Of a stretch of 64,000 bases of DNA, positions 1 through 64,000 are shown piece after piece. A model generated the notes under the pieces. That model worked only from the letters and a program-made list of their open reading frames with translations. It made no database searches and was not told where the DNA came from. This stretch comes from Lama glama. Taxonomy: Eukaryota. Location of the stretch: assembly GCA_028534125.1 (NCBI GenBank), contig CM052816.1:39806001-39870000 (forward strand), written 5' to 3'. Within the stretch, counting starts at the first letter, position 1. Each line of letters opens with the position of its first letter. The position numbers and the translations under genes are program-made.

Positions 1-493
1 ACTGAGGTTCCGATGAGTGATGTTTTTGACCCTGGAAACAAGAGTCCTAAATTCACCCTTAACCATCTTTAATAGACTTGGAAACATTTTTTGTCATTCT
101 TAAAATGGACATTACGAGTCGGAGATTGAATGTTATTATGTATGGCAGTGTAAACTTAGAAACATAAATAAAAGAGGAAATGTTTCCAAAAAAACCATAA
201 GCAAATGATTTATATACAATTTGTAAAATGTTTAGTCTCTCCTAGACCTCCTGAATTAATTTTTTTCGGTTTGATGAAATAATGTGCACTCTGATAAAGC
301 TATATTTATATTCCTCCCACAGATTAATAAAAATCCCTTAGTCACAGGTGACTGAACACACTATAAAACAGCAAGTACAACTACATATAAAATTTAGGAA
401 ATTGAATAACACAAATACCCAGCTCAGACTTTCAAAATGATTCCTTTCCTGATTTTTGACACAAAGTGTCTGTGGACAGAATGAAAGAGAAAG

Positions 494-720
494 CCGGAGG
501 GGAGAGGATGGGGGGAGGAGGTCCGGCTGCCCGGAACGGGACGCTCGAGTGCTTCATGGAGGAGGAAAGATTAAAACCCAGCTTCCTCGTGGGTGACAAG
601 AGGTGAAGACTGCCGCCTCACCCGCTGCTCCGTGTTGTCTGGGGGCTGATAACAGACAGAATAAAGCCAACGTGCAGCCTGTGCTCCAAGTCGCTCACAG
701 AGCCGAGTATGACTAAACGG
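494..720. promoter_or_regulatory. Small CpG-rich, GC-rich patch (possible enhancer or promoter-like element)
   Basis: About 14 CpGs in about 230 bp by hand count, in an otherwise CpG-poor background; includes a CCGGAA ETS core and GA-rich tracts. Confidence 0.35.
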
Positions 721-1149
721 CACAGGGAGCTCACAACAGAGCTGCACCATTTGGAGCTGGTTTTCTGTTGTTACTTTTCTTTCAATCTCAGCTATCAGCT
801 AAGCAAATCTTAGCCCATGTGAATCAACCCACTGAACATTCAGGAGTCAGGGTGGACAAGTTGACTTTCAGCAATATTTTGGCTATTCTCACCAAAGAGA
901 GGAAAATATCCCAAACCGTCTTCTAGAGGTCTCACGCTCATGAGCAGAATCACCAGCAGTCACAATTTCCAATATTAAGATTTGCCCCTCTGCAAATACA
1001 GCAAAACCTTCCATTTATACGCCCGTATGTAACCCTATCCTGAACACGACCTTCAAATGCTTATTGTATGGTTCTTTAAAATTATCAAATATACTTCCAA
1101 AGTGTTAATACACACACATACACACACAAACACACATGTAACACAAAAT

Positions 1150-1750
1150 TAAAACTATACTGAATGGAATCTTGTAAAAAGTAAGTTTCCTTTACATCCT
1201 ATCTCCTATTCCTCTCCTCCTCCATAACTACTAATTATTCCTCCAGAAATATTCTCTACATATGCAAATACCACCTTGTTACACAAGAGGCTCCAATACA
1301 CATTTTTTGTCTTCACTTAACATTATAACTTGAAACTAATTCCATTTCAGTATATGTAGAAGTAGCCTCATACATTTTAATGATGGCATAATATTTTATA
1401 TAATATTATATATGGATAAATCACGATTTTTTTCAACTGGTCCCATATGGATAGAGAGATGATAACTTAGATTGCTTCTACTCTCTTGCTTTCACTCCTA
1501 GTTATAAATGAATATCCTTTCACATATATAACTGCACCTATATATGAATATATCTGCCAAACAGATTTATTAGATTTAACCTCCAAAGAAGAAACGGTTA
1601 ATTTACACTCTTCCCAATGAGTGTATGAAAACAAGGCTACCCGTAACTGCTCACCTTTGCTTCTCAAATTGTATATTCCTTCATAATGGCAAAATTTCAT
1701 CTGTTTTAATTGTTTCACTGCTATACTTTTTCTGACTACCAATTCTGCCT
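1150..1750 (-). mobile_element. Ancient L1 (L1ME-like) 3' fragment
   Basis: Degenerate antisense L1 3' motifs (tttcacttaacat...ttccatttcagtatatgtaga...cattttaatgatggcataatatt...ttagattgcttc), preceded by a CA-rich tract at 1108-1136. Confidence 0.55.
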
Positions 1751-2579
1751 CAGAATCAGCTTTCTCCATCTTGATCAAATACACTGGTATCTTAACACTT
1801 TCCCCCTTGCTGCCCTTCATGGGAATAATCACTTATAGAAAGCCTAAATGTAGAACTCTGTAAGCACATCGCTATTTGTTTTCTACTGCTTGGTTTATTG
1901 CTAAATCATGAAGTGGAGATTAATTAAGCTCTTTGTGTTTAGTTTACTCTTTAATGTCATTTTTGTATTACAATCATCCTTTGAGTTTTAGGAAAAAATA
2001 ATTTAATAACTGAGGTTTGTCACTTCTATTTCACTATTTAAGTTGGTGAATGACCCCCTCTTTGAGGCAGCATATTGGCATTTGTTTCAATCACTTGTCC
2101 TTCCTGGAGGCTGTACTGACTTTATCTTTTCATTCTCTTAAGGGTGAAAAGGAATATGTTCTCTAGCCTGGAAAAATGACAACTTTTAATATGTTATACT
2201 TTTTGTATCAATTCACATAAACAAGCAGGTAAGCAAAGCGTAGAGGGTTTAGGTAGTTGTTGCTACTTACGATGCGAAATGGCAACTTGCTGATGAGGAA
2301 GTAGTCTCTCACATTCTCTCTTATAAAAGTTAAAATCTCTTATAAAAACTATAATCTTTATAAGTGTCAAAGCAACCAGGTGCTTGATTCACAAAACCCA
2401 CATACAAATTTTACTGACTGAATTATGTGAAAGAGAGGGAGAAAGATACTTTATAAGACTTGATATAATTGCACACAGACTTCAGTGATAGATGCTTTTA
2501 GCTCTGTCATCTTTAATCTCTCCTGGCATTTTTCTTCCCTTTTCCCACCATCCTCATAAGGGTAGAAAAGCTGAGCATT

Positions 2580-3173
2580 TTTTATCAGTCAGGCTTCGAA
2601 CAAAGTGCTAGAATCAGTAGCAGACTATCATCTGTCAATTATGATTTATTGCAATGAACTGGCTTATACAATCATTCAGGGGATCTGGATAAGCAAGCCT
2701 GAATTCCATGGGGCAGGCAGTCAGGAAGGGAAGATGAAGAGCTGGCTTGAACCCCAAAGCATGAACAGATAGATAGGAAGCAAAATCTTGGGGAAATGGA
2801 GAATGACTGAAAACCTAGGTGCTGGGCGGAGTCTCTGAACTCAGGGAAGGACTAAACCCTCTTTTAGAGAGTTTTCAACAGATTAAGTCAGACTAACACA
2901 AAATAACCTCCCTTTTGATGAATTTAGTCAACTGGTCGGAGGCTTTAATTTCATCTGCAAAATTCCTTCACAGAAGCATCTAGATTTATATTTACCTGAA
3001 TAACTGGAAGAAGCCGTGTGTATGTTACACAAAAGCTGCTGCCCCCCCCCTTATATTCTACAGCCTTTAACAGAGAACATCTCTTCTAGCTCATGCTAAC
3101 TGGAATTCTACAATGAGCATTCTGGGCACTGCAGTTCAGTCTAGTCAAGCTGGCACATCATAAAGCCATTACA
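2580..3173. mobile_element. MLT2-like ERVL LTR
   Basis: gatttattgcaatgaactggctta...gggcaggcagtcagg...tttaatttcatctgcaaaattccttcacagaagcatctaga...ctagtcaagctggcacat resembles the recalled MLT2 consensus. Confidence 0.65.
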
Positions 3174-3297
3174 AGCATACTTATTATCCATTCATTATAC
3201 TTCTGTTTTTTTTTATACTGCTGTTATGAAAAGCACATTTAAAAAAATTAAATATTCCACAGCCTCCAAAATGTACCTGTTTCCAGGAAATACCTCT

Positions 3298-3512
3298 AGA
3301 CCCACATTGTCAAATATGGTAGTGACTAGCTACATGCGTGGCTACATAAAGTTGAATTTAAATCAATCAGAATGTAAAATTCAGTTCCTTACTGACACTA
3401 ATCACATTTTAAATGCTAATAACCACATGTGGATGTTGACTACAGTGTTGAATAGTGCTGATACAGAACATTGACATTATTATGGAACATTTTACTGTAT
3501 GATGATGGCTAG
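3298..3512 (-). mobile_element. MER3-like hAT-Charlie MITE
   Basis: tgtcaaatatggtagtgactagctacatg...aaaattcagttcct...accacatgtgg...tacagaacatt matches the reverse complement of the recalled MER3 consensus. Confidence 0.7.
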
Positions 3513-3682
3513 ATAGTATCTTCTGAGACCTGAGAGAATATTTTCTTTGTCTCACTTGAAATTATACTTGTCCTTCTTTTTCAAGGGTCATAAAGCTTTT
3601 AGGTTAATCACCCACATACATTTAAAATGACATAAGATGGAAATTTATTTTATTTTAAAAACTGCCCAAATAACAGTAACAA

Positions 3683-3835
3683 TAACAAATGTACCACACA
3701 CTAGTCCAGGATGTTGATGGTCAGAAATGTTGCATGAGTTGGAGGTAGGTGGTAAGTGGGAACTGTCTGAACTGTCCACACCATTTCGCTATAAAACTAA
3801 AACTGCTTTAGAGAAGTCAACTGATTTTTTTTAAA
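3683..3835 (+). mobile_element. Old L1 (L1MC/MD-like) extreme 3' end fragment
   Basis: aacaaatgtaccacac...gatgttgat...tgggaactgtctg...aaaactaaaactgct is a typical L1M 3' terminus. Confidence 0.55.
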
Positions 3836-3877
3836 AAACGTAATATCTATTTCAAATAGTCTTTAAAAAATTGCTCA

Positions 3878-4314
3878 GGAAATTGACATTAGTATCGTGA
3901 TGGAATAAGAAATTCCTCATTCCCATCACCCACAATTCTAGCATCCACCCAGAAAGAACTCCTCTGTAGGAGCTGAGATATCTAGGATTGTAGGCCAAGG
4001 GACCTGGGAGAAGTTTGTCCACCCATGTATAGGATAATAGGCTTAAAGAACTGGGTTTTGGCTGTAGACTCTGTAGTGACCTGTGAACCAGTTTCAAGCC
4101 CTCTCAGCAATAGTCCAGAAGCCCCTTGAAAACCTTGTCTTAGACAATCACCCACAAATGAGAGAGACTTTGTGGAAGTACAGGTTTCCAGAGGAGAAGT
4201 TCCAGCACACCACTGAAACAAAAAATACAAGTTTGGATGTGCTGGAGAAAACCGTGTATTGATAGGTAAGTTGTTACCTATCAATAATTACTCTAAATGT
4301 AAATAGATTAAATT
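3878..4314 (+). mobile_element. Older L1: 5' region plus the start of ORF2
   Basis: L1M 5'-UTR-like sequence, then tacctatcaataattactctaaatgtaaatagattaaattct (YLSIITLNVN.LNS, start of the ORF2 endonuclease). Confidence 0.55.
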
Positions 4315-5677
4315 CTGAAGATAAAGAACGAACCTGGAGGAATAACCCTCCCAGGCTTCAGACAATACTACAGAGTTACAGTAATCAAAACAGCATGGTA
4401 TTGGCACAAAAACAGACATATGGATCAATGGAACAGAATAGAGAGGCCAGAAATAAAACCAGAGACCTATGGTCAATTAATCTTCGACAAAGGAGGCAAA
4501 AATATACAATGGAGAGGCCTAATTAAACTTATAAGCTTTTGCACAGCAAAGGAAACCATAAAGAAAACAAAATGACAACCTACAGAATGGGAGAAAATAT
4601 TTGCAAATGATGTGACTGAGAAAGGTTTAATTTCTAGAATATATAAACAGCTCATACAGCTTAATAACCAAAACCCAACAACCCAATCAAGAAATGGGCA
4701 GAAGACCTAAACAAGCAATTTCCCAATGCAGACGTACAAATAGCTAATAGGCACATGAAAAAAATGCTTAATATTGCTAAATATCAGAGAAATGCAATCA
4801 AAAGTATCACCTTATACCAGTCAGAATGGCCATCATTCAAAAGTCCACAAACAATAAATGCTGGAGAGGGTGTGCAGAAAAGGGAACCCTCCCACACTGT
4901 TAGTGGGAATGTAGTTTGATGCAGCCATTATGGAAAACAGTGGATATTCCTCAAATAACTAAAAATAGACTTACTATATGATCCAGCAATCCCACTCCTG
5001 GGCATATATCTGGAGGGAACACTAATTCAAAAAGATACATGTACCACAGTGTTCATAGCAGCACTATATACAATAGCCAAGAGATGGAAGCAACCTAAAT
5101 GTCCATTGGCAGATGACTGGATAAAGAAATTGTGGTATATTTATACAATGAAATACTAATCAGCCATAAAAAGGAATAAAATAATGCCATTTGCACTAAC
5201 ATAGATGGACCTGGGGATTGTCATTCTAAGTGAAGTAAGCCAGAAAGAGAAAGAAAAATACCATATGAGATCACTCATATGTGGAATCTAAAAAAAAAAA
5301 AAAAAAAGAAGAAGAAGAAGAAAGAGGACACTAATGAAATCACACACAAAATAGAAACAGGCTTGCAGACATAGTAAACAATCTTATGGTTACTCCGAGA
5401 AGGAGGTGGGGAGGGATAAACTTGGGAGTTTGAAATTTGCAAATGTTAACCACTATATATATAAATAGATTCAAAAAATTTCTTCTGTATAGCACAGGGA
5501 ACTATATTCAATACCTTGTAATAATCTTTAATGAAAAAGAACATGAAGACAAATATATGTATATGTATGCATCACTAGGACATTGTGCTGTGCACCAGAA
5601 ATTGATGCATTGTAATTGACTATACTTCAGTTTAAAAATAAATAAATAAATAGTAACTGCTATTTAAAAAAAAAAAG
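4315..5677 (+). mobile_element. Young lineage-specific L1, 5'-truncated with internal deletions, poly(A) tail present
   Basis: ORF2 C-terminal sequence (tggtattggcacaaaaacagacatatggatcaatggaacagaatagagag), 3' UTR ending gactatacttcag, A-rich tail at 5634-5676; possible AAGATAA target-site duplication. Confidence 0.9.
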
Positions 5678-6900
5678 ATAACCCATGTTTATAGATCAGA
5701 AGAATTAATTTTGCTAAAATGTCCATACTATTGAAAGACATCTATAGCTTCAAGAAATTCCCTAACAAAATTCTAATGGCATTTTTCACTAACAAAATAA
5801 ACAATTCTAAAATTTACGTGGACCACTAAGGAGTCCAAATAGCCAAAGCAATCCTGAGAAAGAAAAACAAAACTGGAGGCATCACACTTCTCAAATCAAA
5901 CCATATTACCAAGCTATGGTAATCAAAATAATATGGTACTGCCATAAAAGTAGACACAGAGACCAATGGAACAGAACCAAGAGGCCTAAACCCTCACATG
6001 TACAATCAACTTATATTTTATAAGAGAACCAAGAATACTCAATGGAGAAAGGACAGTTTCTTCATTAAATGGTGTTGGGGAAACCGAATACCCCATGTTT
6101 TAGCCCCATTCTTTAAAATGAAGCAGTCCCCTATCTCACATCACTAAAAAAATTAAGTTGCAATGATTAAAGACTTAAACATAATATCTTAAACCATAAA
6201 ACTCCTGGAAGAAAACATAGAGGAAAAGCTCCTTGACACTGGTCTTGGCAATGAGTTTTTGGATATAACACCAAAAGAACAAGCAACAAAAGCAAAAACT
6301 TCAATAAGTGGTACCGTATCATACTGAAAAGGATCTGCACAGCAAAAACAAAAACAAAAACAAAACAATAAAAAAAAAATGAAAGTTAACCCATAGAATG
6401 GGAGAAAATATTTGCGAACCACCTAGCTGTTAAGTGGTATATCCAAGGCGTATAAGTAACCCACATACCTCAATAGCAAGGAACAATCTGGTTAAAAAAA
6501 ATGTACAGAGGAACTGAATAGACATTTTTCCAAAGAAGAAGTAAATACGATCAAGAGGTACATGAAAGGTGCTTAACATCAATAATCATCATGTAAATGC
6601 CAATCAGAATCACACCACATAAGATATCACCTCAAATCTGATAGAATGGCTATCATTAAAAAGACAATTTGTTAGTGAGGATGCACAGAAAAGGGAACCC
6701 ATGCGCACTGTTGTTGGGAAAGTAATGATACAGCACCTGTGGAAAACTGTATGGCTGTTCCTCAAAAAATTAAAATACAACTAGCATATGATCTTCAATC
6801 CCAGTTCTGGTCATATACCCAAAGGATTCTGAAGGTATATCTCCACTTCCATGCTAATTGCTGCATGGAAACAACCTATGTGTCTACAGATCAATGGACG
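5678..6900 (+). mobile_element. Older L1 (L1MA-like) ORF2 3' part, host of the young L1
   Basis: Degenerate ORF2 (cccatgtttatagatcagaagaattaat...atagccaaagcaatcctgagaaagaaaaacaaaactggaggcatcacac...tggaaacaacctatgtgtc). Confidence 0.85.
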
Positions 6901-6935
6901 CGCGCGCACACACACACACACACAAATACACATAC
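6899..6935. repeat. (CG)4(CA)n microsatellite
   Basis: cgcgcgcgcacacacacacacacacaaatacacatac. Confidence 0.9.
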
Positions 6936-7840
6936 CCACTCCTTCAGTGGCTGCAGGACTCAGTCTGGGTGCTATACGCGCGTCTCTAGATTCACCGGCC
7001 AGCCTTCCACAACCTGCTAGAGCCGGCCACCCACCACCACCCTGGCTTCCAACAGCTGCGCATTATCTGGCCTTCCTGCCCTTTTCACGTACTCTTTGCC
7101 TCTGGCCACTCGCCCAGGAACCCCTTCACTGGCAGCCAGTCGAAGGCCCCAAACCGGAAGAGCTGGACGCAAACCGCGACCCAGACGCAAGTGACGCACA
7201 CCACGTGTCCAAGTTCGCCCCTAGAGCACGTAGCTGTACTGCGCAGGTGAGAAGCAGCAGCTGACCAGCCTCGTGGGCACGGCGCTTCCCTACGGCCTGT
7301 TGTCCGCCAGGAGCACACGCACAAGAAGCAGCGTGTCTCCGGGCTGGAGCCCAACTTGGAAGAGGTCTGCGCCATCCCAGGCTGCCCGCCCAAAAGCCCC
7401 TCACCTACCAAGCCAAGCAGCTGGTCGCCTGGGAGATCGAAGGGGAGAAGACACAGTGGGTGGAGGCCTTGGCCCAGGCTGGCTTCAGTCCCCAGGTGGA
7501 CGGGGGTCCAGGTCGACTGGGGGAGCTGGAGGGAAAGGGGCGCAGCCACCCTTTCTGAGCTGCCAACCCTTCAGCGCAGCTATAAGCAGCGGCTAGAGCG
7601 TATCTCAAAGAGAGTAGCCCGAAGGGCTGCCGGAGAGGGACCTCTTCTTTCGTGTGGTCATCAGGGGAGCGACAGCCTTAAGCGCACGGGACCGGCCAAG
7701 CGGCGCATGGTCACTGCGGCGGATGGGCGCATGGTCACGTTTTGCTAAACGCAGTGCTCCCCAACGCGGTGCTGTGAAGCCTGTACTTCAGGAACTGGCT
7801 GTAGCCTCGGGGTCCATGCCAGACGCCCTGGACCCACACT
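6935..7840 (+). pseudogene. CHTF18: Processed pseudogene (retrocopy) of CHTF18, the RFC-like clamp-loader subunit; C-terminal part only, multiple frameshifts and stops
   Basis: Reading across frameshifts gives SLGAIRASLD..HHPGFQ..YLAFLP..FHVLFASGHSPRNPFTGSQSKAPNRKS..LYCAGEKQQLTSLVGTALPYGL..RQEHTHKKQRVSGLEPNLEEVC..PLTYQAKQLVAWEIEGEK..SPQVDG..RSYKQRLERISKR..PERDLFFRVVIR..KRRMVTA..PNAVL*SLYFRNWL-stop (TAG 7802-7804). This is colinear with the recalled human CHTF18 C-terminus (FHVLFASSHTPR, LYSTREKQQLASLVGTMLAYSL, LEPNVEELC, PLTYQTKQLIAREIEVEK, SPQVDG, PEKDFFGRVVVR, NAVRRSLYIRDLL). No introns. Confidence 0.92.
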
Positions 7841-7853
7841 GGGTAAGGTAAGT
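7840..7853 (+). other. Tandem 5' splice donors TGG|GTAAGG (7843) and AAG|GTAAGT (7848)
   Basis: Sequence tgggtaaggtaagt at the downstream edge of the CpG island; the second site is a perfect consensus donor. Confidence 0.45.
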
Positions 7854-7859
7854 TAGCTT

Positions 7860-8245
7860 CTTTTTTTGGTTTTAAAAGTTTAATTTATTGTAGTAAAAAC
7901 GTTAACATGATACCTAACCACTTAATAGATTTTTAAGTGTACAATACAATATTGTTAACTATAGGCACAATATTGTATAGCAGATCTCTAGAACTTATGC
8001 ATCTTGCGTTACTGAAACTTTATGCTTATTAATTAACAACTCCTCATTTTCCTCACACCCCTGGAATTATGCAGTCTATTTGTCCTTTGATTCGCTTATA
8101 TCGCCAAGCATAATGTCCTCGAGGTTCTTACTGTTCTCCATAATGGCTGCACCAAACTACCTTCTCGAACCAGCAGTGTGGGAGGGTTCCCTTTTCTCCA
8201 CACCTTCTCTAGCGTTTATTTTTTGTAGACGTTTTGATGATGGAA
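7860..8245 (-). mobile_element. L1 3' end fragments (L1MA9/10-like plus a short younger L1 piece)
   Basis: tttttaagtgtacaatacaatattgttaactataggcacaatattgtatagcagatctctagaacttat, then ctgttctccataatggctgcaccaaactac...ttcccttttctccacacc. Confidence 0.8.
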
Positions 8246-8463
8246 ATAGAGAAAGATTCTAAATACATAATATAATTCCTAAATATAATGGAAGGCAAAC
8301 AATTTATTAAATACAAAAATTAGATGTTTCTGACTTTCAAAAAGTCAGTGCAGACAAAGCATGCCTATTTTATCATAGAATATGTACATAATTACTAATG
8401 AGGTAACTTTAGATTATTGATAAAAAAATGAAATGATAATGGAATAATCATAGTTCAGGCATA

Positions 8464-8905
8464 TGAAAATGGAGACAGGTTGGGAGGCCATTGAGGACCA
8501 GGTCTCAGATAAGTCCCTGTACCACTGAGAACTTGAACTTCCTGTGAACTATGCCTAAGTAACCCAAGGACACTAGCCATTTTTAAAACAACATCTGCCA
8601 GCTGCTACCTTGTGTCCCAGGGTTTTCTCCCCATTGTAACTATGCAACCATTTCGGATCCCACCCGTCCTTGCTTAACAAGCACCGTCATTTCTTGCCAG
8701 CTCCAATTACACTCCTTGATAAACAACTCATGTAACTCATTGTGGCCTTATAGTTTTTGCCTTTATAAGCTTCCTCCATTTTGTAGTTCAGTGGAACACA
8801 ATTCAAGTGTTCCTTGAACCTGTCTCTCAGGCTGCAGTCCTAACAAGCCCCAAATAAAAACACCTCTTTATTTCAGTCAGATCGCCATTTCTGAAATTTT
8901 GTTCA
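8464..8905 (+). mobile_element. Solo ERV LTR
   Basis: TG...CA termini, GCATA/GCACA flanks (5-bp TSD with one mismatch), TATAA at about 8764 and AATAAA at about 8853; homologous to the LTR at 23800-24416. Confidence 0.75.
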
Positions 8906-10574
8906 GCACAGCTTACGTAACATTCATTAAAGGCATTAATAGAATGACTTTGGTGAGATTACTCCAAAATTGAAAACCAGAGGACAGTGTGGCTATATTA
9001 CTGAGCTCTGAAAATTGATATTTTCTTGTTTTTATGCTTATATTGAATATGTGCTTTCATATGTATTCAATAAATTTCAAAATATATTTTGAAAAATATT
9101 TTCTTATAAATTGAAGAAACTTGCTTTGATTTTCTCCTCTCTTTCTCCTTGTTCTTCCTTCCTTCTCACTCACCTATGTCCCATCTTTTCTTCTCACGGG
9201 AAAAATACTGCTTTCTTTTAACCCAGGAGTTGTCATTCACTTGATATAGGGCCATTATGCATTACCAGAGGGTTAAAAGTTTTTAGTAAGTTGAATATGA
9301 ATGAATAAATTATATTAGCTCTGATATATTTTTCTGACCTCATCAAGACGTGCTACTAGCAGCTTAATGTTTGCACTAGAATGTACTTATGTGTGAGTCT
9401 TGAGTCACTGCCAAGGGACAGAGAGGTTAATAAATGGAACAGCTAATTAATAATCTTCTTAGATGCACAAGGAGTATTACATTGATAATGAAAGCTAGTT
9501 TGGGAATAGTCGTATGCCCTTGAAAAAGGGCATAATATGAAAAAGAATATGAACAATGCAAACTATTTGAAAATCTTTATCCATTTTTGGCAACAATTCT
9601 CAAAACTTGGTGTCTGGATGTGATGTTTTTATAACATTTTCTCGTAAAGGACTCGAAACTGTGGAGAAATGTATGTACTAATAACTACTCTTGTCTTGTA
9701 AGGTAGATACAGATTTTCTCATTGGTAAAACACTGCATGTTATATTTGAAAATTGTATGTGGAATATAAAGTTACTGTTTTGGAGAGGTATATCTAAAAA
9801 GCAATGACTGATCAGAAGTTTTGTGACAGAAAACATACAACCTAGATCTCCAGTTCCATAATTCACTGGTTATCTTGTAATACTTTTTACAGGACTTACT
9901 GAAATTTGAAAGACAGTTCCGTTTTTCTTTCTTAGAAGAACCCACCCTTGTTGGTGAGCTAACAATTCAGTGCTTAGCTGCTGTGATAGTGTGCAATCCC
10001 AGCCCTCTCTCCATGTTGGACCATACCTTTAGTGTGTCCCCCTTAGAACATGTTACTCCTAGGTCTCTTTGTGGACCAAGTTTCTTCAGCTGCAGATTGC
10101 TTTGCTGGCCCATGGTCATCTTTTCTGGGAACTGGACCTCATGAAACTTATTTCCTGTGCTGTTGGCTGTGCTATAAGTTCTTTAATTACTTACTTTTCG
10201 TTATTTACTCTTATTTTTCATTTTAAATAAGGCTTGTAGGTGATTCTTTCTACCTGTAAAAACTTTTTCTTCTAACCCTAGAAGTGTAATCCTAGTGGAT
10301 TTCTGTACTGATAAACAGACGCAGACAGTAAAAGTTAACAAAATTCAAAAAGAGATTCACAGGCATGAATGTATCTAATTGAAACCAAGCTAGAAATCAA
10401 GACTTGGAAAAGCTTTCCAACCTTTGTGATAACTTGAAAACCTTGAACAGTCACACTTAAAAGTCTCTCTAATATTAATTTATTAATTAAGCCAATAAAC
10501 TGGGGGGTATTTTGTTATGCCATTAAAGTTAAGCAATATAATCTCTTGGCTCCATCAACACATATTTTAGTCAC

Positions 10575-11050
10575 TACTGTTTAGGGAGAGGCTACCCAAC
10601 TCATTTGGTTACTTGCTGGAAGGCCTAACACACTTGCACATGAAGTTATAATCATGGCTGAGATTTCTTATAGCAAAAGATACATTGCAGGAAGAACAGG
10701 AAAAGGAGACACATAGGCGAAAGAAGTCACACACAGGCTTCCAAGTTTTCCCTCTTTCTTTGACAGCATTAGCATAGGATGCAATTTCCTCCTGTGAGAT
10801 ATCTCTACCCAAAAAAGCCCACCTGAGTCTTGGGCTCCAGAATCTTAAAGTACAAACTCCAATCCAGGAACCAATATATCATTCCACTTTATGTTTCATG
10901 TTTTCTTTAAATATGCTGACCGCCCTGTTTGTTTTGACTCATCACATTACATTACATAGTCACCAGGAGAACTTTACAAGTTCAGTGCTCAGTGTTTGAC
11001 CAAGGATTGTTGCCATTGCTACAGAGACAGCAAGAACTGAATAAGGTTGC
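10575..11050. mobile_element. MER21/MER68-like old LTR
   Basis: tcatggctgagatttcttatagcaaaagatac...caggcttccaag...ctctacccaaaaaagcccacctgagtcttggg resembles recalled MER21-group LTRs. Confidence 0.55.
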
Positions 11051-11174
11051 CCTGCTGTTTCTATTTCTCTCACTTGCCTAAAACTAGACTTCCATCCAAA
11101 AAGTTAAAAAGAAAAAAAAAAGTAGGTGATGTGGTAGAAGACTTTTATGTCACAGAAAGTTTTCAGTAAACAGA

Positions 11175-11390
11175 TAATGTAGTGTGTCAGTGAGCAGTGT
11201 TTGGCTTAGAGTCAGTAACGTCTTTCTTTGTCTTCTAACCCCAGCGCCTAATTGTTGTATGATAATCATGGGTGAAGAATTTATCTCTTCTACGTGCTCA
11301 GTTTTCTCCATAATATTTAGATCACACAAAGTTTGAGGAATGAAAATAAATGAATATGTAGATTTCCTTGCCATTTAGTAGTTCTTAAAA
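11175..11390 (+). mobile_element. MIR SINE
   Basis: Degenerate MIR core (ggcttagagtcag...atgggtgaagaatttatctcttctacgtgctcagttttctc...aaatgaatatgta). Confidence 0.55.
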
Positions 11391-14027
11391 AAAGAATCAA
11401 AATATTAAATATTTAAACCATTCAAAATTATCATAGATTTCACTGAAAAAAGAAGACAATTTAATTAATGTTTCTTTTTTTATTCAGACCAAGTGCTTTT
11501 TCATTCTGATTGCAGTATTTGTGCTGAAACTCTTGCTCCTTTTCAGACTGAATAGGATGAGATGGTAGATGTCAGGGGAAGTGAATATTTATCATGGAAT
11601 TGTCTGCCCTTTGCTCACACACTGTGCATGTTGACCAAAATGACCTCAGGATCTCCTTGGCAGTCTCTTCAGAAAAGACGACACGCTTGACTCATCAGTG
11701 TCTGGCCTTGAATATCAAATGTGTTTTCAAAAAGCACAAGGTGTCTTTTAGTTCTGCTGTGCAGCAGTGCAGGAGACCATGTGCTTTGGCTTCTAGAGGT
11801 CACAGCTGGCTCTGACAAGCTTTACCCTTCCTTTAGTGTTCCTTCACTGAATCATTAGAATGTTGAAATATGACCCTTCAACTTTTTATTGTTGCTCTTG
11901 TCCTTAGTTATTACTAAGCTTTAACAAATATTAAGAACGTTTTTTACATAGAGCCTATCAGGCTACCATAGCAGTTATTTTTCTTAGATAGAAAGCAAAA
12001 TCTAGAAGGCCACATTTAATTTGGAAAAATGTATGTATATTCTTAGAAGTGAACATTGTAGTCATAATGTACTTTCCCTAGCATATAATTATTTTTAGGT
12101 ATACATTTTATTTTTTAGTTGTAAGGCCCTGGCTGAAGGATATGTCTACTTGTTAAATATTTGTCAAGCACTGATTTTTTTTTTTGATTACGGATAGATG
12201 CTTTCTTAACATCACTGTTCAAATCCTGAGGCACTATTGTACATTTAAGAAGAAAGTGAGATGACTAGGAAAAAATGACATTGTTAAGAAATAATTTCAA
12301 AATATATACGTTGTAGAGCAACTAATACAAATTAATATTTAGCCTTCATCAGCAGTAGTTAATTTGGGGTGTATTTTCCTTCTCATTCTGGTTGTAGAAA
12401 TAACATTTGCCATAACTTAAATGGGATGTGTATTTTAGATAATTTTTTAAAACATGGTGGCTTCTTCTATTCATTACGAATTCAGGACTCAGTGTTTCAG
12501 GATTTCATCTTACAGTCCTTTGCAGTGCTTGAGGGTAAATAAGGGATGGATTCTAGTCATTTTGCAAGGGTACACCATATGGAACAAAAATATTTAATTC
12601 ACATTTTTAAAATTTTACCTGATTGAGCCAAGAAAAACACAGGAGAAAAAAATTTAGAAGTAATTTTTAAATGCATTATTATTGGAAATGAATAAATTTT
12701 ATTTTATGTTTTTTTTCAGAGGTTATTAAAAATACATCCTTAAAAATAGGGGGAATAGTTTATAAAGATTTTTTAAATGTTCACATCATTGTTACTCTCT
12801 AAAATTGCAATGATCTCCGAATGATAATATAAATAACTGTTCATTATAGCAAAAAATCAGACAAAAGAAACAGGAAGAATATATAAGTGATTTACCACCT
12901 AGATATAATCACCCTTAAATTGTAAGGTAAGTATGTAAGTGTATTTAATGCCTTTGAAACATACTGTCAGAATTCTTTCATAAATATTTCTAGAAATTTA
13001 CGTTGTCAGTCACTGAAAACTGAATGTTTATTTTCATTGGAGATTCTCTTTATTTTGACTTTAATGAAAGTAAAAGGTGCACATCGTATCCACTAAAACA
13101 CTTCTAAAAATACGTTTGTTCCTGATTACTTTTAACTTCCTGAGAGTTTCATCCAAAACCCTGTGCTTAACTTTCAGTGCCTGACGATAAAATAGTACTG
13201 TACTGGCCTAAATTCCATGCTTTTGGATAAGGAAGTCTTGCCAGTGCTTTTCTTTAGACATTGTTTAGGTTTAATATGTCTTAATTATTCTGAGGATATT
13301 CCTAATGATCTGTAAAGAATTGCCTAGGGAAACATAAAAGTGCCTATTTTTAGAAATAGGCAGCAGCCGTGAGTCATATGAAATGTCAGCAATGTATCAC
13401 TCTTATATGAAGATGTAAATCACAACCACCTAATAATGGAGAATCTTCTAATTAGGGGTTCAGAGATTAACTTTCTTTGCTTCATTAGGTTTAGTTAAAA
13501 TAGAAACAGCTTAAATATTCAGAACATTTACATCTATAACTGTATTAAAAAGAATTTGCATACTATATAATTTTCCCTGTTTTAACCCAGGGAAGAGTGA
13601 ATTATTCAGATGTTGAGTGATAGTATTTTTCCTTTTGTTTTTATTAGCTATAACTGTTTAAGCAGGTAAACCCAATCATCTTATCTTTGATGATTTCTGA
13701 AAAAATACTGGGCACAATGGGAAGTATGTCTAAAGATTGTCAGAGACAAGCAGCCCTTGCCCTCAAAAAAATGAGGAAACAAATACTGAGGAGAAAAGAA
13801 GGCACAAGAAAAAGGGCTCTCATTTGTTTCAAGTTATCAGGAAGAGACATTTTTTTCAACTATCTTTTTAATAATTTCCTAGATGCTAATGAAGGATAGG
13901 GAAGATTATGTGTGTGTAAGTTTCCTCCCTGCCAGGATTTTATGTTTACATGGTAACAAAGAAAGAGGAATCAGGTGGAAGTCACACAGAAAAATTATAG
14001 TCAATTCCTCAAGCACTGTATCCTGGG

Positions 14028-14076
14028 AGTGTGTGTGAGTGTGTGTGTGTGTGTGCGTGCGCACACACGCACACAC
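14028..14076. repeat. (GT)n microsatellite with an inverted CA arm
   Basis: gtgtgtgtgagtgtgtgtgtgtgtgtgcgtgcgcacacacgcacacac. Confidence 0.9.
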
Positions 14077-14232
14077 TTCTTGATCAGTAAAAATGATTAG
14101 GATTCGTGAAAATGATTTTGTTACTTGTTGAAGTATATGACCCACTTTTCATTATATCAGGCTGTGGTTTTGTTCAGCCTGAGCATGTTAAGCCCTCTAT
14201 TTTAGAGTGGTTATGACACAATAGTGGCTAGG

Positions 14233-14685
14233 GCATTAGTTTCTATTGATGCTGTAATAAATCATCACAAACTTAGTGGCTTAAAACAACAAAAATCTGT
14301 CTTCCTATGGTTCTGTGCATTGAAAGTCCAGTACAAACCTTGCTGGGCTAAAATCAAGGTACTGATAGGGCTGCATTCCTTTCTGGATGCTCTCAGGGAA
14401 AATGTTCCCCTGCCGTTTCTGGCTTGTAGCCGCTGCTCAGAACCCTTAACTGATGGTTCCCTTTCCATCTTCAAAGCCAGCAATGGCCAGGTGATTCTTT
14501 ATCATTCCATATTACACCCACGTTGACTCTTATTCTGCCTTTTTCATCCATTTTTTAGACTCTTGTGGTTATATTCGGCGCATCCAAATAATCCAGAATA
14601 ATCTCCCTATTTTAAGATCTCCTGATTATTGAGCTTAATTACATCTGCCACTTTATTTCCCCTTTGTCATGTAACCAAATATGTG
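14233..14685 (-). mobile_element. MLT1 (MaLR) solo LTR
   Basis: attagtttctattgatgctgtaataaatcatcacaaacttagtggcttaaaacaac...gctaaaatcaaggt...ccatcttcaaagccagcaatgg...taatccagaataatctccctattttaagatc. Confidence 0.85.
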
Positions 14686-17600
14686 AGATACAAAGTAATG
14701 TAAGAAATGAACTTCTCTGAGTCCTGTCTCTGATAATGGTAACTATGCTACCTAATAGGAAATAAGACAGTTTCCTGGTATGCCTCTGACCTTAAAATAA
14801 GACACTGTGATATTTTTGCTGCTTCATATGAGATCCCTATCCATGAGAGGGAGAGAGAGGTGAGAGAGAAAGAGAGAATGAACAGTTGAACGACGGAGTA
14901 AGAACTGGGGCATGCAGTAAGATACATTTACAAATCAACCTAATCTCACTATGCATGCACAGTATTAGGAAGTTCTGACTTATAAATATATATCCATCAG
15001 TTCTTAGAAGTTTCTGTTTATTTATTGTGTATGTGCTTTGTTTTTTGCTATACTGTGGCTAATTTTAGTACATAATGATTATCAGGTGATAAGCTAATAC
15101 ATCTAATAATGACCCCTGAATGATTATAAAATTTAATAAACTTACTATTTTTATGGAAAAATAGGAAAAGATGAGGTAAGAGTGATTTTATTTTGAAAAG
15201 AACCACCAAGATGGAAAAATAGTCTGATGAGTAACTTTATAAAAAGCAGCAAGAATATATGCCATTCTGATTTCTTGAAAGTCCTTAAGGAAGTCTTATT
15301 AAGGTGCAAACTACTCTGTCCTAGATTCAGAATAATAAAAAGCCTCTCATCCAGAATAAAAATTAATTGCATTCTACTTATAAATTCTATTGTTGTAAGC
15401 ATCTTCTGTCTCTTCCTGCTAATGAAAATAAAATTAACATTTTCCAGGTAAACAGTATTTCCCTTACAAGCAGCCAAATGATCTTGTCACAGATGTTTTT
15501 TCCATCAAGTATTTTACGTAAAAGTTTCCAATCTTTCTTCAAACCCTTACAGTTTAATTTTAGTCTTCTTCAGTTCTAGCATTTTGCATTGGCAGGAAAT
15601 AACACTGTGCCAAATATTTCTAATTGACATCTGTAGAGCATCCTGTAGTTCTTCCTTCATCTATCAGGTAACTCAACTTCCGTGTCCTATTTTTAAATTA
15701 ATGAATGGAGGGAATGATGTCTTTCCCTTTGTGAAACTGAAAAACAAGCTTCACCATGGATGTATTAGGGGCACAAGAAAATGTTCCTATAGCCTTTATC
15801 TTGGCCAGTTTTATATATGCTCAGAAAGAAACATGGAATAGTCCAAAATATGAAAGTGGAAATGTGGGAATTGCTCAAAGACTTTGCTGATGCCCTTGCC
15901 TTATTGTCACAACTTTTACTAAATATAAAGCTTTGTTTGTTTTCTTGTGGTTTTTTTTTTTTTTTCAGCATGATTTAGCATCATTAGTCATACCTCACAA
16001 AGTCACTGCAGGGAAGATTACATTGTCAGTGCTGTTTTACACATGACAAAATTCAGGGGAAAATATGATTGAGAGACTGAGATACAGACAGTGGTGTTTT
16101 TCCGTAACTGTTTTCAGTCCTCCTTAAGAAGCCATGGTGTGTCTCATTGCATTGTGTCAAAGCAAAATACTTCTTTTCTGGCTTCTTCAAACACTGGTCT
16201 ATTCTTCAAAACCAAATACAGAGCCTAACATAATCTCTTCAGTGATTACATTACCACAATAACAATTGTTTCAAAATAACTCACAGACACTCATGATGCA
16301 ACTACCTTCAACAGAATGAGTGCAACTGTAGAAGATAGATGAAGGTGTCTTAGGTCAGGGGTAAGATAAGGAACATAGACCATGGAGAATTGGATTTGGT
16401 TATTTTCAAAATACTGTCCAGTCCACACATAAGCAACATGCTTCAAGCATTTTAATGGGGTCGAGAGCTATCATAGGCAGTAAAGCTAGGCCTTACATAA
16501 AGAGGAGTCTGTGCTCTCTCTGAGTTCAAAGAGATCATTTTGTTTCATTCCTCCCTCAGGGTCAACACCACATTTTGCTATTAAGCAAATAATTAAATTC
16601 CTATATATGAGATATAATTTGTGATATAATTTCCTGCGTTATAGATGATATAATGGAACCTTTACAGGTCTAACTTAATACTCAATCATGATATTTCTCT
16701 TGAGCCTGGAATGGTGCTATGAATATTTGTCTCTGCTACAGTTATTGCTATGGAAATTCTAAATATGAAACTTATTCTAATTAAAGAAAACTTTTATTTA
16801 TTAAGAAAAAACCTACTTTGAAAGGCCCAAATGTAGAAATAACTTTTATATTACATCAGGACAAGGATATAGTCACCTGGAAATGTAATGCCAAAAAGAA
16901 AGAAACAACATGAAAGAAACCGTTGACCAAGCTGATACATTATTACAAAGCAAAATTACATTTAAAAGACATAAATGCAGATTTTACTCAACTAATCTGA
17001 GTAATCATTGAGTAAATTGCTTCATAAATTTAAATCTGTAAATCTAGATTCTCTGATTTGAAAATGCTGCCTCTACCAGCTGAATATGTTTTCTTAATAT
17101 TGAGTAAGTGTGCTCATATTGTGAACATGGTAGTATCTGTCCTTCTTATGGTTTTGCAGCCTGTTTGTGATAGACTTTTTTATTATATTTTGGAAAACTA
17201 TGGGTTCCAATAAAAAGAGTTAATATCCACTTTTTGAAGTAGTGTTTGTAATTGTAAAAGAAACAAAGATCTGTTTTATAATGCTTATTTTGCTTCTGAT
17301 TTGCTATGTGTGTTCATGGAAGAATTAATTTTGTCCTTATATATTTACATTTCTTAGTGTTATTATGAGGATAAAAAGATGGATGTAAAAACGTATGAAG
17401 TGTGTAGAGCATATAAGCATCCCATGAGATTATTGTTACTATTGTTACTATTTTGACTATTACTATTTTGATTCAACCATCTGCACATTTGCTGTGTTGA
17501 GCAGTTGTAGAAAGGATAGCCGTCTCTATTTGTCTCTTTCAAATAGATGTGGAGAGAATACAGCTGTTATCAAGAACATGATAATTTTATCTCAAAATTT

Positions 17601-20600
17601 TTCAAAAATTGGAACACATTGGCAGCTATAATCCTCAAAAAAAAAAGAGTTTAATGAAACAGATGTGGGCAAAGTCAGAAGGAGTTAATTATGATGGTAA
17701 TGAGGGTGATGAAATACTTGGGAAAATTACTAATAGAATGGTCTGCTCTTGAAAGTTCATTGTAGAAGAATGTATGTTAGTGAGAGAGTGTTTACAGTAT
17801 GACTTAAAGTTAAACCAAGGAAATTCTTCTTAGACAAAGAGATCATTATCTCGGTAGTGTTAGAAAAGGCCAAATTTAAAATCATTATTTAAGTATTATC
17901 TCCACGGTGATCTTACTGTATTCTTTTATATCCACTGATGTGTCTGCATTTATTTTTAGAGTTTGCAATCCACTTCAAAACGAAAACTAAACCATTACAC
18001 AACTGGTTGCTTCAAGAGTTTCTTCCCGAACTTAATTAGCCGTTACCTACACATATTTACTCAAACTAAATAATATGAGCGAGTGAAATTTTGAAGTAGA
18101 CACATGAAGGATAGGACTGGGTATAATTAGATTGTATATTGGATGGTTTTGGATTATTTTGCTGCTCTCATTTCCTTTAATTATACATTTCCCTCTATAT
18201 TCTCAATTCAGATATTTGGGGTTAGTCAATTTCCTTTTCCAGTCACCAGGTTGATTCCCCACATGATTTGAATGTGTTCATTAAAATGAAGGTAGTGGAC
18301 TTTTCCTCTTTCTTCCTTTCTTTCCTTTTTTTTTTTTTAAACTTTTAATGTCTCAATTGTTAAAGATCAACTTAGTATGAAATCTTAAAATGCTGGGGAA
18401 GCAGTTGTTAAGTTTGTCGGCAATAATGATAGGACAGCTTGCTCCCTGGAGAGTGGTGTGCTCTAATTACAGTAACTAAGATTGGTTTGAATCCTAATGG
18501 CAATCAAGCTGCATGGTTCTGCTAGTTTACAGTTCCTCTCAATTCTCCTAAATCAATAAATTTTGACCTTAGAATTAAAGGAAATTCAGTCAATATGTGG
18601 CTGTGTCATATGCATGGCTGTCCTAAGAGAAGGTTCAGGTAGAAGAGTCATTTACACAAGGGTTATAAAATGCCTGACTAAGCACATTGGGGCGGGGATT
18701 TCTGACACTGAAAATACGAGGTGAGAAAATCTGTGAATTCAAGACAGGCCTTTTACAGGTGCACAGTGGTTTGCAGTTTAACAGAGAAGCATACTGCATT
18801 CAGCAGATTACCAGAATGAAGTCAGAAGTTACACAGAGATACAAGTGATACACAAATTACTTACTGGTGAGGTTATAGACAGGGCGGAGGGCAAAAGTGT
18901 GCCTCGGTGATAGCACTAGGTTCAGGTAGCTTTGTCTCCTCACTCACGCCACTGGTAATGAGTTGAAGAAACATAGATGTTACTCCATTCACCATGAGAT
19001 GAAATTGCTACCAGATTACAGTGAGATGGAAGTAGAAGAAACACAGGCCAATCAATAAATAGTAAATAAAAGTGGTACTTTTGGAAGCTAAAAGTTTATA
19101 GACAAAGGAAGGAAAGGAATGATTTGCAAAGGTCTTGGGATAGCTGTTGCTTCTGGAATGTCAATAACCACTGCTAGAGTAACTGCCATGTGGACATGCC
19201 TTACTCAGCAAGATGCCCAAGTGCAGATGAAAAGGATATCGACCATCTCTTATTTTTCATGAGCTGGTTGTTCCACCTAGGAACGTGTAAATGCGAGTGA
19301 AGAAGCAACACAGTGCTTTAATATATATTGCATGGTACGAGAGTATCTTTGCTCTAAGTGGGCATTATACTAAGTTACAAAGATACTGTCAAATAAGTTG
19401 GGGAAACACTGGCTGAAATAAAGTTTTTATTGAAAGGTATCTCAGTCTTTAACAAGTCACTGTCCATTGAAACATTTTGAAAGGGTATATTTTTAGCCAA
19501 TATTTTGTAATTTTTTGTTATTAATAGACTTTATGTTTTAGAGCAGTTTTATGTTTACAGAAAAACTGAGCAGATAGCACGGAATTTCCATATACACCCT
19601 CGGCCTTCCCTTGCAGTATCCATTTTAACATCTCGCATTAGAATTGTACATTTGTTACAATTAATGAACCGATCTTTATTATTAACTAAAGTCTATAGCT
19701 TACGTTAGAGTTCACTCTTTGTGTTGTAGTTCTGTGAGTTTTGGGAAATGTATAATGTCGTGTATCCACCGTTACAGCATCATACAGAAACATACTTATG
19801 TGCATAATCATACAGTTTCACTGTCCTAAAAATCCCTTGTGCTTCAATTCTTCATCCCTCCTTCCCTCACATCCCAGGTGCTTGACAGCCATTGATCTTT
19901 CTACTGCCTACAGTTTTGCCTTTTTCAAAATGTCACATAGAATCATACTAAATGTGACTTTCTTCATTCTGGCTTATTTCACTTAGAAATATACATTGAA
20001 GCTTTTCTCATATATTTTTGTGACTTGATAACCCATTTTATTTTTACCACTGAATAATATACTATAGTGTGGATATACCACAGCTTATTTATACATTTAC
20101 TTCTTGAGGGCCAAGTCGGTTGCTTCTGAGTTTTGAAAATTGTGAATCAAGCTGCCATAAACATCCATAGTGCAGATTTTCTTGTGTATGTACGTTTTTA
20201 GACCATTTGGTCAAATATTTAGGCACACAATTGCTGGAACACGTTGTTAAAATTATGTTTAGCTCTGTAAAAAAACTGCCAGTCTTCAAAAATGGCTATA
20301 CCATTTTGCATTCTCACCAGCAATGAATGAGAATCCCTATTGTTGTGTATCAACACCAGTATTTGCTTTCATAGTGTTATGGATTTTAGTCATTCTAATA
20401 GGTAGATTGTGGTATCTCATTTTTGTTTTAATTTGAAATCTCTTAATGGCATACAATATTGGACACAATATTGGACAGTTTTTCATATACTTATTTACTA
20501 TCTGAATATATTTTGGGAGAGGTGTCTGTTCAGTTAGTTTCCCTACTTTTTATTGAGTTGCCCATTTTACTATATTTGGGTTTGAAGAGTTTTTTGTTTA

Positions 20601-21709
20601 TTTTGGATACAAGTATTTTTTATCAGATACATGTTTTCCAGATATCTTCTTCCTTTCTGTGGCTTGTCTTTGCATTCTCCTAAGAGTTTCCAGAGCAGAA
20701 GTTTTTAATTTAAAAAAAGTGCAGCTGGTCAGATTTTTTTCCTTTATAAATTGTGCATTCAGTATTGTGTGTAAAAAGTCATCGTCAAACTCACAGAACT
20801 CCCCGTGTTCTATTCTAGAAGTTTTGTAGATTTGTGTTCTGTATTTAGGTCTGTGATTCAGTTTCAGTTGATTTTTGTGAAAGATGTGAGGTCTGTCTTC
20901 TAGGTTCTTTTATCTTTTTCTTTCTTTCTTTTTTTTTTGGAATGTTGTAGATACCCAGTTGTTTCATCATCAGTTACATCAGTTGTTCAGCAAATCAAGC
21001 TATCTCCTTTGAATTACCTTTGTTCTTTTGTCAGACGTCAGTTGATTGGGTTTGTGTGGGTCTATTTCTGGGCTCTTTATTTTGTTTCTCTGATCTGTTT
21101 GTCTTCTCTTTTGCCCATACCACGATGTCTTGATTACTGCAGCATTATAATAGCTCTTATAAAGTTGGGTACAGTTAGTCTTCTGACTTTATTTCTTCAG
21201 TATTGTGTTGACTGTTCTGGGTCTTGGCTTTCTATATGAACTTTATGCTTAATTTGTCAATATCCACAGAATAGCTTCTGGAATTTGTATTGAGATTGCA
21301 GTGAATTACATATAAACTTGGGAAGAACCGACATCTTAACATTTTGAATCTTCCAGTAATGAGCATGAAGTAATTCAATTTATGTAAATTCTCTTTGAAT
21401 TCTTTCATCAGGGCTTTGTTGTTTTCAGCATACAGATCCTGTATATACTTTACTAGATTTCTCCTTGGAATGCATTTATTTTGGCACTATATCTATAAAT
21501 TCTTTTTACTTCGCATTTAGTTCTGCATAGCTGGTATATGGGAAAGTAATTTGCTTTTGTATGTTTACCTTACATGTTTCCTATGAGTTTATTTTAACTG
21601 ATTATTACTTTCAAGAGGTTTTTGGTAGATTCTGAGTTTTCTGAATAGATAATCACTCCCTCTGAAACAGGCAGTTTTATTCTTTGTTTTCAATCTGTAT
21701 ACTTTGTAT

Positions 21710-21812
21710 TCCTTTCCTTTCATTTCTTTCTTTTCTTTCTTTCTCCCTTCCTTCCTTCCTCCCCTCCCCTCCCCTTCCCTTCTTTCTCTTTCTTCCTTCC
21801 TTTCTTTCTTTT
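21710..21812. repeat. Polypyrimidine (CTTT/CTTC/CCCCT) low-complexity tract
   Basis: Visible directly in the sequence. Confidence 0.9.
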
Positions 21813-22409
21813 TGTGGTCCTGCTGTACCAGCTGGAACTTCCAATAAAATGAAGAGGAATAGTGAGAGAGGACATCCTTGCCTTGTTTCCAATCTTAGGG
21901 GGAAGCTTTCAATCTGTTAACGACTAGGAATCATATGAGCTCATTCTAGGAATCACACAGCTCATATGAGGTGTTTTGTAGCCATTCTTTAACAAGGGAG
22001 TAAGTTTCCATTTATTCCTAGTTTGCTGAGAGTTTTTATCATAAATGTGTGTTGAATTTTGTCGAGTGGTTTTTCTGCATCAGTTGATATGATTATGTTT
22101 TTCTCTCTCTCTGGCCAGTTGATATAGTAAATTACATTGAGGTTTGGTTGTTTTTGATTTTTTTTTTCAGTGTTGAATTTTCCTTGTTTCTCTGCATAAA
22201 TATGACTAGGTCATGGTGTATAATCCTTTTCTTAAAATTTTTGACTCACTTGCAGATGTTTTACTTAGGATTTTCGGGCTGTGCTCATGAACTTTCTGGT
22301 CTGTGGGTTTCTTCCTTTATAAAGTTTTCGCCTGATTGAGTGTTATGGTAAGGCTGGCCTCACAGAATGAGGTAGGAATTGTTTCTTCTGCTTCTGTTGT
22401 TGAATAAAC

Positions 22410-22590
22410 TGTCTAAGCCTTCCAGAGCTGCCATAACAAATTACTAAGAACTGGATGGCTTCAAACAATAGAAGTTTATTCTCTCACAGTTTGAGATGCT
22501 AGAAGATCAAATTCAAGGTGTTGGTAGGGCTGTGGTTATACTGAAAGCTTTAGGGAAGGATCCCTTCTTGCTTCTTCAGGTTTATTCCAC
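22410..22590 (-). mobile_element. MLT1 LTR fragment inside the L1
   Basis: gctgccataacaaattactaagaactggatggcttcaaacaatagaagtttattctctcacagtt...caaggtgttggtagggc. Confidence 0.8.
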
Positions 22591-23799
22591 CATGATGATG
22601 ACCTCATTCCTCATCTGCAGTTTATTTAGGGTCAGTTATTGGAGATTTATTTTGTTCTGTTGATTGTGACATGTTTCCCTGATTCCTCATGTTCCTTGTA
22701 GCCTTGCACTGGTGTGTGCATTTGAAGAAAGAGCCACCTCTCAGTCTTTACAGACTGGCTTTGACAGGAAAGACCTTCACTAATTAGCCTGGCTAGAGAT
22801 TCTGGAGGTCCCTCTCATCTTCTCTATGGATGTGTCTTCTCTGGACTCATCCATTTAGATTCCTAGTTAGAGGGGATTTTTCAGCTTTCTCTTTGTCTGT
22901 GGAGCCTATAATCTCTTGCTCTCTCTTGTGTCTTGCTGCTGTAACTCTGACCAGGACTTCGGAGGCACATGTTACTTCTCCTTCTCCTCTCCTGTGGAGA
23001 AGCCTTGAGTTCTGTGCCTTCTCCCAAATTTGCTGAGCCGTGCTGGACACAGGAGATTGCCCACCTTTTCCCCTTTATTCTTAGTCACCCACATCAAATG
23101 ATAAGGGTTCTATCTGTGGTCCAGTTGAAGCAAGACAGAAACTAGTGCCTTGGGAGGTGCACCCAGAGGCTAGGGCTTTGGTGGCACGCTGCACTTGTCC
23201 CTCCTGGTGGAGAAGCCTCAGGTTCTGTGCTCTCTCTGTCTCATAGAGCCTTATCAGACACAAAAGCCACTCCCTTCTTTCTTTTGTTCTCATCTGCCCC
23301 CAAGTATAGATCTGAGTGTCTAACATACTTTCTTTCTTTCTGAAGGATTTCTTTTAGCATTTCTTGTAAGATTGTTTCACAGGTGACCAAATTCCCTCAT
23401 TTTTTGTTTATTTGAGACAGACTTTTTTCTACTTTTGGAAAATAATTATGCAGGATACAGAATTCTGTTTTGCTGGATTTTTTTTTCCAACACTTCAAAT
23501 ATTTCACTCCATCCTCTTCTTGTGTGCAAGTTTTCTAAAGAGAAGTCCAGTATAACATACGTCCTGTTTCTCTATAGGTAAGTTATCCCACCCCCCACGC
23601 ACCTTCTGGCTTCTCTCTAGATTTTATGTTTACCTGCGGTCTGCAGCTTGAATATGGATATTCCTGGTTGTACATTTTTTGATATTTTTCCTGCTTAGTT
23701 TTCTCTGAGTTTCCTGAATCTGTGATTTGTTGTCTGTTGTTAATTTTGGAAAACTCTTTCCCATTATAATTTCAGGTGCATCTTCTGCTCTCTTCTGTC

Positions 23800-24416
23800 T
23801 GATGGAAGACATTTCACATACAGAGGCATGGGGAAGTCATTCTGGGTTGTACATGATTTAACTTGAACTTTATGCTAACCAGAACAGTCTGTTTTATGGC
23901 TTATCAAACATACATTGTACACCTGCTTTAACCAGGAAAGAAAATAATGCATTTAAAAATCAAAATGGAGTAACTGTGGTTCAGGCATCCAGCATGGAAC
24001 AAAGTGGCCATTGTGGATGTGGTTTCAGACACGTTTCTGCATGACTGAGAACTGGCATTTTCTGAACTGTATTACACTCACAGGCACCACTAGCCTTTCT
24101 TAAGCAGCATCTGATAGCAGCTGCCAGCTGCAACCTTATAGTCTCAAGGTCTCCTCTTGTAACTCTGCAGCCATTTCAGACCCCAACAAATCCTTACTTT
24201 TAATAAGCACCCTTGCTTCTTGTCAGCTCCAACCCTAGTTCTTGACAAACAACTTATGTAATTTTGCGGGTTTGGCCTATATAAGTCCCTTCCACTTGGT
24301 AGCAGAATGGAACACAATTCAAGTGCTTCTTGATTCTGTGTCTCGCAGGCTATAGCTCTCTGTCTGGCTCAGATAAAACTCTTTTCTATTCCTGCTATAG
24401 GTTGTTAATTAATTAT
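23800..24416 (+). mobile_element. Solo ERV LTR inserted in L1 ORF1
   Basis: Interrupts antisense L1 sequence; starts with TG; shares ctgccagctgc, tgtaact..gca.ccatttc and ggaacacaattcaagtg with the LTR at 8464-8905. Confidence 0.75.
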
Positions 24417-25325
24417 CTCTTTGTTCTCCCTTTGGGATTCAAATTAAACATATGTTATATCTTTTGTAGTTGTCCCACAATTCTTGGATATTCTGTTCCA
24501 TTTTTTCATTCCTTTTTCTCTTTGCTTTTCAGTTTGGGATGTTTCCATTAACATGTCTTCAAGCCAACTGTATCCTCAGTGTTGTCCAGTTTACTTATGA
24601 ACTCATCAAAGTCATGCTTTATTTCTGTTAAGTGTTTTTTATTTCTACCATTAAAAAAATATTTCATAGAGTTGCCATCTCTCAGCTTACATTATCCATC
24701 TATTCTTGCTTCTTGTTCACTTTTTTCATTAGTGCCCTTAAGTAAAGTTATTTTAAAATTCCTGTCTGCTAATTCCAAATTTTCTACTGTATCTGTGTCT
24801 AGCTAGCTCTGTTGCTTGCGTTATATTCTTAGGCTGTAGGGGTTTTTTTCATCACCTTTTAGCATGCATTTTAGTTGTCTGTTGATACCCAGAGGTGATG
24901 TATCAGCTAATTCATCTTTAGTTAGATAGGCTTGTAGTGTGAGGATTTGTGTTTATCTGGCTGGAGGTTTAATGTTTGTGTCTTTAGGATTTGGTCTTCT
25001 CTGGTCCCTATTTGTCTCCCTCCTTTGTCTTTGGATTTCCCTAGAAACTCCATCTCAACTAGAGCCTGCCACTTTCAGTTCTTTCATTTGTAATCCCTGT
25101 TATATTGGGGTCCTCATGATGTGATGTTAAGATTTAAGAGGGGAATCTTTCCACAATCTTATGATTAAATCTCCATATTTTAGAGGGCCAGAGTCCCTTG
25201 GCTTTGGCCTTCAGAAGAGTTTTTTAGCCTTTTGTCCTCCTCTTAGGAGACATAGGCAACCTGGAAGGGATTCATATTATGTGTTCCTCTTCCCCTAAAT
25301 CATATAAGGTTCTGATAAAGTTGTC

Positions 25326-25961
25326 TGATGCAGGAAAACGGACGTAGGGCATGAGGAGGGCTGTGTCCCAGGTCTCAGTTGAGCCCCTGGGACGTGTCCC
25401 ACCAAGTGTGGGTCCTTGGCTTCGCGCAGGAAAGAATTCAAGTGCGAGCCACAATTGAGTAAAGGTAGATTTACTTAGATACATACTGCATAGAGTGTAA
25501 GGAAAGAGAAAGGCAAGGAAAGAGGTGTGGGAGTTGGGTGCTCAGGTTAAAATAAAAGTAGGTACATACTCCATAGACAGAGTGTGGGCCATTTCCAAAG
25601 AGGAGGAAGTGAAAAAAAAGGGCTGCTAGGTTTGGTGGAGTCACTTTTTACAGGCTTAGTAGCTTCACGTGCCTACAGGTGAGACCATTACAACTGCCCT
25701 GGGGAAGGGGCCGGGATTCCCAAGAATTGGACCAACGCCCATTCTTTGGCCTTTTGCGGTTATCCCTGGGGTTGTCATGGAGCCTGAGGGCATGTTATTC
25801 ATCAAGCTGTTACAATAAGCATATAATGAAGCTCAAGGTCTACTAGAAGTCAAACCTCTTAATCCTTAAGGCCAACTAGGAGGTGAATCTTCCACCATTT
25901 TGGTGTTAAACTGCTGTCATTCCTTGAGTGGCTGTGCCCTGCCCCCTTGCATCCTATCTCA
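25326..25961 (-). mobile_element. Relatively young ERV1-type solo LTR inserted in the L1 5' region
   Basis: GC- and CpG-richer block (cttggcttcgcgcaggaaagaattcaagtgcgagcc...tcctatctca) interrupting L1 sequence; TG...CA bounded. Confidence 0.75.
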
Positions 25962-26784
25962 GTTTCCCTTCAGGGCAGGCCTTTGTTATGGAGACAGAAA
26001 GCTCTGGGCATATTTCAGAATGGCCACATTTCCCCTCCTCCTGACTTAAACACAGTTCAGCCTTCACCAGAGAACCTAGTGTGTCTCTTGGAGGGAAATC
26101 CTGTGAAAGTGTGAGGCCCTCCCCTTAAAAACTGGGCCCCTAGGAGTTTTTAATTCTGAAGCTAGTTTACAGTCAGCCTCCAGGGATTGAATAATTAATG
26201 TTTCCATGTTCCTTACAGTGACTGGCTCCAGCTGCCTCTACTCCCAGGAAGCTTTGATTCACTATATTCTCCTGTCTCCAGTGTTCTGGGCAGAAGTTTG
26301 CCCTGTGACCTCAATTATGTGATGGATCTAAGAAGAGTTGTTGATTTTTAGTTTGTTCAGCTTCTTCACGTTGACCGCATCTGAGTGATGACTCCCAAGC
26401 TCTTTATCTGTGTGAGTGTAAACTGGAAATCTCTAATCCGCTTTATTTAGGGAGGGAGGAAGCTGCATATGAGCATATGTCTCAGATAACAATTTGGAAA
26501 ATGCTGACTTGACTGTGGCCTTTTTCATGGGTCCTTAAAAAAAAAAAACAAAACGATGGCGAAAATAGGATTGGCTGAGGCTCAGGTATGAAAAACGATC
26601 TCTTAAGTTCTAAATCAAGTTTGATTTTAAAAGACTACTTGATAAAAGAATTGCGAATCTTCCATTTATTACACATAAGAATTTCAGCCATTATGTTAGC
26701 CTTTCTGAACCTGTCCCTTTATCTTTAAAATTCTCAGCTATCTCAAGGGTTCAGTGAAGTTTAAATTAACTGCTAAAATGATAA

Positions 26785-26950
26785 TAATAATAGCAGATAA
26801 CATTTAATGATAAATTAAAAGGTGCTGATACTTGTATATTTTACTTCCCTTAATCCTCCTCCAAACCCTGTGTTATGTTATTTTAATTTTGCTTTCAAAG
26901 AGGAGGAAAACAGAGGCATGAACATTTGAACAACTGAACCTAATTCACAC
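26785..26950 (-). mobile_element. MIR SINE fragment
   Basis: ataatagcagataacattt...taatcctcctccaaaccctgtg...gaggaggaaaacagaggc. Confidence 0.5.
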
Positions 26951-27809
26951 AGGTATAAAGTACCAGCGCCCAGAACTGGCAAATTTTGTAGTCACTGTTT
27001 TAAGAACTATAGAGATGAGATGGACCAAGTCATTGCTCCAAAAAGGCAAAAAAGAGTATATGCATGAATGTATGTATACATGCGGAGGTACACATGCCTG
27101 TCTTGCAAGGCAGCATGTGATCAGCATCAGGACAAGCTCATGAGGTTCTTTGTTGCCTCATTAAGCAGTGACTATAATATAATCTCTCTTTTGTCTACAT
27201 GAGTTCTTCAGTATTTCTAAGCGGAATCGCAGCCTTGTATGGTGTGCAGGAAGAGTAATTTCCCTGCAGAACTGCAGTGCTGTTACCTCTGTGTAGAACT
27301 GCCTGGTCAGGGAAGGCACTGTGGTGCAGCCTGATCATGAGCAACTCTGTCCAGCCAGTGGACATAGCGCCTCAGTGGATATACAGTAGGAGACAGCGCA
27401 GAGTTGCTTCAAGAGCATGTAGATATTTGCAGGGGTCTCTAAACATTTTGAGAATTTTTCATTTATGTTGGCTGGGATTATAAAATCAGTTGCTGAAAAA
27501 TAGAAGTGTAAATTTACAGCTACAGCTTAGAAGACAAATAAACGAACACTTGTCACAAGCTTTATTATTTTTGCTGTTTGGTGTTTTTGAAAATTTATTT
27601 AGTGGTTGTGAAAGACGCCAGATTGAGAAAGGCACTAAAAAAAGAAATTCACAGTTGATTCACAGATGACTCATTAGCTGTTCAGTTTCTTGAGGAGTCT
27701 CATTGCCTCTAGCCTTCTTATCAGTCTACTGTAGGTCTCTTGCTCTACTTACTTATCTGTTTGGATTTGTGGCAGGGGGCGAATGGGAAAATAACCGTGT
27801 GTCACCATG

Positions 27810-28020
27810 GAGGGTCAGTGGTCAGATTCTGGAATCTGACTTCCTGTGGGTATGTCACTAAATTTCTCCATGTCTCAGTCTCTTTGTCTGTGAAATCAGG
27901 ATAAATAGCACTAGCTCACAGAGTTGTTGTGAGCATTAAATGAGGTATTAAGTGCAGTATTTGCAAAATTGGAATCTTATCTTTCACAGATTAAGTGCTC
28001 TATGGGTGTTAGCTATTTTA
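27810..28020 (+). mobile_element. MIR SINE
   Basis: tgtctcagtctctttgtctgtgaaatcaggataaatagcac...cacagagttgttgtgagcattaaatgag. Confidence 0.7.
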
Positions 28021-29199
28021 TATATTTAGTTAAGCATATAACTTGTTGCAAAAAGCTCATTAATCTAACATATTTCAGTGTTTAAATCACACAGCAGTGT
28101 TTGCCCTTTGATTTTTGATTCTGTAGTGGTAGTGATTGCACTGAAATTAGTGAGCAGCGGGAGTGAATGGACAGCTGTGTTCACTGATCTCAGCATAGCA
28201 TCATCTGTAGCATCATCACCTGAGGATATTAATACATTATTTCCTCTTTTGCACTCCCATCCACTCTCTCATAGTCTACTCATTTCTCTCATGTTTGGTT
28301 GACAACCTTTTCAAAGCCATGTTTTCTGTAGTGTTTTTTGAGGCTGATTTCAGCCAGGACTCTTTTCCTCCTATTCATGGCAGAATGAATTCTGCCATCA
28401 TCTCAAGATTAAGATACCCTGTAGAGATGTATTGCTTTGCTCACAGGTACATGATGGATGAGTGCTGGGCTATATATGTCTTTTTCTAGAAAGAAATAGA
28501 TTGCTGTACAAAAAGATCCTGCAAAGTTTGCGGGTCAACAGTTCAATCCCTAATCATTGCAATGTGATTATAATTCCTGTCATTTTTATTTCAAGGTCGT
28601 GCTAATTTATAAAGGAGTATATTCTCAAGGTTCTCAGAGTCATGAATAAAATTTTCACATTAGCTAAACATTATGAAAATTACAGGATTTATCCACTTGC
28701 TAAAGCACCTAGGTCCAAAGTTGAGATATAATTAAATGCAAGGTGGTAGAAATATAAAAGATAGGGATCTGTGCTCCTAGAATTAAATATATTGTGAGAA
28801 ATTGTAGCTCATTTATGAAAATCAACTGAATTCAACAAATTTTTAAAGGTTCATAACCTATGTGTCAGAGATTAGATAAGATAATAAGATATAGATGTAT
28901 GCGCAAGTTACCATGTAGGGTGTTCATGTCGTATCCTACATACTCCCTTCGTGTGTACTAGGGGATTAACTCTTGTCGTTTTACTCATAGGTTTTGCGTG
29001 CTATTTCATCTCTGTTTCCATTGTTTGGCATAGCTCATGTCACTTGGCAATGTATAGTGTATTTACTCTCTCAGCCCTGGCTTTTATCATTATCTATGCA
29101 AATAGTACATATTAACTGTGATTTTCAGCCCCTTGCCACAATGTATGGTAGTACGGAAAGTTCAGGGAACATATTAGAATCATCATTATCATCATCACC

Positions 29200-29420
29200 A
29201 TCATTCATCTATTTTTGTTAAGTATTTACAAGTTATTAGGCATTCTTCTAAGCACACTTTTAACTCACTGAATCTTCACACAAACTTTATGGGATAGTTA
29301 TTATTAATATTCCTATTTACGTATGATGATACTAAAGCATAGAAGAATAAGTAAAATTGCACAATGTCACTGAGCAACTAAGAGGTGAACCAGGGTTTAA
29401 ATACAGAGTCTGAGTTAAGA
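29200..29420 (-). mobile_element. MIR SINE
   Basis: taactcactgaatcttcacacaaactttatggga...cctatttacgtatgatgatactaaagcataga...aattgcacaatgtcac. Confidence 0.65.
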
Positions 29421-29422
29421 AC

Positions 29423-29995
29423 GGAAGCAACCTATGTCTCTCAAAGACGAATGGATAAAGAAGATGTTTTATATATAAATACACACACACATACATACAT
29501 ACATACACACATACATATATACACACACACAAACACACACAAAATGGAATATTACTCGGCCATAAAAAAGAATGAAATTCTGCCATTTTCAGTAATGTGG
29601 GTAGACCTAGAGAATATTATGCTTAGTGAAATAAAATTGGACAGAGAATGACAAATAGTGTATGATATCACTTATATGTGGAATCTGAAAAATAACAGAA
29701 ATGGACTCAACAGATATAGAAAAAATAATGGTTACCAGTGATGGGCGGGGAGAGGGAAGGGGAATGATAAGGGTATGGGATTAAGAGATACAAACCGCTA
29801 TGTATAAAATAGATGAGCAACAAGGATATATTGTATGGCACAGGAAATTGTCACCATTATCTTGTGATAATTTGTAATGGAGTATAATCTAAAAATGCTG
29901 AGCCTAAAACTAATATACTGTAAGTCAACTATACTTCAATACATATATACCTACATACAAAGAGTCATACTGCAAAGTAAAAAAAAAAAAAAACA
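29423..29995 (+). mobile_element. 5'-truncated L1 3' end with A-rich tail and internal (CA/TA) microsatellite
   Basis: ggaagcaacctatgtc...atggaatattactcggccataaaaaagaatgaaattctgccattt...gtaagtcaactatacttcaat, A run at 29979-29993. Confidence 0.85.
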
Positions 29996-31094
29996 ACTGA
30001 TGCCAAGTAGTCACACTGGGTAACAGAGGGTAACAATACAAGCCCAGCCTTGCAGAGCTGGTGGATGTGCTATGTAGGCTGAGAGGGAAGACAAGTTCTC
30101 CAAGCTTGCAGAACTTCCACAGGCATCATACTGCCTGAAGACCTACTGTTAGATTTGGAACTTAAAAGACTAATTTAGGAATTTTTATTGTTACTGGTCT
30201 TTGAAATTATAAAGCGTAATTGTATAAATTTGCATCCATAAATTTCTGTAAGAAGAGCAATATACTGTACCATGCCTTTCAGAAATTTAAAGGTACAGAA
30301 TATATTCAGGACCATGTGAAGTTTATTATTTAGGTTGATATGCTGTCAGGCACTGTGAAAAAAATGTCCTTGCCAAGGAGATAGTTTTACTAAAAATCCT
30401 ATTTTTAAACTACGCTTTTAAAAAAAAGCAGTTTATATTCATAGGCACTGATTTTCATATAATCTAATACAATGCTAACTGAAAAGAATATACACAGGAT
30501 GAGGTGGCACCTGTATCTTTCAGAAAATAATTTAAAAATAAAAGTTGATTACAATGTTACTAATTATGTGATACTTAACGTTTTGTATAACATGTTATAT
30601 TAGTCAGTATTCTTCAAACATTTATCTAGGTTTAGCAGACATTACTTTTTAATATTTATTTTTTAGCTTAGGGCATTCGGTGACATAAAATAACTTGTTA
30701 ATGTCCTATACTGAGTTACTGGGAGTCCTAGAATTAGTACTTCTACATCTTAGTCTTCTACCAAATTTTAGCAGATTACATGACTTTATTTGGTTACAAC
30801 TCATTCCTCTCTTCCCCAAAACGCATACATACAGGTAATATGGTTGTATAAATAAAACCTACATTCTTGGTAGCTTTTCCTACAATATTGCTTGCTCATA
30901 AAATTTGTACTGACATTTTGAATGGCTTCTGTATCTTAACTAGTGTTTTCAAAGTTCAGTTGCCCACAATGCATGATTTCAGTGGTGTGGTAAGGTTCTT
31001 GAATTGAACTTAACCCATCAACCATCATCAGAGTTATTTATCTGGAGCTTAGTGGATAGTATTTCTGTGATACCATCTATATAAATACTTTCTG

Positions 31095-31506
31095 TGTGCA
31101 TTTTATGAATTTGTATAAATTTAATTTTTAAATTAGTCCATTTTTTTCAGTCTGTGTATGCATTTGAAGTTATTCTAGAGATAGACATGAGAGGAGTGCT
31201 TCCTGGGGACTACAGACTAGGAAAGGGCATGAGAGAGTTTTCTGAAAACCTGGGAGGGTGGTGTGAAGACTGAAGCAGAGACTACAGTGGTGTGGCCACC
31301 AGCAGAAGAGATCAAGCTTGCTAACAACCACCAGGAGTGGCAGTCGTCAAGGCAGTTCTCTCCCTTAGATCTGCCAGAGGGAATGGGACCCTGCCGCTAC
31401 TTAGATTTTAGACTCTGGTGGCTAGAACTCTGAGGAAGAAATTTCTGTTGTTTTAAGCTATCCAGTTTGTGGTAGTTCCTCAGATCAGCCGCAAGAAACT
31501 GATATA
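31095..31506 (+). mobile_element. MLT1 (MaLR) LTR
   Basis: gtgaagactgaagcagagactacagtggtgtggccac...agaaatttctgttgttttaagctatccagtttgtggtagtt...gaaactgatata. Confidence 0.8.
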
Positions 31507-31874
31507 CCCAGTGAGACTTTTGGACCCTATGTTAGCCTTCCTGACGTTCTCAGCCGTGTACTCAGTGATGATCTATTACGGTTAACAGAGGTAGTTCTAC
31601 TGTCTTTACTTCAAAATCACAGGGGTTCCTGTAAATACCATCACACATATTTTGATCATGGGTATGCAGTAATTACAGTGACCTAAATTGTAAAATCATG
31701 ACCATAGGAACATGAATAAAACACAAGTCCAGCATGCAGAAAGAGACATTGAAAGGAGCTCTGAATGGAAGAGAGAGATCAAAGACACTGAAATAGGCTG
31801 CAGCCACTGTGTATCAACCCATTAAAAAGGAGAAACAGAAAGTGGTTGGAATTCAGCGCAAAGCGTGGGTGAAA

Positions 31875-32105
31875 AATGAGATTGGAGACACCTGAGTTCA
31901 AGTACACCTGCGTTCAAGTCTCGGCTCTAAATTTTAAGAGTTGTAGTAGTTTGGGCAATTTGCTAAGTCTCTCAATGGTAGAAATTCTTCATCTGTTAAA
32001 CTGTCATAATAGTTGGCGCCTATCCTGTTTTTAAAATTATGAAGAATGTAAACATGAAGAATGTAAAATAGTAAAGTCCCTGATGTGTAGAGAGTATTTA
32101 ATACA
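31875..32105 (+). mobile_element. MIR SINE with two short local duplications
   Basis: acacctgagttcaagt/acacctgcgttcaagt, ttgggcaatttgctaagtctctc...ttcttcatctgttaaa, tgaagaatgtaaa twice. Confidence 0.65.
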
Positions 32106-33600
32106 TTTTAACTATTGCTATTTTTCTTTTTCTTATTGTAACCCTACACATTACTTGAGGGAAGTAAAGTTTATTCAGGTTGTGTCCAGAAACCTCCCAG
32201 AGATTAACGCTGAGGGAGTAGAGTTCTGTAATAATGTTCTTGTCTAGCATGCTCAGAAGAGATCTACTCGTAAGCGCTAGGCTGAAAATAGACCCATCTT
32301 TATCAATAAAACTTCCCAATACACTTGTTTATTTTAGTATATTATGACATGAATGTACGTTAGAGGTCTGAATTTGAACACAAGCATGTCATATAAAATT
32401 TAAAGACACATACCCTTTTCTAATTACTAAATGAAAATTTGATATTTGAGGGAAGTTACTGAACACTAACAGGGCTCATAAAGAACTGTGTTATCCAGAG
32501 CTGGTGTTTTCTAAAATTTGTGACATTCATTTCCTTTAGTCATTTTTTACACTTCTAACAAAATTTTGACCTAAAATTTATTTTCGTAATTTCATTTTTT
32601 ACCTGTTTCATTTTCATGATTTTAATGCTTTGATATGCTAAATAAGCTACTTTGTCAGGTTTCAATTCACTTTTAATTTTCTGTGTTTTATCTGATGAAT
32701 ATACTGTTAAAGTACAGGAGTATATAAAACATTATCTTCTATAACTTGTTTTTATTTCCTAGAAAAGAAGGAAAATTGGTGTATGTGTGTGTTTGTGGGT
32801 GTGCGTCTGTGTGTTTTGAAGATAATTTTTCCCAATTACTTGAAAATGAACTTAGATAATTTTAATTGTCAGTTCACAGTATATGCTTTTTAAGTATAAC
32901 ACTAAAAATATTAAGGTGCATAATTTTACTTCAATGAGAAAAGAATTTATATATATACCTTTTCTTGTTTTGTGATTATGGGGATTATATGAATAAAACA
33001 CTGTGCATTCAGATAAGCATATGTTCTTTGTTACTTACTTTCAGTGAGGAAGTTTTTCACTTGTGGTTTCTCCAAAAACTTGAAAGCTAAGTAGTTATTA
33101 CATCACATAAACAACTAGATTCTAATTGCATGTGACTGGCAAGAAGTACTACTTTCTCTTTAAATGACAGTTCTGAATAAGCCTGCATTTTAAAGCTTTT
33201 GCTGTTTTTGTTGTAATTTTGGTTTATTTTCCTTATAATGTAAGTTGCCTGTTATTTTTTGCGGCTCTCTATTTTCCTTTATTCTGTCCCTCCAGGTTTT
33301 GTGGGAAGAGATGGAGAGTAGCTTATTGAATTTGTTATGGTAACAATTATGCACTGTAATGTGTATAAAATAAAATCAGTGGCTGGACACAGTTAAGAAA
33401 CAAGCAAAAAATGTCTCAGTTATGTGACATTTCAGGGACAGGTAAGCCATGTTCTTTTCCACACAGTCTTTGTGGTTCCAGCTACAAAAGCTGTACCATC
33501 TAAAAATATAACTCCCAAAATTGCCCAGAGTTTTTGACATCAAGTCTGAAATGAAGAGAGAAGAGAAGTCACAGATCTTTTACAAACTGTGGTTTGAAAT

Positions 33601-33629
33601 ACACACAAACACACACAGACACAGACACA

Positions 33630-33662
<33 letters not shown>
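33601..33662. repeat. (CA)n / (CACAGA)n microsatellite inside a probable old MLT1 remnant (about 33320-33800)
   Basis: Tandem repeat visible directly; flanks are only weakly MaLR-like. Confidence 0.85.
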
Positions 33663-33664
<2 letters not shown>

Positions 33665-33974
33665 CATTTCTGCAACCATACTCTGGCCTAGAATAGGTCA
33701 CATAAGCATATCAAAATTCAAGCTGGGGGAAGGTGGGGAAGCGTGGTTCCAGGTGATCGATTCTTTCCCCTGAATGTGTTACTGTGGAGGGGAAACATGA
33801 ACCTGCCACAGCCTGCCCTCCAAAGACTCAGTATTCATGGACATGCTTTGCCCAGTACTCAGAACACAGCCCTGATAGATTTTCACTCCTTCTTTGTTCC
33901 ATATTCTGATATTTTATTTGCTGATTTTTTAAACTATTTTCCCTTACATTTTAAATTTTTTGTTTTGAGACAAA

Positions 33975-36740
33975 ATACACTACTATGGTAGGAGACTTCA
34001 ATACTCTTCTGCTGATAATGAATTTATAAAGTAGGCAGAAAATCATTAAGCGTATAGATGACCTGAACAGCACTTTCAGTTCACTTGATTTAATTGGCAT
34101 TTATGGAATATTCCATCCAACACGATGAAACAGAAGAAACATTTCCTACTGCATTCTGTGAGGCTAGTTCTACTGTAAACTAAACCAGATGAAGGTATTA
34201 CACAGAGAGAAAACTATCATCCAGAAATTCTCATGAACAGAGACCAAAAATATTCTAAATAAAATATTTGCAAATGAGTCCAAAAATGTAAGAAAAAATT
34301 ATACACCAAATGGGATATATGCCAGGGAAGCAAAGTAGGTTCAGCATTTAAAAAATCAATCAATGTAATTCATCACAGTAACTGGCTAAAGAAGAAAACC
34401 CATATAATATATCAATTGATTTAGAAAAAGCATTTGACAAAAGCCAATACTCATTAATGATACAAACTCTCAGCAAACCAGGAATAAGTGGAAACTTCCT
34501 CACTTGGTCAAAACAGAACAAAACAAAAACATCTACTAAACACATAGCATTAAGATGATTCTAAGTGGTGGGAGACTGGACACTTTCCTTCTAAGATCAA
34601 CATCAGCATCCCTATTGAACATTTTACTGAAGTTCTAGTTAGTGCAATAGGACAAAAATTTTATAAAAGAGAAGGAATAAAAATCTATAAATTAAAAAGG
34701 AAGAAATAAAACTGTATTTGCAGATAGAGTGGTCATCTATGTAGGAAACTCAAAGAATCTACCAAAAATCTCTTGGAACTAACAAGTTATTATAGCACAT
34801 TCACGGGAACATATAAGGTCAATATACAAAAGCCTTATTTTCATATATGCCACAGTACCCACTCTGAATGTATAGTTTACAAAGAAATCATTTACAATAG
34901 CATCAGTGTAAATGTAACCTATGTGTAAATCTGATAAAATATGTATGGTGTCTGTTTGCTGGAAAGTACAAAACAGTGATGAAAGAAAACAAAGAGGATC
35001 TGCATAAATTGAGTTACTATGTGTTCATCATTGGAAAACTCAATATTTTTAAGATATAACAAAACAAAACAGTCTAATCCTAATACAAATGTATGAAACA
35101 ATCTCACTAAATGAGGTGGGAGAAAATGTGCTGACCGATGTAACTTTGGAAATGAGTTGCATCTATAAAGACTGAAGGCAAAAGAATTATAAGTAAGCAG
35201 TGTACTCTAGTTGATAAAGTCGTATCCTATGGAGGTAAGGGTTAACACTCTGAAACCAATAAATAAAATAAAATAAAATAAAATAAAATAAAATAAAATA
35301 ATATAATATAATATAATATAATATAACTTTATAGTGGAATTGAACAGTTAATTAAATAAGTGTTGGGTGCTGGGACCAAGTGTTTTATTCTAGCTATGAG
35401 AAGTTAGGGACCATCAATGGGAAAGGATTAGGAAGGTCCGTGTAGTAACTGGTAGGAGTTGGAGGCATTAGTGTGAACTCATTTTCAATGGTATGTAGAT
35501 ATACTTTGATACATACGTCTATGGGTTATAATACACACATAATGTATCCTTTTTCTGTCAGCTGAAAGGGCCTACAAGTACTAAATCTCAGTAGCAACAT
35601 GCACACTAGTGTCCAGATTGTGTTTCTCGTGTATATGAAAATCTAAGTATATATGTGAAATTATATATATGCACAAATATATATCTGTATATATGCATAT
35701 GTATTATACTGCATATATTTAAAACTTTTTTATATTCTCTAGAAAAAAAATGAACAAACCAAGTACCCTTGGACAAGTGACCAATTGCAGGGCTGCTGCT
35801 GGAAATACACGAGATGAGCCAGCAGCATTTTATATTGGTAGAAAGGTAAGGTGCTCAAATATGATGATGGAGGTGTTTCAAAAAGACACAGGAGCCAACT
35901 GAAAGAGCTCCCAATAGCTAAACCTGAAACAATTTGAGCAACAAAATAAATGAGATAACACTGAATTATAAACTATTTTATAAAGTAAATATTTAAGTCC
36001 ATATTGGTAACAAATAAATTATTAGATAAATCAACAAATGGAGAAAATAGTCTATTTTCTCAAGTAGAAGAATTCTAAAGAATCTAGGTAGATACTCTAC
36101 TCTTAGGGAGGTGATCCATATCTCACTACTCTTCAAATGTGGTCTGTATATAGGCTGCCCTTTCAAATGTGGAATTGAAGAAAAAAAAAGAGTAATTTTG
36201 CAGTTGAGAAATCTGACAAACTTTCTCAGTCAGATGATATTAATTAATTTCAATGGTGATACCACAATATAGTATGTTCCTTTGATATGATGTGACAAGA
36301 ATGACATATATCTCTGCAGTTTCTATCCCCGCATACCTAATGTCAGTCTTACCATGAGAAAGAACATCAGACAAATTCCAGTTAAGAGTCTATTCTAAAA
36401 AAGTTCTGACTAATACTCTTCAAAAGTGTCAAGGTCATTCCTAACAAGGAAAGTCTGAGAAATTGTCATGGCCGAGAGGAGACTAAGGGAGGGGACCTCT
36501 AAGTGTAATGTGGTGTCCTGCATGGAGTTCTAAGGAAATCTGGATAAAGTATAAACTTTAGTTAACAATGGCATCAAAATTGGTCCATTACTTATGACAA
36601 ATATACCATACTAATGTAAGATTTTAATAGTAAGGGAAACTGGGTTTGGCTTCTGTAGGAACTCTACAATTTTCACAAACTTTTATGTAAATCTAAAACT
36701 GTGATGATGTTTTTTAAAAAGCTTATTTGTTTTTAAAAAT
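33975..36740 (+). mobile_element. Old L1 (L1MC/MD-like): ORF2 fragments plus 3' UTR
   Basis: ggagacttcaatactc, tcaattgatttagaaaaagcatttgacaaaa (SID.EKAFDK RT motif), 3' end aaatataccatactaatgtaagat...tgtaaatctaaaact. Confidence 0.85.
35258..35325. repeat. (AAAAT)n(ATATA)n microsatellite
   Basis: Visible directly in the sequence. Confidence 0.9.
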
Positions 36741-39674
36741 CCTGGGAATTGTGCTTCATTTTAATTGGTTCTGAGTTACAGCATCTGGGAAATCATTACT
36801 GGCCTGAACTGAAGATGCTTCCCATTGAAAAGTCGGACATCTTTAACCACGTGTGCACAGACTGGGAATTCATTCTGCCCTATCTGGAGGGCTGGTTTTA
36901 AAAGATTAATTAAGACCAGGATTATGAATTCCTTCTTTCGAGCATTTAATATCTCCTGACTTTTCACATTCAGGGTACTGTTAGGTGAAGTTCTTCCTTG
37001 GTGTATATTGTTTGCCTGACAAATAACATTGAATTTTCTGCTTTCTTCTTGTTATATTCTTTGTCTTATCCTTTGGTATCCCTTTATCGCTTTCATTTAA
37101 CTGGCTACTATTTATTCTTATCATGCAGTGCCACAACTGTGAAATGTATTCATATCTCAGTGCGTTACGATATTTAGCAGTATGTACTATGCCTTTTCTT
37201 AATCTGCCTAAAATACACAAAATTAAGGTGCAAAGTGTTCTCTTAAGAGGGTAAAAATGTTCATGGATCTCTTTCTTGAATTACTGGTTGGTATTGTGGA
37301 TTAAGTATTAAGTTGTGATACTCAGTCTGAAACCTAGTTCAGTGAGGTGTAGATGAACCCAGTTCAGAGAAGGATTTGTATCACTGTTATAAAGAATTAC
37401 ATTTTACTTATCACTTAAACTTGCTGACAAATGACAGCTCCCTCTCTTGCAGAATATTCTAGAGTCCCTCTTATTTTTGAGGCATATCAAGATTAGAACA
37501 TTTTATACTTTTTTAGTAATTATCAATAACTTGGCTTCAACCAATATCCAGTAAGGAGAAGGCTGATCTTAAGTAAAATTGTGTTGTGAGCCATCTACTT
37601 TGCTGCTGTCTTATTTCTCTGTACGCAGATGTCAAAGTGGTTCCAAGTATAAGTCTTAAAGAAAGATAAAAAAAGGATCATATCCTGGCTATGCCGAAGT
37701 AAGTTACTGAATACAGTGATTTTGTGGAAGTTTCTTCTCTGTTCCTCAAATTTCTAACTATAAAAGAGGAATAATAATTTTTACCTAATAGCTTTTTTTT
37801 TGTGAGCATTAAATTAGGTAATTTGAGTAAAGTATCAGAAGAGTGCCTCTGTACAATCATAGACACTCAAAAATAGCTGCTATCTTAGCTACAGGAATCT
37901 TCAATATAATGTCACACAAATGCTCTGATGAAATATCCTACTATGCCATTATAGGTTATTCACACTTTCATATCTATTCAGTTATTCTGATAGCAGAGCT
38001 AGTGAGAAATATGGTTATGCCTAGAACTTTGTAATAAATTTTACATGGGAAGCAAGACTTTAGTAAAGGACTCCTGCATAAGAGACATCAGTGACTTAGA
38101 AAATGCAGATTCAGGAGAGGAAAAAAGGGGATGCCAGAGATAGAACTTACAGAGCACAACATCGTGTTTAGACCTGCCTCTGTGCTAATGCAGCTGCACT
38201 AGAATTCAGATATTCTGAGGCATACACAGAAACCTTAAGTGTGTGTATGTGGAGGTGGTGTGAGTTGGAAGCTGAGAAGTTGTGTAACATTAAATTTACT
38301 GTGGCTAGGGAAAAAAAAGGTAAAGAAATGCACTAAGTTTTAAAAATACACAAATTGTAGGTTCAAAATAATGTAAAATTCATTTTGGGTAGTAGGCAAT
38401 AGTGTTCTTGCTCAAAAATTTTGTCTGTTTAATTTGAACTGATTTTAATCAACTACTCATATTTGCATGTTTCATTCAATTTTACTATCAGTCAATATTA
38501 TAAACACGGTCTAATATCTTAACCCTTAATAACATTTCAATCCTGCACTGACATCTTTGCCTGAATATCTAAGTGACATTTTTCTTTATCTGTTTGTGCT
38601 TATCCTTATTATATTACCTCAAGTTTTTGTGTACTAAATATTTTTAAGTATAATAACTAAACTTTCTTCTAATGTTCTAATCTAGTCAAACCATTCAGTT
38701 TTATTTTATTTTTATTTTTTTATGGATTTACTAGTAGTCTGAATTTTCTATTAATTGTGTATTTTGTTATCTCATGCCATATTTCTTCTTTCCTACGTTG
38801 TTAATACTTAAATTACTTAAAACTAGATACCTATCTGAATAACAGTTCTCTCAGACACTGTCCATTTTAAAGCATTTTGTCTGCTTGAAGCCCTTTATCA
38901 TCTGCATTTCCTGGATTGTTTTCAGTGCTCACTGTGATGCCACACTTCCTGACCCCCTGAATTAGTCTTTTGTGTGCTGGACTTTGTTGAAAGTACTCTC
39001 AAACCAGAAGCAGGTTAGTCCTCAGATTTCACCTGCTGACTCTGTGCTGTCTTCAAAAATTGTCAGATTTATTAAGCCCTACTCCTTTGTTTTGTGATTC
39101 CAAGCTGACTATTTTTAATCAACTTTTTTTTCTTATTAAGAACTCTTGTGAGTGTGGCTATAATTGTCATTTCTAAAATTTCATCCTTCAAAAATTCCTT
39201 TATATTTTAAATGACCTGTCAGTGATAGATTCCTTACAGCTTAATAGGGTCTGATTTCCCGTGCTCCAGTGTAGAAATGTTGGATTTGTTCAAGATGAGG
39301 ATCCTACAGGGAAAAAATTTAAGTGAGACATGTGGTCTGATCTCTAGTGACCAGGGATAGAATCCTGGCAAGTTTGGGATTAACCTGAATTGTCCCCTCT
39401 GGCAGTGTGACTTCTGAGAGAGACTTCAAGCTGTGTCCTCAAGTTGGGCAGGGAGGGGATCAGCACACACAGCAGCGCCTGAGCTTGGAATTTGGCCAAA
39501 GACCCATAAGAGCTGCTTAAGAAAGTGTCTATAGACTCTTCCGCAGATCTTCTCTGGCTTCTAGTCAAAGGATCTTATATTAATTTATTCTTTGTCATCC
39601 ATAGGCATTTTAGGTATGTCCTTATCAGTTTCTTCATGATCCCGTATCTTTCCAGTTACAATAAACAACTTTCA

Positions 39675-42600
39675 CTGCTGACTATTATGTTGGCTGTGGG
39701 ATTGTCATAAATAGCTTCTATTATATTGAGATTTGTTCCCTCTACTTCCACTTTGGTAAGAGTTTTTATCAAGAATGGATGTTAAATTTTACCAAATGCT
39801 TTTCCTGCATCTATTGAGATGATCATGTGGTTTGTTTTGTGTCTTTTCTTTTGTTGATGCAGTGTATCACAGTGATTTGTGTATGTTGAGCTATATGGTG
39901 ACACTGGGATGAATCCAACTTGATCATGGTGTAAGGTCTTTTTTTATATGTTGTTGGATTCAGTTTGCTAATATTTTGTCGAGAATTTTTGAATCATTAC
40001 TTATTAAAGATATTGTCCTGTAATTTTCTTTTCTGGCTGTTCCTTTGCCTGGTTTTGGTACTAAGGTAATTGTGGCTTCATAGAACGAGTTAGGGAGTAT
40101 TCCCTCCTCTTCAGTCTTTGGGTAGAGTTTGAGAAGGACTGGAATAAGTTCTTCTTTGTATGTTTGTTAGTATTCCCCAGTGAAGCTGTCTGGTCCTGGA
40201 CTTTTGTTTGCAGCAAGCTTTTGGTTTGGGATTTTTTTTTTTTAATTTGGTTTTTTACAGGTTCTATTTCACTGCTAGTGATTGGTCTGTTAGATTATTT
40301 CTTCTTGATTCAGTTTTGGTGGGCTATATGGTTTTAGAACCTTATTCATTTCTTTTAGACTGTCCAATTTGTTGGCATATAATTGTTCGTAGTATTGTCT
40401 TAACAGTTTTTTTATATATCTGTGTTGTCAATTTCTCCTCTCTCATGTCTTATGTTCTTTAATTGGGTCCCCTCTCTTTTCTTCTTGGTGAGCCTAGCCA
40501 AAGATTTCTCAATGTTGTTTACTCTTTCAAAAAATCAGTGCTTGGTTTTTAAAAATTTTTTTGTATTATTTTTTAATCTCTATTTTATTTATTTCCTTCC
40601 TGATCTTTATTATTTCTTTCCTTCTGCCTACTTTAGGTTTTGTCTGTTTTTCTTTTTCTAATTCTTTTAGATGGTAGGTAGGTTGTTTGAGGTTTTTTTT
40701 GTTGTTGTTGAGAAAAGCTTATATCACTATGAAATTCCCTCTTAGGACTGCTTTTGCTCCACCAATAGATTTTGTTTGGCTGTGTTTTCATTGTCATTTG
40801 TCTCATAGTATTTTTAATATTCTCTTTGTTTTTATCACTGATCCACTGGTTTTATAGTAGCATGTTGTTTAGTCTCTGTGCAATCTTTTTTTTTTTTTTC
40901 CTCATTTCTCTTTCTATGGTCAATTTCTAGTTTCATGTCATTGTGTCACCAAAGATGCTTGAAACAATTTCTATCCACTTAAATTTGTTGAAGCTTATTT
41001 TGTGTCTGAGTATGTGGTCTATCCTAGAGAATATTCCATGTACACTTGAAAAGAATGTATATTCTGGGTTTTTCGAATGTAATGTCCTAAAAATATCAAG
41101 TAAGTGTAACTGTTCTATTGTGTCATCTAGGATCCCTGTTGTCTTACTGATTTTTCTGTCTGGAAGAGATGTCCTTCGATATTAGTGGGATGTTACAGTC
41201 TTCTCCTATTAGTACATTCCCATCCATCTCTCCCTTTATGTTTGTTAGTATTTGTTTTCTGTATTTAGGTGCTCCTATGTGAGGTGCATATCTTAATGAG
41301 TGTAATATCCTCTTTTCTGTATTGACTTTTTTATCATTATATAGTGTCCTTCTTTATCTTTCTTTTCTTTATGGCCTTCATTTTAAAGTCTGTTTTGTCT
41401 GATATGAGTATTGCTACCCCAGCTTTCTTGTCATTTCCATTTGCATGGAATATCTTTTTCCACCCTCTCACTTCCGCCTCAGCCATAGGATTGCAGGCAG
41501 CCTGTCGTGGTATCCCTTAGGCATTATGCTCATAAAGTCGCTAAGGTAGATTTGTTGAAGAAGAGCACGAGGACCCACTTTTGGGCCTCAGGGACAGCCC
41601 AAACTCCAGCCCCTCTTCTGCATGCTCATGCCCGCTTTTAACCCTGGAACTGCCATAACTGTGCATCAGTACTCTGCTAGGATGTCCCACAGACACTTAA
41701 GTTTACAAAGGTACTGACAGCATAAATCAGGCAAAACTCCTTGGGATACAATTCACATTTCAGCCATGCTTCTTAAGTTGAGCAGCCCCTGAGAATGGAC
41801 TTGGATTTCAGCCCTGCTTCCACATAGGGGCGATCGTGCCCTTCCAGAGCAACCAGAGAAGACCAGCTGTGGCTGGTTCCTGCCCCTCCGTTCTGGAGAG
41901 TGGGTTAACAATGGGGTCTTTTGGCAAGGTCACACCCTGTGAGCTAGTGAAGAAGGAGGTTACTGTGTTGGCTTCCTACCCCTCCCTTTACAAGAGCACT
42001 AAACAGTGAGGCTTCTCTAGTGGACCCATGGTCAGTTCTCTGTACCCTCAGTTTCAGCCTGTACCTCATGCTAGCCCCTTCAGGCTGTCTCCATGCAGCC
42101 AACACCAGTCCTCTTCCCAGGTTTGACCTCTGAAGTTCAAGCTTCAGCGCCCAGTCCTGGTAGGCATCAGCTAGCTTGTGTCTTAGGCTGGGAACTGCAT
42201 GGACCCTCTGTGCCAGTTTCTCTCTGTTCTTCCTGCTGCAAAGCAGGTGCTGTGCTCTCCTCTGAACCTCTAAAGCTTCCTTTTCTGTCTCAGATGATCT
42301 CCCCTCTGGTGAAGGGACTTCCCAGAGTCAGGGCATTTTTCCTCTTTCACCACTCCCTCCCAGAGAGGCGAGTCCTGTCCTGATTCTGGTTGTTTTTTGT
42401 TTGTTTGTTTGTTTGTTTTCTTTCTGTCCTTCCCAGATATGTGGAGATTTTTCCTGTAGCTCCAGTTGTGTAAGATCTTCTACCAGAGTTCATTAGGGAT
42501 TCTGTGAGAATTGTTCCACGTGTAGATTGTATTTCTGATATATTTGTAGGAGAGGGTGAGCTCTGCGTCCTTCCATTCTGCCATCTTGAAGTCCATCTCA
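39675..42600 (-). mobile_element. L1 with intact 5' end; 5' UTR joined to ORF2, ORF1 missing, 3'-truncated
   Basis: Antisense ORF2 EN/RT at 39675-41472; 5' UTR-like at 41475-42600, starting (minus strand) gagatggacttcaagatggc with a YY1-type CAAGATGGC motif. Confidence 0.85.
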
Positions 42601-43964
42601 TTCCACTTTTTATTTATTAAAACATATAGCGTTACCCTACAGCTTATCCTGTCACACCCAATAGAAAAGATCAGAGATAACATTTCACAAGAAATCAGGT
42701 AGGTGCCCCCTGTTCTGTCTCACCTAGATTCTTCTCTTGATAAAGATACATAAATTGTATGCTTTTTTTATGTCTTTGTACTTTTTTTCTCTAAGTGTTC
42801 AAAATAATATAATGAGACTATTAAATTTATGCAAGCAACTAACCTTTAACATAATGAGAAGTATTTCTGGTCCCAGTATATTTTGTAAACAACACATAAA
42901 AATAATTATAATGTATATGTGTATACATATATGAAACTATTTAATTTCTTTGCAAATAAACATGTAATTATTGTTATTGCTCAGTTCTGTGATGACCAGA
43001 AGTAGTTACCTGAAAATTGTTTCTTGACCCTGAAATACTAAAATAACTTTAAATACTTAGAAGATGGCTTGGATTTTAGAAAATACAGCTGACTATATAT
43101 TCTAGGTTGGATGTGTTCAGCAATGATTTACATTCTGGAGCGGTTTTCTTACGTTATCACAGAAGCGTATTTTGAGTAGCATATTTCTAGACAGTACTTT
43201 GTGAAAACGAAATAAAATGGTGCTCCTCAGGCCCTCTTCTTTCCAGGTTTAGCCCTTGGAGCACAGAGATAACTTTTGATTCATTCCTCTTGGCAACTGT
43301 CATTTAAAAAATCATTTAGTTTTGCAGAAAAACATAATTGTTACTGATGTGGAGTATGTGTAGAAAACTAGAGGACTACTTACAGAACTCTTTTCTATGA
43401 TTATGTAGCAAAAGTCAAAGTTTTTCATGTCTAAAATAAACTCAATATTTTTTTTAATTCTTATAATGTAACTATATGTTAATGATTTATGAATGTGTGG
43501 ACTTTGAAAAAGGAGTTTACAAGTGGTCTATAAAGAACATACTATAAGAATAACAATAAATGTAGAATTTGCCATTATTTCTATAATTTAGATGGAAGAC
43601 AAAAACTATCCCTGATTTTGTATGCTAATTAGTGCTTCTTTTATGGTAGCATATAATGCTTTAGTGGTAACTTTGTGGGAAGTTACTTAGTTTTTATCAC
43701 CTCCTGAAGTGATGTTTGGGTGGTGTCACTAAAAATAGACATGGTATATAGGAGCAGCAGGCATTTCCATTGCAGCAGCTCAGTATATGCATGCCTGAGC
43801 ATAGCTTTCTGTAGACACCTGGACTGGAAGGTGCGTTTATAGTCTTGTCCTTCACATTAAGGAAAGTTACCGAGTGACATTCATTCAGTTGCTCTTATAT
43901 ACAGTTGACAAATGGAGTGTCTGAGGGAAAGAAAGTTAGGTTGGAAGAATAAGAAATTTCCATT

Positions 43965-46470
43965 ATAGGGGAGGAAAAATAACTTTCCCTCCACCATTCT
44001 AGGTTCTTGGCTAAGATCCTCTGTAATAAAAGACACATTACAGGAGAAAAATAAACAGAAGTTTAATAACATGCATACCTCCTGTATACAGGGGACAGAG
44101 TCAGGAAGACTGAATATCTCCCCCAGATGGCCCAAGACACCACCTTAAATCAATACCATTTCCATCTAAAGACAAAAGGAAGATGTTAAGGATGTGAGAG
44201 GTCAGTTTTGGGAGATTACCGGGAAAAGCACAGTAAACAAGTTACGGGTTGTTAGGCAGATTTCAGTCCCGCCTTTTTCACTGGTAAGAGTTTCCTGAGA
44301 TTTGGTCATTTGCTTCTTCCTGGTTACAGAGAGGGAGACCCTTATAAATGGAAATTTCCCTTACAAATATGAATATCTCTTGCAAAATTATAACTTTTAC
44401 TTGGTTTTCAGAGTTTCTCTTGTGTCTGTTGTTTCTTTAAAATAACCAATTCATTTTTTCATGTCCTTATTGGCCATCTGTAAGTCTTCATTGGAGAATT
44501 ACTTGTTTAGGTCTTCTGCGCATGTTTGGATTGGGTTGTTTGTCTTTTTGCTATTAAGCTGTATGTGCTGTTTATATATTCTGGAGATTAAACCTTTGTC
44601 AGTCACATCATTTGCAAATATTTTCTCCCATTCCATAGGTTGTTCTGTTTTGCTTCTGGTTTCCTTTTCTGTGCAAAAACTTATAAGTTTAATTAAGTCC
44701 CATTTGTTTAGTTTTGCTTTTATATCTATTGCCTGGGTAGACTGCCCTAGGAGAACATTGCTAAGATTTATGTCAGTGTTCTGCCTATGTTTTCTTCTAG
44801 GAGGTTTATCATGTCTTGTCTTATGTTTAAATCTTTAAGCCATTTTGAGTTTATTTTTGTGTATGGTGTGAAGGAGTGTTCTAACTTTATTGATTTACAT
44901 GTGACTGTCCAGTTTTCCCAGCACCACTTGCTGAAGAGACTTTCTTTTCTCCACTGTATGTTCCTGCCTCCTTTGTCAAAGATTAATTGACCAAAAGTCT
45001 GTGGGTTTATTTCTGGGCTCTTTGTTCTGTTCCATTGATCCATATGTCTGTTTTTATGCCAATACCACGCTGTTTTGATTACTTTAGCTCTGTAGTATTG
45101 TCTGGGTTATTCTTCCAACTTCATTCTCTTCCTTCAATATTGCTTTAGCAATTCTGGGTCTTTTGTGATTCTGTATAAATTTTAGGATTATTTGTTCTAG
45201 TTCTGTGAAAAATGTCCTGGGTAATTTGATAGAGATCACATTAAATCTGTAGTTTGCTTTGGGTAGTATGGCCATTTTAATAATATTAATTCTTCCAATC
45301 CAAGAGCATGGGATACCTTTCCATTTCTTTAAGTCATCTTTAATTTCCTTAATCAATGCTTTGTACTTCTCTGCATGTAAGTCTTTCTTCTCCTTGGTCA
45401 CATTTATTCCTATGTATTTTATTGTTTTGGATGCAGTTTTAAAAGGAATTGTTTCTTTACTCTCTTTTTCTGATATTTATCACTAATTATCAAAGAAATG
45501 CAAATCAAAACTATAATGAGGTATCACCTCACATCAGTCAGAATGGCCATCATTCAAAAGTCCACAAATGACAAATGCTGGAGAGGCTGTGGAGAAAAGG
45601 GAACCCTCCTATGCTGCTGGTGGGAATGTAGTTTGGTGCAGCCATTATGGAAAACAGTATGGAGATTCCTCAAAAAAGTAAAACAGATTTACCATATGAT
45701 CCAGCAATCCTACTCCTGGGCATGTATCTGGAGAAATGCTAATTCAAAAAGATACATGCACCCTAGTGTTCATAGCAGCACTATATACAATAGCCAAGAC
45801 ATGGAAGCAACCTAAATGTCCGTCAACAGAGGACTGGATAAAGAAGTTGTGTTATATTTATACAATGGTATATCACTCAGCAATTTAAAAATAGAAGAAA
45901 ATAATGCCATTTGCAGCAACATGCATGGACCTGGAGATTATCATTCTAACTGAAGTAAGCCAGAAAGAAAGAAAAATGCCATATATCACTCATATGTGGA
46001 ATCTAAAAAAAAAAAAAAAAAAGAAGAAGACAAAGGAAAAAGAGGACACTAATGAGCTACAGGACTACAAAACAGAAACAGACTTGCAGACATAGTAAAC
46101 AATGTTATGGTTACTGGGGGAAAGGGATTGGGAAGGGATAAATTTGGGAGTTTGGGATATGCAAATATTAACCATTGTATGTAAAAATAGATAAAAAACA
46201 TTTCTTCTGTATAGCATAGGGAATATTCAATATCTTGTAATAACCTTTAATGAAGAAGAATATGAACCAATATATGTATATATATGCATGACTGGGCTGT
46301 TATGCTGTATACCAGTAACTGACACATTGTAACTGGCTATACTTCAATTAAAGAAAAAAAAAAGAATTACCGTAAGAGACTGATCTTGAACTTCAACTCA
46401 AAAAAAAAATTCAAAATACTCAATATGCCAATAAGGCATATTTTGGGTGGTATATTTTGCTACCCTTCAC
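43965..46470 (-). mobile_element. MER34/MER39-like ERV1 solo LTR split by an L1 insertion (LTR parts 43965-44453 and about 46410-46470)
   Basis: gaagtttaataacatgcatac...accaccttaaat...taccatttccatctaaagacaaa; resumes aaatactcaatatgccaataaggcatattttgggtggtatattttgctacccttca; homologous to 59566-60113. Confidence 0.75.
44454..46413 (+). mobile_element. Young L1 with 5' inversion (twin priming): 44454-45480 antisense, 45481-46363 sense with poly(A)
   Basis: The inverted block ends at ..ggacatgaaaaaa and the sense block resumes at cactaattatcaaagaaatgc, about 10 nt further along L1; AATTCA flanks both sides. Confidence 0.9.
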
Positions 46471-46524
46471 TTATGCCATCTTATTTGAGAGAGATTCGGT
46501 GACTTCTTTTTCTTCTGTTCCTCC

Positions 46525-46780
46525 TCGATTGTACAGCTGTAAGGAACTGAATTCTGACAAAGTTGAGAAAGAGCTGGAATATAGATTCTCCCCCCAGAGC
46601 ATCCGTATAAGAGCTCTGCCCAGCTGATCTCTTGTCTATGGCCTTGGGTCTGCCTAAGCAGGGAGCTCAGCCAAGCCTGCCCAGACTTCTCACCAACAGA
46701 ACTGGATCAGAATTGTTGAATGTTGTTTTAAGCCAGTAGGTTTGTGGTAGTTTGATACACAGCAATAGAAACTCTTACAA
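46525..46780 (+). mobile_element. MLT1 (MaLR) LTR fragment
   Basis: agattctccccccagagcatcc...cccagacttctcaccaacagaactg...ttttaagccagtaggtttgtggtagtttgatacacagcaatagaaa. Confidence 0.8.
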
Positions 46781-47735
46781 ATAGTTGTGAATGACATCTC
46801 CTTGTTCTTAACTTTGATAGTTAAATGTATATTCTGGTTTCTGAGATAACATTTCCCAGTTAATATCATGACCCCCTCCCCAACCTGTGTACTTAAGAGC
46901 TGTAAGGGTCCTTGATATCTCTGAAGCACCATCCCACTGGAGAAATGAACTGATGTGATATACTCTCAGCAAGTGTAGTAAAACACAGATTGTTTTTTAA
47001 ATGCTTATGCTAAGCTTAAAATCTGGAAAATTGCTCTTTAACTTGATGGGATACTTTTTATCCTTTTAGATAAGATACTAATTTGCATCCTTTTGAAACT
47101 CTTCAATTCAAATCATAAATGCTCATTATATTTCTTCATTGTTAGCATGATCAAGCTTTATGCATGCATATCTTCAGCACCTCTTGAAAGGGCTACAGTC
47201 CTTTGAACAGACTAAGTACTGGAGAAAATGAGGACTGTGTTTTCCTGCATCTTGTTTTTAGGGATGGATGCGCTCTTCAATAGCAAATGCCTAAGAAGCT
47301 GAACAATTTCAAGGGCTTTTCGGATTGAAAAACATTATCAGACAGTACTTTGTGAAGCAAGCCCTCCTAAATGTGGATGCAGTAATATTTGAGTGAAAGC
47401 CATCTCCCAGTTAAGACTAACCAAGGATGTAATAAAAACAACTCTTATTATAAGAGGAAACAGTTGTGGTTTGTTTTTTTGTTTTTTGTTTTTTTAATTT
47501 GAGGACTAAATGCATTCATTACCATAACAAAAACAACCCAGCAATGTTAAGGACAAAATTTCCTAGGCAGTAAGGATCTTAGAAAATGATTGCTGGGAAC
47601 ACTTTTTAAAACAAATTTTCTTTTTGTTATTTTTAATTTAGTGGTTCTATTTGTCTCTTCTATCACTTCTCCATTATTATAATTTCTACAATTGTTAAAA
47701 ATAAAATGTCTAGCTAATTCATAGTTTATTTAGGG

Positions 47736-48225
47736 TGTCAACTGAAATAAATGCTCAGCCTAAAAGTTGAGAGTTATGTTTTATTTGGCGGGAGGACTTG
47801 AGCCTGGATAACAGCCTCTCAGATGGGACTCTCAGCTCTGAGGGACTGCTCGGAAGAGGTAGGGGAGGAGGTAGGATGTGTAGGAGCTTTACAGCAAAGA
47901 CCAGGTGGTTGGAACAAGAAAAGATTACTTGTTATCTAAAGAAAAAACCAGGAATCTCAAGTTAAAGAATTTAGTGCTTTTCTGTATATGGGAGGAAGCA
48001 AACATTCAGGCTTATTGAATTCATTCCTTTGACAAGCATCTAGCTATCTAGGGCCAGTATCTTGTCCTTTATTATTCTGAGTGCCCTCAGAGGGCGCCAT
48101 TGTGAGTGGCTGCAGAGGCTGGGCTGCAGGCTTGTCTTCACTGGGGGGTGGCGGCAGCAGCTGATGACTTAATGGCTTCAGCATTCTTTGTTTACTGATA
48201 CGGTTTGCAGTATTTTTCGTTCACA
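47736..48225 (-). mobile_element. MER41-like ERV1 solo LTR
   Basis: tgtcaactgaaataaatgctcagcctaaaagttgagagttatgttttatttggcgg...ttcaca; TG..CA termini with GGG on both flanks. Confidence 0.8.
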
Positions 48226-48559
48226 GGGTTATGAAGCACAGCTTTATAGGTGAAATCCATGACATAAATATTATAATATAAAGATGCTAAAATTTTTAAA
48301 ATTAAAATGTAAGGATAAGGATCTGGATATTGAGTTGCTCCATAGTTAGGGTGCCACAGTTCATATCAGTTAAACATGTTAAAATAAATACAGTCATCAT
48401 TTTATGAATGTATTTATTTAGATTTAATTAGTTCTAGCTTATTGGGGTTTGTCTTTCTGTGGTATTTAGGAAATAATCGGAAAATAATTTGGAAGGAGAA
48501 AAAAATATATTTGTAAATAATAATCATAATTTTTCATTTGTTTATTTTGAGAATATGTT

Positions 48560-48710
48560 ATATATTATTATACCCATTTTACAGATGAGAACAGTAAAGC
48601 TTATTTAGAATGTAACTTGCCCTTGATGATTTATCCAGCTAATTATATATCCAGTATTCAGATCCAGATCTTTTGACTTCTTGTTTTGGGACTTACTTAA
48701 CTCTACTTTC
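48560..48710 (-). mobile_element. MIR SINE fragment
   Basis: tattattatacccattttacagatgagaa...gtaacttgccc. Confidence 0.7.
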
Positions 48711-49105
48711 ATATAGTTTTAAACACGGTTAAGCAATCTAAATCAAAATTCCTGTTGAATTTTTTTGAGGAACATAATAAACCTACCCTAAGATTTAATC
48801 AGAGAGAATAAGATCTGCGAAGAGTTCAGTCTAAGGAAAAGAGGGATGGACTTATCCTAACACATTGTAAAATACTATTATTAGATGGATCAATGAAGAG
48901 ATATACAAATATATACAAATATGTATGTGTGTGTTTAAGCTTATTTGTTTTTTGTGTCTATTTTTATATCCTTCATCAACCTAAGTATTAAATCATGAGT
49001 TTTCATTGAAACTTCCAGCTCTAATTCATTACTAAAGGATTCTACCTAGCTTCTTTTCTTTTTATATTTGAAACTCTTATATCAAACAGTGAGAATTTTG
49101 ACTTT

Positions 49106-49156
49106 CATATATATATATATATCATATATCTGATATATGATATATATATATATATG
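49106..49156. repeat. Perfect AT-rich palindrome, 25-bp arms, 1-nt spacer
   Basis: c(at)8catatatc-t-gatatatg(at)8g. Confidence 0.9.
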
Positions 49157-49174
49157 CACACATATACATATATA

Positions 49175-50010
49175 AAATAGAAAGGAGAGGCCTAGATGCA
49201 ATGATACATCAGTCACAGTGAGCACACCTAGTTCACAGATCATGATTTCTAAATATTTTCAAATATAGGAATGTAGTGCTCCTTGGAGGAATGGCTGATT
49301 TCAAGGAAGAGATAGGGAAAATACTAACTAAATAAACCCAAAGTGCCATATTTCCAGAAAGTAAGGAAGTTCTTTAAAAAATTATAGAAATATGTCAAAG
49401 TGACCCCAGGAGCCTTCTCAAAGGGACCTCCACTGTCCAAATCTGGGACAGTTTGAGCATTAAAATGAGTAAAGGTAGCAATATATTATAGCCCATTGAA
49501 TAAAATAAAAATCCATGAATCCATACAGATGTAAAAAGTGAATAAATAAATAATTAGAAAAGAAGTCTAAGCTTTTAATGCTAACTAATAAAGAATTATA
49601 TGGTTTAAAAAATCAAGAATGATAAAACTAGTGGGAAGAATATTGACTGAACAGGATATTGTGAACCCAAAGTATCTCTTCACAAAAGTTTTCAGTTGTA
49701 AAGGAAAAGTTGATAACTTTATGGTGGAGGATTTGCCTGAGACCTCCTTATCCAAGAGAACAAAGTTAGCATCATTAATATTGGAACAATATTGTGCCTT
49801 CTGATATGAGGCAGTAAGAGGTCACAGTATCACTTCTGTGTTGTTCCTGTTCCTTATAACCTAACTCTAATCGTGAAGAAATATCAATCAAACCCAAATT
49901 GTAGAACATTCTATGAAACAACCATCTTATACTCTTCAAACATATCAAGGTCAAAAAACAAAGAAGAGGAAATGTTTTATATTGCAGAAGAATAGACATG
50001 ACTGATAACA
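49175..50010 (+). mobile_element. L1MC/MD 3' UTR fragment
   Basis: Homologous to the 3' UTR at 35560-36480 (gagcacacctagt..cagat, aaatctgggacagtttgagcat, gaaatatcaatcaaacccaaatt). Confidence 0.7.
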
Positions 50011-50014
50011 ATTA

Positions 50015-53000
50015 ATTTGAATATTGGAACACACTGAATGGAGCCCCAGCCTATATCAAAAATCTAAACTGGAGTCAGCCTACACTTAGAGATGACACCT
50101 GTGAAAGAATCCTAACATATATCAATCACAATCCTCCATCTAAGCTTTAGTTAGCTTACCTTACCTTAGAAAATGGGACCTGCTAGGTCCATAAGGAAAT
50201 CTTCGACCTCCTAGCCAACCATGCCTTGCTTCTGTGTTTCCACTTCTAACACTATGTAAAACTTATAACTTATTTTTGCCTCAAATTTCTCAGGAACACT
50301 GTTCTCCTGCCTGTTGGGCACTGTGCTCCCCCATCCATAGATTGTTTTCTCTTGAGTAAAGGACATCAAACTCATTACAAAATTGTATCATTTTTGTCAT
50401 TTAATAGTTTGGGGGATGAGATGGTACCTGAAGACAGCTGGTGAAGATTCCAGTCACAGCTCCTAGATGCAGATGAAGGTACCCACAAGAGCCCTTTTGG
50501 CTTGCTGCCTCTGGCTGCTCTCAGGATCTCTGGTAAGCTTCTCTCGGATCGAGCTCCGCTTACTTTGCGTTCTGAGCTCTTCAAGTTTGTTTGTCCTAAT
50601 CATTCTGGGTGGAAAAATGGGTGTGAGAGACTTGACAGTTTCACAGGGTGGAGTTTGGAGTGTGAGAGATTCCAGATACTCATGGTGAGACTTACAGGTC
50701 TCCAGAATAACTATGGACAGGTAGCCAGAAACCATTTAGTCTGGTTGAATTGTGGAAAATTATTTCAAGGGAAAATAACTGACACCCCTAAATCTCAGAA
50801 AGCAAAACGGCAACCTTTAGGACATTCACAAAACCTAGAAGTAAGTTCATAGAATAAAGCACTGGGCAACAGGGGAAATAAATTAAGACAAGAAGTCCAA
50901 ACTTTTTTGACTGATATCATATCAGAATCCAACTAGGTACGTCAAACAATTCAGACAATTCAAAGCCATTAGGGCATTTGCCACTATAAAGAAATAGTTT
51001 TCATGGAAAGAGCAAGAGATATATTGCTAATGGGAATCTAGGAAGCCAAATCTCGCAAAATTGGTAGGCATCAGTTTAATGCTTAAAAGCTGTTAGAATG
51101 CTTACTAACTTACTGTAAGACTACTTTGCTAGGATGTTAGTTATGGAATGGATTAAACTGATAAAGGTCACCCACCTACCTCAAGAAAATTTTCTTGCAA
51201 CTAGGTACACTGTGAAGCACCACAAAATCACCAACCCAGTGGCACATTCCTATTAAGTATTAATTTGGCTCCAAGAGATCCAAGACATAGCTAAAAATAC
51301 AGACAACCCTCATAACAGCTATTGTAATTCTAAGTTGTCTATGTAAGATTTTACCATCTTTATATACGGTTTCTAGGACCACTGTTCTTAGACATAAAAT
51401 AAACAGGTGCTGGAAGGCAGCATGCTCAGTTCTTTGAAACTTAAAGATCCTGTTTTGTTTGCTAAGTCTTAGATCTGTTGGAGCTCTTATGTATGGTTCT
51501 TTCTCTGCCAGGAACAGTGGGGTGTTTGTGTCCTTTTGTTTTGGGGGAGCTTGCCTTGGCTTGCTCCTTGCCTGGGGTACAGAGGTTGTTAGGTTCTTGC
51601 ATATGTAGTCAGCGCAACCATCAGGTTGGGGGCCTCCAAAGTATGGCCGGACAGAAATGTGAGTTGCTCGCCATGTGCAGATAGGGTCATACCAACTATT
51701 GCCAGTTCTCAGGGGAGTTATCTAAGTCTTTCTTTCTTTTGGCTCTCTTTGGAAGTAGCTCTGGATCTTGGGAGGATGGTATCTTTGGCACCCCATTTGG
51801 GGATACCTCTTCCTTCCGTGTGTTTATTCAATACTGCCAAGTATATTTATTATTTATACCAACTGAAAGGTGTTTGAAAGGCTTTTTAAAGTAACTCAAC
51901 GGTCAGAATGCCATGGTGGCATATGGTCTAAGTCAACTTGGCAGCTGATGTTTAGCCCCTGATGAGAAATTTTTTGTTTTAGGCCTTCTCCCCTAAACTA
52001 AATGAAACTATGTACTCAAAGGGAAAGAAAAACATTCCAAAGACAAACAACTCTAAATCTAGAATACAGGAATGTTTTTATTTCCATTTTAGTTGAAAAT
52101 CTTCTTCCTGATCTAAAGACACAAATGGAAGATAATGTAGTTAGATGGGTGGATCAGCACTTTGATGTCATTCAGATTGGAAACCAATTCTTTGAAGAAT
52201 TAAAAACCACTGTCCTTTTCTTACAAATTTAGTCTTTATAAAGAACAGAATAAGCCCATATATATATATAAAATATATATATATATACAAAAAATATATA
52301 TATATATATTTTAACCAATACCCAAATCTCTTCTATTTATTTCAGAAGTCTTGTAGGTATTGTAAAATTCTGGATTTAGGAAACAGACTTCTTGGAAGAT
52401 CTTGCATTCTTTCTCTGTGCTTTGAGATACAAATGTTTCACCCAGTATTCTCTAGGAACTCTTACCTAGGCCATCTCTTTGAAATGCAGACTTCTGGGAG
52501 ATAATCTTTATCAGAAGGAAAAAATGGCTATTTGGAATCTAGAAGAATTAAAAATCATGGGAGTATTCTCCATAATTTTTAGTACAAAGTTTAAGCCATC
52601 TGAGCAGTTTATCTTAACTTATGCCATCAGCCAGAAACACAATTTGGGTTCAAATGTTCTTTATAAACTAGTGAGTTTTGTTTTATCATATCTATCTTAT
52701 GGTTAAATTATTAAAACAAAAGCTCATATGATCTCTGTTTGCATTTGTATGTATGTTTATGTAAGTCGTATATGTATGTTATAAATACATGATTTTTTTT
52801 ATCTCTAAATAGTATTGCAAAAACTAATTTGTAAAGAGTTCTACTTAATTGGCTTTAAAAACTAAGAATTTATATTAATCAAATATACCCTTAAAACACA
52901 AAAATTAACTCAAATTATTTTCAAGTTCACAGGATCTAGGTTAATAACTTTGATAAATGAAAGCTAGTTTAATTTTGTTGGTTTAATAAAAGCAGTCATG

Positions 53001-54180
53001 TATTTAGACTTTTCTGCATTTAATATAATAGTTTTATTCTATTTAGGCTTTTGAAAGTCAAATAAGCTCATGTTGTCTCTGTTACAGAATTTGTCATCAA
53101 GAAATATAACTTGAGATGATAGCTGCTTGATCTCTCATACAATTTTTGAGTAATCTAAACATAATTGTTAAGAACAAGTAAATTAACTAGATGTAATATA
53201 AACATTTATAGATGAACTTTTTAACAATACTTATGCTTTAAAATAGTTTCCAAATTTTTATTGGTGACCTCAAACCTTAAAAGTTATACTCAGATAATAA
53301 TGAATATTTATTGAATATATAGATCATTTCTAAATAAAATACTGAAACATAAATTACTAAACATAGATTTATTCACTTTTGGCTTCCTTTTACAGAGAAA
53401 CTAAAGATACTTGGGTTTATTAATAAACATATTTTGGGCTCCATTGAAAAATTTACTATGAGGAAGAACATACTTCAAGAACTTATGAAATGTATTTGTA
53501 AAATTGCTAGCCCACACCTGCTTGTTTCTTAGTTTTCATTAGGAATTAAAAGTTCTAAGGGTTAAGAATTCTGATCAACATATGTACTTAAAACCAAATA
53601 GAAACAAAACGGGTTAAGGGAAACAACTATGTATGAAAAGTAGGTAAGGAAAGTAAAACGAGTGAAAATTGTAGACTTTTGTAGGAAAAGAATCTTGGGA
53701 AAGGAGTTTTAGCTATGGTCAAAGTGACAAGATTGGAATGGATTTATTTAAGTTTTTTTAATTCAGATTAAGTATCAAAAGTACACTGGTCCAAAATTAG
53801 AATTTGATTTTCTTTCTGGTAAAAGGAAAAAGTTTTCTTAGATATTCATCTGCTTATAATACAAAATTGTAAACAGAAGTTTTTCTTTACCTTTTAAGTA
53901 ACCTGCCTTGACAGCAAAGGCTTTGCATCTTCCGAAAATCATTTACTGAGCTTTATATTATTTTTATTCTGTATTTGATTACTTAAGAAAACACAAACTT
54001 CTCAGTATTAAAAAAGGTAAGTCTTGTTTACAACTATGTAACTTCTGCACTTGTCTTTAACATCTTCTGTTGTCATTTTATTAAATAGATAATTATCATT
54101 TCATAATGATCTGGGATCCTATTTAATCAAATGTTCAAGCCTTTTGACACTTTTTTAAAAATAAATTCTGAATGGAGTCA
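50015..54180 (+). mobile_element. Degenerate ERV1 (MER4-group-like) provirus: 5' LTR about 50015-50405, PBS-like TTTGGGGG at 50408, non-coding internal region
   Basis: LTR-like block with agtaaa poly(A)-like signal, then TGG-initiated PBS-like site and leader, then AT-rich internal sequence typical of non-autonomous MER4-group ERVs; no gag/pol/env ORF recognised. Confidence 0.65.
52258..52312. repeat. Interrupted (TA)n microsatellite
   Basis: Visible directly in the sequence. Confidence 0.9.
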
Positions 54181-55068
54181 TTTCCTTTTTTTTTAAGTAT
54201 AGTTGATTTACAATGTGTTAGGTTCTGGTGTATAGCATAGTGATTCAGTTACACATATATATAATATTCTTTTTCATTATAGGTTGTTAAAATATATTGA
54301 ATGTAGTTCCCTGTGCTATATATTAGGACCTTGTTGTGTATCTATTTTATATATAGTAGTTTGTAATAGCTAATCCCAAATTCCTTATTTATCCCTTTCC
54401 TTCCCCTTTTCCCTTTGGTAACCATATGAACATCTTCTTTATCCATTCATCTATCTTTGGACATTTAGGTTACTTCCATGTCTTGGCTATTCTAAATAGT
54501 GCTGCCATGAACACTGGGGTGCATGTATCTTTTGAAATTAGAGTTTTCTTTGGATAAATGCCCAGGAGTGGGATTGCAGATCATGTGGTAACTCTATTTT
54601 TAGTTTTTTAAGGAATCTCCGTACTGTTTTCATAGTGGCTGCATCAAACTACAATCCCACCAATGCTGTAGGAAGGCTCCCTTTTCTCCACACCGTCTGC
54701 AGCATTTATCCTTTCTGGACTTTTTAATGATGACCATTCTGTGTGAGGTGATAGCTCACTGTAGTTTTGATTTGCATTTCTCTGATAATTAGCGATATTG
54801 AGCATCTTTTCGTTTGCCTATTGGCCATCTGTATGTCTTCATTGGAGAGATGTCGGCTTAGGTCTTCTACCCATGTTTTGATTCTGGTTTTGTTGTTGTT
54901 GTTATTGAGCTGTATGAGCTATTTGTATATTCTTATCAGTCTTGTCATTTGCACATATTTTTTCTAGTCTGTAGGTTATCTTCTCTTTTTGTTTGTGGTT
55001 TCCTTTGCTGTGCAAAAGCTTGTAAGTTTAATTAGGTCTCATTTTTAATTTTTGCTTTTATTTCTGTT
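54181..55068 (-). mobile_element. L1 3' end inserted in the ERV
   Basis: Poly-T, then aagtatagttgatttacaatgtgttag...gtagttccctgtgctata...tgtgcaaaagcttgtaagtttaattaggtc. Confidence 0.88.
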
Positions 55069-55139
55069 CTGATTTTCCATGGGCTTCTGGAAAATCTCAA
55101 AGTTATTTTGAAGTCAAAAAGATTCCATTTAGAGAAAAA

Positions 55140-55492
55140 GGATAGAGAAAGGCTTCACGATGGTGAAAGAGAAGGACACGGAGCTCACCTCCTCCCACAA
55201 ATGCATTAAAAATACACCTACTTGTGGAATAATTCTCACATCACACCTACTGAACTCTGGCAGAAGATCTCATACAATTGAAGCTACAAGAAAAATCTCC
55301 ACTAACTGAGTAGGGGGAAAAAGAGGAATCTGAATGAGATGGGTTACTAGGAAGGGAGCTGTAAAAAAGGAAAGGTTTCCTCATCTTGGGAACCTTTCAC
55401 CAGTGGGGAGATCAGTCAGGACAGAAAGAAAGCTTCAAAAGCTCAGAGGAGAGCCCAGTATCCGGTTTACAACAGGCAGAACAGAGAGAAGA
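55140..55492 (+). mobile_element. Isolated L1 5' UTR start
   Basis: Homologous to the reverse complement of 42250-42600 (gagctcacc..ctcc.acaaat..at..aaatac..ctac..gtggaa.aattctcaca..tgaactctgg.agaagatct). Confidence 0.8.
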
Positions 55493-56279
55493 GAAGCTGA
55501 CATCGAGGTACATGCTTACTCCCAAGATGTCAGATCAAGAATATTTATTTTCATTTCTCCTTGCCTCTCTGACCACTGTTTGCCTATTTCTTATACCAGG
55601 AATGTCTCTATGATTCTTTTGTCCACATATTTCCTCACCGTATCCTGAAAAGATAATCCTATTATATATCAGATCGTTAAAAAGAGGGTAATCCAAACTC
55701 CAACAGTCTGTTGAATTTGCTACGATTGTGGTGATCCTGTAGTTCTTTTTGACAGTCAGTCACTCTCAAATGGGTTTGTACTTCATCTTAATTCAGTTTT
55801 GACACTGCACAAATCTATGAGTGTAAACCGCTTTTAACCTGTTTCAAAGAACAGGAAACTGAGTTGTCTCCCTACAGATGTGCCTCATTGTAGAATGGAT
55901 TGATCAGTGGACTAGTGCAACCTCTAAATATGGGTAAAACATCTAAATACAGGTGTGGAAATTAGGTGTCACAGTGAGAAGGTGAGAGGAGGGTGGGAGC
56001 ACAAGTTTTGTGGGAGACGTGCTTGTTTGTTAAGTGCTCCAAGCACCTATAACCTGACCTAGGACAGGCCAGACGCTTTTGTCAGTCTCAGGTTTGGAAG
56101 CCACAGGATTCATGTGATTCTTCCAGAAATGGATACAGAGATTATTTATCTACTTCTGGTTGCTACAGGATATCTGCCATACCCTATAATTTTTCTTTTA
56201 AAAGAGGCCCTATATTGGTGGATTAAATGTCAAGAAGTCTGTTTATAAAGGTATGCTTTTCTTTTTGCAAATAATAATA

Positions 56280-56520
56280 CTGATAATGATAATGGCTAAT
56301 ATGGATTAAGTACTTTTAATTTTTAAAAGATTGCCAAGCTTGATATTATGAAATTCAGTAAATACATGGGTTAGGTACTGTTATCATTGTTGTTTTAAAG
56401 ATGAGAAAAGTAGGTATTAGAGAAGTTAAATAATTTGTCCAAGGTCACGAACAACTGTGGTGCTAGGACTGGAACAGAGGACTTATGAACTGGATATCCG
56501 TATTCTTAAAAACTATATTA
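56280..56520 (-). mobile_element. MIR SINE
   Basis: taggtactgttatc...agatgagaaaagtagg...agagaagttaaataatttgtccaaggtcac. Confidence 0.75.
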
Positions 56521-56556
56521 TCTCACCTTCACCTATAGACAGGTGGCTGCAATATA

Positions 56557-58604
56557 CAGGTATACCTTGGAGGTGTTGTGGAATAGATTTGAGACCATCA
56601 CAATAAATTTAATATTACAATACAGTGAATCAGATTAAGTTTTTGGTTTCCTAGTGCCTATTAAAGTTATATTTACATGATACTGTAGTCTGTTAAGTGT
56701 GCAGTAGCATTGTATCTAAACAATGTGCAAACCTTAATTAAAAAACACTTTATTGCTAAAAATTGCTAACCATCATCTGAGCCTTTAGTGAGTCATGATC
56801 CTTTTGGTGAGGAAGGATCTTACCTCCATGTTGATGGTTGCTGACTGATCAGTGGCTGCTGATCATTTCTTTGTTACATGCAATTCCATTTTATAGCATC
56901 TTGTCCTCAGAACTTCTTCCAAAATTAAAGTCAGTTTTCTTAAAACCTGCTGCTGCTTTATCAACTAAGTTTATGTAATATTTTAAATCCTTTGTTGTCA
57001 TTTCAACAGTCTTCATGGCATCTTCACCAGTAGATTCCATCTCAAGAAACCACTTAATTTGCTCATTCATAAGAAGCAACCTCTCATCAGTTCAAGTTTT
57101 ATCATGAGATTGCAGCAGTTGTCACATCTTCAGGCTCCACTTCTAATTCTAGTTCTCTTGCTCTTTCCACCACATCTGCAGTCACTTCCTCCACGGAAGT
57201 CCTGAACCCCTCACAATCATCCATGAGGGCTGGAATCAGTTTCTTCCAAACCTCTGTTAATGTTGCTATTTTTATCTTGCCCCATGAGTCAAGAATGTTC
57301 TTAATGGCATTTAGTATGATAAAGTCTTTCCAGATGCTTTTCAATTGACTTTTCCAAGGTCCATCAGAGGAATCAGTATTTATGGCAGCTGCTTAGCCTT
57401 ACAAAATATATTTCTTGAATCTTATGATTTGAAAGTCCAAACTACCCCTTGACCCACGGGCTGTAGAATGGATGTTATGTTTGCAGGCATGAAAACAACA
57501 TGACGGTTGTTGGACGTCTCCAGCAGAGAGCTCTTGAATGACCAGGTACCTTGTCAATGAGCAGTATTATTTTGAAAGGAATCTTTTTTTTTTTCTGAGC
57601 AGTAAGTGTCAACAGTAGGCTTAAAATATTTAGTAAATCTGTTGAGCAGTAAGTGTCAACAGATGTGCTGTCATCCAGGCTTTGTTATTTCATTTTTAGA
57701 GCACAGGCAGAGTACATCTACTATCATTCTTAGGGGCCTTAGGAATTTTGGAATGGTAAATGAGCATTGGCTTCAACTTCAAGTTACCTGCTGCATTAAC
57801 CCCTAACAAGACAGTCCACCTGTCCTTTAATACTTTGAAGCCAAGCATTGACTTCTCTATCCATGAAAGTCCTAAATGGCATCTTCTTCCAATACAAGGT
57901 TGTTTTATCTATGTCGGAAATCTGTTACTTAGCAGATTCATTGACTATCTTAGCTAGATCTTCTGGATAACTTGCTGCAGCTCCTATACTAGTCCTTGCT
58001 GCTTTACCTTGCATTTTGATATTATAAGGATGACTTTTTTTCCTTAAACCTCATAAACCGACTTGTGCTAGCTTCAAACTTTTCTTCTGCTGTTTCCTCA
58101 CCTCTCTCTACCTTCATAGAGTTGAAGAGAGTTAGGGCCGCCCTCTGGACTGAGCATTGGGTTAAGAGAATGTTGTGGCTGGTTTGATCTTCTATTCAGA
58201 CTGCTTAAACTTTCTCCATCTCAGCAATAAGGCTGTGTCACTTTTTTTTTTAATTGTTCATGTGTTCACTGTAATAGCACTTTTAACTTTCTTCAAGAAC
58301 TTTCCCTTTGCATTCACAACATGGCCAACTATTGGCGCAAGAGGCCTAGATTTTGGTCTGTCTTGGGATTAATTATCACAGATCACCATGACAAATATAA
58401 CAACAATGAAAAAGTTTGAAATGTTGAGGGATTACCAAAATGTGACACGGAAACATGAAGCGAGGAAATGTTATTGGCAAAATGGCACCAATAAACTTGC
58501 TTGATGAAGAGTTGCCACAACTTTTAGTTTGCACACACACACACACAAAAAGCAGTACCTGGAAAGAGCAATAAATTGATGTGCCATAAAATGAGTTATG
58601 CCTT
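56557..58604 (-). mobile_element. Tigger1 (pogo/Tc-mariner) DNA transposon, both ends present, transposase disrupted
   Basis: TA+CAGGTATACCT terminus and GAGTTATGCCT(TA) terminus; minus-strand transposase remnants 57102-57344 ([16 protein letters not shown]...[38 protein letters not shown]) and 56891-57079. Confidence 0.92.
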
Positions 58605-59565
58605 ATTAAATTGAAGTATTTGTTAAATCTTTGCTTTATTTCAAAAAGAATGAGAAACTGTTGGGTACTTCTTACTAGTTTTCTTAATAGAGTACAGGAA
58701 ACCAATATGCATTATATTCATGCATATACTTGATCTGTTTTCCAGGAAATGTAAGTTGTACAGTATCTCATGATTTATTTTTCAGTTGTATGTGCTTTTT
58801 AGATGAGATGGTTACTGACTAGAAGTTAGAATTTTATCATTTTAAAAGGCTTGTCAGTCAGTCATTTAACTAATTAATATAGAGTACTTGTATTATTCAT
58901 TACATTATTAAATGGTATGTCAATAAGATACTATAAAACTTTCTGTTCAGAAATAATGAATTAAACTTATCAGCTTCCAGTCTTTTCTTTAAAGTTGAAA
59001 AAGAATGATTAATGTTTTTCTATATTAAGTCAAAATTTAAAGGCATTATTTAAAAGCACTCATTTGCAAATTAAAGCTAATTCACTATGTTCATTAAAGC
59101 TACGCTTACCTAAAATGATTTTTACTTGATTATGAATATTATGATTAAATGAGTCTTAGTATGCAAATATCACTTAAGTTCATTTACATATGTTACTTAA
59201 AATCACAAGCTTTTACAAGCACAGTAGAGTTCTCAAAATATAAAACTTCTGCTAAATCAAGATTGGAAATCACCATTCTGTAAACTATATTGATAGAAAT
59301 AATTTTTGAATAGCTTATTTGTCCTCCTTACTTTGAAATATGAAAATGCAATTAAAATTTATGACTGTTCTCTTCTCAAAAATGTAAGCATGGCTTGTAA
59401 AATATATGTATGTGTAGAATGGAAAATTCACATGGATATTTGTGTAGAGTAAATAAAGGATTACCTAAGATACTAAAACATGTTACTATTTTTAATAACA
59501 GCTAAAATAATGATGATGATAGTAATAACTGCCAGTAGTCAAGAGTTATTCATGCTCAGGTTGGT

Positions 59566-60113
59566 GTTGGGGAGTGTTCTCTACCCTTCTGGTTTCTTCT
59601 GGCTGGTCTAAGAATTAAATTAACAGGGGACATATTAATGGGAGAAAATCAAATGAAGGTTTAATAACATGTATACATGGGAGAGAACCAGGAAAACTAG
59701 TACTTGCCACAATGGCCAAAGCCCTCACCTTAGATACCATCTTCAGCTGAAGACGAAAGAGAGTGTGGAGGGTAGTGGTTTAGAACTTCAAAGAGGAGGA
59801 AGGCAATTCACATAGAGATGGAAAAGCAAATGTTTGGTAATCAGATGTTGGCTCGGCCAGGCAGGGAAACGGGACACAGAGAGGAGTTCTAACAGACTTT
59901 GCTAGATTTCTCCCTGTCTTCACACCTAGTTAATACTGCAGTGATCTACAGCAACAGCTACCTTCCTACAACAGGTCCTTTGTCTGCATTTTTTCAGACA
60001 GTTGGGTAAGGTCAAAGTTTATTCCTGAGTCTTTTGGGCCTTGATTATTTTCAGCTCAGAATAATCCTCATACCAAAGAGACATTTTGGGGTGGCAAATT
60101 TTGCTCCCCTACA
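59566..60113 (-). mobile_element. MER34/MER39-like ERV1 solo LTR
   Basis: TG...CA bounded; ends ccaaagagacattttggggtggcaaattttgctcccctaca; homologous to the LTR at 43965. Confidence 0.75.
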
Positions 60114-60194
60114 GTGGTTATATACGTTTCTTCATAAGGTGATATAAAATGATACAAAGAATTGCAATTTATGTGTTAAATACTACATAAAAGG

Positions 60195-60395
60195 TTTCCT
60201 GGTAAGCACCCTATACGAATTATGTCACTATATCATCATAAAAGGTCTTTTGAGTCTGGTGCTATTATAGTCCCCCATTAATCAAATTAGTGAACTTCAG
60301 CCTCAAAAATAAGTAGCTTTTGCAGGATTACATGAGTAGGAAGGGGCTAAACAGGAATCTAACTCTAAAGCCCATGCTCATAATCTCTGCTCTGT
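60195..60395 (-). mobile_element. MIR SINE (degenerate)
   Basis: ggtgctattatagtccccc...tctaactctaaagcccatgctc. Confidence 0.5.
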
Positions 60396-62047
60396 ATTTG
60401 CTTTTACCAGAGAGAATGGTCATTGGCAAATTCAGAAATAGAACTTCTCTATTCACATATGTTACTAAAGTCATTTATGTGAAAATTCAAATGTATTCTT
60501 ATTCTGATACCTAGTTGGGAACCATTGGGATTCTGATATGTAAATGTACTTGTGAAGTACAAATATAAATCTTAGTAATGATATACCCCTTTTTTCCTTT
60601 AGTGTCTTTTGCTCAGTAGATTACTATTAACAATGGGTGTCACCATATGGGACATTAGATATCTGTTTAATTTTATCAATGATATAATCACAATAAAATT
60701 CTAACTAATATCTGGCTTTAAGTCTATCTGATGCTTACCAGGTGTTCTCCAGTTATACAAAATAAAATAACTTTGTGAATGTCCAAATTTACAAAACAGG
60801 TAAGTTAGAATGTGGTTACATGAAATCCCCAAATATTTCTCACTTCCTGAGAATATTCATTAAAATGTCTTTTTAAATGATAAATCATCTAAGAGAAATT
60901 TAAAATATATGCTGCATTATAGAAAATAATCAATTTACAACTATCTTTTCAAGCATGCATCTATTGCTTAAACTTCTGTAAACCTGATTTCTGAAGGCAC
61001 CATGATGGTGATCTGAGAAAAAAGCATCAGCGTCTGACACATGTACAATAGAGCCTGTGGCCTCCGTATACTGAGGAGATGGCACTGTTTTCCAGAGGAC
61101 CAGCCCTGCCCCATCACAGCACTCTCAGCTTCTTAGATGTGTCTCCTTGTAAAGCAGAATCAGCACTTAATGCATTAAAGTGCATTTGATGTGTTCACCT
61201 CTTATCAGGCTTATTTCAGAAAACAAGGAAATTGCAAGTTTTGAAATGGTGCTGTTTAAAAATAGTTTGCAGTTTCTTTTTAAGTGCTTCCCACCATCCA
61301 TAACCTCCTCCTGTGGATAACAGACTTCTACTTGAAAATGAAATATAACATTTAAAAGTGTCATTTTATAGGTTCAGTCCAAACCTTTATAAATTTCTTT
61401 GGTCCATCTTATTTTTTCCCAAATGAGGAAACAATAAAATCTGTTATTTTTATATCCTTTAATAAATGAAAAAATATTTCTAAATAACTGTGTCTTAATT
61501 AGACACTGAATATGTCTTTCAGAAGCAAAGCAAATCTCTATTGAGCTCAATCCTAAGGAAAGCAGTTAATGACACTTTCTGTGTGAAAATGTTTAAGATT
61601 TTGAGAATTTTGTTCCCTGAATATTCGGGGGGGGCCCTCATTGGGATTAAGAATGATAACAATAATAATGACTATAATGATAACATATGCAAAAGAATAC
61701 ATAATTTTCAAATACTTACTATCATTCTGTCAACAGGCTGAACGTGGAAACAGAGGCAAACCTGTATGAAAAAAAATGACTTAATACCTTGCTAGGTACT
61801 GTGCAAAACAATTTACATAAGTTATTTCTTTTAAACCATACTGAATCCCTATAGGTAGATATTGTCCTAATTTAACATACAATAAAACCTAGATTATAAA
61901 GAGTTAAGTAACTTAATTTGCTCTTAAATGTGTATTACCAAGCACCTCTGTTTATTTGTTCACCACTCCATCAGGGAACAAAACAGCAAAAATTCCTTAG
62001 TAGAGATTACATTGTCATTGGGAACATGCTGTGTATACATATACACA

Positions 62048-62346
62048 CAGGTGCCAACTTTATTAAAAAAAATACAAAATACCGAGTTAAATTTTAATTT
62101 CAGATAAACAACAAATAAATTTTGGTGTAAATATGTCCCAAATGCTGTATGGCTAAAGAATGTAAAATATATTGTATTTTAAATGTATGTTCCATATGTT
62201 ACATATTTAAATGTACAGTTTAAATACGAGTTTTTGATAAACAACAAATAACATTTTTATTATTATTATGTCCCAGGCAGTATTTGGACATACTTATATC
62301 TCAAAATCAAATTTAACTGGAATCTTGCTTTTTAGTTGGGAACCTT
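62048..62346. mobile_element. MER53-like hAT MITE inserted in an L2
   Basis: agttaaattttaatttcagataaacaacaaataaa...tatgtcccaaat...ggacatacttata...caaatttaactgg...aacctta; internal segment duplicated. Confidence 0.75.
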
Positions 62347-62389
62347 AACACTTAACACATATGCACACATAAACACACACAAACACAAA

Positions 62390-62665
62390 CTATATTGGAT
62401 CATGACAAGTGTAGTGAAGAAAAATATGTTAGGTAATTAGAATAGGAAATAGTAGGGAAAAGGAACTGAAAATTTAGATAAGGTAGTTAGGGAAGACTTT
62501 ACTGAGAAGATAGTATTTGAGCAAATATCTTAAGGAAGTGGCAGCAAACCAAGGAGATCTAGAAAAAGAACTTTTTAGGCAGAGGAAATGGCAAAGGCAA
62601 GACAGTACACAAAGACTGTCAGTTTACATGAAATGGAAAGTGGAATGGAGAGCAGTATGATAACC
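62390..62665 (-). mobile_element. L2 LINE fragment (further piece at about 61960-62030)
   Basis: ggtagttagggaagactttactgagaagatagtatttgagcaaatatct...aggcagaggaaatggcaaaggcaag. Confidence 0.7.
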
Positions 62666-62896
62666 AGGTTACAATAATAATAACTACCACTTGTGACATA
62701 AGTGGGTCTTTGCTAATTTCTTAAGCCCAATTATAGGTAACAGATACATATATACTCTTTTCATTAAACTTTCTACAACCTAGATTGAATTAATGTTAAT
62801 ATCAGGAAATACAGATGATGGTATATAGAGATAGAGAACCAAGGCAAAAACAATTCATGAGGCTAGCCATATGCCATCAGGTTTTAGTTTCAGATC

Positions 62897-63582
62897 TGTA
62901 TATAGTATTCCATTGTATGTGTGTGTGTGTGTGTGTGTGTATGTGTGTGTGTACAATGTATATATATACACACACATATACAATGTGTGTGTATATATAT
63001 ACACACACAATGTATATATACACGTGTGTGTGTGTGTGAGTGTGTGTGTATATACAATGTATATACCATATCTTCTTTATCCATTCGTAAACTGATGAAT
63101 ACTTAGGTTGCTTCCATATCTTGCTTATTGTAAATAATGCTATTATGAACATTGGGGTGCATATATCTTTTTGAATTAGTGTTTTCAACTTCTTTGGATT
63201 TATACCCAGGAGTGGAATTGCTGTATCATATGGTAGTTGTATTTTTAGTTTTTTGAGGAACCTCCATGCTGTTTTCCACAGTGGCTACACTAATTTACAT
63301 TCCCACCAGCACTGTACAAGGATTCTCTTTTCTCCATGTCCTCGCCGACATTTGTTATTTGTAGTCTTTTTGATGACAGTCTTTCTGACAGGTGTGAGGT
63401 GATATCTCATTGTAGTTTTGATTTGCATTTTCTGATGATTAGCAATGTTGAGCATCTTTATATGTGCCTGTTGGACATCTCTGTGTCTTCTTTGGGAAAA
63501 TGTCTCTTCAGGTCTTCTGCCCGTTTTTTAATTTGGTTGTTTGGGGTTTTTGTTTTTGTTTTTGTTTTTTGATATTGAGTTA
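62897..63582 (-). mobile_element. L1 3' fragment with a compound (TG)/(TA)/(CA) microsatellite at 62915-63066
   Basis: tagtattccattgt...tcttctttatccattc...atacccaggagtggaattgctg...gacaggtgtgaggtgatatctcattgt. Confidence 0.88.
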
Positions 63583-64000
63583 ACACCTAATATCTTAATG
63601 GAACATTCTTGAAGGTCTTCCATATCCTCCATAGCCCACAGTCAAGTAGGGAACCACAAGCAAACAGAGAAGACCCTAATAGAAGAGGCATACATGACAA
63701 TGATTTAATCATAAAGAACTCTACTAATGCTTACAAATAAGGCTGTTGAGCAGAAGTGGATCCTATAATGTCCTAAAAGAACTGAAGTGATGACTTAAGT
63801 GACTTACTCCAAGCTTTAAGTTATTTACTGTAGAATTTAGCTGATTAGATCATTTAAATTTTAAAGTCTGAGTTTTAGTGATGTTAATGTATTGATATAT
63901 AAATTTGCCACTAAAATTTTTCATATGGAATCTTCCAGGCAAGAAAATCAGTCTACATATTACAGACATATATAACTTTGATAAACTATGTAAATTACAT

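Follow-up and report, generated by a model that had tools for sequence, protein, structure and literature searches.

The window, that is, the whole 64-kb stretch of llama DNA analysed, carries on its plus strand a decayed, intronless copy of the 3' coding region of CHTF18. The copy lies at 6948–7804, with a left edge that is fuzzy between 6938 and 6962, and corresponds to residues ~667–982 of the alpaca protein. Each of the three plus-strand frames matched the C-terminal third of human CHTF18 (PDB), with E values of 1e-13, 6e-6, and 1e-11. In a frameshift-aware alignment to alpaca CHTF18, residues 672–982 were placed over 6962–7801, and 158 of 268 residues were identical. About 10 frameshifts and three internal stops interrupt the copy, which ends in a TAG codon at 7802–7804. 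A functional retrogene was ruled out because the reading frame is destroyed. The GC-rich tail past the stop codon (7805–7850, plus strand), with no poly(A) after it, is likely a remnant of the 3' UTR. Together with this tail, the segment 6948–7850 represents the last ~310 codons of CHTF18 and is colinear with the parent at the protein level.

In mammalian genomic contigs, the ORFs stop matching CHTF18 near residues 827, 875, and 918 of the alpaca protein, and these breaks seem to mark introns of the parent gene. All three of these putative junctions are joined in the copy, whose largest insertion is 17 nt and whose deletions are up to 33 nt. As the three junctions are contiguous and no insertion is longer than 17 nt, the parent introns are absent; in other words, this is a retrocopy. 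The first-pass annotation had described an intronless, colinear copy of the CHTF18 C-terminal region with many frameshifts, and the alignment and the joined junctions bear this out. Among four features of processed pseudogenes, three were found (colinearity to the spliced mRNA, absence of introns, and a disabled frame), whereas the fourth, a poly(A) tail with a target-site duplication, was not: neither a poly(A) tail, nor a plus-strand AATAAA, nor a convincing target-site duplication was found at the copy. Given the age of the copy and the L1 piece next to its 3' end, loss of the tail and the duplication is plausible. The 64-kb window contains no further CHTF18 sequence, and none from the 5' two-thirds in particular. 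Searches with the three plus-strand frames of the copy against Pfam gave no family, and a search of the whole window against Rfam gave no match. To judge from titles and the openings of abstracts, none of the papers listed in a search for CHTF18 pseudogenes describes such a copy. A 93-residue ORF in another genome (P0010), which extends across the junction near residue 875, has the look of a separate decayed copy of CHTF18, whether orthologous or not.

The window as a whole is AT-rich, with a GC content of 0.358 and a CpG observed/expected ratio (o/e) of 0.20. The segment 6948–7850 contains 55 CpGs in 903 bp, with a GC content of 0.628 and an o/e of 0.62; when the adjoining microsatellite is included (6899–7853), these values are 59 CpGs, 0.623, and 0.64. 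The corresponding claim of the first-pass annotation, about 55 CpGs in 880 bp with GC above 60% in a CpG-poor window, was thus reproduced by the recount. In 89 background windows of 600 bp, the mean o/e was 0.17 and the maximum 0.45. A sliding-window scan with the Takai-Jones criteria (at least 500 bp, GC at least 0.55, and CpG o/e at least 0.65) identified 6948–7850 as the sole island of the window: the passing windows merge into 6791–7950 around a CpG-dense core at 6899–7825, the copy-wide average of the o/e being 0.62. The spacing of CpGs within the copy reveals no significant hole (p=0.65). The copy contains a local CpG-rich duplication of 22 nt on the plus strand at 7693–7738, whose two units are 82% alike and 24 nt apart. 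The duplication takes the place of some of the C-terminal coding sequence, and it means that a few CpGs of the copy arose by duplication. Judged by these sequence features, the copy is both a processed pseudogene and a CpG island, a kind of element that is already known. A second, small CpG-rich patch lies 6 kb from the copy, at 490–760 (14 CpGs in 271 bp, GC 0.59, o/e 0.62). It passes the Gardiner-Garden definition at 421–740 and contains no obvious ORF; it is possibly a promoter- or enhancer-like element.

The copy is embedded between L1-like pieces, as had been claimed; on both sides they were recognized in a BLAST of the window against itself, by their similarity to its further L1 pieces. 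The left flank is an old plus-strand L1 3' fragment (5664–6935), which ends in a (CG)4(CA)n microsatellite at 6899–6935 adjoining the copy. The right flank (7851–8450) consists of minus-strand L1 pieces: 8129–8243 was identified by BLAST, and 7860–8110 is presumably another such piece. In spite of its AT-richness (GC 0.31), the right 600 bp contain 8 CpGs against 2.8 expected (p=0.008, uncorrected, with four flank windows tested), and their o/e of 0.55 is above that of all 89 background windows. In the left flank, when the microsatellite is left out, 4 CpGs were observed against 3.4 expected (p=0.43), and there is no shore on this side. Hypomethylated islands are described as having "sloping shores" in the available part of one report (PMC4509998), and the AT-rich, CpG-enriched right flank resembles them. 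From its CpG content, this flank is a possible hypomethylated shore.

The copy is old. It differs at 59 of the 263 first and second codon positions that are invariant in 16 laurasiatherian proteins, a divergence of 22%; with a looser filter, 62 of 327 fixed positions differ. The JC distances are 0.22–0.27. None of 12 camelid-derived columns shows the camelid residue in the copy; 8 show the outgroup residue and 4 another one. At 9 artiodactyl-derived columns, it has the derived residue at 3, the outgroup residue at 4, and another at 2. Its identity to all 11 mammals compared is 54–59%, a range that makes the age independent of the host's being a camelid. When the copy was placed on the 37 branches of a fixed tree, for which 20 of the 120 listed homologues and cluster members had been aligned, the alpaca and dromedary tips were rejected (AU p=0.003), and the best placements were deep laurasiatherian or artiodactyl branches that are mutually indistinguishable. 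The poorly aligned stretches (before 6960, 7174–7214, 7680–7700, and 7716–7756) were excluded from the tree, the 62/327 and derived-column counts, and the CpG transition counts, simulations, and equilibrium-GC counts described below; all four were retained in the 59/263 count and in the overall W>S and S>W counts. The simplest reading of these placements is that the copy was inserted at, or close to, the stem of the artiodactyls, which we take to date from roughly 60 million years ago or more. A simply young copy is ruled out by the divergence, the lack of camelid-derived residues, and the rejected tip placements. The age proposed in the first-pass annotation is therefore borne out: low divergence from the parent, which would speak for a young copy, was looked for at the protein-fixed sites and not found.

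The CpGs of the copy have been decaying faster than its other sites. For this comparison, ancestral bases were taken from protein-fixed sites, and the starting CpG content was modelled from the protein and not from parent DNA; a degenerate motif scan of metagenome contigs for the parent DNA gave no match. Transitions have occurred at 9 of 34 C/G sites beside an intact CpG partner and at 9 of 105 other C/G sites (Fisher p=0.015). The likelihood estimate of this excess is 3-fold, with an interval of 1.75–5. A forward simulation in which third positions and newly formed CpGs also evolve gave a median of 4.2-fold (95%, 1.6–11.8). Its posterior share was 0.12 for an excess of at least 8-fold and 0.08 for one below 2-fold, against prior shares of 0.31 and 0.23; the posterior share at or above 8-fold varies from 7 to 16% with the starting CpG content assumed from the protein. 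Arginine codons show the same decay. Among those clearly aligned, 8 are still CGN and 8 have turned to TGN or CAN by hand count, and all five in 7391–7475 have gone to TGG or CAR. An island unmethylated in the germ line should show no excess of CpG transitions. The claim that the copy "stayed unmethylated" there thus conflicts with a mutation of CpG sites about 3–4 times faster than that of other sites.

On the other hand, the copy has retained more CpGs than fully methylated DNA of such divergence usually would, and in this respect the first-pass annotation holds. A methylated CpG mutates 10–50 times faster according to the available part of one report (PMC1764022). In simulations matched for non-CpG divergence, the observed o/e or more was reached in only 11% of runs with an 8- to 12-fold excess and 3% of runs with a 12- to 20-fold excess. 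As a control, four L1 copies of the window, which are less diverged than the CHTF18 copy (8–15%), were examined at 8 candidate CpG columns: CG is still present in 3 of 32 cells, in columns that may include sites that were never CpG. As the excess of 3- to 4-fold lies below 10-fold or more and the L1 copies have kept so few CpGs, the CpGs of the copy are being lost more slowly than those of its methylated neighbours and faster than unmethylated DNA would show.

How this intermediate rate arose is best explained, in our opinion with somewhat better than even chances, by a partial hypomethylation of the copy in the germ line. L1 reverse transcription would have put the CpG-dense CHTF18 coding sequence into AT-rich DNA as a 5'-truncated, frameshifted mRNA copy. 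The CpG density of the inherited sequence might then have shielded the copy from part of its germ-line methylation, and the male germ line is the simplest place for this. Escape from full germ-line methylation would slow the loss of CpGs, so that the island persists: the erosion would be neutral, slow, and ongoing, and the copy would still score as an island without needing any function. The high GC content of the copy offers another route to the same rate. Deamination depends on local GC, with slopes of -1.1 to -3.1 in the part of the report available (PMC1764022); by our own arithmetic from these slopes, the rate at GC 0.63 is predicted to be 2- to 7-fold below that at GC 0.36. High GC alone could therefore account for part of the retention, and an excess of 3- to 4-fold is within its reach. 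If so, the copy may be methylated like its surroundings and may owe its island look to very CpG-rich parent exons and slow deamination. The raised CpG-context transitions and the complete conversion of the arginine codons in 7391–7475 fit such a methylated copy, as does the fate of 104 human retrocopy-derived intronic islands, of which ~75% are fully methylated, ~15% unmethylated, and five intermediate in the accessible part of that study (PMC4122923). The rarity with which strongly accelerated simulations reach the observed o/e and the absence of a significant hole among the CpGs do not fit. Moreover, GC content does not explain the CpG enrichment of the AT-rich right flank; only this shore, present on one side, tells a real hypomethylation apart from a slow deamination due to high GC. 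Full methylation thus seems unlikely, though it deserves serious weight. Against partial hypomethylation stand the left flank, which has no shore, the GC dependence just described, and the lack of both a target-site duplication and a poly(A) tail. We also considered a copy methylated in its core and unmethylated at its ends, as the arginine codons in 7391–7475 and the counts by sub-region suggest. Within 7386–7490, 2 CpGs are intact and 3 decayed, against 16 and 6 outside; this arrangement was rejected in view of the spacing result. The same segment combines a low non-CpG divergence (3/46 sites, against 43/247 in the rest of the copy) with the fullest decay of arginine-codon CpGs, which may be chance.

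Two further explanations assume that CpGs have been replenished or selected. In the former, GC-biased gene conversion at a PRDM9-independent hotspot, a mechanism described in the available text of PMC11161765, would restore G/C and CpG. At sites that are not CpG-prone, the equilibrium GC (GC*) of the copy is 0.44 (W>S 8/94, S>W 11/103), as compared with 0.30 in distant L1 copies (45/695 and 68/449), and 7 of the 20 W>S changes of the copy lie in present CpGs. However, the difference in GC* falls short of significance (p=0.22); GC* in the left L1 flank is 0.36 (p=0.51), and the right piece has five W>S and five S>W changes. A GC* far under the present 0.63 means that the copy is losing GC. A strong gain of GC was therefore rejected, the overall counts being 20/128 for W>S and 29/135 for S>W and the flanks showing no excess, and we regard gene conversion as an improbable source of the CpGs. 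The co-option proposed in the first-pass annotation appears hardly more probable. The copy would act as an orphan CpG-island promoter or first exon with a plus-strand start, splicing out at 7847/7848 like CpG85 in RB1, and its CpGs would be under selection. Its island status has survived 22% divergence, and at its 3' edge (7845–7853, plus strand) lies a putative splice donor with the 5' consensus MAG/GTRAGT. This motif, the one real hint of such a use in the sequence and noticed post hoc, occurs 4 times in the window when both strands (128 kb) are counted, or ~0.003 per 100 bp. The copy also contains one each of ETS, E-box, CRE-like, YY1-like, and GC-box motifs, although such short promoter motifs are expected in any GC-rich kilobase. 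CpG85 itself provides a precedent, as far as the available parts of the reports show (PMC2791201, PMC3839921). On the other side, the divergence and the indel load look neutral, GC and CpG are being lost by the counts given above, and neither a downstream exon nor a host gene was identified. Half or more of the sequence words of 6500–8400 occur in 15 DNA runs; two RNA runs from one study contain fractions of 0.28 and 0.24 and three further RNA or possibly RNA entries 0.06–0.10. As the RNA runs may contain DNA, these matches were not taken as evidence of transcription. In a bolder version, to which we give very little credence, a copy predating the artiodactyl radiation would be an island unmethylated in sperm and methylated in oocytes, now firing as both promoter and first exon, with its donor at 7847/7848. 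If this were true, the island would parallel the RB1 imprint while being independent of it and much older, and pig, ruminants, and whales might share it; methylation confined to one of the two germ lines would then have left its footprint in the intermediate rate of CpG decay.

Returning to the partly hypomethylated, slowly eroding copy that we prefer, the closest known system seems to be PPP1R26P1, the KIAA0649 retrocopy in intron 2 of human RB1 that carries CpG85. From the parts of the reports available (PMC2791201, PMC3839921), it is likewise a 5'-truncated, dead retrocopy in which former coding sequence has kept or built an island; sister copies of PPP1R26P1 have lost their islands. CpG85 differs in having measured parent-of-origin methylation, promoter activity, a spliced start exon, and a known host intron. 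PPP1R26P1 is 87% identical to its parent; the CHTF18 copy is older and more diverged, and no host gene was found for it. Retrocopy-derived intronic islands in ASRGL1, PARP11, and PDXDC1 show hardly any methylation in sperm and an intermediate level in soma, according to the accessible part of PMC4122923. These islands are of primate age and have methylation data, whereas a comparable state of the CHTF18 copy is suggested by its mutation pattern only. Use of nearby orphan islands by retrocopies is mentioned in the available part of a further report (PMC4772013). The copy resembles L1-mediated processed pseudogenes in being intronless, 5'-truncated, destroyed in its frame, and far from its parent; unlike the usual ones, it has no poly(A) tail or target-site duplication, and its CpGs decay more slowly. 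With PRDM9-independent hotspots at germline-hypomethylated islands, as described in part of PMC11161765, it shares a candidate hypomethylated island and a slightly raised equilibrium GC; unlike them, it has no significant W>S excess. The copy is one more case in which coding sequence, once inserted into AT-rich DNA, can stay a CpG island over tens of millions of years. It might be of value as a datable, neutrally evolving record of germline methylation over long periods, and it could help to show whether a high CpG density guards a sequence against methylation in the absence of selection. Its importance would be greater only with proof that it serves as a promoter, whether active or imprinted.

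Other repeats of the window showed two further features. The pieces 8431–8833 and 23957–24351 are related (68% identical), and we take them to be solo LTRs from their appearance. The former, which follows the copy after 600 bp in the downstream direction and shares its strand, has an AATAAA near 8855. In addition, an L1 fragment changes strand at 45474–45483, with 44452–45476 on the minus and 45483–46369 on the plus strand; this arrangement resembles a 5'-inverted L1 insertion.
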